This document shows positions 1 to 64,000 of a DNA stretch of 64,000 nt, piece by piece. Source of the DNA: Octopus vulgaris (lineage: Eukaryota); NCBI GenBank assembly GCA_951406725.2, contig OX597819.1:6696001-6760000 (forward strand), in the 5' to 3' direction. The position numbers were made by a program, and so were the translations under genes. Position 1 is the first letter of the stretch. The number at the start of each line of letters is the position of its first letter. The notes beneath the pieces are model-generated. The model saw nothing but the letters and a program-made list of their open reading frames with translations, made no database searches and had not been told where the DNA came from.

Positions 1-162
1 TCTGCCAAGATGGGGTTTTAGATAGGAAAGGTTGGCAAGGAGGGGGTGGAGGATTTTTCCCATTCCTTTTACGCTCGTACATACATACAAAGATTTTATG
101 TCTATTTCAATACCTATATATGTATCTCTCTCTCTCTCTCCATCTATCTATTTATCTATCTA

Positions 163-215
<53 letters not shown>

Positions 216-463
216 TGTGTGTATGTATGTATTTGTGTATATATATATAAATATATAAGCCCTTTTATATATATATATATATATATATATGTGCGTTATA
301 TATATGCGGATGTTTCCATTATATAGATGCATATATATATGTATGTATATATATATATATGTATACATATATTTGTGTATCTATACATATATACACATAT
401 ATATGTATATATATATAAGCGTGTATATATATATGTATGTGTGTGTGTGTGTGTGTGTGTGTA

Positions 464-508
<45 letters not shown>

Positions 509-1794
509 CAAATATACATACGTATAAAGATTTTATATCTGACTGTCTGTCTATCTATCTATCTACCTATAAATAGATAATACATACATTGAGAGAAAGA
601 GAGAGATATGTGTGAGTGTGTATTTGTATGTATGTGTGTATAAATATACACATGTGTGCGTATATATATATATGTATTTACATGTATAGATATATATGCA
701 TGCATAGATACACACAGACACACACACACGTATATGTATATATATATATATATATATATAGGCATATATGCGTTATGCACATATCAGTATATATGTTTGG
801 CTATGTGTGTTTTGTAAAGGTCGGCGCATCTCTATCAACGCATATTCGCACTTATATATATTTGCATGTTTGGATACATGCATACGTGAATATATATATA
901 TATATATATATCCGTTATATTTATACATACATACATTCGTACATCGACTAAACCACAAACCTATCAACACCTACGTAACAAGCGCACACATCACACATAC
1001 GTATATGTGTTTACGATTGTGCGTGAGCATGTGCACTGATGTCTGAAGCTGCTTACTTTCAATATATTTTATAGGTAATATTTTATATTGAATTTTATTG
1101 AAAATTTTTGAACGTATTTGATTTATTTTTGTTTTTGTGAAGTTTCTGAAATTTTAAATCAATTTGCTTTCATTTATCGGTAAATTTATTTCTGGTTGTA
1201 TGGACGTAAGATGAAAGCGTTTAATTGATTTTTAATTGTTTAGAAGCTGTCTTTGTATATAGTGTGTAATATTTGACAGATAGGATAGGAATATATTTGA
1301 AGATTACTAGTGCCTACGTACATTGGCCAGACATATTGTGACAGCTAACTGCTCCTAATAATAGATCCAAATGCAGCTGGATCTGGATAGATAAATAAAG
1401 GCATGTACGTATGTATGTATGTATATATATACACATACATGTTCCACTTCGTGACACCGTGGGCAAGTGCCTACAACAACAACCTGGGGCGACCAAAGCC
1501 TTGTGAGTGGATTTGGTAGAGGGAACCTGAAAGGATCCTGTTGTATATATGTATGCATGTATATATATTCTTATATTCTTTTATTTGTTTCAGTCATTTG
1601 ACTGGAGCCATGCTGGAGCACCGCCTTCATACATATATACAACAGGATCCTTTTATAAACCCCGTAACATACATATAGATACATATATACTTACATACAT
1701 GCATACATACATACATACATATATATTACGGGGTTTTAGTTCACAGGTGATCTAAACGATTAGGTACGTTAGGTAAGTGTTGTAACGGATTACT

Positions 1795-1886
1795 AGGGCT
1801 CTTTTGAAGGACTTCCATAGGGCCTTCATGTCGTGGCTTGAGCGCTTCAGAAACTGCATTGAAGTGAGGGGGTCATATTTTGAAAT
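1795..1886 (+). mobile_element. Mariner transposase C-terminal relic
   Basis: FHRAFMSWLERFRNCIEVRGSYFE. Confidence 0.65.
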
Positions 1887-3829
1887 GCACGTTGTATATG
1901 CATGTGTGTGTGTGTATATATATAATTATACATACATACATAATATCATCATATTCATCATTATCACCATCCTCCAGCAGCTGTCCTAGCCAATGATTTG
2001 AGCACTATTTCAGACGATGTTACCGAGTTCATCTATTGTTATTGGTTCCTGACTTCAGCCATCCAATCTTGAGACCTCACCTGTTTTTGATGTTGACAAA
2101 CTACCTTGAGTCGTTTTCGGATAGAGATCCGTGTCAAATGAGCTTTCAACGTTTCTCAGTTGCAAGAACTGGTTCCTGTTTACAGGCATAAGTGATGACC
2201 TGCTGTATGACAACTCTGTATCTCTTTTGTTTCGTGTACGAGATGCGTAGCAGCCTTTCTGGAACGCTTGCACTCAAAAGCTTGGATTCAACATTCCTTG
2301 TCAGCTTTTGCCACAATTGTATTCACGAATTACACAAACGTTAGCATAGCATGCTGCAAGTTGCACGACTCTTGGAGTCATAGTTTAGTAGAGGACAATT
2401 AAAAATGTTGTAGTAGGAAAAGGTCCTTGGAAATTCCAATGGAACTTTACTAGAACTTCATTGAAGATTTTCTGAGCAGGATTTTATTTTTCTCAATTGT
2501 CTCATCCGTTTGTCTCCCGTAAATGGACTCAAGCTCTCCAGTTCAACAGCGTTAGTATTGTAATCAATTCTTCTCATAAAAATGGTTATCAGGCTTTATT
2601 TTACACATGTTTATATAACAGTACAGAGTTAAATAGAATTAAGTAGAAACGTAGAAAATGCGTTTTATTTGCTTAGATACAACACGCAACTATTCTTTGG
2701 TGCAGCTTAGAACATGTTTGTTCTAACAGATCAACAACATCAAGTTTTCTTTTGGTAAAATATCAAGACATCTTCCCAATATTTGGCGATGAGACGCAAA
2801 AAGGTTTCTGTTTTTTGCCCAACACCGAAGAATTTTCATAGGACGCTCCTTTCATTGCTATATTTCTATATTTTTTAAATTTTTATTTTTCGACAAATAC
2901 ATTTTTACTACTTTTGACTTCGTCTATTTTCTTAATCGCGCATTCTTTGCATAACTCATACCCTTCTATTTTAGTCGAATATCGCTTCTAGTTTAGTCTG
3001 ATATCATATAATAAGAGATATGATCTATTAAGATCATGCCTTCCATTATGTGGGGAACTATTTTTGCAACAATGTATAATGGTTTTCAAATAGAACACCT
3101 ATCAATAACAGCTCCTTTTTCTCCTTTTCTTCACTGTTTATTCAGTTGATGTTTTCTGCTTTCCTTTCACTCAATTTCTTTTGCGCTCAAGAGAAAAAAG
3201 TAAAACCAAGGTTTAAGTTTCGAACAAAAAAGACAAACCCACAAATGTTTGCAAAGGATGGACAAAGCACGACGCTTGTATGTAGGAGTATCAATTGCAA
3301 CCTAACTGACAAACTACTGTGATGGACTTCCGTTGGCTGCCGTCCTGATATTAAATAAGCATCAAATGCATTGAAAATCAATGAAAGATTTTGCAATGTG
3401 GCCTTTCTAATCATCCAATTTCTAATCAACCACTTTCAACTCACCTACAATACATTAGCTCTCCTTGACGGAAGAGGCCTACATGTTAGCTCGTGATCTG
3501 TTCATTTTCATGACATGAAAATATATATTTATTACGTTTATTCTAACGAAAGTTAGATGATGATAAAGACGCCAATACATTTGTCACATTTTTACGTTAA
3601 AGAAATTTTCCCTCGATTAACGCTGCTAGTCCAGAAATTCTTCGTAAACAGAATGTTTTCTGTTATAACTTAACTGTTTCATACAAGTGTGTAAAAGGCT
3701 TGAATTTCAAAGCCTTATGCGGAAAAAGTATTAAATAATTTAATACTCACTTGCAAGAAAGAGCGTAAGGTGTGATTATATTGGTAGTTTTATCTTAATA
3801 GATGTCAGTTTAATATTTATAGAGGAACA

Positions 3830-4372
3830 CGAATGTAGGTTACTGAGTTCAAATCTCACCGAGGTCAACTCTGCTTTCCTCCCTTCGGGGCCAATTAAAC
3901 GCCAATCAAGTGCAAGAGTCGATGTATCGACCTTACCTAATGATAACGGGTTCAAATCTTGGCACAAAGCAGGCAATTTTGGAGACGTGGGTATGTTGTT
4001 TACATCGACTGCAGTGCTAAACTGGTACATATTTTACAGATTCCGAAAGGTTGAAAGGAAACGTTGACCCCAGTGACATTTGAACTCAGAATTTTAAGTC
4101 GGAACAAATGCTGCTAAGCATTTTGACCGCTCACTGTCTAAATAATAATTGTTATTATTATCATTATTATTATTTCAACTTTTTGCCACAAGGGCAACAT
4201 GGGGAAGGTGGAGATGAGTCGATTATATCGACCCCAGTGTTCGATAGGTAGTTATTTTATCGACCCAGGAAAGGATGAAAAGCAAAGTCGAACTCTACGG
4301 AATTTGAACACTGAACGTAGCGGCAGACAAAATACTGCTAAGCATTTAGCCCGACGTGCTAACGATTCTGCC
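3830..4372. mobile_element. Cluster of SINE family B fragments (tRNA head + CCTTTCGGGGTCGATAAA core, Nin/Deu-like)
   Basis: GAGTTCAAAT B-box and family core on both strands. Confidence 0.65.
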
Positions 4373-5690
4373 AAATCGAAACAACTTCCAAAAAGCTATC
4401 GACCAATAACATGTCTCAACACTACTTACAGGATCTTCACATCCATATTCACTGAAAGAATATACACTTTCCTTGAATAGAACTGTGTCTTTCCACATGC
4501 TCAAAAAGGCTTTTAAAGGAATTCTTATGAGTCCGAAGATCGATTACTTATAAATAAAATGATTGTAGAGAATTGCTGGAGCAAAAACGAGTCTGAGAAT
4601 GACATGGATGGACTACAGGAAAGCGATTGATAGTTGTCCACATAATTGGCTACTCAAAGCCCATAAAATATATATGAACCAATCTAACAACATCAACTTC
4701 AAACGAGACACCTTTCAAGGTGACTCCCTTTCCCAATTACACTTTTGTAAGGCACTGATCCCACTCTCAAAAGAACTCAATTATACCAGGTATGAGTTCA
4801 AAGTTTATAATACTACAATAAACCATCTGTTTTATACGGACGATCTGAAGCTGTTTGCTAGAAATGACGGAGAGCTAGTGGGGCTGCTAACAAGAGTTCA
4901 GCAATGATAGCGGGATGGATTTTGGCCTTGATAAGTGTACTAAAACAACTTTTGTAAAAGGCAAGCTCAGGCAAACAGCTTCCATTAAATTAAATACCGA
5001 CGCTACAATCAAGGAGCTTCACCCACAAGAAAGTTATAAATACTTGGAGATGGTATACAACATGCTGCTATGCAGGAAAAAATAAGAAAAGAGTATAACA
5101 GGAAAGTAAAACTCTTCGCATCGAAGCCATTAACACCCTGGCACTTCCAGTAGTTTTAACATCATTTTAACAGTTTTAACATCATTAACTGGAATCTAAC
5201 AGAGATCCAACACCTAGACAGGAAGACAAGAAAACTACTAACATCTAAGAACATGCACCACCTGAAAGCAGACGTTGATCGTCTGTATCTACCTAGAAGT
5301 AATGGGGAAGAGGAATGATGCAGGTAGAACTTGGCTAATTAGACCTCCACAATAGCAGTGAACTGGTACTTATCTAGTACAGAGTACAGGATGCTGCGGC
5401 TTCTGTGCAGGAAGCTTGCAAATTCGCAAGGGAACTTGACATTAACACTGAATTATATGAAAAACCTGAAACCACTGTCACCAAACAAGCAAAACGGATC
5501 AAGCAGACTACAAAAAAGAACGGACAGAAACAAATTGAGAAGTGGTGGAGCCAGAAGCTTCTGCATGAACAGCATAACTTCGAAGTCGAAATGCTGGTGT
5601 AGACCAAGCAACTTTCCATCAGTGACTGAGAAGTTCAGGACTGAAAGCAGAGAATGAAGATTTCATATTGGCGGCACAAGATCAAAGCAG
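4373..5690 (+). pseudogene. Degraded R4/Dong-type (RLE) LINE reverse transcriptase fragment
   Basis: YRPITCLNTTY, WMDYRKAIDS, FQGDSLS, INHLFYTDDLKLF, FGLDKC, DRLYLPR, AAQDQS; frameshifts and stops. Confidence 0.85.
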
Positions 5691-5964
5691 ACGAAGGTCG
5701 ATTCATATGAAAAAAATATATAACCACTTGCTTATCGAGAAATTCATAAGTTCGGTTTTAAAAAATCTTTTTCTTTTTGTTTTTAAAGAAAATCAAACCA
5801 AAGGTTCATCATTTTGAGACACTCACCCAATGATTATTGCTGCCAAATGTGGTGACAATACAATCAGCCGATTTCCAGTAATTTTGCAAACACAGACAGA
5901 CGAAGACGAGTGATTAAACACCCTTCTTTCGATTACGCGCGCATGGTATTAACAATAATAATCC

Positions 5965-6167
5965 TGGAAACACAAGGCCTCAAATTTGAGGGAAGGGATT
6001 AAGTCGATTACATTGACCCCAGTGCATAACTGGTAGTTATTTAATCGACCCCGAAAGGATGAAAAGAAAAGTCGACCTCGGCGGAATTTGAACTCAGAAC
6101 GTGAAACGGAGAAAATACCGCTAAGCATTTTGCCCGTCGAGCTAACGTTTCTATCAGCCCACCGTCT

Positions 6168-6168
<1 letters not shown>
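5965..6168 (-). mobile_element. SINE family B
   Basis: Reverse complement of 30800-31015. Confidence 0.8.
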
Positions 6169-6249
<81 letters not shown>

Positions 6250-6277
6250 TAACAACAATAATAATAGTGAGCCGACC

Positions 6278-6336
<59 letters not shown>

Positions 6337-6922
6337 TGACAAGCTCAGAAAATATAAAGACCTACTCATTGAAATTGAGAAAATGTGGCATCTCAAGGCG
6401 GTTACAATACCAGTGATCGTAGGAGCACTAGGAATGATCAAGAAGGGAACCGAAAATTATATGAGAATGATCCCTGGCTTACCATCCCTGCAAGAAGTGC
6501 AAAAGATTGTCTTAACTGGTACATCACACGTATTGAGAAGAGCATTGTCGATGTGAGAACTGTTGCTGCTCATGTATTTTAATTTAACTTTAAAAAAAAA
6601 ATAAAAAAAAAAAAATGAACGAACTACTGAGTTTGGTTTAATGGCCTACCAATATACACTATGAGTTTCTTTGCCCTAGGAGTCGGGAAGACACTCGGCA
6701 AGAAATGGAAGAAAATTTGAAAGAAGAAAAAAAAAAGTAATAATAATAATAATGATAATAATAATATACAGAAAATTGCACTACTAGGCACTGCACACAT
6801 CCTACGCAGAACACTTTCCATACAATAACCATCAGAGCAACACAACAAATCACAGCACATACCCAAGGCACACAGAGCTGCGCTCGGTAGTGAAGTGAAA
6901 GCACGATATAAAAATAAAACTA

Positions 6923-7011
<89 letters not shown>

Positions 7012-8600
7012 GCCCGGTTATGGAAAATGATGAAGGCGAAGATAGTGGCAATTATTGTTGGGTTCTTGGGAACAGAATCAGAAGGCATCAAGAACAATAT
7101 AAAGGAAACTGGAATAAAGCGCCCAGTAGAACTGTTACAAAAGGTTTACCTACTTGCCACTGCCAGTACAATCAGGAAAGTATTAGATAGCTGAAAAGAA
7201 CGAACAGCATTGTACCGTAGGCTGCAGATAGTAATCCCGCTACACATACAAGACACCAGGAGCTCCAACAAAACATGTTATAAAGAGAAAATAACGATAG
7301 AAAAATTTAAACAAGAAATGAACAAAAAAAAGGAGTGGCAGGAAAAGAATATGTATGGTCAGTCTGCAATAGATGTGAACTCCAAGACAGATACAGAGGA
7401 CCGGTGACTATAGATACCTGAAGATAAAGACAGAAGCACTCACATGTGTAGCTCAGGAACAAGCGTTAAGGACCAACAGTATGAAGTGCAGAAGTGACAA
7501 CAATACCAATAGCGACAAATGAAGAGTGTGTGGGGAGAGGGGTGAGACGGTATGGCACATCATTAGCGAAAGCCCGAAATTGGCACAACACAAATTCAAA
7601 AGGCGCCATGACAATGTGGCAAGAACGATCCACTGGGAGCTCATGTGGAAATCACGGCCTACAAAGAGCAAAGACGTGGTATGAGCAAACTCCAGAAGGG
7701 TCACCGAAAACGAGAATTGCCAAGTTCTGTGGGATGCAATGATCCAGTGCAATCACCCGACCAGACATCGGGAACCGGACGTTGCTGTGGTGGATAAAAA
7801 AGAATGAACATGTATGATAATTGACATAGCATGTCCCGGTGACAACAGGATCAAAGTGAAAGAAGAAAAAATAAACAACTATGACGATTTGAAGTGGGAA
7901 ATACGAAGATTGTGGTCAATGAAGAGAGTAGACATGATACCAGTTGTAACTGGTGCACTTGGAACTGTCAGCACTCAACTACCAACATGGCTCAAAGCGT
8001 GAATGAAGAGCACCTACAAAAATCAGCATTGCTTGAAACTGCAAGAATTCTTCGCAGGGTTCTTGAAGCATGACCAGTAAACTAGTGTTTCCTTAGTCTG
8101 CTGGCTGTGGACAGCTGATTCATTCCATCATACCCAGCAAAATAAGCTGTGACTTTTCATATAATATTAATAATAAGTACTAAAAGGTTTTATACTGGTA
8201 GCTGTGTCAGAAATGCGGATTTGAAGCGAGAGGAACGTGATATAATCATCGGGTCAAAAGAGCGCTGGATTCGGAGAAATGCAAAATTTTATGAGATTTT
8301 TCGATTCAAGGTAGAAAATAACAAACCTGATATATAACAAAATTAGAGAAAGATATGCGAAGTTGCTTACTAATTGAACCATCATGTCCATTTGATTCCA
8401 GAATTGTAACGAAAGAGGATGAACAATTAAAAGATAGAATCTTTTAAAATTTGAACTTGTAAGAATTCGGAGTATAAAAACTTTAAAGGTTCTGCCTGTA
8501 ATAATTGGTGTACTGGGAACTGTGAATAAAGATATAGACAAATGGTTGAAGGAGATTGGAATAGAATATTCTGTAGAGTTTCTACACAAGGCCAGCAAGT
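6337..8600 (+). pseudogene. Stack of several RLE-LINE 3' ends (PD-(D/E)XK endonuclease) separated by (AAT)n
   Basis: KYKDLLIEIEKMWHLK..IPVIVGALG; QKIALLGTAHILRR; RHDNVA..IHW; IIDIACPGD..KEEKINNYDDLKWEI. Confidence 0.85.
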
Positions 8601-8775
8601 GATTCAACTGATACTCATTTTATCAACGCCGCCGAAATGATAAAAGGCAAAGTCGATCTCGACAGAATTTGAACAGAGAAAGTAAAGACAGAAAAATGCC
8701 GCAAAGTATTCTGGAAGCTCGCCGCCTTTCGCCGCCTTAATAATAACAACAACTAGTAGTAGTAGTAATAATAAT

Positions 8776-8869
<94 letters not shown>

Positions 8870-9467
8870 ATCTTGGTCATATGATATTATACGAGAGATT
8901 TAGCTAGATAGTGATTTAGTGACTATCGTGCTTGGTAGCTTCTTAAGTTATAGTTTGTATGAATTGTAAATCTGTAGTAGAGCAAATGTCCACATGTCAT
9001 GCAAACTATATTGCTAGACCCAGATGTCAAAACCCGTACGTTTCTCCATTAGTAAAGAAAATCCTGTAAAGTCGTGCAGATAGTTTGATAGCCATATTCC
9101 ACTTGATATGACAGGCAATCGATAATATTTGCCCGGATGCATGATTGATTAATCCAGCACGAAAAATATTTCGGTTTTTGACCGACGTATAGAAACAAAG
9201 TTGCTGACTGGATAAGATGTGGGATAAAAAGTACAGGATTCTGAGACGGAAGTTTATATTTTGTCTTTATACAAGAAATTATTTGCATCTACCAAGCTAA
9301 GTAGAATGTTTCGTCTGTAGGGAAGTTGCTTTTGAAACAATTAGTATCCTCTGTAGAGTGCGAAACCTTAACTCTAACCTTGTCTATCTAATACAACTGA
9401 AAATTAAGTAAAATGCCATTCATGTAAAAAATTCCTCTGCTTTGTTAAGTTATTTGTTATTTTAGAG

Positions 9468-9842
9468 TGGAGGCGCAATGGCCCAGTGGTTAGGGCAGCG
9501 GTCCTAGGATCGCGGTTTCGATTCCCAGACCGAGCGTTGTGAGTGTTTATCGAGCGAAAACACCTAAAGCTCCACGAGGCTCCGGCAGGGAGTGGTGGTG
9601 ATCCCTGCTGTACTCTTTCACCACAACTTTCTCTCACTCTTACTTCCTGTTTCTGTTGTACCTGTATTTCAAAGGGCCGGCCTTGTCACTCTCTGTGTCA
9701 CGCTGAATCTTCCCGAGAACTACGTTAAGGGTACACGTGTCTGTGGAGTGCTCAGCCACTTACACGTTAATTTCACGAGCAGGCTGTTCCGTTGATCGGA
9801 TCAACCGGAACCCTCATCGTCGTAACCGACGGAGTGCTTCCA
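9468..9842 (+). mobile_element. tRNA-derived SINE family A
   Basis: TGGAGGCGCAATGGCCCAGTGGTTAGG (A box)...GGTTTCGATTCCC (B box); TSD TGTTATTTTAGA; multiple near-identical copies in the window. Confidence 0.9.
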
Positions 9843-11076
9843 AATGTTATTTTAGAAATAATTGTGCATATTATGTTAATATGTTTAAAAATAGAATTAT
9901 GACACTCTGGTGTGAAGGGTTCTCTTACAACTCTTACAAGAATTGTCTTCTGTTTTCAGACTAAATATTTAATCAATCTAATTACATCAAATATTAATAT
10001 TATCTGCCATATTTAACAGAATGATGTGTATTTTAGAGACAAAAAGCTGGAACTAAACATTGGCTCAATGAAACAATAAGATTGGGTAAACATTTATCAT
10101 AGCTTTGTAAAGTTTTACAATACAAAACTTAAACGCTTGTACGGAAAGTCAAAATACCGGATACGTAGCTTCTAGATAAATGAAAAGAAACAGAACAAAT
10201 ACAGTCCAATACTTGTTAAATTCCCAAAGTTCTGTCGAAAAATATACATCGTCAATATCAACAGAAACCTTTTGATTACGTATTTTTATTTTTGTTGTTA
10301 ATAATTGATAAATTTGTCGTTTGTCAATTCCTAATTGCAACAAAAGTGTCGAGTTGGAATTGAATTCAAAGCAGGAATGGAAATATTAATGAATGATACG
10401 ACTAGATGTCTGGATGAACACCTGGTAATATGGAAAGATATTCCTATGATGATGCTGTCTCTTGTAATCTTTTAATTTTTTTCCTTCAGCATATGCAAAA
10501 CAAAGATATTGACAAATTCTTAAAAGACCAAACGACAGTACTTTTCAAATTGTGATTGTATCTATTTTGTTATCACTTATACAGCTTATTACTGCAGGAC
10601 ATCAAGAACGAGCCATTTGTGTTCTAGCTTGAAGTCAGTTTGAAATGTATAAATAATTTACGAATATATAGCAATGTAACCTCTGTCCGTATTTATGTGT
10701 CAATTTTTATATACATACAGATTAACTTATGAACTGTAGTAACTCAAAGACCTGTTTGTATGTATCTGCGTGTGTATGTATAGTTGTAGAGCATTGTGAT
10801 CCGGAAAGATCCAAGTACCCGATCTCATATTGAGATCGATCGAAATTCCAATAAGTTGACAGTTACTGTACAAATCACGTATTGCTAACGAAAGTTGCTA
10901 AATATTGCGAATAAAAATCAAAGCTAAATAGAAAAGATATATTAATGTTACATGTTTCAAACCTAAACTTTATGTTTTACATTGCTCGTGACACATACAA
11001 AAAACATTTAGTTGATCGTCAGGTCCAGTTATATTCAAATTGGTTCCATTCATTAAATTCTTTGGTTTTTATTCGC

Positions 11077-11118
<42 letters not shown>

Positions 11119-11160
11119 GTATATATAGCTATACATATATGCATATTTATATATATATAT

Positions 11161-11232
11161 GAGAGACCAAAGTGTGCGTACGCTGGTATATATATGCATA
11201 TATATACCAGCGTACGCACACTTTGGTCTCTC
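11161..11232. repeat. Perfect 72-bp spacerless palindrome
   Basis: GAGAGACCAAAGTGTGCGTACGCTGGTATATATATG|CATATATATACCAGCGTACGCACACTTTGGTCTCTC. Confidence 0.95.
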
Positions 11233-11636
11233 ATATATATATATATATATGCGGTGCCCCAGCATGGCCACAGCTCATGAGCTGAAACTGGAAAAATCAA
11301 AATCAAAATATATATATATATATATAAATACAAATTGGGACAAGAACGCAAGACATCCATACAGTTAGGTGATACAAGAAAGGGACAACAAAACATACAT
11401 ATAGACGATACAAAGTAAACAAGAACGGGTCATTCGGAGTTTTCTTTCCTCAGTCGAGTTCCAGATTATGTTTGCAATTTCGGCTGGTTATACTCGAGAT
11501 TACACCAATGTGGCCAGGCCCAAGAAAAAACTAAGCTTGCCGCCTGTATAGCTCACAGGCTTATCCATGAGATCATCCAGCCTCATATATTTTTTTTTAA
11601 ATATGGGTTTTTTTCTTTACCTAGCAACTCCAAATC

Positions 11637-11693
<57 letters not shown>

Positions 11694-12541
11694 CATACAT
11701 GCATACATACATACATATATACACACATACATACATACATACCTACATACATACATACATACATACATACATACATACATACATACATACATGCATACAT
11801 ACATACGGGCATACATTCACACACATACACACACGCTCGCATATAGAAAGCATGCATCTTTGTATACACACGTCTCTCGTGTAAGATATCCAATGAGGTA
11901 AATACGTATCTTTGTATAGAGTATCTGAAGTCCATTTTTCTGGTTCATTTCTCTTTCATATTTGATTATACGGTAGACGGCGGGGCTTTAATTTTTACTT
12001 AATTCAAGTGAATAATACTTTGTTTGACAAATTAAATGTGCTCTGTGGAGGATCCTATGTGTTCCTAGGTGAACACGCTACACCATTACACACTCACACA
12101 CACATATACAGTTACGTGCGTGTGTGTATTTTACACGCCCATAATCACGTTAGCTGCTAAACACACAAATAGTCTACAACAAAACAACACGAAGAGAAAC
12201 GAGAAGAGATGAAGGGTTATCTATTGAAGAATATAATATTTCTCTGTCGGCGCATTGCTTGACAAATCGCTTTACTTATTGAACTGAATGAATAGAATTT
12301 ATTAGAAATGACGTCAGCAGTAAATGTTTCGGGTTTTTTGTTGTTTGTTTTTCTGTGCTCTTAATAAAGAATTCCACCAATATGTGTAAAAATTTCTTGA
12401 ATTTTCTTTATAAATTACTTTCAAGTGAAAAGAAAAAAAAACAACAAATCTAGTCTCGGTATCTTTAAATTAGCGTTCAGCAAATTTTTCAGCTTGTTCA
12501 ACTAATTTCAATTTATAATTTTTTCCATAAAAACTAAGGGA

Positions 12542-13102
<561 letters not shown>

Positions 13103-13611
13103 CTGGAAGCTTTATGAAAATAAACAAAAGACGAAGGCAGGTGGAAAACAAACGAACAATTGTATTAGTATATATATATATATATATATATATGTCAGCA
13201 TAGTGTTTTGTATACCGTTGGATAAATATCGATAGCTAGACAGATAGACAGACACACATAGATAAATAGATAGATAGATATATAGATAGAGAGAGAGAGA
13301 GACAGACAGACAGATAGACAGACAGAGAGAGATTGGATTTAAAGTTGGAGTGAGGGATTTTGGAAGTTGGGTGGCAGTGGTTTTGAGGCAGATGATGGTG
13401 AAATTCCTCGTGGTGTCGATAGTGGAGTAGACGCTGATTGAACTGTCTCTAGCGACGCTGATCAAGTTACGTCTATCGACGGTAGAGGTGTTACTGGCGA
13501 CGGCAATGATGACGGTGATGACGATGATGACGCACGTCACGATATCAGTGGTGGTGGTAGTATTACACTAGATTCCGTATGACAGTGACTATAATATTGG
13601 CATTGATGACT

Positions 13612-13677
<66 letters not shown>

Positions 13678-13797
13678 TTTGTTGTTGTAATTGTTTCAGT
13701 TTGTTAGGGCGGTGATGATGGTGGTGGTTGTGGTGGTGTGATGTTGATAGTGAAAATAATAGCAATGGTGTCTGAGTATGTGTGTATATGTGTGTGT

Positions 13798-13841
<44 letters not shown>

Positions 13842-14929
13842 ATTGCGATAGTTCTTGTTGTGGTATGAATTGTGGTAGCAATACAGGTGGTGCACAGAAC
13901 GAGTAACACTGCCGTGGTTGTGGAAGATAGGTTAGCGAAGTTAGAGAGGTCGTTAGTTGCTAGGATATGTAACAATGTTAATGATGGTGACTGTAGTGAA
14001 GATGGCGGTTTAGCGTTCAGATTAAAATTTTGATTATAGCGAAACATTAGTAAAGAAAATACAAGAGATAAAGTGAAAAATACTGAGTGAGGCTTATTGA
14101 TTTTGATTTGAAGAATGCAACTGAACGATGCTTTCTGTCTTACTGCGCTTTCAGTTGAATTCACCTGAGTTTTCTACTTTCTAAATAACATAAGTGATAT
14201 ATTAGATATCGGAAGAATGGCTATGTCACGCTCCAGTTTGATGAGAAGTTGATGATGCAGAATATCGTAGAAAAACATCCGATCGGTCGACGTTCGCATT
14301 GCGCCGCAGGTCATTTTGTTTATCCATAACCAAGATACTTAATTTCCTACAGTTAATCCCCCTTAGTTGTAACAAGTATAATTCGTAAGCGTAAGCAGCT
14401 GTAGCAGTGTTTAGAATATGAGGGTTTGCTGCAAATGGTTTAAATCTGTCCAGAAAGTTATCCGCTGTAGAATAACTTCATTTCTAGGTATATATTGTTT
14501 CGATTCTCTCAATTTACAGAAACCAAAGTCACACGAACTCTTCTATGACATAGCTTTTAGCGTATCCAGAGGCTACTTTAGGTAGATACAGTATAGGACC
14601 AACAGCTGATAGTTCGATTGTAGGGATCACAGTCCACAGTGCTACTTGAGTTATCATCCAAGCCCCGTAACTTCCACTGATCCACTCCATCTAACTTTAA
14701 ATAGTTCTAATGATATTTGTACAAATTACTACTAAGGTTAACGAACTCGCAGTTTTGTGTCAAAGCCCTGTTTAGACATGAAAAAGGATCTCTCACTAAA
14801 AGTCATCAAGAGTTATAAGTAGAAGTAATATGGCCCAGAAACCATGAAAGACAGTGGGTACACAGACTCATTGAACCATCTGTAGTACGTTGAAAAGGTT
14901 CTGTTGCAGGTCAGTCACTGGTGGTCTGC

Positions 14930-15250
14930 TGGAAATGAAGGCAAAGAGCTGTTTGCTCTAGACATGCGCAGATCACGTTTTCTTTGTGCTGCTGCAATCC
15001 TATTCTGTTCGTAGTAGGTGTTACCTCTGTTGGTACAGCTACGCTAGGCGGTGCTGTGCCTACATTTCCCAAGTGTCAGAGTTGATCTGAAAAACACTTC
15101 AGTTAGGTTTGAGCGTATCTTGGAAGAGCTTTTTCTGCCCACTTTCTGTGTGGTTACCATCTGCCAATTCACTGTAAAACATCCATTCGAGCGGTCGTGT
15201 GTCAGGCATTCGAACAGGGTGTCCTGCCCACTTGACCAGTGCTCTCATTG
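14930..15250 (-). pseudogene. RTE-like LINE 3' fragment
   Basis: KWAGHPVRMPDTRP...YSEL..G...GQKK.F.D.LK motif. Confidence 0.65.
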
Positions 15251-15289
15251 ACGACAAGTATGTATGTACATACAAACATATCTTACAAT

Positions 15290-16027
15290 TGGCACCTGTA
15301 ACAAGACACGTCTCACTAAGGAATATTACAGATGAATAAAGAAAATTTAGACCTCAGAACTCTCTGTATTCAATAAAACAGTTGCCGACAATGTGCTTGC
15401 AGTACCATTACTCATACCAACATTTGGGCTGCCTGAATGAACGCTTGATAAGATCCGAGCCACTATGTGAAACCTTGGAAGATACTAACCAGTACATAAT
15501 TTCCACATCAACTGTGACGGAGACTGCCTCTGCCTAAAACGAAAACAAGGCAGCAGAAGCTTAACGTCGATCCGAACTGCCTTTGAATGTCGTATCATAT
15601 CCTTTCGGCAACATCTTTTAACCACCAAGTGTCGAAGTGCATCTCCAAATTTGCATACTTGAGGCTGACAACATCATAAGACTTAGAAGGCAGCTCCTTG
15701 AGCAGCATTCCTTGTCTGCTAACCTTAAATACATGCCCAAAGAAGTCTCACAATAAAAGGAAGAGCATGTATGAGCAGAAGACCATGCATGGATTTGATA
15801 GTAGAAAGCGCATAGATGATAGTAACATTGATCATCAAAGCAGTCTATTATGGACTAACAACCAGATGACTACCTCCTCCTTGGAAGGGTATGCTTTTGC
15901 AATCCAGGAAAGGAAATATCAACCAAATACCTGATGCGCAAAAGGGACAGGGATGCAGGAAAAGCAGTAAAATGTGACAAACGATGCAGACTTTGTAGAA
16001 TTAACACCGAAGATATGATCCACATCG
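15290..16027 (+). pseudogene. RLE-LINE fragment (RT C-terminus to zinc-finger region)
   Basis: EGYAFAIQE, CRLC..TED..HI, decayed. Confidence 0.7.
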
Positions 16028-16480
16028 GATCTATTCAATCTCAGTCACGAATTTTTTAATTAATTTTTTTAACTAAACAGTTTGAAACTTCGGATAGCGG
16101 TTGAATATATCACGTAGAACACGGTTTACGTTTGACGTTTTTGACAAAATTTTGTATTTTAGAAGTTATTTCATGTTAAAGTTGTCGTATTTGGGTTATT
16201 TTAACCAATTAATGACGTGAATTGAACTGAAGAACGTTAGTGCTGTTTGCGAAAGTAGTGGAAGAGCAACAACTTCCGGGTCATCGGGTCTTCTGTTTTG
16301 GACGCTGCATACATATAAGTACGTAAATACACAGACACATGTATACGTATAACACACACACACACACATCAATGCATATACACACACGTCCATCACACGC
16401 ACACACACAGATTCATGTGTAAAGCTGATAAAACCCCGAATGGAAGCAAGGAAAAGGAGAGGGTTTAGTAAATGAAGGTG

Positions 16481-16868
16481 TGGAGGCGCAATGGCCCAGT
16501 GGTTAGGGCAGCGGACTCGCGGTCATAGGATCGCGGTTTCGATTCCCAGACCGGGTGTTGTGAGTGTTTATTGAGCGAAAACACCTAAAAAAGCTCCACG
16601 AGGCTCCGGCAGGGGATGGTGGTGATCCCTGCTGTACTCTTTCACCACAACTTTCTCTCACTCTTACTTCCTGTTTCTGTTGTACATGTATTTCAAAGGG
16701 CCGGCCTTGTCACTCTCTGTGTCACACTGAATATCCCCGAGAACTACGTTAAGGGTACACGTGTCTGTGGAGTGCTCAGCCACTTACACGTTAATTTCAC
16801 GAGCAGGCTGTTCCGTTGATTCGGATCAACCGGAACCCTCGTCGTCGTAACCGACGGAGTGCTTCCAC
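16481..16868 (+). mobile_element. tRNA-derived SINE family A
   Basis: Same sequence; TSD TAGTAAATGAAG. Confidence 0.9.
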
Positions 16869-16952
16869 ACGTAGTAAATGAAGATGCAGTGGTAGGGGTG
16901 GGTAAGTTTATATAAACTGTCGTTCAGATCTTCAACACACCACCACTCACTC

Positions 16953-17016
<64 letters not shown>

Positions 17017-17346
17017 ATCAGGCGGAATCACTGTACGAGTTAACTGAAATGAACGATTAAAACGTATATTTGTGTGTCTGTACATGTATGTATGTATGTA
17101 TGTATGTATTATATAAACATTATATAAACGGGAGGACACATTGGACAAGATGGAAAAAATACACACGCACCTGGAAGCTTCTATAGACATAGTGACACCA
17201 ACGAATTCTATCTCAGAAGAAAAGATGAGACTAGAAAGATTTATGACATCGTGTGGCATCACTCAGAAAGCATCTGACAAATTGTAGCAGAAAATATAAA
17301 TCAAGCAAATGCCTCAAAAAAGGGAAACATAGTATGAATCAGAACT

Positions 17347-17724
17347 TCCTTCCTTAGCACTCCGTCGGTTACGACGATGAGGGTTCCGGTTGATCCGAAT
17401 CAACGGAACAGCCTGCTCGTGAAATTAACGTGCAAGTGGCTGAGCACTCCACAGACACGTGTACCCTTAACGTAGTTCTCGGGGATATTCAGCGTGACAC
17501 AGAGAGTAACAAGGCCGGCCCCTTGAAATACAGGTACAACAGAAACAGGAAGTAAGAGTGAGAGAAAGTTGTGGTGAATGAGTACAGCAGGGATCACCAC
17601 CATCCCTGCCGGAGTCTCGTGGAGCTTTTAGGTGTTTTCGCTCAATAAACACTCACAACGCCCGGTCTGGGAATCAAAACCGAGATCCTATGACCGCGTG
17701 TCCGCTGCCCTAACCACTGGGCCA
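17347..17724 (-). mobile_element. tRNA-derived SINE family A (slightly 5'-truncated)
   Basis: Reverse complement of the family; TSD ATGAATCAGAACT. Confidence 0.9.
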
Positions 17725-18794
17725 TGAATCAGAACTAGACGTTATACCAAAGATGCAGCTCTTGATATATTCCAAGCTGTTATAGAGTCGCTGCATTGTA
17801 GCTGTCTCAACAAAGATCTAGATATTCTGAATGTCAACAAAATGCTATGTATAGCTATGTTTCCACTAAACTTGAGAGTAATGCGAATATGGATGAGAAA
17901 CGTGTAACCTTCGTCGAACTCATAGCCCTTATTTTGAAAGTCGTTCTTTTGAAATTTAAAAGCAGGAGATAGTTACAAAATATAAGCTCTAAAATTCCCA
18001 GGATGAGAGAGAAAATTATATTACTAATAAGTGGAACATATCATCAAATACTGGTTTCAAATTTTGGCACACGGCCAGTAACTTAGGGGGAGGGGTAAGT
18101 CACTTACGTCGACTCCAGTACTAAAACCCTGAAAAGGTAAGAGGTAAGGTAGGTCTCAGCGGAATTTGAACTCAGAACGAAAAGAGGGACGAAATTCCGC
18201 AAAGGATATCAAATTTTACTTTTGCTGTACTTCATGATGTCGTTTCTAAAATAATTCATAATACTTCCTTTAGAAGGACAGCCTTCGAACAAATATATTT
18301 GATACTCACTGCATTTATAGATTCCAACGCAAGAACCATTCAGAGAGAATTCCGATCAAATTTCTGCCAAATTTAAATTCAACAGGCTTGACACAGAGAT
18401 CCAAAACTTGTACTAGCTGCTTAACTTATTGTTAACATTTATGGATAACTACATCGAAGTCCACCGCGTCTCTACTCAGGTTATATATTCACATTTCTAT
18501 TCATAAACATTTGTACACTTGGTTTTGTTATTAAATGGCTAAGGAATAATGACAAAAAAAGCTGGATTTTCAGCAAAGAAAGACATCTACTGACACGCAC
18601 TATGCGAATTCAATCCTTAATTGGATCGGTGAATGTATCTAAGACTTCTTTAACATTAAACATGTAAATCGTTACTGCTGTTTTATCTAGATTCTTTTTT
18701 TATGGAATTACTTCAAAACGTTAAAAAGAAGACGACATACACACACACACGTTCATTCATTCATACATACATACATACATACATACATGCATGC

Positions 18795-18825
<31 letters not shown>

Positions 18826-19966
18826 CATACATACATACATACATAGTACGTACGTAAGTACTTACATACATACATGCATACATACATGCATACATGCATA
18901 CATACATACATACATACATACATACATACATACATACATACATACATACATACATACATACATACATACATACATACATACATACATACATACATACATA
19001 CATACATACATACACACATATATTTAGTCACTCACACATTTACTAAAATGATTGGAACTATCCTTGATTCAAATCAAAGTCTTGTCACTGTATATACTGA
19101 ATGACTTGCATTCTGTTCGAATTTTCTTAAACATGCAACCTACGCATTAATACACACACCTTCAAACGGTCATACTAACATATATATGCAGAAATATACA
19201 TGCATTTGTACATATACCATTCATATGCACATAAACACGTAGATGTACAATAATACTTAAGCATACTCCTACATACACGCTTACATAAACATATGCATAC
19301 ATGCATACATATGTACAATGCATATGGCGATGCTTATATGACTGCATACACACATACATGCATGTATACATGCACATTTACATATATGTACACATAAAAT
19401 ATGATACACAATAACCACACGCAAGTAGCATACCTTCATCGTCATATTAAAGCTTCATTCAAAAAAGTTATCAAAGCTTTTATCAGCTTCCATCTTTTTT
19501 TCATTTCATTCCGAGATATCATTCAGCTCTGGTCTTTGACATAAAATGCAAACATCTTTCCGTTAAAAATAAGAAATAGAATAGAGAATTTCATATGCGA
19601 ATTTAATTTTTTTATTTTGACATCTAGAATTCGGCGAGATTGAAACGAGGTGCATTAATATGTAAGAACGCACCTTCGCGTTTATGCATAAACTAGTGTC
19701 ATAATATTAACCAATCTTTTCTGCTTACATTGTCACGTGATTCCTTCTTTCAAATGAGACATCGATATACTGTGTTACTTAAGTTAGGAATTTTACTATT
19801 TTTTTTTTCTTAGAATCGTTGATGGAAGAGTTTTCCCCTTGGGAAGCCACTCCAAGCGACATCGCTGTCAAACATTCCAATATAAATAAATGGAAATATC
19901 TTTTCACCAAGCACACAGATACATACACGCACACTCCTCTCTCTCTCTCTCACTCTCTCTCTCTCT

Positions 19967-20100
<134 letters not shown>

Positions 20101-20161
20101 CATATATATATACATATAGATAGATATTTAACTATATATGAATAAATATGTATATATATAT

Positions 20162-20195
<34 letters not shown>

Positions 20196-20216
20196 ATGTA
20201 TATGTATGTATATATG

Positions 20217-20267
<51 letters not shown>

Positions 20268-20524
20268 CAACGTCTCTACATATCTATCTATTTATCAATT
20301 TATCTAATTTATCGAACTGCTTCAGTCATTTTCACTCACCAACTCATATATTCAGTTCTTCACTCGTCCACTTGTCTGCGCGTGTATACTTATACAAAAT
20401 TACTTCTACTTCCCCTTAGTTTGTCTTTACGAACATATATGTATGGTTGGGTAAGTACCTAGTTAGCTATATTATCTACATTATTTACAATTGACAGATA
20501 TTTGTCCTCGTCTTGTTTGTTATT

Positions 20525-20570
20525 AAAACAACGTTTCGGCTGATATACCCTCCAGCCTTCATCAGGTGTC
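20525..20570 (-). ncRNA. Minimal hammerhead ribozyme motif (inverted copy of 20748-20793)
   Basis: Minus strand: GACAC-CTGATGA-A-GGCTG...CAGCC-GAAAC-GTT^GTTTT. Confidence 0.7.
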
Positions 20571-20625
20571 TTGGGGAAATAAGCATTTTGCCCGTCGTGC
20601 TAACGTTTCTATCAGCCGACCGTCT

Positions 20626-20695
<70 letters not shown>

Positions 20696-20747
20696 CAACA
20701 TCGAAAAATACCTTAGGAATGAGAATCCAGGTTTGAAATTTCTGCAA

Positions 20748-20793
20748 GACTCCTGATGAAGGCTGGAGGGTATATCAGCCGAAACGTTGTGTT
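20748..20793 (+). ncRNA. Minimal hammerhead ribozyme motif
   Basis: GACTC-CTGATGA-A-GGCTG-GAGGGTATAT-CAGCC-GAAAC-GTT^GTGTT; stem III is only the palindrome ACGT, so it could form only in a dimer. Confidence 0.7.
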
Positions 20794-21031
20794 AACAACA
20801 AACAAGATGAGGACAAATATCCGTCAATTGTGAATAATGTAAGTAATGCACATAAATCCTCATCTCTTAAATATAGAACTCTAGTTAGCTATGTATGCAG
20901 GTAGCATGTATGAAAGTCACAAAGCAAATCTTACTTAAATGTTTGTATATATATATATATATATATATATCTATTTACATGTATATATATTTATACATAC
21001 ACATTTGTGCATATATATATTATATATATGC

Positions 21032-21080
<49 letters not shown>

Positions 21081-21109
21081 ATAAATATATCTTATATATA
21101 TACATACAT

Positions 21110-21185
<76 letters not shown>

Positions 21186-21429
21186 ACTGGAATAACTCAG
21201 TGAAATGTATAAGAACATCATACCATGTTTATACACAGGCATACATACGTAGCATAGATATATATGTATGTGTGTGAGCGTGTATGTATGTATGTATGTA
21301 TGTATGTATGTATGTATGTATGTATGCATGCATGTATATGATAATGGGAGCAATGTTGTTTGCTGGCGATTGTACCCTTGCCTGGTGAATGCTTTATACA
21401 ATGTAACTACATAATTTGGCATGAAAACT

Positions 21430-22060
21430 CGAGGTAAGTGGCACAGCCGGATCTGGAGTATATGTATACACTTTCATGCGATCTGCAGAATGGATCTTTT
21501 AGTATCGCTGTCAAATAAAGTGGGAATAACATTGGTGCTACCACATAGCCCTGGTTGAGTCCTACTATCTGTGGACAAACTGTGCAGAGGTGGAGGTTGT
21601 CTGCATCACTTGATCCCTCACACCAGTGTTTAGGGACTCATCCTACGAATGAATTTTTTCAGGGCTTACAAATCTTGCCATAAGCCCGTCGTGGTTGACT
21701 GTGTTGAATTACATCATGAAATCATATTCCATTGCATATATTTGTCCTGGATGTTTCGGAGACAGATACCAAATCCGAATTTCATACAGAACTGCTGTGA
21801 ATTTCTCTGCCAATCTGTAGAGCCATACTGTTACGAGTATCTTCCTGATTATAGCATGTAAGTTTGTGTAATACAAACAGGCAGAGACCTTACCGTGTCT
21901 TGAAAAGTGTCTCGCTGAGAAGAGATTCATGGCTGACACTACTCAAGGTATAAAGGTCTTCGTCTTTCCTCCACATGCGAACTTGTACAAAGTTGAACTC
22001 TGTAAGACTTGATCTAAGAGTAGACTGACAACTAGTTGAAAATGACTCCAGGCAAGTCAA
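21430..22060 (-). pseudogene. RTE-like LINE 3' fragment
   Basis: Frameshifted LYG(S)E-type RT C-terminal motif and a terminal C-x2-C region. Confidence 0.5.
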
Positions 22061-22982
22061 GGCAGTGACTCCTTTAATGTACTGCTATGTAGAAAAAAAG
22101 AAATATTAATATATTTTTACTATTGATTTGCCAAATAGATATAGGAGATAAGATTGGTTTAGGACGGATAAAGGAAATGGTATGCTGTTAATCACTTTAT
22201 TAAAATTATTAACAGCGTAAGGAGAAATGAAATATCTACAAGAGATAATCGAAATGTTATTGTGGTTTAGATTCACCGAGAAATATAGAGCTATAACTCC
22301 AGAAGCCACCATATTGGCTGTAAATAATATTGCTTCCCAGTTAAAAGATTTAATATCCTCCATTGTGGAAGATTTTCTATTTTTTCTTTATTTTACTATT
22401 TGATTTTTTTTTCATGTTTGTATGAGGTTAAAAGCCTATAATTTAACATTGACTGTCAAGGAATACATGACTGCTTGCATGTGAAAAACGGCATGCAGCC
22501 ATGGCTGTTATGAAAAGTCGATCGACCGGAAAATAAATATTTATAAAATAAATAAAGTAAAGATAGCAAAATATTACCTGTCACAGAAGCTCCTACTGCT
22601 ACATTTATATACATCTATGCATCTGTTTATCTGTGTATCTATCAGTCGATCTAACTTGTCTGCATTTTTATATACACCTATTTATCACACATACATGCCT
22701 CTCTTTACCACTTCAGTAAAACAGACGTCACATTCATTTTAACCACTCGTATACTTAATTCCTCTTCCAAGTCTAACCTAAACTCTACTTTTTCCCTCTT
22801 TTGCTCTCTTTTTACTACACTTCTTCTCTGCTGTGATTTTTGCTTACTGTCTTTCTTTTCCATACTTCCTATTTTATGTAGATGTTGCAAAATGCAGACA
22901 AGGTTAAAGACCAGAAAAATACTTTCAGGTGCAAGTATATATAGGTGTGGGTGTTTGCAAATGCAAACACTCATCTCTCTCT

Positions 22983-23075
<93 letters not shown>

Positions 23076-23077
<2 letters not shown>

Positions 23078-23725
23078 CGTAAAATATACAGAGTAGCGAG
23101 CTTTTTTAGAAATTCACTACCAGTGGCCTAGCATGCATGAAAAAGTCAATAGACAACATATTCTCAATATAAAATATGTACATTTAAACACAAGAGAAAC
23201 TACCTTTAACGTGTAGTTTTACACGCTAGAAGGAGCAGTCAAAACGACCAAAACCACATTTAAGAGCAATTTTGAAGGGAACGAAGAATAAAAACTTTTA
23301 CCTTGTTATTTTTTTACGGTTATACCCAGGTTTCGAATTTTATTTAGCAAATAAAATAATTATCTAGGCGAAATTATCATCAGTAACCGCGCCATAACAT
23401 ATAATTTAGGGACAAATAACACGCGTCTCATCATTATATGCTATAACTTTTCAAAATCACCGCGCAAGCGCAGTTTCAGTCGGCAACAAATGAAAAATAC
23501 CGAACTAATCTTCAAAATGCTAAAATCATATACGTAAAATATACAGAGTAGCGAGTGTTTTTAGAAATTCACTACCAGTAGCCTAGCATGTATAAAAAAA
23601 TCTAAAAGACATATTCTTAATATAAGATAGTGTACATTTAAACACAAGAGAAACTACCCGAAACAGGTAGTTTTACACGCTAGAAGAAGCAGTCAAAACG
23701 ACCAAAACCACATTTAAGAGCAATT
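23076..23725 (-). mobile_element. Non-coding retrozyme/PLE-pLTR-like element, ~1.4 tandem copies of a 455-bp unit
   Basis: 23076-23270 is repeated (diverged) at 23531-23725; hammerhead between the repeats; flanked by (TA)n and an AT-rich tract. Confidence 0.75.
23316..23390 (-). ncRNA. Hammerhead ribozyme (type I)
   Basis: Minus strand: GCGGTTA-CTGATGA-TAATTT...AAATTC-GAAAC-CTGG-GTA^TAACCGT. 7-bp stem I, near-palindromic stem III ACCTGGGT, GUA triplet; first stem II pair is U/C (probably mutated from G-C). Confidence 0.8.
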
Positions 23726-23947
23726 ATATTTATAATTATATTTATATTTATAATTATATGATTATATAATTATATTTATAATTCCTCTATTTACATATTA
23801 TGGAGGTCTCATTCATTCTATTGTTGTCATATTATTATTATCAAAAAAAAATCCGCTTCTTCCCTTTTTTCCTGAGCGCCCAATAATACTTTATTTGTTC
23901 CACATCCTCGCGTTGTTGTCTTTTTGTTTTCTTGTTTGGATTAACTT

Positions 23948-24033
<86 letters not shown>

Positions 24034-24036
<3 letters not shown>

Positions 24037-24328
24037 AGGCGCAATGGCCCAGTGGTTAGGGCAGCGGACTCGAGGTCGTAGGATCGCGGTTTCGATTCCC
24101 AGACCGGGCGTTGTGAGTGTTTATTGAGCGAAAACATCTAAAAGCTCCACGACGCTCCGGCAGGGGGTGGTGATCCCTGCTGTACTCTTTCACCACTCTT
24201 TCTTCTGTTGGCCTGCTCGCTTAGCCAGCGGGGTGGCGTCATTCGAAGGCTAAAACAATGCGAACGCATTGTGACCAGCGATGTGTAGCAACATCTGATG
24301 GTCTGGTCGGTCACGGTGATCACGGTGA
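24034..24328 (+). mobile_element. SINE family A variant with an alternative 3' half
   Basis: Family A head to ~24197, then a different tail ending in (TCACGGTGA)2. Confidence 0.8.
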
Positions 24329-24886
24329 TATATATATATATATATATGTGTGAGTGTGTGTGTATGTGTGTGTACGAGGTACTGCATGTTTCATCTGCCA
24401 GTTATACGAAATGTAGAATGACTGAGCGAGTTTATCCACATATAGCAACACAAAGGAAACGGAACGGTGGGGGGGGGGGCGAGACCGATGTAGTAGGAAG
24501 GGCTTTAAATTCTGTGTTTTTTTCAGGCGAAAGAAGCTTCTAAAGATTATAAAACCAACTTCCTGTGTTCCAATTCTAATCTGGGTTGTTTTTTGTTTTG
24601 TTTTTTTTTTTTTGTTTTTTGACGTGAGGATGCACTAAATGTTATCTCAAGGAACATTTACCTGTCATCAGCATAAGGCTATAGAGTGAATTCGTGATAC
24701 TTGAGATATCGCTCCTTCGTATCTGGAGTTAACTTATTTATTACGTTTACTTATTTATCTCGTATATTTAACCATCTATTTTGCTAAGATACATTCACAC
24801 ATACACACACCCAAACTCGTGAATAGCTTTCTCTCTATTACACTCCTTCAATTACTCTCTCTCCCTTTCTCTTTCTCTCTTTCTCT

Positions 24887-24940
<54 letters not shown>

Positions 24941-25768
24941 CCCTTCTCTTAAACTTTCTCTACTTTTTGTCATACCTAATTGGTTTTTCTCTGTCTCCTG
25001 TCCATAAATACATGCATTATACATGCGCGCACATATACACGACTATACACACACGCACACACAGACGCGTGCGCGCATATACACACATGCGCGCACTAAA
25101 ACTTACATCCATTCGTTATCTATCTTCTCTCTCTATCTATCTGTCTCCTTTAGCTTTGTATTCATATTTCCTTCTCTTTCTCCTTATGTCCTATATTTCA
25201 GAATATTCTAAACTGTCCCAAATACTCTCTCTCTCTCTTTCTGTTTTTGCATATATCGAGCAACTTCACATATCAAAGAAATATTTCAATAAATAGTAAT
25301 AAAAATATTAAAGAAATACCTTAGGTGATAAATATTACAGTTAAAGAACCACTTTTTCTTAAAACCATTTCCAACAACTAAAATCAGTCCAATTCTGTTG
25401 GAATCATGAAAGTGAGAAAACTATGTGAATAAAATCTAATTACACTTAACTCATGGCGAAAACATACGCAAAAAGCTCCTCAACATGTCTACTTAGAAAT
25501 CATTCGGACATATGGACTGTAATGGTTTCTGTTACAGTTATGTACGATGGTATAATTTCGTTTTCTATGGCTTTTGATGGAAGTGAGGTACATAAACCTG
25601 TTAGTGTGGCACATATGTATAAACGAATATGCCTGCGTCCACCTATCTACGTGTATGACAATATATACGTACAGATATGCATTAATATAGACAATATATA
25701 TGTGTGTGTGTGTGTAAAGGCATAAGTAATAGGATTTATACATTTATTTGTGCACTATAGACTTACAG

Positions 25769-26154
25769 TGGAGGCGCAATGGCCCAGTGGTTAGGGTAGC
25801 GGACTCGCGGTCATAGAATCGCGGTTTCGATTCCCAGACCGGGCGTTGTGAGTGTTTATTGAGCAAAAACACCTAAAAGCTCCACGAGGCTCCGGCAGGG
25901 GATGGTGGTGATCCCTGCTGTACTCTTTCACCACAAATTTCTCTCACTCTTACTTCCTGCTTCCCTTGTACCTGTATTTCAAAGGGCCGGCCTTGTCACT
26001 CTCTGTGTCACGCTGAATATCCCTGAGAACTGCATTAAGGGTACACGTGTCTGTGGAGTGCTCAGCCACTTACACGTTAATTTCACGAGCAGGCTGTTCC
26101 GTTGATTCGGATCGACCGGAACCCTCATCGTCGTAACCGACGGAGTGCTTCCAC
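25769..26154 (+). mobile_element. tRNA-derived SINE family A
   Basis: Same sequence; TSD ATAGACTTACAG. Confidence 0.9.
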
Positions 26155-26189
26155 ATAGACTTACAGCTGTTTCATTTGTTGTTAACTTA

Positions 26190-26395
26190 GTGAGCTGGCA
26201 GAATCGTTAGCTCGCCGGGCAAAATGCTTAGCAGCATTTCATTGTCTTTGCGTTCTGAGTTCAAATTTCATCAAGGTCAACTTTACCTTTCAACTTGTCA
26301 GTGTCGATGAAATACGTATTCGTTGTTAACCTGGATCGATGTGATCAACTTACCCCTTTCCACAAAATTGCTGGCCTTGTGTCAGAATTTGAAAT
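26190..26395 (+). mobile_element. SINE family B (diverged)
   Basis: GTGAGCTGGCAGAATCGTTAG..GAGTTCAAATT. Confidence 0.7.
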
Positions 26396-26664
26396 CATCT
26401 ACTTGTTCGTTCGCCCGTTATACTTTAGTTAGAGAGGTGGAGGTGGAGTAAGTGTTAGGTGGACTAAGAGTGAAAGAGAGAGGGTAGGGGGGAGAAGAGA
26501 GGTGGCAGTAGAAAGAGGTGATTAATATTAATACGTGGTCAGCTGAAAGTAGAGGCGAAGAACGAGAGAAACGGTGAGAGAAATAGAGGGAGAAAGCTAA
26601 ACTATGAATGCTTTAAAAACGCAGATTGTCCTTTCTGAAATGGGTTGTGTTATTTTTTTTCATT

Positions 26665-26691
26665 CCGTGGAAATTACACGGGTCCCACTAG
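26665..26691 (+). mobile_element. Helitron-like 3' terminus
   Basis: CCGTG-N7-CACGG hairpin followed 6 nt later by CTAG. Confidence 0.45.
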
Positions 26692-27065
26692 CCTGTATAA
26701 GAATCTACGTGTTCGTTCGCCCGTTATATTTTAGTTAGTTAGAGAGGTGGAGGTGGAGTTAGTGAGAGGTGGAGTAAAAGTAGGGGAGAGAGAAGTGAAG
26801 AGTGTGAGTAGAAAAAAAGAAATGAAGAAGAAGTAGAGAAGGAGGTATAATAAGGCCAAATGCGTTACGTGGTTGGAGGGAGAGGCGAAGGACGAGAAAA
26901 GACAGTGAGAGAAAAGAAGAGAGAAGTGTTTACGACGTGCTGTAGGGTAAAGAGGGAAAGGTAAAAAGAAAGCGATAGGATACAATATTTAGCAGAGGGT
27001 AATGTTCTGGTGGTGAATTTAAAGAACGGCAGATAAAGAGAGATGGGCACGAGATGCAGTTTACA

Positions 27066-27108
<43 letters not shown>

Positions 27109-27436
27109 TGTGTGGAAGTGAGCGGTGAAAAGAAAGAGAGAAATGCTCAAAACATGCAGACTGGAATTACAAGATTAAAATGTTTGTTGAAGAGGAAGAG
27201 AGAAAGAGAGGGGTATAAAGTGGTTTTTAGAGGGAAATCTTAAAATATAATATATTATTGTGACTGGAAGTGAAATAACTTATCAGAATAAAAATGCGAA
27301 TCCTTTCTTTTTTAAATACCTTCTCTTAATCTTTTTTCGTTCTCTGGAATTTCCACAGATCACACTAGTTGTTATTATAGCTGTTATTGTTATCATTAGC
27401 ATTACTGTTATATCTGATTTCATTACTAGTATTATC

Positions 27437-27496
<60 letters not shown>

Positions 27497-27557
27497 TATA
27501 ATAAATAATAAATAATATTAAAAAATATACTACTGAATAATAATAATAATAATAATA

Positions 27558-27610
<53 letters not shown>

Positions 27611-27611
27611 T

Positions 27612-28061
27612 CTATGTTTGACTTTTACTTTATGTTTGTACAAGAGACCTCAAGAGACAACAGGTTGGAAGTTCACGTTGTTGTTATGCCTAGTATGCCA
27701 TATATTTGGGGGTTTTTTTGGTATTGTTTTAGTCTTCAGGTTCCACATTTTGCTGATTTCTATTTCAAGATCTTTATATTTACTCAGTTTTTGGTAGGTC
27801 TTGACAGATACGTTTGTATCGATTGGGACAGTCATATCAATGAGGAGGCATGTTCTTTGTCTGAAGTCTTTCAATATGATGTCTGGCCTGTTTGCATCTA
27901 TCTTTCTGTCAGTTTGAATGGAAAAGTTCCAGAGGAGTGAGATGTGGTCATTTTCAAGCACTGGAGGTGGATTGTGTTCCCACCAGTTTTTTTTTTGGGG
28001 CAAATACAGGTTTTTTGCAAATTACCCAGTGAATATATTGTGCAGCTCTATCATCATGCTC

Positions 28062-28115
<54 letters not shown>

Positions 28116-28117
28116 CA

Positions 28118-28157
<40 letters not shown>

Positions 28158-28165
28158 CATTATTA

Positions 28166-28223
<58 letters not shown>

Positions 28224-28310
28224 CACTTATGGGTTTTTCTTCTTCTTTCAAATTTGCTTCCATTTCTTGCCAAGTGTCTTCCCGACTCCTAGAGCAAAGA
28301 AACTCATAGT
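27612..28310 (-). pseudogene. RLE-LINE endonuclease fragment(s) in (ATT)n
   Basis: HDDRAAQYIHWVICK; LLWNFSIQTDRKIDANRPDIILKD..LIDMTVP..KYKDLEIEISKMW. Confidence 0.85.
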
Positions 28311-28330
28311 ATACATCATCATCATCATCA

Positions 28331-28398
<68 letters not shown>

Positions 28399-28484
28399 TT
28401 TATTTTTATTACCGTTATCATTTCACCGCATTTTGTTATCACTTGCATCAACACCACCGCCATCAACACCACTACCACCACTGC

Positions 28485-28535
<51 letters not shown>

Positions 28536-29419
28536 CATTATCTTTCTCTCCTTCTCCCTCTACCTCTCTCCCCCTCTCTCACTTTCTCTTAGTCCTCTCT
28601 CTCTCTCTCTCTCTCTCTCCATGTAATAGGGAATAGAGAGTTAGAGATTTAGAAGCGAATGGAAAGCGAGTTATTGGAAAGCGAGTAATATTGTGGATGC
28701 TGTTGATTTAGAAACGGAATAAGAAATTCATTCGTTGAGAAACTCATCTTGAGTGAGCAACAAGAGTAATTTAGATTGGATTTTATTTCAAAAGAATTGT
28801 AGCGTGGATTCACATCGAAATATCTCCGTTGCTTTTAATTAGCTAAGAATGAGAGTTTATAGCGATTACATTAGATTCAAATTCTAAAGGACAGCTGAGA
28901 TCGCTGAAATGTATTCCATCTCAAACATTTTTGCTTTCTCAATATATCTGGATCAAAACCAAGCGGCCGTACAACATTGCTGCGCTTTTTATATTAGGTG
29001 AACGCAGTTATTACCCCATTAGTGAAATTATTTATTGTTGGGCAGGATTACGGATGTATATTTACAACAATATTGAGTAACATAGAGATGTGGGTTAACA
29101 CAATATTTATTCTAAGTTCTTAATGATGACGTATTTAGAAATTTTCCAAACGCCAGTTATTTATCCCTCAACATACATATATTGATATATGTATGGGTAT
29201 GATTAACCGAAAAAGGACAAATACACATAAAAAAGAGAAACGGTTCGTTGCAAGCAACGTCCTCAACGCATTTCTCAGAAATTTGATAGCAGAATTGTTT
29301 TATGGTTGGATTTTTAATAAAGGATTTGTAATCCAGACAAAATACTTCTTCAGCTCTCTGAAACGAAAATCAAAGCAGCACGCGCTCTAGGCATAATATA
29401 TGCATGTGTATGCGTATGC

Positions 29420-29473
<54 letters not shown>

Positions 29474-29476
<3 letters not shown>

Positions 29477-29903
29477 AAATATTGAGTTTCTACATCTCTC
29501 GTAGAGAGGTGTACGGTGGTGGAGTGATATAATGGTTGTATACTGTCAATCTAACAAGAACGTGACAGTAGGGGTACACCACCGTTATATAGCCCTAGGA
29601 GGCATCGAACGCCTCCTGACAGCTTCGACACATTTTATCCTGTGTCCTTATATACACATACGAAGGGGAGACAAACACCCCCAACCACCGGAACTGCATC
29701 TAGGGACACCGTGATCCTGAAACACGGCGTCCCTAGATGCAGTTCCGGCGGTTGGGGGTGTTTGTCTCCCCTTCGTATGTGTATATAAGGACACAGGATA
29801 AAATGTGTCGAAGCTGTCAGGAGGCGTTCGATGCCTCCTAGGGCTATATAACGGTGGTGTACCCCCTACTGTCACGTTCTTGTTAGATTGACAGTATACA
29901 ACC

Positions 29904-29910
<7 letters not shown>
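29474..29910. mobile_element. Fold-back PLE-pLTR-like element in (TA)n: ~187-bp inverted arms with a 9-nt loop
   Basis: 29527-29713 vs 29723-29910 are near-perfect reverse complements; loop ATCCTGAAA; arms homologous to 32492-32645. Confidence 0.8.
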
Positions 29911-29992
<82 letters not shown>

Positions 29993-30093
29993 GTATATAT
30001 GTATGTATGTATGTATGTATATACATGTGTATATATGTATACATATATATATATAGATAGATAGATTGATAGATAGATAGGTAGATAGATAGG

Positions 30094-30184
<91 letters not shown>

Positions 30185-30701
30185 ATTGGGAATGATAAGA
30201 ATATTACTTGGGCTGCACAAACTATTACTGCTTCTAACTCTTAAACTTCTCGAAGCCAATCGCTGAATTAGTCTACATTCTGTGGTATATAGTTTATGGT
30301 GTGTGGTATTTGTTGTCTGTTATGTGGTTTGTGGCAGAGGTTTATATTGATGAACGTTTGTCAGAAAATGGTTATGCTGCTGCACTGAAAGATCATTATA
30401 CATTATTCATTTGAACAGTTTGCCTATATGTCATCCGCTTTCTCTAAAGAGACGGACGAATATCTCAGTATATTGTATTGCGTGCACGTAGCAAAAGATA
30501 GACAGCGCTGTAAATCTGAATATCCGTCTATCATTCTTGCAAGTCCTGCCATTACTAAAGACCGATAGATAAACATTATTGTAGATAAGCGGTTCTGATA
30601 AATAAAGAGGTAACGTCTCTAGCAGCGGTCGGAACCCATTTGAAACAAGTACGCACGCGCGCAGTCACACACACATCATATACACGGACACATATACACA
30701 C

Positions 30702-30788
<87 letters not shown>

Positions 30789-30799
30789 TGGATATTTGA

Positions 30800-31012
30800 G
30801 GCGGCGAGCTGGCAGAAACGTTAGCACACCGGGCGAAATGCTTAGCGGTATTGCGTCTGTCGTTGCGTTCTGAGTTCAAATTCCGCCGAGGTCGACTTTG
30901 CCTTTCATCCTTTCGGGGTCGATAAATTAAGTACCAGATGTAATCGACTTAATCCATTTGTCTGTCCTTGTTTGTCCCCTCTGTGTTTAGCCCCTTGTGG
31001 GCAATAAGGAAA
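30800..31012 (+). mobile_element. SINE family B
   Basis: GGCGGCGAGCTGGCAGAAACGTTAG..GAGTTCAAATTCC..GCCTTTCATCCTTTCGGGGTCGATAAA. Confidence 0.85.
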
Positions 31013-31532
31013 CAGATATGGATATTTGAACATATATATACACATATACGTATGTATATGTATACATAGATATGTGTGTAGATTCACGTATATATATATG
31101 TTTGTACATGTACACAGACACTGACATGAGTGTGTGTGTGTGTGTGTGTGTGTATGTCTTCGTTCCGGTTTTGTGCGTGTATATGTTTGTTTGTATGTAC
31201 GTGCATATGTTAAAAATATGACTAAACATTTTCTGTCAGATTTTTATTAAGTTATCGATATGGATTCTTCAAATTATCAAATGTTCCAAGTAATGAGTAC
31301 TCAATACCAAGACTCGTTAGCATTGTTCTCTTTGCTTGAATGTATATGAACTATTCAGCCTTGAGTTAAAGAGGAATTTCTATATATTCCTACCAGTCAG
31401 TAAGAAATGGTGCATAATTTCCTTTATATCGCACACTACCATCTTAAATGATGAAAGATTACATTAGCTCATCAGCCTTATGCACACCTCAAAAACACTG
31501 TGTTCGCAGCTTAAATATTTTTGATCATAAGA

Positions 31533-31945
31533 AGGCGGCGAGCTGACAGAAACGTTACCATGCCGGGCGAAATGCTTAGCGGTATTTCGTCTGTCTTTAC
31601 GTTCTGAGTTCAATTTCCGCCGAGGTCAACTTTGCCTTTCATCCTTTCGGGGTCGATAAATTAAGTACCAGTTACGCACTGGAGTCGATGTAATCGACTT
31701 AATCCGTTTATCTGTCCTTGTTTTTCCCCTCTATGTTTAGCCCCTTGTGGGCAATAAAGAAATAAGAAATGTTAGGAAACCGGCCGAAATGCTTAGTGGT
31801 ATTTTGTCTGTCTTTACATTCTGAGTTCACATTCCGTCGAGGTCGACTTTGCCTTTCATCATTTCGGGGTCCATAAATTAGATACCAGTTGTGTACTGGG
31901 GTCGGTCTAATCGACTGGACCCCTCCCCCCAAAATTTCGGCCCTG
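31533..31945 (+). mobile_element. Two tandem SINE family B copies
   Basis: Family motifs at 31533-31768 and 31769-31945. Confidence 0.8.
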
Positions 31946-32259
31946 ATCATAGGTCTGCATTATTAGGGTTGACTTGGACCTACAGAACTCGTTATCATCA
32001 AGAACAACACCCAGGGCTCTTGCTTGGTGCAATAAAGAACAACTGCCAAATAAGCATCAAGAATGACGTTCAACTGAATGGTTTTAACTCTGTGAACTGT
32101 GTCTGATTTTATGGAGTATTTTACTCTTACTTTTTCTAGTAGCTTTCTATTTGTAAATCTTTTATGTATTAAATGCTTGGGACAAGTTGATGCTAACAAG
32201 ATTATGATGGTTTAGCTCCAAACTTTATCTTTAAAGTTGAAACTATTTGTTTTCGCTAT

Positions 32260-32321
<62 letters not shown>

Positions 32322-32339
32322 ATGTATGTATGTATATGA

Positions 32340-32648
32340 GACATTTAGAAATTTAATATTTCTGATTACGGTAACCAGTGAATAGATTTCACCGTAAATA
32401 TATATATTTGTGAAGGCTGGACAGGCACCTCGATCAGCAGATCTCACTATCCTGGGCTGATGACGGGTTAAGACCCAGAAACATGCATGTCCTCAGGTGT
32501 GAATCTTGGTGGTAGGGGTACAAATATAAGGACACAGAAAATGTGTCAAAGCCGACAGGTAGCGTTCGATGCTTCCTAGGGCTAAACAGCAGTGGTGTAA
32601 TTCCCATACGGGACTGTCACGTTAAGATGACAGTATACAACCACTCAT
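32340..32648 (+). mobile_element. Short hammerhead-bearing element (same family as 29474-29910) between TA-rich microsatellites
   Basis: Hammerhead at 32451-32497 followed by hairpins homologous to 29780-29905. Confidence 0.7.
32451..32497 (+). ncRNA. Minimal hammerhead ribozyme (type I)
   Basis: CCTGGG-CTGATGA-CGGGT-TAAG-ACCCA-GAAAC-ATGCAT-GTC^CTCAGG. Canonical core, 6-bp stem I, GGGT/ACCC stem II, perfectly palindromic stem III ACATGCATGT, GUC cleavage after 32491. Confidence 0.9.
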
Positions 32649-33357
32649 ATATATATATATATATACAGCTGATGAAGGGGATTTTTCCTTGTGTAGTTTG
32701 TCTTGTACTCTGTTTTTCTGTTGTAAAAAAATGGTTTGTTCCATGCTTGTTTTTCCGTTTTCGTTTCTCGTTGAGTTCTACGTCTATTTGTGGTGTCCTG
32801 TACTCACGTATATATATTTATACATGCATGTATGTATACTTGTAGATGTAGGTACGTACATATATGTATGTATGTATGCATATATTTTATTTATTACACT
32901 ATTGTATGACAGCACCCTCGCGTCGATTCGATTCGATTCGTTCGTTTCGTTCCGTTCTTCTTCTCCAAGTACTGTTATATATATATATATATATATATAT
33001 ACTCCGATCATACTCCCTGATATGTACAAGCAACCATTTGGATTCAAACTGGAAGTATTATATTTCTAAACTACGCTCCTATTTACTTAGTCATTAACTC
33101 ATATCAACGCGTCAGTATAGCCTACAGGATGAGACCGATTTATTTAGAAACATCGTTTCATCTCCTAAGATGAAGTTAATAGTACGAAAAGTAATTTTCA
33201 AGTATATGTTTGAAAAATATGCGTATTGTGTTCTTCCTGAAGATGCTTTGTCAGCCGCTTTGAGTCAATCATCCCAATGTGCGATGAAATCTAATACAAG
33301 AAATTATCACATGGGCAAGCACATGGAGAATTACCTCAATGGTTACTGATATCGGAG

Positions 33358-33588
33358 ACGGCGTGCTAGCAGAAGCGTTAGCAGGCCGGGCGAAATGCGT
33401 AGGCGTATTTCGTCTGCCCTTACGTTCTGAGTTCAAATTCCGCCGAGGTCGACTTTGCCTTTCATCCTTTCGGGGTCGATTAAATAAGTAACAGTTACGC
33501 ACTGGGGTCGATATAATCGACTTAATCCGGTTGTCTGTCTTTGTTTGTCCTCCCTGTGTTTAGCCCCTTGTAGGTAGTAAAGAAATAG
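33358..33588 (+). mobile_element. SINE family B
   Basis: Family motifs. Confidence 0.85.
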
Positions 33589-34161
33589 GTTGGGTAAGGA
33601 TGTTTTGTGTGTCTGTTTGACCTTTGTGTAACCAATCGATGTTGAGTGTGATTGAAGTATATGTTAAGGCGCGGGAACTGTTTTTACAGATATCAGCACC
33701 CATTTAAGACAAGAAAGACAACAGACTTGCCTCTTACTCACGTTATTATTATTATTAAACGATGATTCTTAGATTTCATTAAACTCATTAACCACAATAA
33801 ACTATTCATACATTTTAAATTTCCTATTTCATTTGCTCAAGACAACTAATCTGCCGCTAAGCATTACCAGGATGTATTATTCTCTCTAGCCATAAAGAAC
33901 AGTCGCTAGTTTCAGATATCTAAGGAGTAGCATGAAGATAGATGCACCTCACTCACTCTCTCACTTTTGAGCGCGTGGAACATCAAGGATGTAGCAACTG
34001 CGGCGAGAGAGGAGTCTACCAGAATTCAACTGGTGTTCATTTTGATTTGACTTGACTGGAACAACGCGATATGAAATTCTTTGCTCAAAAACGTATGAAG
34101 CTAACCAGGCCTTTAATTGAAACCACGACCTCATGGCCACTAGGCCATGTGTTTTCACATG

Positions 34162-34273
<112 letters not shown>

Positions 34274-34328
34274 TGTATTTATGTGTGTGAGTGTATGCAT
34301 ATGTATATATGTATATATATAATTATAT

Positions 34329-35074
34329 ATCAATCAATATAAGGGTAACAAAAAATTCAAGAAAAATTTTCTGCCACCAGCGGTCAAGTGAGAAAATAGA
34401 AATAGTCACAGACTATATGATACATTCAACAAAATATTAAGGAATGACCCTGAGAAGGTCGTTCGACTCACTTGAAAAGAGCAGCTAAAACTCAAAACCG
34501 CAAAAAATAGTAATAATTCTGAAACTGACGAGACAAGCCAAGCGTAAACGGATTTAATTTAATTTAATTAAATTTGATTGCGTGAAGATGTTGAAACCTT
34601 GCAGGGTACAAAGTTTGAAGGGGATAAATGTTTTTTATTTTCCTCTAGTTTCAGAATTATTACTATTTTTTGCGGTTTTGAGTTTTAGCTGCTCTTTTCA
34701 AGTGAGTCGAACGACCTTCTCAGGGTCATTCCTTAATATTTTGTTGAATGTATCATATAGTCTGTGACTATTTCTATTTTCTCACTTGACCGCTGGTGGC
34801 AGAAAATTTTTCTTGAATTTTTTGTTACCCTTATATTGATTGATTAATGAATTTTTGACTAATTCTGAAATTTGTATCAGCAGCTTATATTTGCTGCGGA
34901 GTAGATGGCGCGATTACGGTGAATTCGAAAATTTACGAATATAGACCCGAGGTTTAGATGGTGTAGCCTCGTGTATATATATCTGCCTCCTATTTTGGTG
35001 ACTTTGCTGACGAGACAAGCCAAGCGTAAACGGATTTAATTTAATTTAATTAAATTTGATTGCGTGAAGATGTT
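34329..35074 (+). mobile_element. Non-coding retrozyme/PLE-pLTR-like element: 198-bp inverted arm + 482-bp unit + 68-bp terminal redundancy
   Basis: 34329-34526 is the reverse complement of 34647-34844; 34525-34592 = 35007-35074; contains a hammerhead; TA-rich flanks. Confidence 0.8.
34525..34614 (+). ncRNA. Hammerhead ribozyme lacking its 5' stem I strand (that strand lies at 35001-35006)
   Basis: CTGACGA-GACA...TGTT-GAAAC-CTTGCAGG-GTA^CAAAGT. CAAAGT pairs with ACTTTG preceding the second CTGACGA at 35007; stem III ACCTTGCAGGGT is near-palindromic. Confidence 0.8.
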
Positions 35075-35189
35075 TATATAATTATATATATATGCATGTA
35101 TGTATGCATGCATGTATGTATGTATATACGTACGTATGTATGTATATACGTACGTATGTATGTATGTACATATGTTTGGCGATACCTGC

Positions 35190-35770
35190 TCGATACAATC
35201 GAGTTCTTATGCGACTGAAACCCGAGTGTCTCTTTGGTCAGCTGAAAGCAGTTTAGCACGAACTTGGCAAACACATGTCTCATACCCAAATCGTCAGTGA
35301 TAAGGGACTGAACTGAACCGTAACTGATCTTCACATCCTCTGATAACTCACGGATGGTAATTCTACAATTTCCCCTCAAAGCTGCATACACATCTGCGGT
35401 GAATTTCTCAGATCGACTGGTTGCGGGTCTTCAAGATCGTTCGTCAATATCGACATTTTTTCGGCCATCTTGGAAACGTTTGCACCATTTGAACACTTAT
35501 CTTCGGCTCATACACTTTTTGTAACTTTGCGCAAGCCTCGGAGTAGGTGTCGCTATGACAACTTTCTCTGTTATGGTCAATACGACGATCACACGCTACG
35601 CACGTTCCTCCCAAGCATTGCTGTAAACAGCGAAACTGAGCTAGAGCGTTAAAACTTAGTGCAAATGCGCAGCTGTGTTTAAGGTCAATCTTTGCCAAAC
35701 GGCTCCACTCTGGATGTTTTAGCTTCGTTATTATGGCAATAGTTCGGATACTTATTGATCAGACCACGTA
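35190..35770 (-). mobile_element. Mariner transposon 5' relic (TIR + N-terminal HTH)
   Basis: Minus strand begins TA-CGTGGTCTGATCAATAAGTATCCG; RITIRELSEDVKISYGSVQSLITDDLGMRHV.AKFV. Confidence 0.8.
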
Positions 35771-35836
35771 TATATATATATATTATATATATATATGTAT
35801 GCCTGTATTATACGTATACACATATATGCATGCATT

Positions 35837-36148
<312 letters not shown>

Positions 36149-36873
36149 TAATACACTTGTGCATGTACGCATATATGTGTGCCTGTGCGGGCGCGGGCGC
36201 GTGTGTGACTCTATATGTGTGGACGCAGCTCATACTATTTCTCTTTTAACTTTGTGCAGATGCAGGTACAAAGAGCAATCACGTTTGGTTTATACAATCT
36301 TTGGATCTGCATTCATCGTCGTATCAAACATAAAATAGAACTGTGTATTGTTGTGCTAAAATCAGAGTAATCAAGAAAAGATTTCGTGATCGAATCACCT
36401 GTACCGTTCAAAGGAAGATTTAATACAAATACTTTCTCTGATGTAAAAACGATTCCAGATATACTGCATAGATGTATAGAAAGGTTAACGCCAGGACTGA
36501 TATTTCACCAGAGGGTTTATACTATACAGATTATTAAACCGAGGTGTTAATAAAAAAAAATCTGGATTTATATTCTATTATACTCCAATCTATATCGACT
36601 TTATTACTCACAAAATATTCAGTTCAAAAAAATGTAAACACGTTCACTATTCAGTCTTAGTTTGCCGTTTTCTAAAAAGTCGTATTTATGTATGTAATTA
36701 TAGCTGGGTATTCGTATATTTCTACAAAATATATATATGTATGTATATATGTATATTTGTGCACATAATAGTAGTCGTGTACTGTATATCGTACTATTAT
36801 GATGAACATAAATATTCAATCTAATAATTCATTGATTAACTTGTTCGATTTTTCACATGCATATTACCAGTTT

Positions 36874-36938
36874 GCGTATGTGTGAGCGTATGTGTGAGCG
36901 TATGCGTGAGCGTATGTGTGAGCGTATATGTGAGTGTA
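36874..36938. repeat. 12-bp minisatellite (GCGTATGTGTGA)~5
   Basis: Direct reading. Confidence 0.85.
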
Positions 36939-37842
36939 TATTTGTGTTTGTGTGCGCACGCTTTTATCTTCATATGAATTGTTGAATCAATATTTCATAA
37001 CAAATAAATAATTCTGAAATATTCAGTCAGAATTTATTGATCAGCATCAAATAATAATTTTCTCCAGATACCTGAATTGAAGAATGTCAGTGCAATAGAT
37101 GTGCAAAGACTTTGGAATGTACACTCACAGTTACAAATATTTCTCTCTTGCCAATATCATCGTATTCATTATCTTGAAAGTAACGTCAATTAGAAAAATA
37201 CAGACTTGGCAAGCGGGGAAATAATTTTCAACGATCACTAGAGAAGATTATTTGGAAAACCACAAAGTGACCGAGTTTTAGTGCTAAAGTAGTACTAATC
37301 GTATGCCAAATTTGCTTTTGGCTTTGGTGGAGATTCTGGCTTCAACACATTTTTAAAAGAACTAACCTAACTTTAGTCATTCTGTAAAGTATTTAATTGA
37401 TAACGCTTATATTTTTAAGTTACCAATTTCACTTTAATCATATAAAAGCCATTCTCTAGATCGAAACATCAAATTGTAACTCATAGTTACACATTAAATC
37501 CAGTTCTATATTTGCTCTCTTTCTTCTAAAACCCCAACTTGTCATAATTTTTACTTTAAAATATAAATCTACTAATATAAACCTACAAATAAAGCGGTAA
37601 ACTTTCATTTATTTCCACTGATGCCATCGGGCTAATATTGTCGAACGGTTAGTAACAGAAAGAGAAATTTCAAAGGCATCAATAAAAAAAAATACGAAAC
37701 AAACCCAGCACAAAGACTGGTTTCAAAGCTAAATAGAGAAGCCATAACAAGACACATAGAAAAATTACTGTAGATCAGGATTGGAAAATATAAATATTGC
37801 TTCATTTCCTTTATATGTTTTCTTGAGGAGTATTGCAAAAGA

Positions 37843-38229
37843 GGAGGCGCAATGGCCTAGTGGTTAGGGCAGCGGACTCGTGGTCATAGGATCGCGGTTT
37901 CGATTCCCAGACCGGGCGTTGTGAGTGTATATTGAGCGAAAACACCTAAAAGCTTCACGAGGCTCCGGCAGGGGATGGTAGTGATCCCTGCTGTACTCTT
38001 TTACCACAACTTTCTCTCACTCTTACTTCCTGTTTCTGTTGTACCTGTATTTCAAAGGGCCGGCCTTGTCACTCTCTGTGTCACGCTGAATATCCCCGAG
38101 AACTACGTTAAGGGTGCACGTGTCTGTGGAGTGCTCAGCCACTTACACGTTAATTTCACGAGCAGGCTGTTCCGTTGATTCGGATCAACCGGAACCCTCA
38201 TCGTCGTAACCGACGGAGTACTTCCATAC
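37843..38229 (+). mobile_element. tRNA-derived SINE family A
   Basis: Same sequence; TSD ATTGCAAAAGA. Confidence 0.9.
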
Positions 38230-38279
38230 ATTGCAAAAGATCGTTCTCTCACTCTCTATCTATTCATCTCTAATTCTGT

Positions 38280-38323
<44 letters not shown>

Positions 38324-38780
38324 TTATTAAAAGAGACCTAGATTTCGTACAGCTAAACGTACCCCCCATTTTTCACTATGGAAAAAATGGATAAATACAA
38401 AATTTTGTAGTTCTAATGAAGAACAACGGGGCTCATAAAAAATCGAATTGATGAGGTATGTGGGGTATTATTTGTCACTTGTTACTATTAATTATGAATA
38501 AATCTGATGTGTGCTGAAGAATAGGAGAACAGGAATCTATTTAATTTGAAATGAAGATAATTGGAGTCAGAGAATTAAATGAATCAGAAATTTGTTGTAT
38601 TTTAATGGAAGAGAAAGCTGAGGGATCAAGTAAGAAAAGAACACGGGAAATCTCGTTGATCTCTCGGGAACAGGAAAGGATACTTATTCAGTTATTTACG
38701 GGTTTGACAGGGCTTTAAAGATTACAGTGTACCAGCTTTCCCTACTAGTTCGTAATAAGTGGGGGGGGGGGGTGTTTCTA

Positions 38781-39475
38781 CGGCAGTAACCTGGCAGAAT
38801 CGTTGGCAGGCCGGCTAAAATGCTTCACGACATTTTCTGCGGCTTTACGTTATGGGTTCAAATCTTACCGAGGTCAGTTTTCGCCATTCATTTCTATTTT
38901 TTTTTTTTTTTTTTTCAGGTCGATAAAATATTACCAGTTGAACCCCGTGATCGATGTAATAAACTAAACTACATCCCCGAAATTGCTGGCCCTCTGCCAA
39001 ACTTTTAAACCAATATGACAAGAGGTCGTAAGGCAGCGAGCAGGTTGAATCATTAGCACACCGGGCAAAAATGCTTTGTGGTATATCTGTTTCTTTATTA
39101 CCCACAAGGGGATAAACATAGAGGGGACAAACAAGGGCAGACAAACGGATTAAGTCGATTACATCGACCCCAGTGCGTAACTGGTACTTAATTTATCGAC
39201 CCTGAAAGGATGAAAGGTAAAGTCGACCTCGGCGGAATTTGAACTCAGAACGCAACGACAGACGCAATACCGCTAAGCATTTCGCCCGGTGTGCTAACGT
39301 TTCTGCCAGCTCGCCGCCTTGTAGTATATCGTGCGTTTATACTTTCTGAGTTCAAATTCTGCCGTGATCGACTTTGTCTTTCATCATCGGCGTCGATAAA
39401 ATAGGTACCAGCTTATCACTGTGGTCAATGTAGTCGACTCACCCACTGCACTGAAATTGCTGGTTTTGTGCCAAA
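38781..39475. mobile_element. Nested SINE family B copies (a minus-strand copy at ~39090-39318 inside a plus-strand copy)
   Basis: Family motifs on both strands; GTGGTATATC/GTAGTATATC flank the inner copy. Confidence 0.7.
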
Positions 39476-39506
39476 TTATTATTATTATTATTAGCATTAT
39501 TATTAT

Positions 39507-39599
<93 letters not shown>

Positions 39600-39642
39600 T
39601 AGTAGTAGTAGCAGCAGCAGGAGCAGCAGCAGCAGCAGTAGC

Positions 39643-39694
<52 letters not shown>

Positions 39695-39724
39695 TCATCA
39701 TCATTATTTATTTATTGTCTTTAC

Positions 39725-41455
39725 ACAACTTCTAACGTTGGAGAAGAACTACGGTGCCAGATGTTCACTGCTAGTGAGCTAAGGTAACAACCCTTACTTT
39801 TCGCGCACCATCCATGTACCTCTCAAGATTTTGACTCACTGTTCCCAGCGCTCCGACAATGATTGGTACTACTATCACCTTTTTATCGACCACAACCGCT
39901 TAACCTCCCAAGCTAACCTGTCATATCTATCGACTTTTCTTTCTTCCTTTTCGCATACGTTGTTGTTAGCTGGGCATGCTAAATTTATGATCCAGCATCG
40001 TTAGCTTTCTTTCTCAATTAACACTATGCCTGGTTTCCTATTTTCTATCTCATGGTCGCACTGAATCATAAAATCCCATAGGGTCTTTGCATTATCATTT
40101 TCGATTATGCCTTCGGGTTTATGTTCGTACCACTTTTTGGCTCTGTCAAGTCCATACATGTTGCAAAGTGTCCAATGAACAATGCGTGCTATATTGTCAT
40201 GGCGTCTCATATTCTTTCTGGGCTAGTGGCCTACATTGACTGCTGATATTCCATACGGTTTCACCGTTTTATCCACAAATTCTGCATTTATTACTTTCTG
40301 ATGTGTTCTGTATTTGATGTAATTGGTTCTTAATGCTTGCACAGATTAGAGCCTCGGTTTCCCGTTTTAAATCACTTTAAGTCATCCATAGCCATCTTTT
40401 TGCTCTATCTGTCTTATCTTCAACATCCCTATGAAATTGCTCATGCATTATTTTCTTTATCCACCTATTTTCAATTTAATTCATCCTCAAGTCCTTGTAC
40501 GGTGCTTTATCTTTGCAATTTTCCATCCTACACAAGCCTGGCATTCTTACTTTCAATAATAATGGTACTGTGGCAGTTTTTACATACCATGCTATGCTGG
40601 TTTCTTCTGCTCTAATGCTGTATTAACATCCAATCAGTCCTCTTCCCCTTCTTTATCTTAGTACATACAGTCTGTCTGTGACACTTTTTTGGTGGAGTGA
40701 CCCATATAGAGTTAGCAACTTCTTTGTCTTTCTGTCTAAGCTGCTTAATTCGCCTATTGTCCATGCGATTACCCCTGCTCCATATATAAGTAGTGAAACC
40801 GCCCGGGTGTTGACAGCTGTAATCTTATTCCGTCCCTTTAATTTCGATTTAAGGATCTCTCTCAGTCTGCACAAGTACTCCACCTGAAATATTTTTGTCA
40901 TTTCTTTCTACATTTCCAATATCCCCAAGTACTTATAGCCCGTCTATTCTATCTGATTTATAATTTCCCCCAACGGTATCGCTAGCCCGTCCATACATTT
41001 GAGTTTGCCTGTCTTCAAGACTAACGGACTACACTTTTTCAGTCCGAAATTCATCCTGATATCGGCACTGAAAGTATACACGGTATCAACGAGGGAACTG
41101 ACTTGGGAACAGACCATAAAACTAATGGTCTCATGACAGATGGGCAAAGGGAAATCTACGACAGAATAAAGGCAAAGCTACAAGAGAGCGATAGCGACAT
41201 TATTTGCAACCTTAAAAAGGTTGATTGGTGGAAATTGAACAAAGAAACGAAAAATATGAATGAAATTCTGAAATACATCAGAACATGAAACATCAGAGAA
41301 ACAAACAATTTGGTCAAGGCAGCAAGTATTTTTGTAGCAGAAAAGGTGGGTGTCGATGTCAAAAAACAGAAAATATATAATGGGGGTGACAAAAGAAAAG
41401 ATCCATAGTGGAAAAGAGGAATACAGATGGGGTTAGATATGCTCTCAAAAGACGT
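39725..41455 (-). pseudogene. RLE-LINE fragment with an inverted 5' segment (41105-41455 on +)
   Basis: MNFGLKKC, DRLYV, RRHDNIARIVHW, WDFMIQCDHEIENRKP on -; TNNLVKAA..WKRRIQ (N-terminal region) on +. Confidence 0.8.
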
Positions 41456-41499
41456 TGAATGCGTCCTTACCGGCTCGCAAAGACTACAGGGATTGGATT

Positions 41500-42670
41500 A
41501 GTGAGCTAGTTAAGCGGCAGTTGACGGGGGCAATTGATATCACGTCTACTCTCTTCATTGACTACAACCTTCCCAGTTGAAAATCGTACTTCCAATTTTA
41601 AATCTTCATAGTTCTTTATTTATTCTTCTCTCACATTGACCCTGTTGTCACCGGGGCATGTTATGTCGATTATCATGGATGTTCTTTCTTTTTTATTCAC
41701 CTCAACAATGTCCGGTTTCCGATGTCTAGCCAGGTGATCGCACTGGGCCATTGCATCCCACAGGATTTTGCAATTCTCATTCTCAGTGATTCCTTCCGGG
41801 TCTTCTCATACCACGTATTTGCTCTATGTAAGCCTTGATTGCCACAGAGCTTCCAAGGGATCATTCTTGCCATATTGTCATGGCGTACTTTATTGTCGCT
41901 TTCTGCCAATTTCGAGCATTCGCTGACGATGTGCCATAATGTTTCACTCCTCTTACTACATATTCTGCATTTGTAGCTGTCGGTAGTGTTGTATATTCTG
42001 CACTTCACATAGTTGGTCCTTAACGCTTGATTTTGAGCTGCGCATATGAGTGCTTCTGTCTCGATCTTCAGGTTACTCCTCCTCACCCATAGCCGCCGGT
42101 CCTCTGTATCTGTCTTGGCGGTCACATCTCTTGCACACTGACCATTCATTTCTCTTTCCTTCCATGTATTGTTTTCTTTTTTGTGTTCATTTTTTGTTTA
42201 AATTTTTCTTTCATTGCACAATTTTCAGTTTTGATGACGCCGGCCTTTTTTGTACGTTTCAACAATAGCGTCACGGCATTTTTTATATTCTCCCCTAAGC
42301 TGTTTTCCTCTGCTTCAATACAGTCCTGGCAACTGCTCAAACCTCTCCCACCCTTTCTTCTGGACAAGTACAGCCTATCGGTGTCACTCTCAGGGTGGAA
42401 GGCCCCATGAACTGTTATCATTCTTCTGGTCTTGGTATTCCTTTTCATCACTTCCCTCTTTTGTCATTTTATAATTCCCGCTCCATACCGATTAAATACG
42501 TATTAAATGCTTAGATTTTATTCCATCCAGTCAATTTTGAGCGCAACACTAACCTTAGTCTTCGGAAATATTCTATCCTCAGTTGCTTTCTGATTTCCCT
42601 CTCCATTATCTCGTTTAACTCTAGTACACTAAGGTATTTGTAGCCTTCCATTTCAACTTGTTTAACCAAG
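41500..42670 (-). pseudogene. RLE-LINE fragment
   Basis: YKYLSVLE, HPESDTDRLYLSRRKGGRGL, ETEALICAAQNQAL, CRIC..ETLWHIVSEC, RHDN. Confidence 0.85.
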
Positions 42671-42695
42671 TCTTTATTCTGTATATTATTATTAA

Positions 42696-42910
42696 AGCGG
42701 CGATTCGGCAGAATCATTAGCACGCCCGGTAAAATACTTAGTGGCATTTTCGTTCATCTTTACGTTCTGAGTTGAAATGACGCTGAGGTTGAATTTACAT
42801 TTCATAATTTCAGGGTCGATGAAATAAGTACCAGGTGCACACGTGGGTCGATGTAATTGACTTACCTCCTGTCCCGAAATTACTGGCCTTATGCCAAAAT
42901 TTGAAACCAT
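42696..42910 (+). mobile_element. SINE family B (diverged)
   Basis: Family motifs. Confidence 0.7.
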
Positions 42911-42919
42911 TATTATCAT

Positions 42920-43466
42920 TATTATTTTGGTTTGGCTCAGGGTCTGTCTTATTCCTGGTAGCTTTTACGTGAGAAGCAGGTTACTACCTGTAACCTTAGG
43001 TATTCACAAGTTTTGAGCAGTCTTTCAAGTGCTTAGAATCTTACTGATAATCTTTGCTGTCCCTAAGAGACAAACTTTCTGTAGGAGCTCTACCGGGCAT
43101 TTTATTCCATTCTCCTTCAGCCATCTGTCAACATCTTTGCTTACTGTCCCTACTATTATTATTTTCCGATTGATTTACATTTTCTTTCATCTTTCGACCT
43201 AAGCCACGTATATGTTAGATGGAGAGAAAATTCCTGAGAATGTGGGCGTTTGATGTCTACACAATTTTTTGAGTCTCATAGATTGTAGGCTTCTCAGGCG
43301 TTTGGTCAAAAAATTTGTCAGTACCTTTCTTGATCATTCCCATGGCACCTACAACTACAGGGATGGTTTTAGTTTTTAATAGCCACGTCTTAGATATCTC
43401 AATATCAAGGACCTTATATTTCGACAGTTTTTCAAATTCCTTTGCTGGGAGGTTTCTGTCAGTAGG

Positions 43467-43470
<4 letters not shown>
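42920..43470 (-). pseudogene. Two RLE-LINE 3' ends
   Basis: KEFEKLSKYKVLDIEISKTW..IPVVVGAMG; ELLQKVCL. Confidence 0.75.
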
Positions 43471-43544
<74 letters not shown>

Positions 43545-44423
43545 TGAGTTAGAGAGAATTGCATGCTATCAAAGTGACACTGAGGAAAAATTATACGAAT
43601 TATACATTTTGTCCGTCTTTAAGTTCTGGGTTCGAAATCAGCTAAGGTCGAATTGACCTTTCCTTCTTTCGGGGTCGATAAAAGTGAGTACCAGTTGAGT
43701 ACTGAGGTCGATGTAATCGGCTTTGCGAGCTTACCACCTTCCTTCAAATATCAGCCTTTGTACCTGAAAGAATTGATGTTGTTGTTGTTGTTGCTGCTAC
43801 TGCTGGTGTTATTGTTGTTGTTGTTTTTGTTGTTGTTGCATGTGATACTGAAACCGAATTTATCATTGAATTTTTATGTGGTGATAGTAGTTACTTGTAG
43901 CCCACAAACAATTACCCAAATAACAACGTTTGCAAAATCGAATTGTGTGTGTGTGTGTGTGTGTCTGCCAGCGCGTGTGTTGAGTGCGAGTAAAGAAAAA
44001 ATATAAGAGATGGTGAATATCTAAATATATACAATTGTAGGATTTGTCGAAAGACATCACGTACAATATTACAATAATCGATATTAAATACAAAATCAAA
44101 AGTAGAATGTAAAACTATGAAATTAATCGTCAAATACACAGTTTACAAACATTATTTTAGCTGGCAATATATATTTTCTTTTGCTTCCATGAATGTTTCC
44201 AAGTGGAATTCTATAAACACACATACAGCACGGATAACGGAAACCCACAGTTATATTTTAACTAATTGCTATACAGCTACACAATCAAACGCATGCATAT
44301 ATATGTGCAGTTATGTATATTCGTTTATCAGCGTATATCTATATGTACGTGTACATATATACATATGTGTATTTGTATATTTACCAATATACATATGCAT
44401 ATGTGTATGCATGAATGTATGTA

Positions 44424-44483
<60 letters not shown>

Positions 44484-44485
<2 letters not shown>

Positions 44486-44888
44486 TCTTTTACTCTTTTA
44501 CTCTTTTACATGACTGCGGCCATGGTGGAGCAACGCCTTTAGTCGAGCAAATCGACCCCGGGACTTATTCTTTGTAGCCCAGTACTTATTCTATCGGTCT
44601 CTTTTGCCGAACCGCTAAGTGAGGGGGACGTAAACACACCAGCATCGGTTGTCAAGCAATGTTAGGGAGACAAACACAGACACACAAACATATACACACA
44701 CACTTATATATATATACATATATACGACAGGCTTCTTTCAGTTTCCGTCTACCAAATCCACTCACAAGGCATTGGTCTGCCCGGGGCTATAGCAGAAGAC
44801 ACTTGCCCAAGATGCCACGCAGTGGGACTGAACCCGGAACCATGTGGTTGGTTAGCAAGCTACTTACCACACAGCCACTCCTGCGCCT
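44484..44888 (-). mobile_element. tRNA-derived CORE-like SINE family C
   Basis: Minus strand: GGCGCAGGAGTGGCTGTGTGGTAAG..GGTTCAGTCCC..CTTGGGCAAGTGTCTT; partial copies at ~1440-1625 (+) and ~63727-63882 (-). Confidence 0.75.
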
Positions 44889-44959
44889 ATATATATATAT
44901 TATTACAGATCTCAACCACCTGTACTATGCACCCACGAAAATCTCAACGATTCTATATG

Positions 44960-47390
44960 GTGAAAAGATTAGAAAACGACAACATTCCCACAAAAAGCCT
45001 ACTTGGCAAGAGCGTATTCAACACCAAATTCAGTTACTTAGGTCTGACAGAATGTTTAAAAAACCCTAAGTTTGACAAGACTATCAAACCAACAAAAACC
45101 CGAAAATTAAAGAAAAAAGTGGAATAGGAAACCATATTTGACGTCGATACCACCATAGAAACTTTCAAGCAAAAAGTATGTGATAAAGTTGCCCGCATAG
45201 CAAGGTATGAAAAGCGTATTGGATTCTTCAAGGTCAACAACATGTTCAAACATAACACAAAATATTTTTACAAGAAGATAGGAGAAATGCCAGTTACACT
45301 AAAGTCTGTCCTATCAAAAGAAGAAGTGCAGGAATTTTAGAATAAAATTTGGGCAGAAGAAAAAACACACAATGAAAAGGCCCCTTGGATTGATAGAATA
45401 TCTATAGACTTAGACTCCTTATAAGAGCAAAAGTTGGAGGGTATCTAGGTAGAGGATGCAAGGTCTGTTCTCAGGAGCTCAAGCAAATGGAAGTCTCCAG
45501 GAAAGAATAAAATTCCTAACTTCTGGTTGAATGCCTTCCCAGAGAGCCATGAACTGCTACCAAAACTTTACAACAATGTTTTGCAACAACCTGGTTAGTT
45601 AATGGTGTAACATTCCTACATCCAAAAAATGAAGAAACAAATGAACCAAAAAATTATAGACTCATAACTTGCTTAACAACAGTGTATAAAATCCGAACAT
45701 CTGTCTTGACTGAATATACCTATAGTTTTTTAATAGAAAGTTGCATATTCCCAAATGCGTCAAAAGGAAGTAAACGTGGATCTTATGGTTGTAAATATCA
45801 GCTTCTCATCAATAAGATGATCTTAAAAGATTGTCACGAACGACACAAAAACTTGACGATAACCTGGATAGATTATAAAAAGGCTTTTGTTAGTCTACCA
45901 CATAGCTGGATGAAGAAATGTCTGGAAATGTATAAAACAGTATCTACTCTGCAAAACTTTTTGTCTGTAAGTATGAAATCATGGAGAACCACACTCACTT
46001 TGAACAGTGACAAGGAATCTCTTAATGCTGGAGATGTAAAAATTTCATGTGGCTTTTTCCAGGGTAACTCTCTATCACCACTTCTCAATGATGTACAATG
46101 CGATTATAAAATGTTTGATAAAAATATAAATCATCTCATTTACACGGATGATTTAAAGCTCTTTGCAAAAAATAACCAACAACTACAGGGCTTACTACCG
46201 ATTGTTCAGTGATGACAATTCAGTGATAACATCAGGATGCAATTTGGCCTCGAAAAATGTGCAAAGGCTACTTTTATGAAAAGAAAAATGACAGAAACAT
46301 CTAACGTTAATCTTGACCAGCAGAACGTCATAAAGGAATTAGAACCAGCGGAGAGCTTCAAATACTTAGGGGTGTTTCAAGGGGACGGAATCAAAATTCA
46401 GTGATGAGGGAAAAAATCAGAAGAGAATGTTATCGCAGGGTAAGGGCAATAATCAAGACAGAGCAGAATGCAAGAAACAAGATCGACGTAATCAATACTT
46501 TAGCCATACCAGTCGTGACTTACAGTTTCAATATCATTAACAGTCAATTACTGAAATATATAATCTTGACAGAAAAATACGAAAACTGTTGACAATGCAT
46601 AGAATGCACCACCCTACGGCAGATATAGAACGACATTATCTGCCAAGAGAAGAGGGAGGCCGTGGACTTTTACAACTTGAATTAACAATGAAGATTGCCA
46701 CAATCGGCCTAGACACCTACCAGAAAAACTTTGATGCCTGTATGTTAAAACTTGTCTCAAAGTATGAAAACAAAAAAGCATCATACTCAGTAACAAAAGA
46801 GGCAAAGGAATATTTAAGTGAATTCCAAATACAACAAATTCCAGAATTAGACGTACTAGAAACAAGCACAGGAAAAGCTAAGCGTATGAAAACCTGGGCT
46901 AAAATTACTGCCTTAAATATTTTAAATAATAAATGGCAAGAAAAAGGTCTCAATGGCAAATACCCAAAGAGAGCTAATAGTGCTGGTGTTGACAAAGCCT
47001 TAACCCATCAATGGTTAGTGGCTTCTGGCTTAAAATCAGAAATAGAAGTGTTTATCATAGCAGCCTATGATCAATGCCTACCTACAAGGTTGTCTCCACG
47101 TGAAGTCTTTTTGTGCCTACAGAGTATATCAACAGGCATGAGAGCAACATAATATATTCAATATATAATTGGCACGCTTAGAAGTATCAGCACTCAACTA
47201 CCAACATGGCTCAAAAATATTTGCATAAATGCAAAGATAGAACGCCTACAAAAATCGTCATTACTTGAAACTGCAAGAGTTCTCCGCAGGGTTCTTGAAG
47301 CATAAGTAAACAAGTGTCACCTTAGTCTACTGGCTGTGAACAGATGACGCTTTCCATCATACAGAGCAAAATAAGCCGAGAGTCTTAATC
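44960..47390 (+). pseudogene. Longest R4/Dong-type LINE relic (RT domain) plus a separate 3' end, terminating at (AAT)n
   Basis: WKSPG..IPNFW, WIDYKKAF.SLPHSW, GFFQGNSLSPL, INHLIYTDDLKLF, FGLEKC, EEGGRGL, GLKSE.E.FIIAA.DQ. Confidence 0.9.
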
Positions 47391-47391
47391 A

Positions 47392-47459
<68 letters not shown>

Positions 47460-48077
47460 TAGTAATAATAATAATAATAATTTGTTTTGTCTTGGTATAA
47501 AAGATTGTCTACAGCAAATATTCTGCTCAATACCACATATTTGCTTGTCAGTTGTTTGACCTTATCCAGTTGACCATGTCCCTTAGGGGTTGAGGATATG
47601 TGCATCTCTGATCACGAGCAGAAGTAGTGGGGGAGCATCATAGCCATGTGCAGAGAGTGATTTTTGGGGTTTTGAATAATTCACCTATGGAAACTTGGGT
47701 GTTTCGTTCAACATACTTAAACAACCCTTACTCAGGGACCTTTTGAGTGGGATGGGCTACTCGACCAGAATAAAATTCTAACTGGGCCCCATCTGCAAGG
47801 TCATGTGCTGCTTATCTTTTTATGAGATCACCATGTCGTGCACATATGGTTGTGATGCATGTGTCTAGTGTACCCTTATCAGACGGGTAGTCATGATGGG
47901 TATACTGGACTTCGTATATTTTACCCCGGTGTCACTTTGATGGTATGCACTGCTCACTCACTCAATAACAATCCTTTCTAATATAGGCACAAGGCCTGAA
48001 ATTTTGGGAGATGGGCTAGTCAAATTCGACCTCGGCGGAATTTGAACTCAGGACGCAAAGACAAGCAAAATACCGCT

Positions 48078-48315
<238 letters not shown>

Positions 48316-48876
48316 TCCCGATAGCCTTTGAATTTCTTTTCGGTTCATTTGACATATCTGAAACCGTTGGTTACCTTCCGTGGTGGGTCAAATCTCGTTA
48401 TCTTACGTTACGTAAACTCATTCCGCATTTAATTTATGTTTAGAACTGCAGAAGCAAATGTACTAAACACTTCCAGAGTTTGGCAGGAAAAGGCAAACAG
48501 TAGCAGCAAAGATTTGTCAATCGAATTTGATGTTATAACATAAATACAAAAAAATGACAACAAAGCAATTATTTCTGAATCTGAGAGGAATTTTAATTGG
48601 AAGCGATCAGCCAGTATGGTGTTTATGTATGAAGAGAAAAGATTTAATACAGACTCCAACTTTTATAAATGTTAATACTTTGTGAGAAACACAAAAAGTA
48701 AACAATGTGATGAAATTCAAATGAAAATGTGTCAAAATATCTGAATGGCTTTAAAAATCAAGTCTTTTCAGGATGAAGGAAAGTATTTGAAATTTCATAT
48801 TCAAACTGTTTGGTCGGCAATCAGCATTGGACGTTTCTCTTATATCTGAATCTCTTTTGGATGTAGACTCTGAAAC

Positions 48877-48877
<1 letters not shown>

Positions 48878-48907
<30 letters not shown>

Positions 48908-49242
48908 TGTATGTATGTATGTATGTATGTATGTGTGTATGAATGTATGTATGTATGTATGTATGTATGTATGTATGTATGTATGTATGTATGCAATGCA
49001 TGTATGTATGTATGTATGTATGTATGTAGGTATGTATGTGTGTGTATGTATGTATGTATGTATGTATGTATGTATGTATGTATGTATGTATGTATGTATG
49101 TGTATGTATGTATGTATGTGTGTATGTATGTATGTATGTATGTATGTATGTATGCAATGCATGTATGTATTATGTATGTATGTATGTATGTGTGTATGTA
49201 TGTATGTAGGTATGTATGTATGTATGTATGTATGTATGTGTG

Positions 49243-49275
<33 letters not shown>

Positions 49276-50098
49276 GTGTATGTATGTATGTATGTAGGTA
49301 TGTATGTATGTGTGTATGTATGTATGTATGTAGGTATGTATGTATGTATGTATGAATGTATGTATGTATGTGTGTATGTATGTATGTATGTAGGTATGTA
49401 TGTATGTATGTATGTATGAATGTATGTATGTGTGTATGTAGGTATGTATGTATGTATGTATGTATGTATGAATGTATGTATGTATGTGTGTATGTATGTA
49501 TGTATGTATGTATGTATGTATGTATGTATGTATGTATGTATGTATGTGTGTATGTATGTATGTATGTAGGTATGTATGTATGTATGTATGTATGTATGAA
49601 TGTATGTATGTGTGTATATATGTATGCATGTATGCAATGTATGTATGTATGTATGTATGTATGCAATGCATGTATGTATGTATGAATGTATGTATGTATG
49701 TGTGTATGTATGTATGTATGTAGGTATGTATGTATGTATGTATGTATGTATGTATGTATGTATGTATGTATGTGTGTATGTATGTATGTATGTATGTATG
49801 TATGTATGTATGTATGTATGTATGTATGAATGTATGTATGTATGTGTGTATGTATGTATGTATGTAGGTATGTATGTATGTATGTATGTATGTATGAATG
49901 TATGTATGTGTGTATATATGTATGCATGTATGCAATGTATGTATGTATGTATGTATGTATGTATGTATGTATGTATGTATGTATGTATGTATGTATGTAT
50001 GTAGGTATGTATGTATGTATGTATGTATGTATGTGTGTATGTATGTATGTATGTATGTATGTATGTATGCAATGCATGTATGTATGTATGTATGTATG
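48878..50098. repeat. 1.2-kb (TATG)n microsatellite with interruptions
   Basis: Direct reading; source of the 457- and 577-aa pseudo-ORFs. Confidence 0.97.
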
Positions 50099-50259
50099 TT
50101 TAGGATGGGCAATACCACTCTCAATTATACATGTGTGGAAATGTATATATATATATATATATGTATATTGTATATATATATACACAAAATTACATATATA
50201 TAATGTATATAGACAGACGGACGTTCGGACGGACGGACAGACAGACAGACAGACAGACT

Positions 50260-50297
<38 letters not shown>

Positions 50298-50301
50298 TAG
50301 T

Positions 50302-50398
<97 letters not shown>

Positions 50399-51304
50399 GT
50401 GCACTAATTCTAATTTTACAATGTTTGTATCTCTGAAGTTGCAATCATTTTTTGTGATATTTTCCAAAAAATTTCTAGTGGAAAATTCACCTTGCTGATT
50501 AAATGTACCAACATTGAATATTGAGCAAATGTCATTTAGTTGGACATAGCTCAATTGATTTCAAGTGGATGCTTACAAATTATAGTAGATTTGACCTTTT
50601 CTATAGATAAACTTGGTGAATGGCAGTGACATTTTCAGTATGATCTATTGACATCCATCGTGTTCCAAGAATTGTTATTTAGGTTAACATGACATTGCTT
50701 TAGTGAAATACATTTTTGTCGTTTGAAAGTAATGAAAATTTAGTTTGTTGATATTATACTTGCATAAAATCTTGAGATTTCCAAGGGAAAAACTAGTCTC
50801 TAGACGCAAGTTTAATCGGAAATTTTCATTCCAATGTTGGTATTTCGTGTGCCAGTGAACAGGATTGCTCAAAATATAGATCGTGTCCTGTATCTCAGTA
50901 TTAGTGGTCTGAAACTTGTGTCAGTAGAGATGAAATAATGGAGATGAAACATTGTCAGTTATTGTAGGAGTAACGAAATACGTATATCGAGAAAACATTG
51001 ATTTTTTTTTTCCTTTTCCGGTCTCCACCCTTTTATATATTGCAGAGCCTTTGTCATAAGAATTCGTGATTCAGTTTCGAGTCTCTGTCGCAAAGTTTTC
51101 TCTATTTTTCTGGACATACCGCACACTATTGTTGAAGGCATAAACACTTCAATCACCTGTAATGTGAAATTTCGTAGAATAATAAATGAGTTGCTGAGTT
51201 TCAAGTGTGTTATGACAATAAGATATAGAGTAACTTGAAATAAAATGCGAGCTCATAATAATGCCTTATATAAGTGTCTTAAAATGCATTAAAAATATAA
51301 TAAA

Positions 51305-51551
51305 TGCGCCCTTTTAAAGCCTAGCCAGGTTCATGGGCCCAGCTTTCCGGTTCCAATGGCGTATGTGTTCCCTAGCTGGACGGGATGCCAGTCCATCGCA
51401 GCGTTATTCATTTTTGCCAGCTGAGTCGACTGGAGCAACGTGAAATGAAGTGTTTTGCTCAAGAACAAAACGCTTAGCGCGGTCCAGGAATCGATACTAC
51501 AATCGTACGATCATGATGCTGACACCCTAATCACTAAACCACGCGTCTCCA
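51305..51551 (-). mobile_element. tRNA-derived SINE, head related to family A, different tail
   Basis: Minus strand: GGAGACGCGTGGTTTAGTGATTAGGG...GTATCGATTCCTGGACCG. Confidence 0.65.
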
Positions 51552-51757
51552 CCTTAAAATGTATACCGACCGAATATCATAACGTCAAACTACAAATATA
51601 TTGTAACAGTAATTCAGTTTCCTAAGAACTCGAGAGTAAATAAAAAAAAATGACCTGCTGTGAGATCGAAACCCCGAGACATTGTGATTGCAGATGAAAT
51701 AATCATTTAAGTTGGGTGTACACACATACACACACACACATGCACATATAATATGTA

Positions 51758-51792
<35 letters not shown>

Positions 51793-51803
51793 CATGCTTA
51801 TAC

Positions 51804-51844
<41 letters not shown>

Positions 51845-52009
51845 TATACACAAACATATATATATAAACATATATCTATATTTACACATATATGTATATG
51901 TATATGAATTTATATATGTATGCGTATATATATATTTATATCTATGTTTATATAAGTCTATATTTATGTAAATATGTGTGCATACACACACATATATGCA
52001 TATACATAT

Positions 52010-52060
<51 letters not shown>

Positions 52061-52623
52061 CATACATACATACATGTATATATATATATACATATATACT
52101 CGTATATACACGTATATTTTCATATATGCATGCATACTTATGTCGTATCAATGTACGTGTATATTGAAGTATTGGAATGTAATAAAGCTTTCCACTAGAG
52201 AAAGTTAGCTCAGGATACCACTACCGAAAAAGAACAAAAAAAAATTATCAAACGACTACCAAAACATCCCCTTAAAGTAAAATCTATGAAGACATCATAA
52301 TTTCAGTTAGTATAGCAACAATAGATAGAACAATGCATGATAAGAATCCGAACTGATGTTCAATAATATAACGAAGCAAAAATGAAAACTAAATGACAGT
52401 AAAAACAGATGGTGAATGAATTTAATTCATGTTTACCTGAAGAGTGGAACGACAGAAAAGAAATCACAAAAGAGCTACTGGAAATTGACAACGATAAGTT
52501 CAATGAAACAATATTGATATAGAAATTCCTGTTATATCATATCTGAAAAACTGGTTATGGATGTAAATATTATGAACACGGAAATAAGAACATATTCTTT
52601 ATAATGAATACATGTCTGTATCC

Positions 52624-52694
<71 letters not shown>

Positions 52695-52712
52695 ATATAT
52701 ATATATGTATAT

Positions 52713-52781
<69 letters not shown>

Positions 52782-52808
52782 TATATATACACATATGTAT
52801 GTATTTCA

Positions 52809-52862
<54 letters not shown>

Positions 52863-53013
52863 GCATATATCTATATACACATATACGTATGTATTTCAGT
52901 ATATATGTATTTTTGCATTTCTACCTGCACATGTATGCATGTTTTCATATATGTGTATACATATATGTGCATATATATACATATATATGTGTGCATGTAC
53001 ATACATCTATATG

Positions 53014-53090
<77 letters not shown>

Positions 53091-53361
53091 CGGGAAGCTT
53101 TATGAAAATAAACAAAAGACGAAGGCAGGTGGAAAACAAACGAACAATTGTAACACATATATATATATATATATATATACATACATATACATGGATATAC
53201 ATGCATATATGTGCATGCATGTACATGCACTTATAAGAGCATATAAATACATTTATACCCCATAAAAATACTTACACACGCCTGCGTACTCATATGTGTA
53301 TGCATTATATATAGATATAGATATAGAAATACTTATAGAAATAGATATACATATAGATATG

Positions 53362-53429
<68 letters not shown>

Positions 53430-53935
53430 CACACATTCTGATAAATATATGAATATAAGTATACGCACACATGTACATATGTACATGTGTGTGATTGTGT
53501 GTGTGTGTGCGTGCGTGTGTGTGTGTGTGTGTGTGCGTGTGCGTGAGTTTGTTGTACAAGTATATGTGTATGCTTGCATGTTTGTATGTATGTATGTACA
53601 ACACACCCACAAACAGACATGCACGTTAAAATCTAAGGAAGCATGTTGCGAAAACCCGGAGAAGACACGTGGAGAAGATAATTGGCAGGCGACGTTCATT
53701 CATTTCCTGAGTTTTCAAATAATTTTATTTGTGTTTTCTGTTTAGCTGTACAACTGAAACATCTCTTTCGTTTTTGATTCATTTTCTCAAGGACTGATCA
53801 ATACCCGAGAGCAATGCTTACTGAATCGAATTTCGCAACAGTTCAAAGATAAAAAGGAAACGCTTAGCAATGAATTACAGCAAACAATCAAACTGATTGG
53901 AAAGATATCGAATGGGTAAAGTGCAAATATGCTTT

Positions 53936-54029
<94 letters not shown>

Positions 54030-54246
54030 CTCTTTATCTTTTATTAAACTTTTAATACTTTTGATATATATTTAAAATAATATAAATTAAATTAATTTTA
54101 TGTATTGGCTTATGTTTTTCATTGTTTGATTTGCCTAATAATGGTTTTTTCTCTAATTTATTATAATATAATATATTTATACTATAAAATTGGATTTAAT
54201 CCTAAATCTGATTTTTCCCTGTAAGTTTGGATTTATTCCCTAATAT

Positions 54247-54326
<80 letters not shown>

Positions 54327-54602
54327 TGTATGGATGAATATATGTGTGCATTTGTGTGTATATGTCTGTGATTTTATGTATATGTGTTTGTGCGTGCTTC
54401 TATGTTCGTAAATATGAGAATGTATTTATGCGTGATGTATAAATATTCATACGCAATTACATACGACGTCTATGGTTGTATCAATGGCACTTCCTTCATT
54501 CGTGAACACTTCCGCTTTATTTGTTAGCTCATTCCATCTGTCATTAAATGCCTCCTTTCGATATCCATCACTCTGTCCACTTTATGGATACATATGCATC
54601 TG

Positions 54603-54990
54603 TGGAGGCGCAATGGCCCAGTGGTTAGGGCAGCGGACTCGTGGTCGTAGGATCGCGGTTTCGATTCCCAGACCGGGCGTTGTGAGTGTTTATTGAGCGA
54701 AAACACCTAAAGCTCCACGAGGCTCCAGCAGGGGATGGTGGTGATCCCTGCTGTACTCTTTCACCACAACTTTCTCTCACTCTTTCTTCCTGTTTCTGTT
54801 GTACCTGTATTTCAAAGGGCCAGCCTTGTCACTCTCTGTGTCACGCTGAATATCCCCGAGAACTACGTTAAGGGTACACGTGTCTGTGGAGTGCTCAGCC
54901 ACTTACACGTTAATTTCACGAGCAGGCTGTTCCGTTGATCGCATCAACCGGAACCCTCGTCGTCGTAACCGACGGAGTGTCCATCCATCC
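54603..54990 (+). mobile_element. tRNA-derived SINE family A
   Basis: Same sequence; TSD ACATATGCATC. Confidence 0.9.
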
Positions 54991-55507
54991 ACATATGCAT
55001 CCAATGGTCGCCACAGTCTCAACGCCGCCACTTCCGTCACCCACTCCTAGCATGAATTCAACTCAGCCCTTCTAACACAACCCTTCCTACTTGTAATTCC
55101 TTTGACTGTGTCGTTCTGGTGGCTTAGGCTGTGACTTTGATCAGTCACACCATATTACATGACTCTTAAAACGAGATTACCCCCACCAGCATGTGGTTCA
55201 ATGTTGCTTGTCATTGCACCCTCACCTCGAAATGCACCTCCTATCCCTTTCCTTTCATCTCCACATTTCCCCCTTCTTTAGCTTCCACCCTACCACCTAT
55301 CTTTCCCATCATTTCCTTCAAACCATCCGACAACACTCCTATTTTTTCCGGTCTGATTCTGCAGCCCCGCACACCCTTCTCGAATACCCTTTGCTTCCCA
55401 TGCAGTCACAACATAGATAACTTCTGGTTTACAGTTCCTTCATCCCACCAAAACCTATAATTTTTATCGGCTCCCGATAATTGGTTTCAGGAATATTTTC
55501 CAGACGG

Positions 55508-55898
55508 TGAAGACGCAATGGCCCAGTGGTTAGGGCAGCGGACTCGCGGTCGTAGGATCGCGGTTTCGATTCCCAGACCGGGCGTTGTGAGTGTTTATTG
55601 AGCGAAAACACCTAAAAGTTCCACGAGGCTCCGGCAGGGGATGGTGGTGATCCCTGCTGTACTCTTTCACCACAACTTTCTCTCACTCTTACTTTCTGTT
55701 TCTGTTGTACCTGTATTTCAAAGGGCCAGCCTTGTCACACTGTGTCACGCTGAATCTCCTCGAGAACTACGTTAAGGGTACACGTGTCTGTGGAGTGCTC
55801 AGCCACTTACACGTTAATTTCACGAGCAGGCTGTTCCGTTGATCGTATCAGATGGGACCCTCATCGTCGTAACCGACGGAGTGCTCCTAAAAAAAAAA
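55508..55898 (+). mobile_element. tRNA-derived SINE family A with A tail
   Basis: Same sequence; near-TSD TTTT(C/G)CAGACG. Confidence 0.9.
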
Positions 55899-56224
55899 CT
55901 TTTGCAGACGCTCACCAAAACAACGGATACTAACAGCAGTGACTCGCCACTACATTTCTTTGGCCTTCTCATTTGTACCGTTCTATTTCGGAGATTATAC
56001 AACGGCATGGTGCTCCTGTTTCTCGTCCTTGATATCAGCAACAATTAATATTCCGCTTAAATACAGTCATCGCTGCCAGCTTCAAAAGCCAACTCTCTTA
56101 TCTCTAAAACATACATCCACACGCACATATCGCTTACTTTAACGTACTACATACATTATCCACGCCATTTGCATCATTTCATTTCACATATCTACTTAAT
56201 TACAACTCATATTCAGGTCAGTTC

Positions 56225-56550
56225 ATTTATTTATTTATTTAGTTAGTTAGTTAGTTAAATTTTTGGCTCAAAAAGCAAAAAAGCAAGGCCATGTAGGGGG
56301 ACATGGAGTTATGTACAGGGGGGTGTTCATGTAAAGAGTTCAGGCCACTTGTGGTCAAGGGAGACTTTGAACCGAGCGGTCGTCGGCATCTTCACCATCT
56401 CGTTCGGCAGCTTATTCCACGGATCCGCAACCCGGACGGAGAAAGCCCCTCTCCTTCGATTGAGATGAAATCGTCGCAGATAGAGCTTTTCGGAATGACC
56501 CCGCAGCCGACGCTCTGGAGCAGGAGTGAAGAACAGCTCCTTGACAACCA
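56225..56550 (-). pseudogene. CR1/L2-like LINE 3' end with (TAAC)n/(TAAA)n tail
   Basis: RLRGHSEKL..RRGAFSVRVADPWNKLP..FKVSLD is a typical CR1 ORF2 C-terminus. Confidence 0.8.
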
Positions 56551-57172
56551 TCCCCTAATCTACAAAAATGTTACAAGGCTTTGCATACATACCACGTATT
56601 AATGCGTTGCCTGAATTACTATACACCTTCACCATACAAACAAACATACATCATGCATATTTTATTCCACCATATTACCTTCTATCACATACGCATGTCA
56701 TACTTACGTATACTCAAACACATCCCGCGTATAATTCCTTTCTCCTTCCTACCTTCTACGCGTGTATACCATCAAATATACCCCAGAGCTCAGCAAACAA
56801 ATAGGACTTTCCTACCACTTTTTTCTTCTAGCTTTTTTTTTTTTCCTATTTTTCTCCTTCTTTTCGTCTAGACGAAGAGCTACTGTCCGAAATATTATCA
56901 TTTTATTCCTGTCACACATTTAATACAGTGACATTGCTGTTTATCCGTTGTCTTTTTTCTTTGCCTACACGAATATTTTTACCAGAACAGCAACTTTTAA
57001 TGCTGACGCTGTCTTAACCCAGATTACTCCAAAACTTTTTCTTGTAATAGTGCCAGCTCTTTTGTATATATAGATATATGAACTTACAAATATATTTATG
57101 CATCATGTGATATATATTGATGTGTGTCTTTATGCATATATGTGTGTGTGTGTGCGCGCATGTGTGTATGTG

Positions 57173-57232
<60 letters not shown>

Positions 57233-57844
57233 AGATTTATAAGATAGATAGGTAGATATATATATAGATACAATGATATATACATGCATGTGCATACACA
57301 CACTCACACACACACACACAGAGGTTATATATGCGTGTGTGTGTATATCTGCGTGCCGTTCATGGTATTGATGTATATGTGTATGAGCGTTTGCGTGTTT
57401 GCATATCTGTTTCTGCTATTAGCAAATGCTTTCATGGAAAGAATAAATGTTAAGTAAAACGAATTCTTATAGAGCTGCAGCTAGTCAACTTGATAGGATC
57501 AATAGAAGCGGTAGCATACAGTGGAGACTTATTCTTACTGTGTCTCAAACATATATATCAGTGGCGACTTAATCAAATTATTTCTAAGGTAGAACTTAGA
57601 AATAATTCGTGTCAGAGTAAGCAGATTCTATTTTCAATTAATTACTAACTTAATGATTAATAGTGTATTGTTACCAGATTTGTAGCTGGGACGGTTATTG
57701 TATTCTCTGTGTGAAAAATCTGGCTGCATACACGTTAGCATATGTCAGGTGCATACAATTGACAACAAAGTTAATTAAGATTTATTCAGTGAGTTCTATT
57801 CAACACATGTTTACACGTGGAATTAACAGAATCATTATTAACTT

Positions 57845-58110
57845 TAGATGTTTTGGCCGATAAAGTTGAACTGAAAAACCCTACAACGAGGCATGAATTG
57901 CACGGAGCCGTCTTTCAGTCTTGGGAAGAGCTATCTGAGCGGAAAATTCGTGGATGTATTCAACATCAAACTCGTGTTCGGCATCAAATAGTTGGCTGTC
58001 GTGGAGGTAACAGATTCGTGTGATAGATTTTGTGTTTATTTTTGTTTCATAATATATATTTTTTCGGATGCAGCCAGACTTTTCACACTGTGGTACTTTT
58101 ATAAGCCCGT
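57845..58110 (+). mobile_element. Tc1-like transposase C-terminal relic
   Basis: NPTTRHELHGAVFQSWEEL..I...R...IVGCRGG; ends ...TTTCACACTG. Confidence 0.45.
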
Positions 58111-58511
58111 TTTATCCTCGCTGGGCTGTGTCACTAATGAGGCGAGATAAGCTCAAATGGTTCTTTATTCGAATTATAATACTGCACTGTGTATGTAACC
58201 AAAGACGCTTGGCTATAGTTATTATTATTGTTGTTGCTGTTGTGGTGATTTGGGCAGGGTAGTGGTGGTGGTGGTGGTGGTGGTGGTTGTTTCTGTTGTT
58301 GATGATGGTCTCAGTATTTCAATGGCTCAGCTCAATTTTACTTAAAATTTGAAAATTGTGAGAGAAACCTTAATCTTAAGGACTTTTCGGGGAATTCCAT
58401 TCAAAATGTGGTCCTACATCGAAAGTATTTTACTTCACTGGAACAGACACTCCATTCACGAAAATACCAGTGATGAATTCAAATCTCACCCACTCCGTTA
58501 GTATATAATTA

Positions 58512-58726
58512 ATCCTTTCTACTATGGGCACAAGGCCTGAAATTTTGGAGGAGGGGGATCGTCGTAACTGGTACTTCAGTGCGTTACTGGTTCTCATTTC
58601 AACGAACTCCGAAAGGATGAAAAGCAAAGTCGACCTCGGCATAATTCGAATTCAGAACGTAAGGACGGACTATATGCCGCTTAGCATTATGCCTGTCGTG
58701 CTAACAATTTTACCAGCCCGCGGCCT
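58512..58726 (-). mobile_element. SINE family B
   Basis: Family motifs; TSD-like GTTAGTATATAATTAAT on both sides. Confidence 0.75.
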
Positions 58727-59294
58727 TTAGTTAGTATATAATTAATACAAAATAATATATGTACCTTTCTTTTTGCTCGCATCATAACCTACACAAACCA
58801 ACATCGCAGCAGCAACAGGGTCGGATGACTTGCGAGAAATAGCAACCAAATCACATTAACAACGAACTCTTCTCCTTCAGGAAAAGGAAAATGCATATTT
58901 AGTAATGTATGTATAGAAAGTTTATGCCTGAGAGTATGATGGGGTGGTCATAGACGGAGCATTTGATAATGGCTCTGCTTCATCTGCACATATATATATA
59001 TATATAAAGCAGGATGTGTGTGTGTGTGTGTGTGTGTGTGTACGTGAATGTAATTTATGCACGTCCACAAATTAGCACGCATGTCGCTCCAATTTTAGGT
59101 GGAGATTCGTCACCACCCTACCTGGGTTTTGTCATCTTATTTTTTTCCCGAGGCACCCGCGGATAGCGGTAAAAATCTATTTTCAACCATAGCTTTTACC
59201 AATTTCGAAGGTTGCTAACGTGAGTTAAGTCCTTTCTAGCCAAAGTCAAGCGAAAGTGTGTGTGTGTGAGGGAGAGAGAGAGGCTGTGTGTTGA

Positions 59295-59332
<38 letters not shown>

Positions 59333-59965
59333 TGTGTGTGTGCGTGTGTGAAGGAGAGAGGGTGTTTCACAACCTCTAACAAAAAAAGTAGAGAAAAAGT
59401 ACGTGTAAAGAAGAGTGGGAGCGAGTTTGACAGCGTCTAACAAAAAAAAACAAGGTAAAGACAAAGTGAGAGAGAGAGGGGGGAGTGTAAGTGACAGCGT
59501 TCATAAAAAATAAAATGTAAAACGTTTTGTTTTTTCTTAAACACGAGATATAGTGTTCAAATTTAGGATATTTTGAAAGACACTATATTTTATAATGAGA
59601 TTATATATACTTTCTCACACAACAATTAAAATATATTTATTTTAAATCGTTCATCTTTCTCCCCCTCTCTCATACACATACATTACTTTGGGTGCGAAAG
59701 AGTTTTGTTTTTATTTTACGCCGAGTAAAAAAGTGCTTTGTTGACAATCCATTTATTTAACAACAGAAACAAAGAAGCAGGTAACAATCCGAGGCTTGCA
59801 CCACACCCTACTCCCGTTTTACGGACCACAAAAAGGGTTTTGTAGCAGAAGCCAGAGTAGTTGATTCCACGCAAAAAAACGATTATTTTTCTTAGTGAAA
59901 ATCGTGCAAGTGTTAATCTACAAATTTACCAACATTTTTCCATTCAATTCCATTTATGAACATGT

Positions 59966-60979
59966 ATGCGTGCAAAAAACATATGCAATAGGTGTACGTA
60001 CATACATGTGTGTATGTGTGTTACCTATATATATTTATATTATATTATATTATATTATATTATATATAATAGGAAGCCCAATGATAGACTAAGTTATATT
60101 AATGTAGGTTCATGCCATCCCCCTATAGTATTCAAAAATTTAGTTAAAAATATTAGTAAGAGGATTTCCAGCCTCTCATCTGATGAGGACATCTTCAATA
60201 GCGTTGCCCCAGTTTATAATAAGGCTTTAAAAGATAGTGGTTTTAGCGATAAAATAAAATATACACCTATCACTAGCCCAACAGTAAAGAAAAGGAATAA
60301 TAGAAATAGGAAGGTCATCTGGTTTACGCCCCCTTACTCACCCGAGGTGGCCTTCAATATAGGTAAATATTTCCTAGCACTGATAGATAGACATTTTCCA
60401 GTTAACCATACTTATAGGAAACTCTTCAATAGACACAATTTAAAAATTAGTTTTAGTTCAACTACCAATTTTAAAAACATAATCAAACATAACATACAAA
60501 AAACACAAGAAGAAAACAGCTGTTCATGCAGGAATAAAGAATTGTGCCCGCTAAATGGAGCTTGCATGTCCAAGACCATCATATATGAAGCTACCGTAAA
60601 CTCTATAACCACTAAAGACACCGTTTCGACGAAGAAATACGTGGGCCTTACAGAGGGTAATTTCAAGGCCAGGTTCAATAACCACACTTTGAGCTTTAGG
60701 CACTGGAACAAAAGAAAAGCGACACAATTGTCTAATCATATTTGGTCTTTAAGAGATAAAGGTGTCGATTATAACATACAATGGAAGATTTTGGCCAGAT
60801 GTAAGCCCTATACTAACGGCAGCGGAAGGTGCGGTCTATGCGACATGGAGAGATGGCTTATCTGGAAAAGCAGCTTAGACCCTACTACATGTCTAAATAC
60901 AAGGACAGAGCTTTTCGGATCATGCCCACATGTGACTAAGTTTCTGTTACGTTTTTGGTCCCCTAAAGAAAACAGATAG
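59966..60979 (+). CDS. Penelope-like retroelement ORF, 5'-truncated: RT thumb, Cys-rich linker and C-terminal GIY-YIG endonuclease (real homology begins ~60065; upstream codons are flank/microsatellite)
   Basis: YNRKPND..YINVGSCHPP...ISKRISSLSS (PLE RT thumb); IWFTPPYS; CSCRNKELCPLNGAC; IIYEATV..KKYVGLTEGNFKARFNNH (GIY-YIG); CGLCDMER..LNTRTELFGSCPH. The frame is open to TAG at 60977-60979. The motif layout resembles Naiad-type PLEs (inference). Confidence 0.9.
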   Translation: MRAKNICNRCTYIHVCMCVTYIYLYYIILYYIIYNRKPNDRLSYINVGSCHPPIVFKNLVKNISKRISSLSSDEDIFNSVAPVYNKALKDSGFSDKIKYTPITSPTVKKRNNRNRKVIWFTPPYSPEVAFNIGKYFLALIDRHFPVNHTYRKLFNRHNLKISFSSTTNFKNIIKHNIQKTQEENSCSCRNKELCPLNGACMSKTIIYEATVNSITTKDTVSTKKYVGLTEGNFKARFNNHTLSFRHWNKRKATQLSNHIWSLRDKGVDYNIQWKILARCKPYTNGSGRCGLCDMERWLIWKSSLDPTTCLNTRTELFGSCPHVTKFLLRFWSPKENR

Positions 60980-61347
60980 AACATGCTTTCTATGTTATGT
61001 CCCAAGAAGAATTTATATATTTTTATATATTTTTTATATATTTTTTTATGTATTTTTTATGTATTTTTATATAATTTTTATGACGAAAAATGCGAGCGAT
61101 GTATAAGTACGCAGGCAAGCAGAGTTATAACAGAGTAATTTCCCTTTATTTAACGGTATTTTTTCATAACGTTTTCAAATAGCCAGATAACCGAAGAGAT
61201 GGTGTTGTGGATTTCCACTTCGGCATCTGAAACTCAGAGTTTTATCTTGGCTACCGAGTAATGTAACATATTGTATAGATAAATTTCCCCTATTTACATA
61301 ATATTGAGGTCTCTTTCTTTCTTTTGTTATCTTACCGTTTTATCAAT
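60065..61347 (+). mobile_element. Penelope-like element (truncated ORF + 3' pLTR region with hammerhead) bounded by TA-rich tracts
   Basis: GIY-YIG ORF, then ~370 bp of non-coding sequence containing a hammerhead motif; both ends abut (TA)n/(TATTA)n. Confidence 0.85.
61180..61253 (+). ncRNA. Hammerhead ribozyme (type I, palindromic stem III) in the PLE 3' region
   Basis: TAGCCAGATAA-CCGAAGA-GATG..CATC-T-GAAAC-TCAGA-GTT^TTATCTTGGCTA. Stem I 11 bp with one bulge; stem III ACTC(A)GAGT; core has U4->C and one extra U before GAAA. Confidence 0.75.
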
Positions 61348-61596
61348 ATATATATATATATATAAACTAATTTCAACAGATTTCGCCTAAAATTGATGTC
61401 GATATTACTTAGTTTGGTTTGAAATAAAGAACTTGATTAGCTTAATAATCGTAACTTAATCCCGGGCAAAGCCGGATTATACTGCTAATCAGCACTAACT
61501 TGGAGCTAATCAGCAACTTTCATATCACAATTCTGTTTTAGTTAATTTGTATACTCCCAACGCATTTTCTACGTATGCAATTTAACAATTAAATGG

Positions 61597-61808
61597 GTTT
61601 CAAGTTTTGGCACAAGGCCAGCAACTTCTGGAGGAGTGGGTAAGTTGATTATATCAATCCCAGTCTTCAACTTGTACATATTTTATAGACCTTGAAATGA
61701 TGGAAGAAAAGTCCACCTCGGTGGAATTAGAACCCAGAAAGTGATGGCAGACAAAATGGTGCTAAGCATTTTGCCTGGGCTCTAACGATTCTGTCAACTC
61801 ACCACCAT
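61597..61808 (-). mobile_element. SINE family B (diverged)
   Basis: Family motifs; TTAACAATTAAAT on both flanks. Confidence 0.7.
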
Positions 61809-62524
61809 AACTTAACAATTAAATTGAAATGATATTACATCATCGTGATCTTATTTTGGATTTAATTCTGCGTTTAATTATAATACTTCATAGTGAAATT
61901 CCATATCTCTGATTTACACAAACGGATTTTTGGTGGGAAGGTATATATTATTTTGTCCCATAAAACCACATACAATTGATGAACCGAAAAAAAATGTTTT
62001 TGTTTGTTTTGTTTTTTTACAATATAGATTATATAGATTACGTTAGTTACCTTGCTTGAAACACCATTTTCCTCTGCAACAGAACTCAAAAGTTGTTTTT
62101 TTTTTTATTCTTTCCTTTCTGCAGGACTCGCTTTGACTGAATCGGCAATAAAAGCACGGAATTGATGAGTCTTTTTTCATAAACTACCAATATCTTAGAT
62201 CTGTTCATAGCAAAAGGTCTCCCAATACGAAAGTTTCTTCGCCATTGGATAATACAGGAAGAGAAAACGAGCTTAGAATTGCGTTTAATGTCCGATTATA
62301 AAATGTTATTAAAAGGAACATTTTAGTTGCTATTAGGTTATAAAGTGGAATATTTTTAGTTACTGTTAGTTTAGGAAATGGAGACATATAAAGGCGAGTT
62401 ACTGTTGGTGGTCATGTATACAGTAGAGACTCGGTTGACGTAATGATTGATAAGATCTCATTCTTCAAACCACAGGTGACTGTGTAAACAGAGGAACACA
62501 CACACATACACACACATACATATA

Positions 62525-62560
<36 letters not shown>

Positions 62561-62566
<6 letters not shown>

Positions 62567-63397
62567 AATGAGATAGGGGTTGAAAATTCAACCCACCATG
62601 GGATAATATATATCCAATATACTGCTAGATAGGTACCCAACAAAATTAATACATAGATGTTAAAAATTGTCAAGCAATCAGTTCATCTATTGTATTAAAT
62701 GGGTAAAGGTAATAATATTACCGTAAATTAATACTACAAAATTAGAGAATGGAGAAACATACTTAAATCAGTAAAACATCAACTATCCGATGATACTCAA
62801 TCCATACTTTAATACACCATTACATATGAGTAAAGGCAATATATAAAATGAAATGAGATATACAGTAATAGTAAAAGTAAAAAGATAAAGAGATATAAGT
62901 AAAAAATTTCAAATATAATATGCAAATAAATCAAAACTGACAGCTGTTTCGGCAGTGAGGACAGTCATACCTCATTTAACCTATAAGCCATAAAGGCAGG
63001 TATAAATGAGGCATTAACAAGGATGCCCCACGGCCTCTTCAGAGAATTAAATTAAATTTGTTATAATAGTGAAAAATATTATATAATCATATACATATAA
63101 ATATAAAAATATAAAAATGTAAAATATAAAAACTTATACATCATAATGCTACACTTATATAATATAATACACATTTGTACAAAAAGGAAGGTAAACAGAA
63201 CAAAATAAAACAAAATATATAACAGTGTATATATTAATATTAATAAGTACCGATATTATACATATTTGGCTAATAGTTTTTTTTAATAAAAAAAAAAAAA
63301 AAAAAAGGGGCTAACACATATGGAGATGAAAAATAATAATTAAATCCGTGGTACAGTTCATAAAATTCTAAAGCTATAAAAGTTAATAAAAATTACT

Positions 63398-63441
<44 letters not shown>

Positions 63442-63673
63442 TAATAATAATAAAAAGATACTAAAAATAGATACAGTTAAGATTTGCATATTATATTTGA
63501 ATTTTTTACTTATATCTCTTTATCTTTTTACTTTTACTATTACTGTATATCTCATTTCATTTTATATATTGCCTTTACTCATATGTAATGGTGTATTAAA
63601 GTATGGATTGAGTATCATCGGATAGTTGATGTTTTACTGATTTAAGTATGTTTCTCCATTCTCTAATTTTGTA

Positions 63674-63677
<4 letters not shown>
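62561..63677 (-). mobile_element. Non-coding PLE-pLTR-like element with hammerhead and ~197-bp inverted duplication, flanked by (TA)n
   Basis: 62731-62927 is the reverse complement of 63482-63677; hammerhead at 62931-63050; (TA)n on both sides. Confidence 0.75.
62931..63050 (-). ncRNA. Hammerhead ribozyme motif with long (~85 nt) stem II
   Basis: Minus strand: TTAATTCT-CTGAAGA-GGC...GCC-GAAAC-AGCT-GTC^AGTTTTGA. Stem III is the palindrome ACAGCTGT; stem II contains GTGGGG/CCTCAC and TGCCTCATTTA/TAAATGAGGTA; stem I is weak. Confidence 0.75.
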
Positions 63678-63728
<51 letters not shown>

Positions 63729-64000
63729 ACGGCTTCTTTAATTTTCCAACACCCAAAACCACTCAAAAGACTTCGGTCAGCCCAAAGCTATCGTAGAAGA
63801 CACTTGCCCAAAGCACCACACAGTGGGACTGAACCCGAAACCATGTGGTTTGGAAGCAAACTTCTTACCACATAGCCATGCCTTGAAAATTATTTCGACT
63901 TTGCATAGACTTAAACAGTTAACATTCATAACTGTCCCGGACAGTCCATGCTGTTGCCATTCGTGTAGATATTTCGTCTGAGCTTTGCAATTATAGAACA

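Follow-up and report, generated by a model that had tools for sequence, protein, structure and literature searches.

A young retrozyme insertion in the octopus genome, the two-site end rule of its family and a likely Penelope-like mobiliser

Hammerhead repeats closest to the octopus element

The non-LTR retrozymes of Metazoa, as described for Acropora, Mytilus and the axolotl (Cervera and de la Pena 2020, PMC7229834), are non-coding tandem units of a few hundred bases that carry one type I hammerhead per unit, have a G+C content below 50%, generate target duplications of more than 4 nt and co-occur with Penelope-like elements (PLEs), all traits shared by the Octopus vulgaris element described here. 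The account in PMC7229834 includes circular RNAs, ligation by RtcB and PLEs as candidate mobilisers. Relative to the retrozymes covered there, the octopus unit is longer (482 nt, above the 150-450 nt range given), its stem II has a long hairpin extension, its stem III is 4 bp with a palindromic loop, and, in place of long arrays, its copies form short, scattered inserts of at most 4.5 units. Circular RNA has been demonstrated for the retrozymes of PMC7229834; for the 482-nt family a circle is proposed. Vertebrate non-LTR retrozymes (Li, Clavereau and Pollet 2026, 10.64898/2026.07.22.740005) belong to the same class, with families of 51-972 bp, most having no more than 7 units, and are also proposed to use PLE enzymes; as presented there, the PLE link comes from co-occurrence and pLTR similarity, whereas here it comes from a pattern of ends common to retrozyme and PLEs and from an insertion in which the two are fused. 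A circle model with mobilisation by PLEs has already been proposed in the texts of PMC7229834, PMC4209133 and 10.64898/2026.07.22.740005.

The EN+ PLEs of the Neptune and Hydra groups (Craig et al. 2021, PMC8557442; Cervera and de la Pena 2014, PMC4209133) are described as forming partial tandems with an inverted, 5′-truncated arm at (TA)n targets, with a hammerhead upstream of the 3′ end and an extension at one end only, and the octopus element has the same layout. It has, however, no reverse transcriptase (RT) or GIY-YIG ORF, its unit is 482 nt as opposed to 4271 nt in the Neptune family documented below, and its two ends are about 95 nt apart as against the 30-40 nt given for PLEs in PMC8557442. 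Newt satellite 2, according to PMC7229834, likewise has a hammerhead of type I whose palindromic helix III allows it to act as a dimer. Plant LTR retrozymes have type III hammerheads located in LTRs, a primer-binding site and a 4-nt target duplication, and differ from the octopus element with its type I topology, 14-nt duplication and tandem units. The SM-alpha repeat of Schistosoma is a dimer-type hammerhead repeat, type I, with a palindromic helix III. As newt satellite 2 and SM-alpha have been described, the octopus element is set apart from both by a longer unit and a longer helix III. The octopus element has the features of a non-LTR retrozyme that were tested, namely one hammerhead per unit, tandem repeats, no ORF, the low G+C content, a target duplication and resident PLEs in the genome. 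It is not an autonomous EN+ PLE, given the missing ORF, though it shares their tandem and inverted layout with one-ended extension.

Structure of the insertion and its hammerhead

The window is the whole 64,000-nt stretch of DNA that was analysed. In it, a retrozyme insertion occupies 34329-35074 within a (TA)n microsatellite and is bounded by a 14-nt target duplication. Positions in the 482-nt unit are given as u, the window position minus 34524, and S1 and S2 are the two regions in which 3′ ends of the family are concentrated.

34316..34329, no strand assigned: left target-site duplication, TATATAATTATATA, closing the (TA)n/(TATG)n tract at 34164-34330
34329..34526, minus strand: inverted arm, u123-320, 198 nt, 100% identical to 34647-34844 inverted
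34525..34526, no strand assigned: arm junction with a 2-nt microhomology (CT)
34525..35006, plus strand: one complete 482-nt unit, non-coding, 34.6% G+C
34724..34765, plus strand: proximal 3′-end window S1 of the family, u200-241, unused by the window copy
34815..34859, plus strand: distal 3′-end window S2 of the family, u291-335, with its mode at u320 (34844)
35007..35074, plus strand: start of the following unit, u1-68, with an atypical end just 5′ of GAAA
35075..35088, no strand assigned: right target-site duplication, TATATAATTATATA, matching 34316-34329

A repeat search of the window confirmed that 34525-34592 and 35007-35074 are identical over 68 nt at a spacing of 482, as stated in the preliminary description, which also correctly identified a retrozyme-type unit and read the plus arm as a reverse transcript 1.14 units long; this arm runs for 550 nt, from u1 to u68 of the next unit. 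That description recorded the direct repeat and missed the perfect 198-nt inverted arm of the same insertion, which stops at u320, the commonest distal 3′ site of the family (S2). The absence of a coding ORF also stands, the longest stop-free runs in the unit tandem being 69 aa on the plus strand and 52 aa on the minus strand. There are no differences over the 218 duplicated positions that could be compared, and the window copy is a young insertion, as had been proposed. When folded as a circle, the unit is more stable than shuffled sequences (z -4.4).

Rechecking of coordinates in the window placed the elements of the hammerhead where they had originally been assigned:

34525..34614, plus strand: type I hammerhead without the 5′ strand of stem I, comprising core, stem II, GAAA, stem III and the 3′ strand of stem I
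34525-34531 and 35007-35013, plus strand: core CTGACGA
34532-34535 and 34589-34592, plus strand: stem II, GACA and TGTT, with a long hairpin extension
34593-34596, plus strand: GAAA
34596-34607, plus strand: palindromic stem III, ACCTTGCAGGGT
34608, plus strand: N17, A34608 (u84), after which cleavage is predicted
34609-34614, plus strand: 3′ strand of stem I, CAAAGT
35001..35006, plus strand: 5′ strand of stem I, ACTTTG, complementary to CAAAGT at 34609-34614

In the window copy, the motif is split because its plus arm begins at u1 and runs only to u68 of the following unit. A hammerhead complete only across a tandem or circular junction had been suggested; the split is real at this locus but is an accident of its breakpoints, peculiar to the window copy, as the 126 retrozyme loci mapped in the genome contain 106 contiguous motifs, with one type I motif per unit. 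In 140 motifs, the core conforms to CTGAnGA...GAAA with GTA or GTC at the predicted cleavage site, and in 139 of them stem III, of which there are six sequence types, is wholly self-complementary as a dimer; the filter used for this count demanded TGC or GCA in the loop, and the invariance of the loop is therefore not independent evidence. For one stem III variant the hairpin of the monomer is unfavourable (+0.7 kcal/mol) and the dimer stable (-15.3), and the stem III pattern fits the dimer-type hammerhead as described in PMC4209133. In a sister family with about 70% identity, both remaining stems are changed on both sides, ACTTTG/CAAAGT being replaced by CCTA/TAGG in stem I and GACA/TGTT by GCAG/CTGC in stem II. 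Judged by this sequence variation, the hammerhead is a motif under selection, its predicted fold being kept across three subfamilies. No hammerhead was matched in Rfam, either in the window at the gathering threshold or in an intact tandem copy at E values up to 10, and the assignment rests on the core nucleotides and the covariation.

The window copy has a single predicted cleavage site and on its own would therefore yield no monomer; 16 of the 126 loci have two such sites in tandem. At least two consecutive complete hammerheads, by which Li et al. define an 'active' retrozyme in 10.64898/2026.07.22.740005, are present at 10 of the 126 loci and absent from the window copy. According to the same text, only one of nine predicted Xenopus retrozyme dimers was cleaved in vitro, which, like the energy of the predicted fold and the lack of an Rfam match, counts against activity of the motif.

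Several other repeats are present in the window. Broken transposase-like frames adjoin the insertion on the minus strand (35170-35760; HTH_24 match, E 1e-4), which we take to resemble mariner. A 245-nt SINE-like repeat, presumably akin to octopus SINEs, occurs in both orientations (30799-31043, 31533-31777, 31750-31994, 33356-33600 and 39083-39320), and there are frame fragments of a LINE-like reverse transcriptase at 45553-47152 (plus strand) and 41697-42197 (minus strand), with an RVT_1 match at E 7e-15 and a weak zf-RVT match.

The genomic family, its two end sites and resident Penelope-like elements

Searches of the 2.8 Gb genome with exact patterns gave 116 matches to the 3′ half of the hammerhead, 119 to the stretch that follows it and 52 to the 5′ half of the hammerhead in the youngest subfamily, with no matches in the same genome to any of the three reversed control patterns; in a DNA search, 40 of 1850 first-look candidates were scored. 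The 126 loci mapped against the unit are drawn from the matches listed, with 16 of the 116, 19 of the 119 and some weaker DNA-search matches lying outside them. The family is dispersed across many contigs and consists of a young subfamily, with about 98% identity to the window copy, and older ones at about 85%. The sister family has the same stem III, is about 70% identical around the unit and gave 94 exact motif matches, of which 30 loci were read (L181-L210, with a further locus at L125:1000-1625); an additional diverged relative was located at L257:516-705. The family includes tandem copies to which no PLE ORF is attached, in agreement with the genome check that the preliminary description had called for. 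We conclude that this is a family of non-LTR retrozymes, a known class, and that the family itself is apparently new. A literature search, made outside subscription journals, Repbase entries and supplements, returned no account of a 482-nt family, of a cephalopod retrozyme or of a two-site end rule; the supplements of PMC7229834 and PMC8557442 list further elements that might include this family.

The 3′ ends are not evenly distributed. In 171 of 187 segments, the 3′ end is located in one of two windows that together span 85 of the 482 positions, 89 at S1 and 82 at S2, sites about 95 nt apart, with most joins to (TA)n at S1 falling at about u214-229 when read by eye. For 164 of these 171 ends there is a (TA)3 within 40 nt, whereas the 5′ ends of the 187 segments are spread around the unit. 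The prediction of freely permuted copies is, therefore, not borne out: only the 5′ ends vary. Both orientations are present at 55 of the 126 loci, and at 53 a colinear stretch exceeds 482 nt, reaching 2156 nt in the longest case. Two-armed insertions number 60; in 49 of them both outer ends fall at S1 or S2, and 46 of these 49 have one end of each kind (P 3.5e-11 against free choice). The window copy, with 3′ ends at S2 (minus arm) and at the atypical u68 (plus arm), is one of the 11 with an end elsewhere. Target duplications of 14-15 nt with non-TA interruptions are recognizable at the window locus and at L007; flanks at most other loci are pure TA and so uninformative on this point. Clustering at the cleavage site cannot be claimed for the 5′ ends, as only 3 of 110 are at u84-86.

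Spread of satellite-like or duplicated DNA without an RNA stage, with a hammerhead-like motif present by chance, is in our judgement very improbable. Local tandem duplication does occur in the family (L079 and L019, see below) and Rfam gave no match, but the fixed 3′ and scattered 5′ ends, target duplications, dispersal, covarying stems and a copy rich in A>G changes argue instead for retrotransposition.

At least three PLE families are resident in the octopus genome, their RT plus GIY-YIG ORFs being 781, 775 and 717 aa long and each family being present in many near-identical copies; 150 of 6136 GIY-YIG candidates were scored. The 781-aa and 775-aa families have a CxxxxCxxC linker, as in the Neptune type, and the 717-aa family has RWK, DKT and CxCX5C motifs, which are Hydra motifs in the description of PMC8557442. 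The 775-aa Neptune family has a 4271-bp tandem unit and two end sites in (TA)n, separated by about 31 nt, with one end of each kind in all four complete inverted pairs (a fifth pair was unscorable). For the Hydra family, the two end sites are about 70 nt apart and, as scored by eye, one of each is used in 6 of 6 pairs. The two-site rule of these PLEs is the one-ended tail described in PMC8557442, and the retrozyme obeys the same rule. At L271 (G000:C1:38875800-38885700), a Neptune PLE with 4271-bp tandems carries a hammerhead-like motif, its core being CCGAAGA, and, 5′ of its RT-GIY-YIG ORF, a second open frame of 454 aa. The window itself contains, on the plus strand at 60060-61347, a 5′-truncated copy of an active Hydra-type PLE with its 3′ end in (TA)n; full copies have the 717-aa ORF, and there are 131 scored matches at 98-100%. 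A hammerhead-like motif, again with a CCGAAGA core, lies within this copy at about 61188-61245.

At one locus, a retrozyme and a PLE are fused. The insertion at L138:2893-5390, also L172 (G000:C13 near 22938700), consists of an inverted retrozyme arm that stops at S1 and a 5′-truncated Neptune PLE arm that stops at the distal site of its family, with a 3-nt microhomology at the fusion and both outer ends in (TA)n. The PLE arm is 98.6% identical over 1881 nt to L071, a member of the 775-aa family. When 75 free 5′ junctions were compared with 17 PLE loci, no other retrozyme-PLE chimera came to light. A second candidate, at L087 and L171:5607-6358, where a fragment of another Neptune-like RT ORF accompanies a rearranged, three-segment retrozyme copy, was not counted, as the PLE fragment is joined head to head and there is no clear target duplication; a retrozyme-like piece near the Neptune copy L257 was also rejected, as TA tracts and unique DNA lie between them. 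Based on blastn, the unit has no similarity to the Neptune and Hydra families that were fetched, and when the unit and its end sites were compared with PLE ends against shuffles, the best of eight tests (p 0.02) was rejected. In view of this lack of detectable DNA similarity to the PLEs tested, the partnership with a PLE rests on the shared layout and on one chimera in 126 loci, from which a PLE is likely to be the mobiliser of the retrozyme.

The layout is also that expected if the unit were no more than the pLTR, or terminal repeat, of an autonomous PLE, the loci then being truncated PLE ends. A type I hammerhead, TA targets and a tandem plus inverted layout are PLE traits in the description of PMC8557442, nearly all of the 24 of 57 Xenopus retrozyme families that matched known elements matched PLE ends as reported in 10.64898/2026.07.22.740005, and the octopus PLEs are sampled in part, as given above. 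Nevertheless, 5′ of the hammerhead every long copy runs into the previous 482-nt unit and never into an ORF, the PLE ORF matches near the 126 loci belong to separate neighbours or to the chimera with none leading into the unit, and none of the 30 sister-family loci matches the two Neptune proteins tested. For the present copies, we regard the terminal-repeat reading as largely refuted and its probability as low.

Template and assembly of the insertions

The nature of the RNA template was initially read from the 68-nt direct repeat. That repeat cannot separate a circle from a tandem transcript. Joins of 35006 to 34525, which had been offered as a sign of a circle, are present in contigs of three of the four presumed-RNA runs holding the unit, but are no evidence for one because the same junction exists in genomic tandems and the contigs reveal neither ends nor strand. 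Of the 110 segments that hold u91-111, 106 extend beyond the cleavage site, a read-through that fits a circular template, and the two priming sites lie inside the monomer expected from cleavage.

Mobilisation of the same element by a PLE from a mostly uncut linear tandem transcript, or from monomers joined by template jumps, with no circle, is possible but rather unlikely. The 16 loci with two tandem cleavage sites could supply multimers, the predicted active fold is not the one of lowest energy (at the window hammerhead it lies 3.0 kcal/mol above an inactive alternative), and PLE-type hammerheads are described as poor cleavers in vitro in PMC4209133. The L170 insertion has unlike haplotypes in two passes at five sites in u429-459, which one circle cannot yield. 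The longest array, L079 (4.5 units; G000:C29:17363975-17366247), was considered as proof of rolling-circle copying and rejected, as its three inner units share two variants that are missing from the outer passes. L019 has the same pattern, which points to growth of both arrays by local duplication after insertion; if so, the original inserts reach only about 2.5 units, a length that uncut multimers could also account for. An uncut template is, however, harder to reconcile with a hammerhead fold that is kept in three subfamilies while 106 of 110 cDNAs pass the cleavage site. Divergence between passes is lower within insertions than between them, at 1.0% versus 2.0% in the young subfamily and 1.9% versus 5.7% in the older ones, and in the young subfamily ten variants private to one insertion occur in all of its passes, a result most simply obtained if one unit is read repeatedly. 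No young-subfamily array of more than four hammerheads is present in the assembly. Taken as sequence evidence, these observations lean towards a circle over uncut multimers.

In one copy, L166 (G000:C2:137911400-137911760), six of the eight substitutions on the hammerhead strand are A>G, and the cleavage site and a core base are among the positions affected (binomial P 1e-5; 0.0013 when all 126 loci are considered), which suggests that it was copied from an A-to-I edited RNA template of that strand. There is no family-wide A>G bias (15 A>G versus 20 T>C; 12 versus 18). The A>G changes in a contig from run X6 were rejected as transcript editing, since the genomic copy L166 has identical changes.

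The explanation that we consider probable is that the window copy is a young two-armed retrozyme insertion in a TA microsatellite, and that the RT and GIY-YIG nuclease of a PLE likely produced it from an RNA monomer that was probably circular. Source loci with two cleavage sites would be transcribed on the hammerhead strand, paired hammerheads would cut after u84, and a host ligase would close the 482-nt monomer. As judged from the junctions, the PLE enzyme would nick both strands of the (TA)n target with a stagger of about 14 nt. The observed pattern of ends suggests that one target strand then primes at S1 and the other at S2, priming being internal to the unit via short AT/TA microhomology. 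As their DNA copies indicate, the cDNAs would pass the cleavage site, often continue past a full unit, come to an end at various points and then be joined back to back. In the window copy, one arm of 198 nt would have originated from S2 and the other, of 550 nt, from the atypical u68. More tentatively, PLE integration in general may be an asymmetric double priming on circular RNAs, in which each cut TA strand has a dedicated internal RNA priming site and different RNAs can serve the two strands, as comparison with the retrozyme-Neptune chimera suggests.

In the texts of PMC7229834, PMC8557442 and 10.64898/2026.07.22.740005, both the enzyme that moves animal retrozymes and the assembly by PLEs of tandem and inverted insertions with a one-ended tail are presented as hypotheses. 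The octopus family offers countable genomic evidence on both, in an end rule that it has in common with two PLE clades and in a single insertion composed of a retrozyme arm and a PLE arm, and it is this rule and the chimera, not the split hammerhead, that give the locus its significance. With a candidate enzyme (the Neptune family of L071 and L271), two RNA sites and a small substrate named, the mechanism becomes testable. If double priming is true, it would account for both the inverted arms and the one-ended PLE 'tail', and the reaction might be reconstituted with the 482-nt retrozyme as its minimal substrate.
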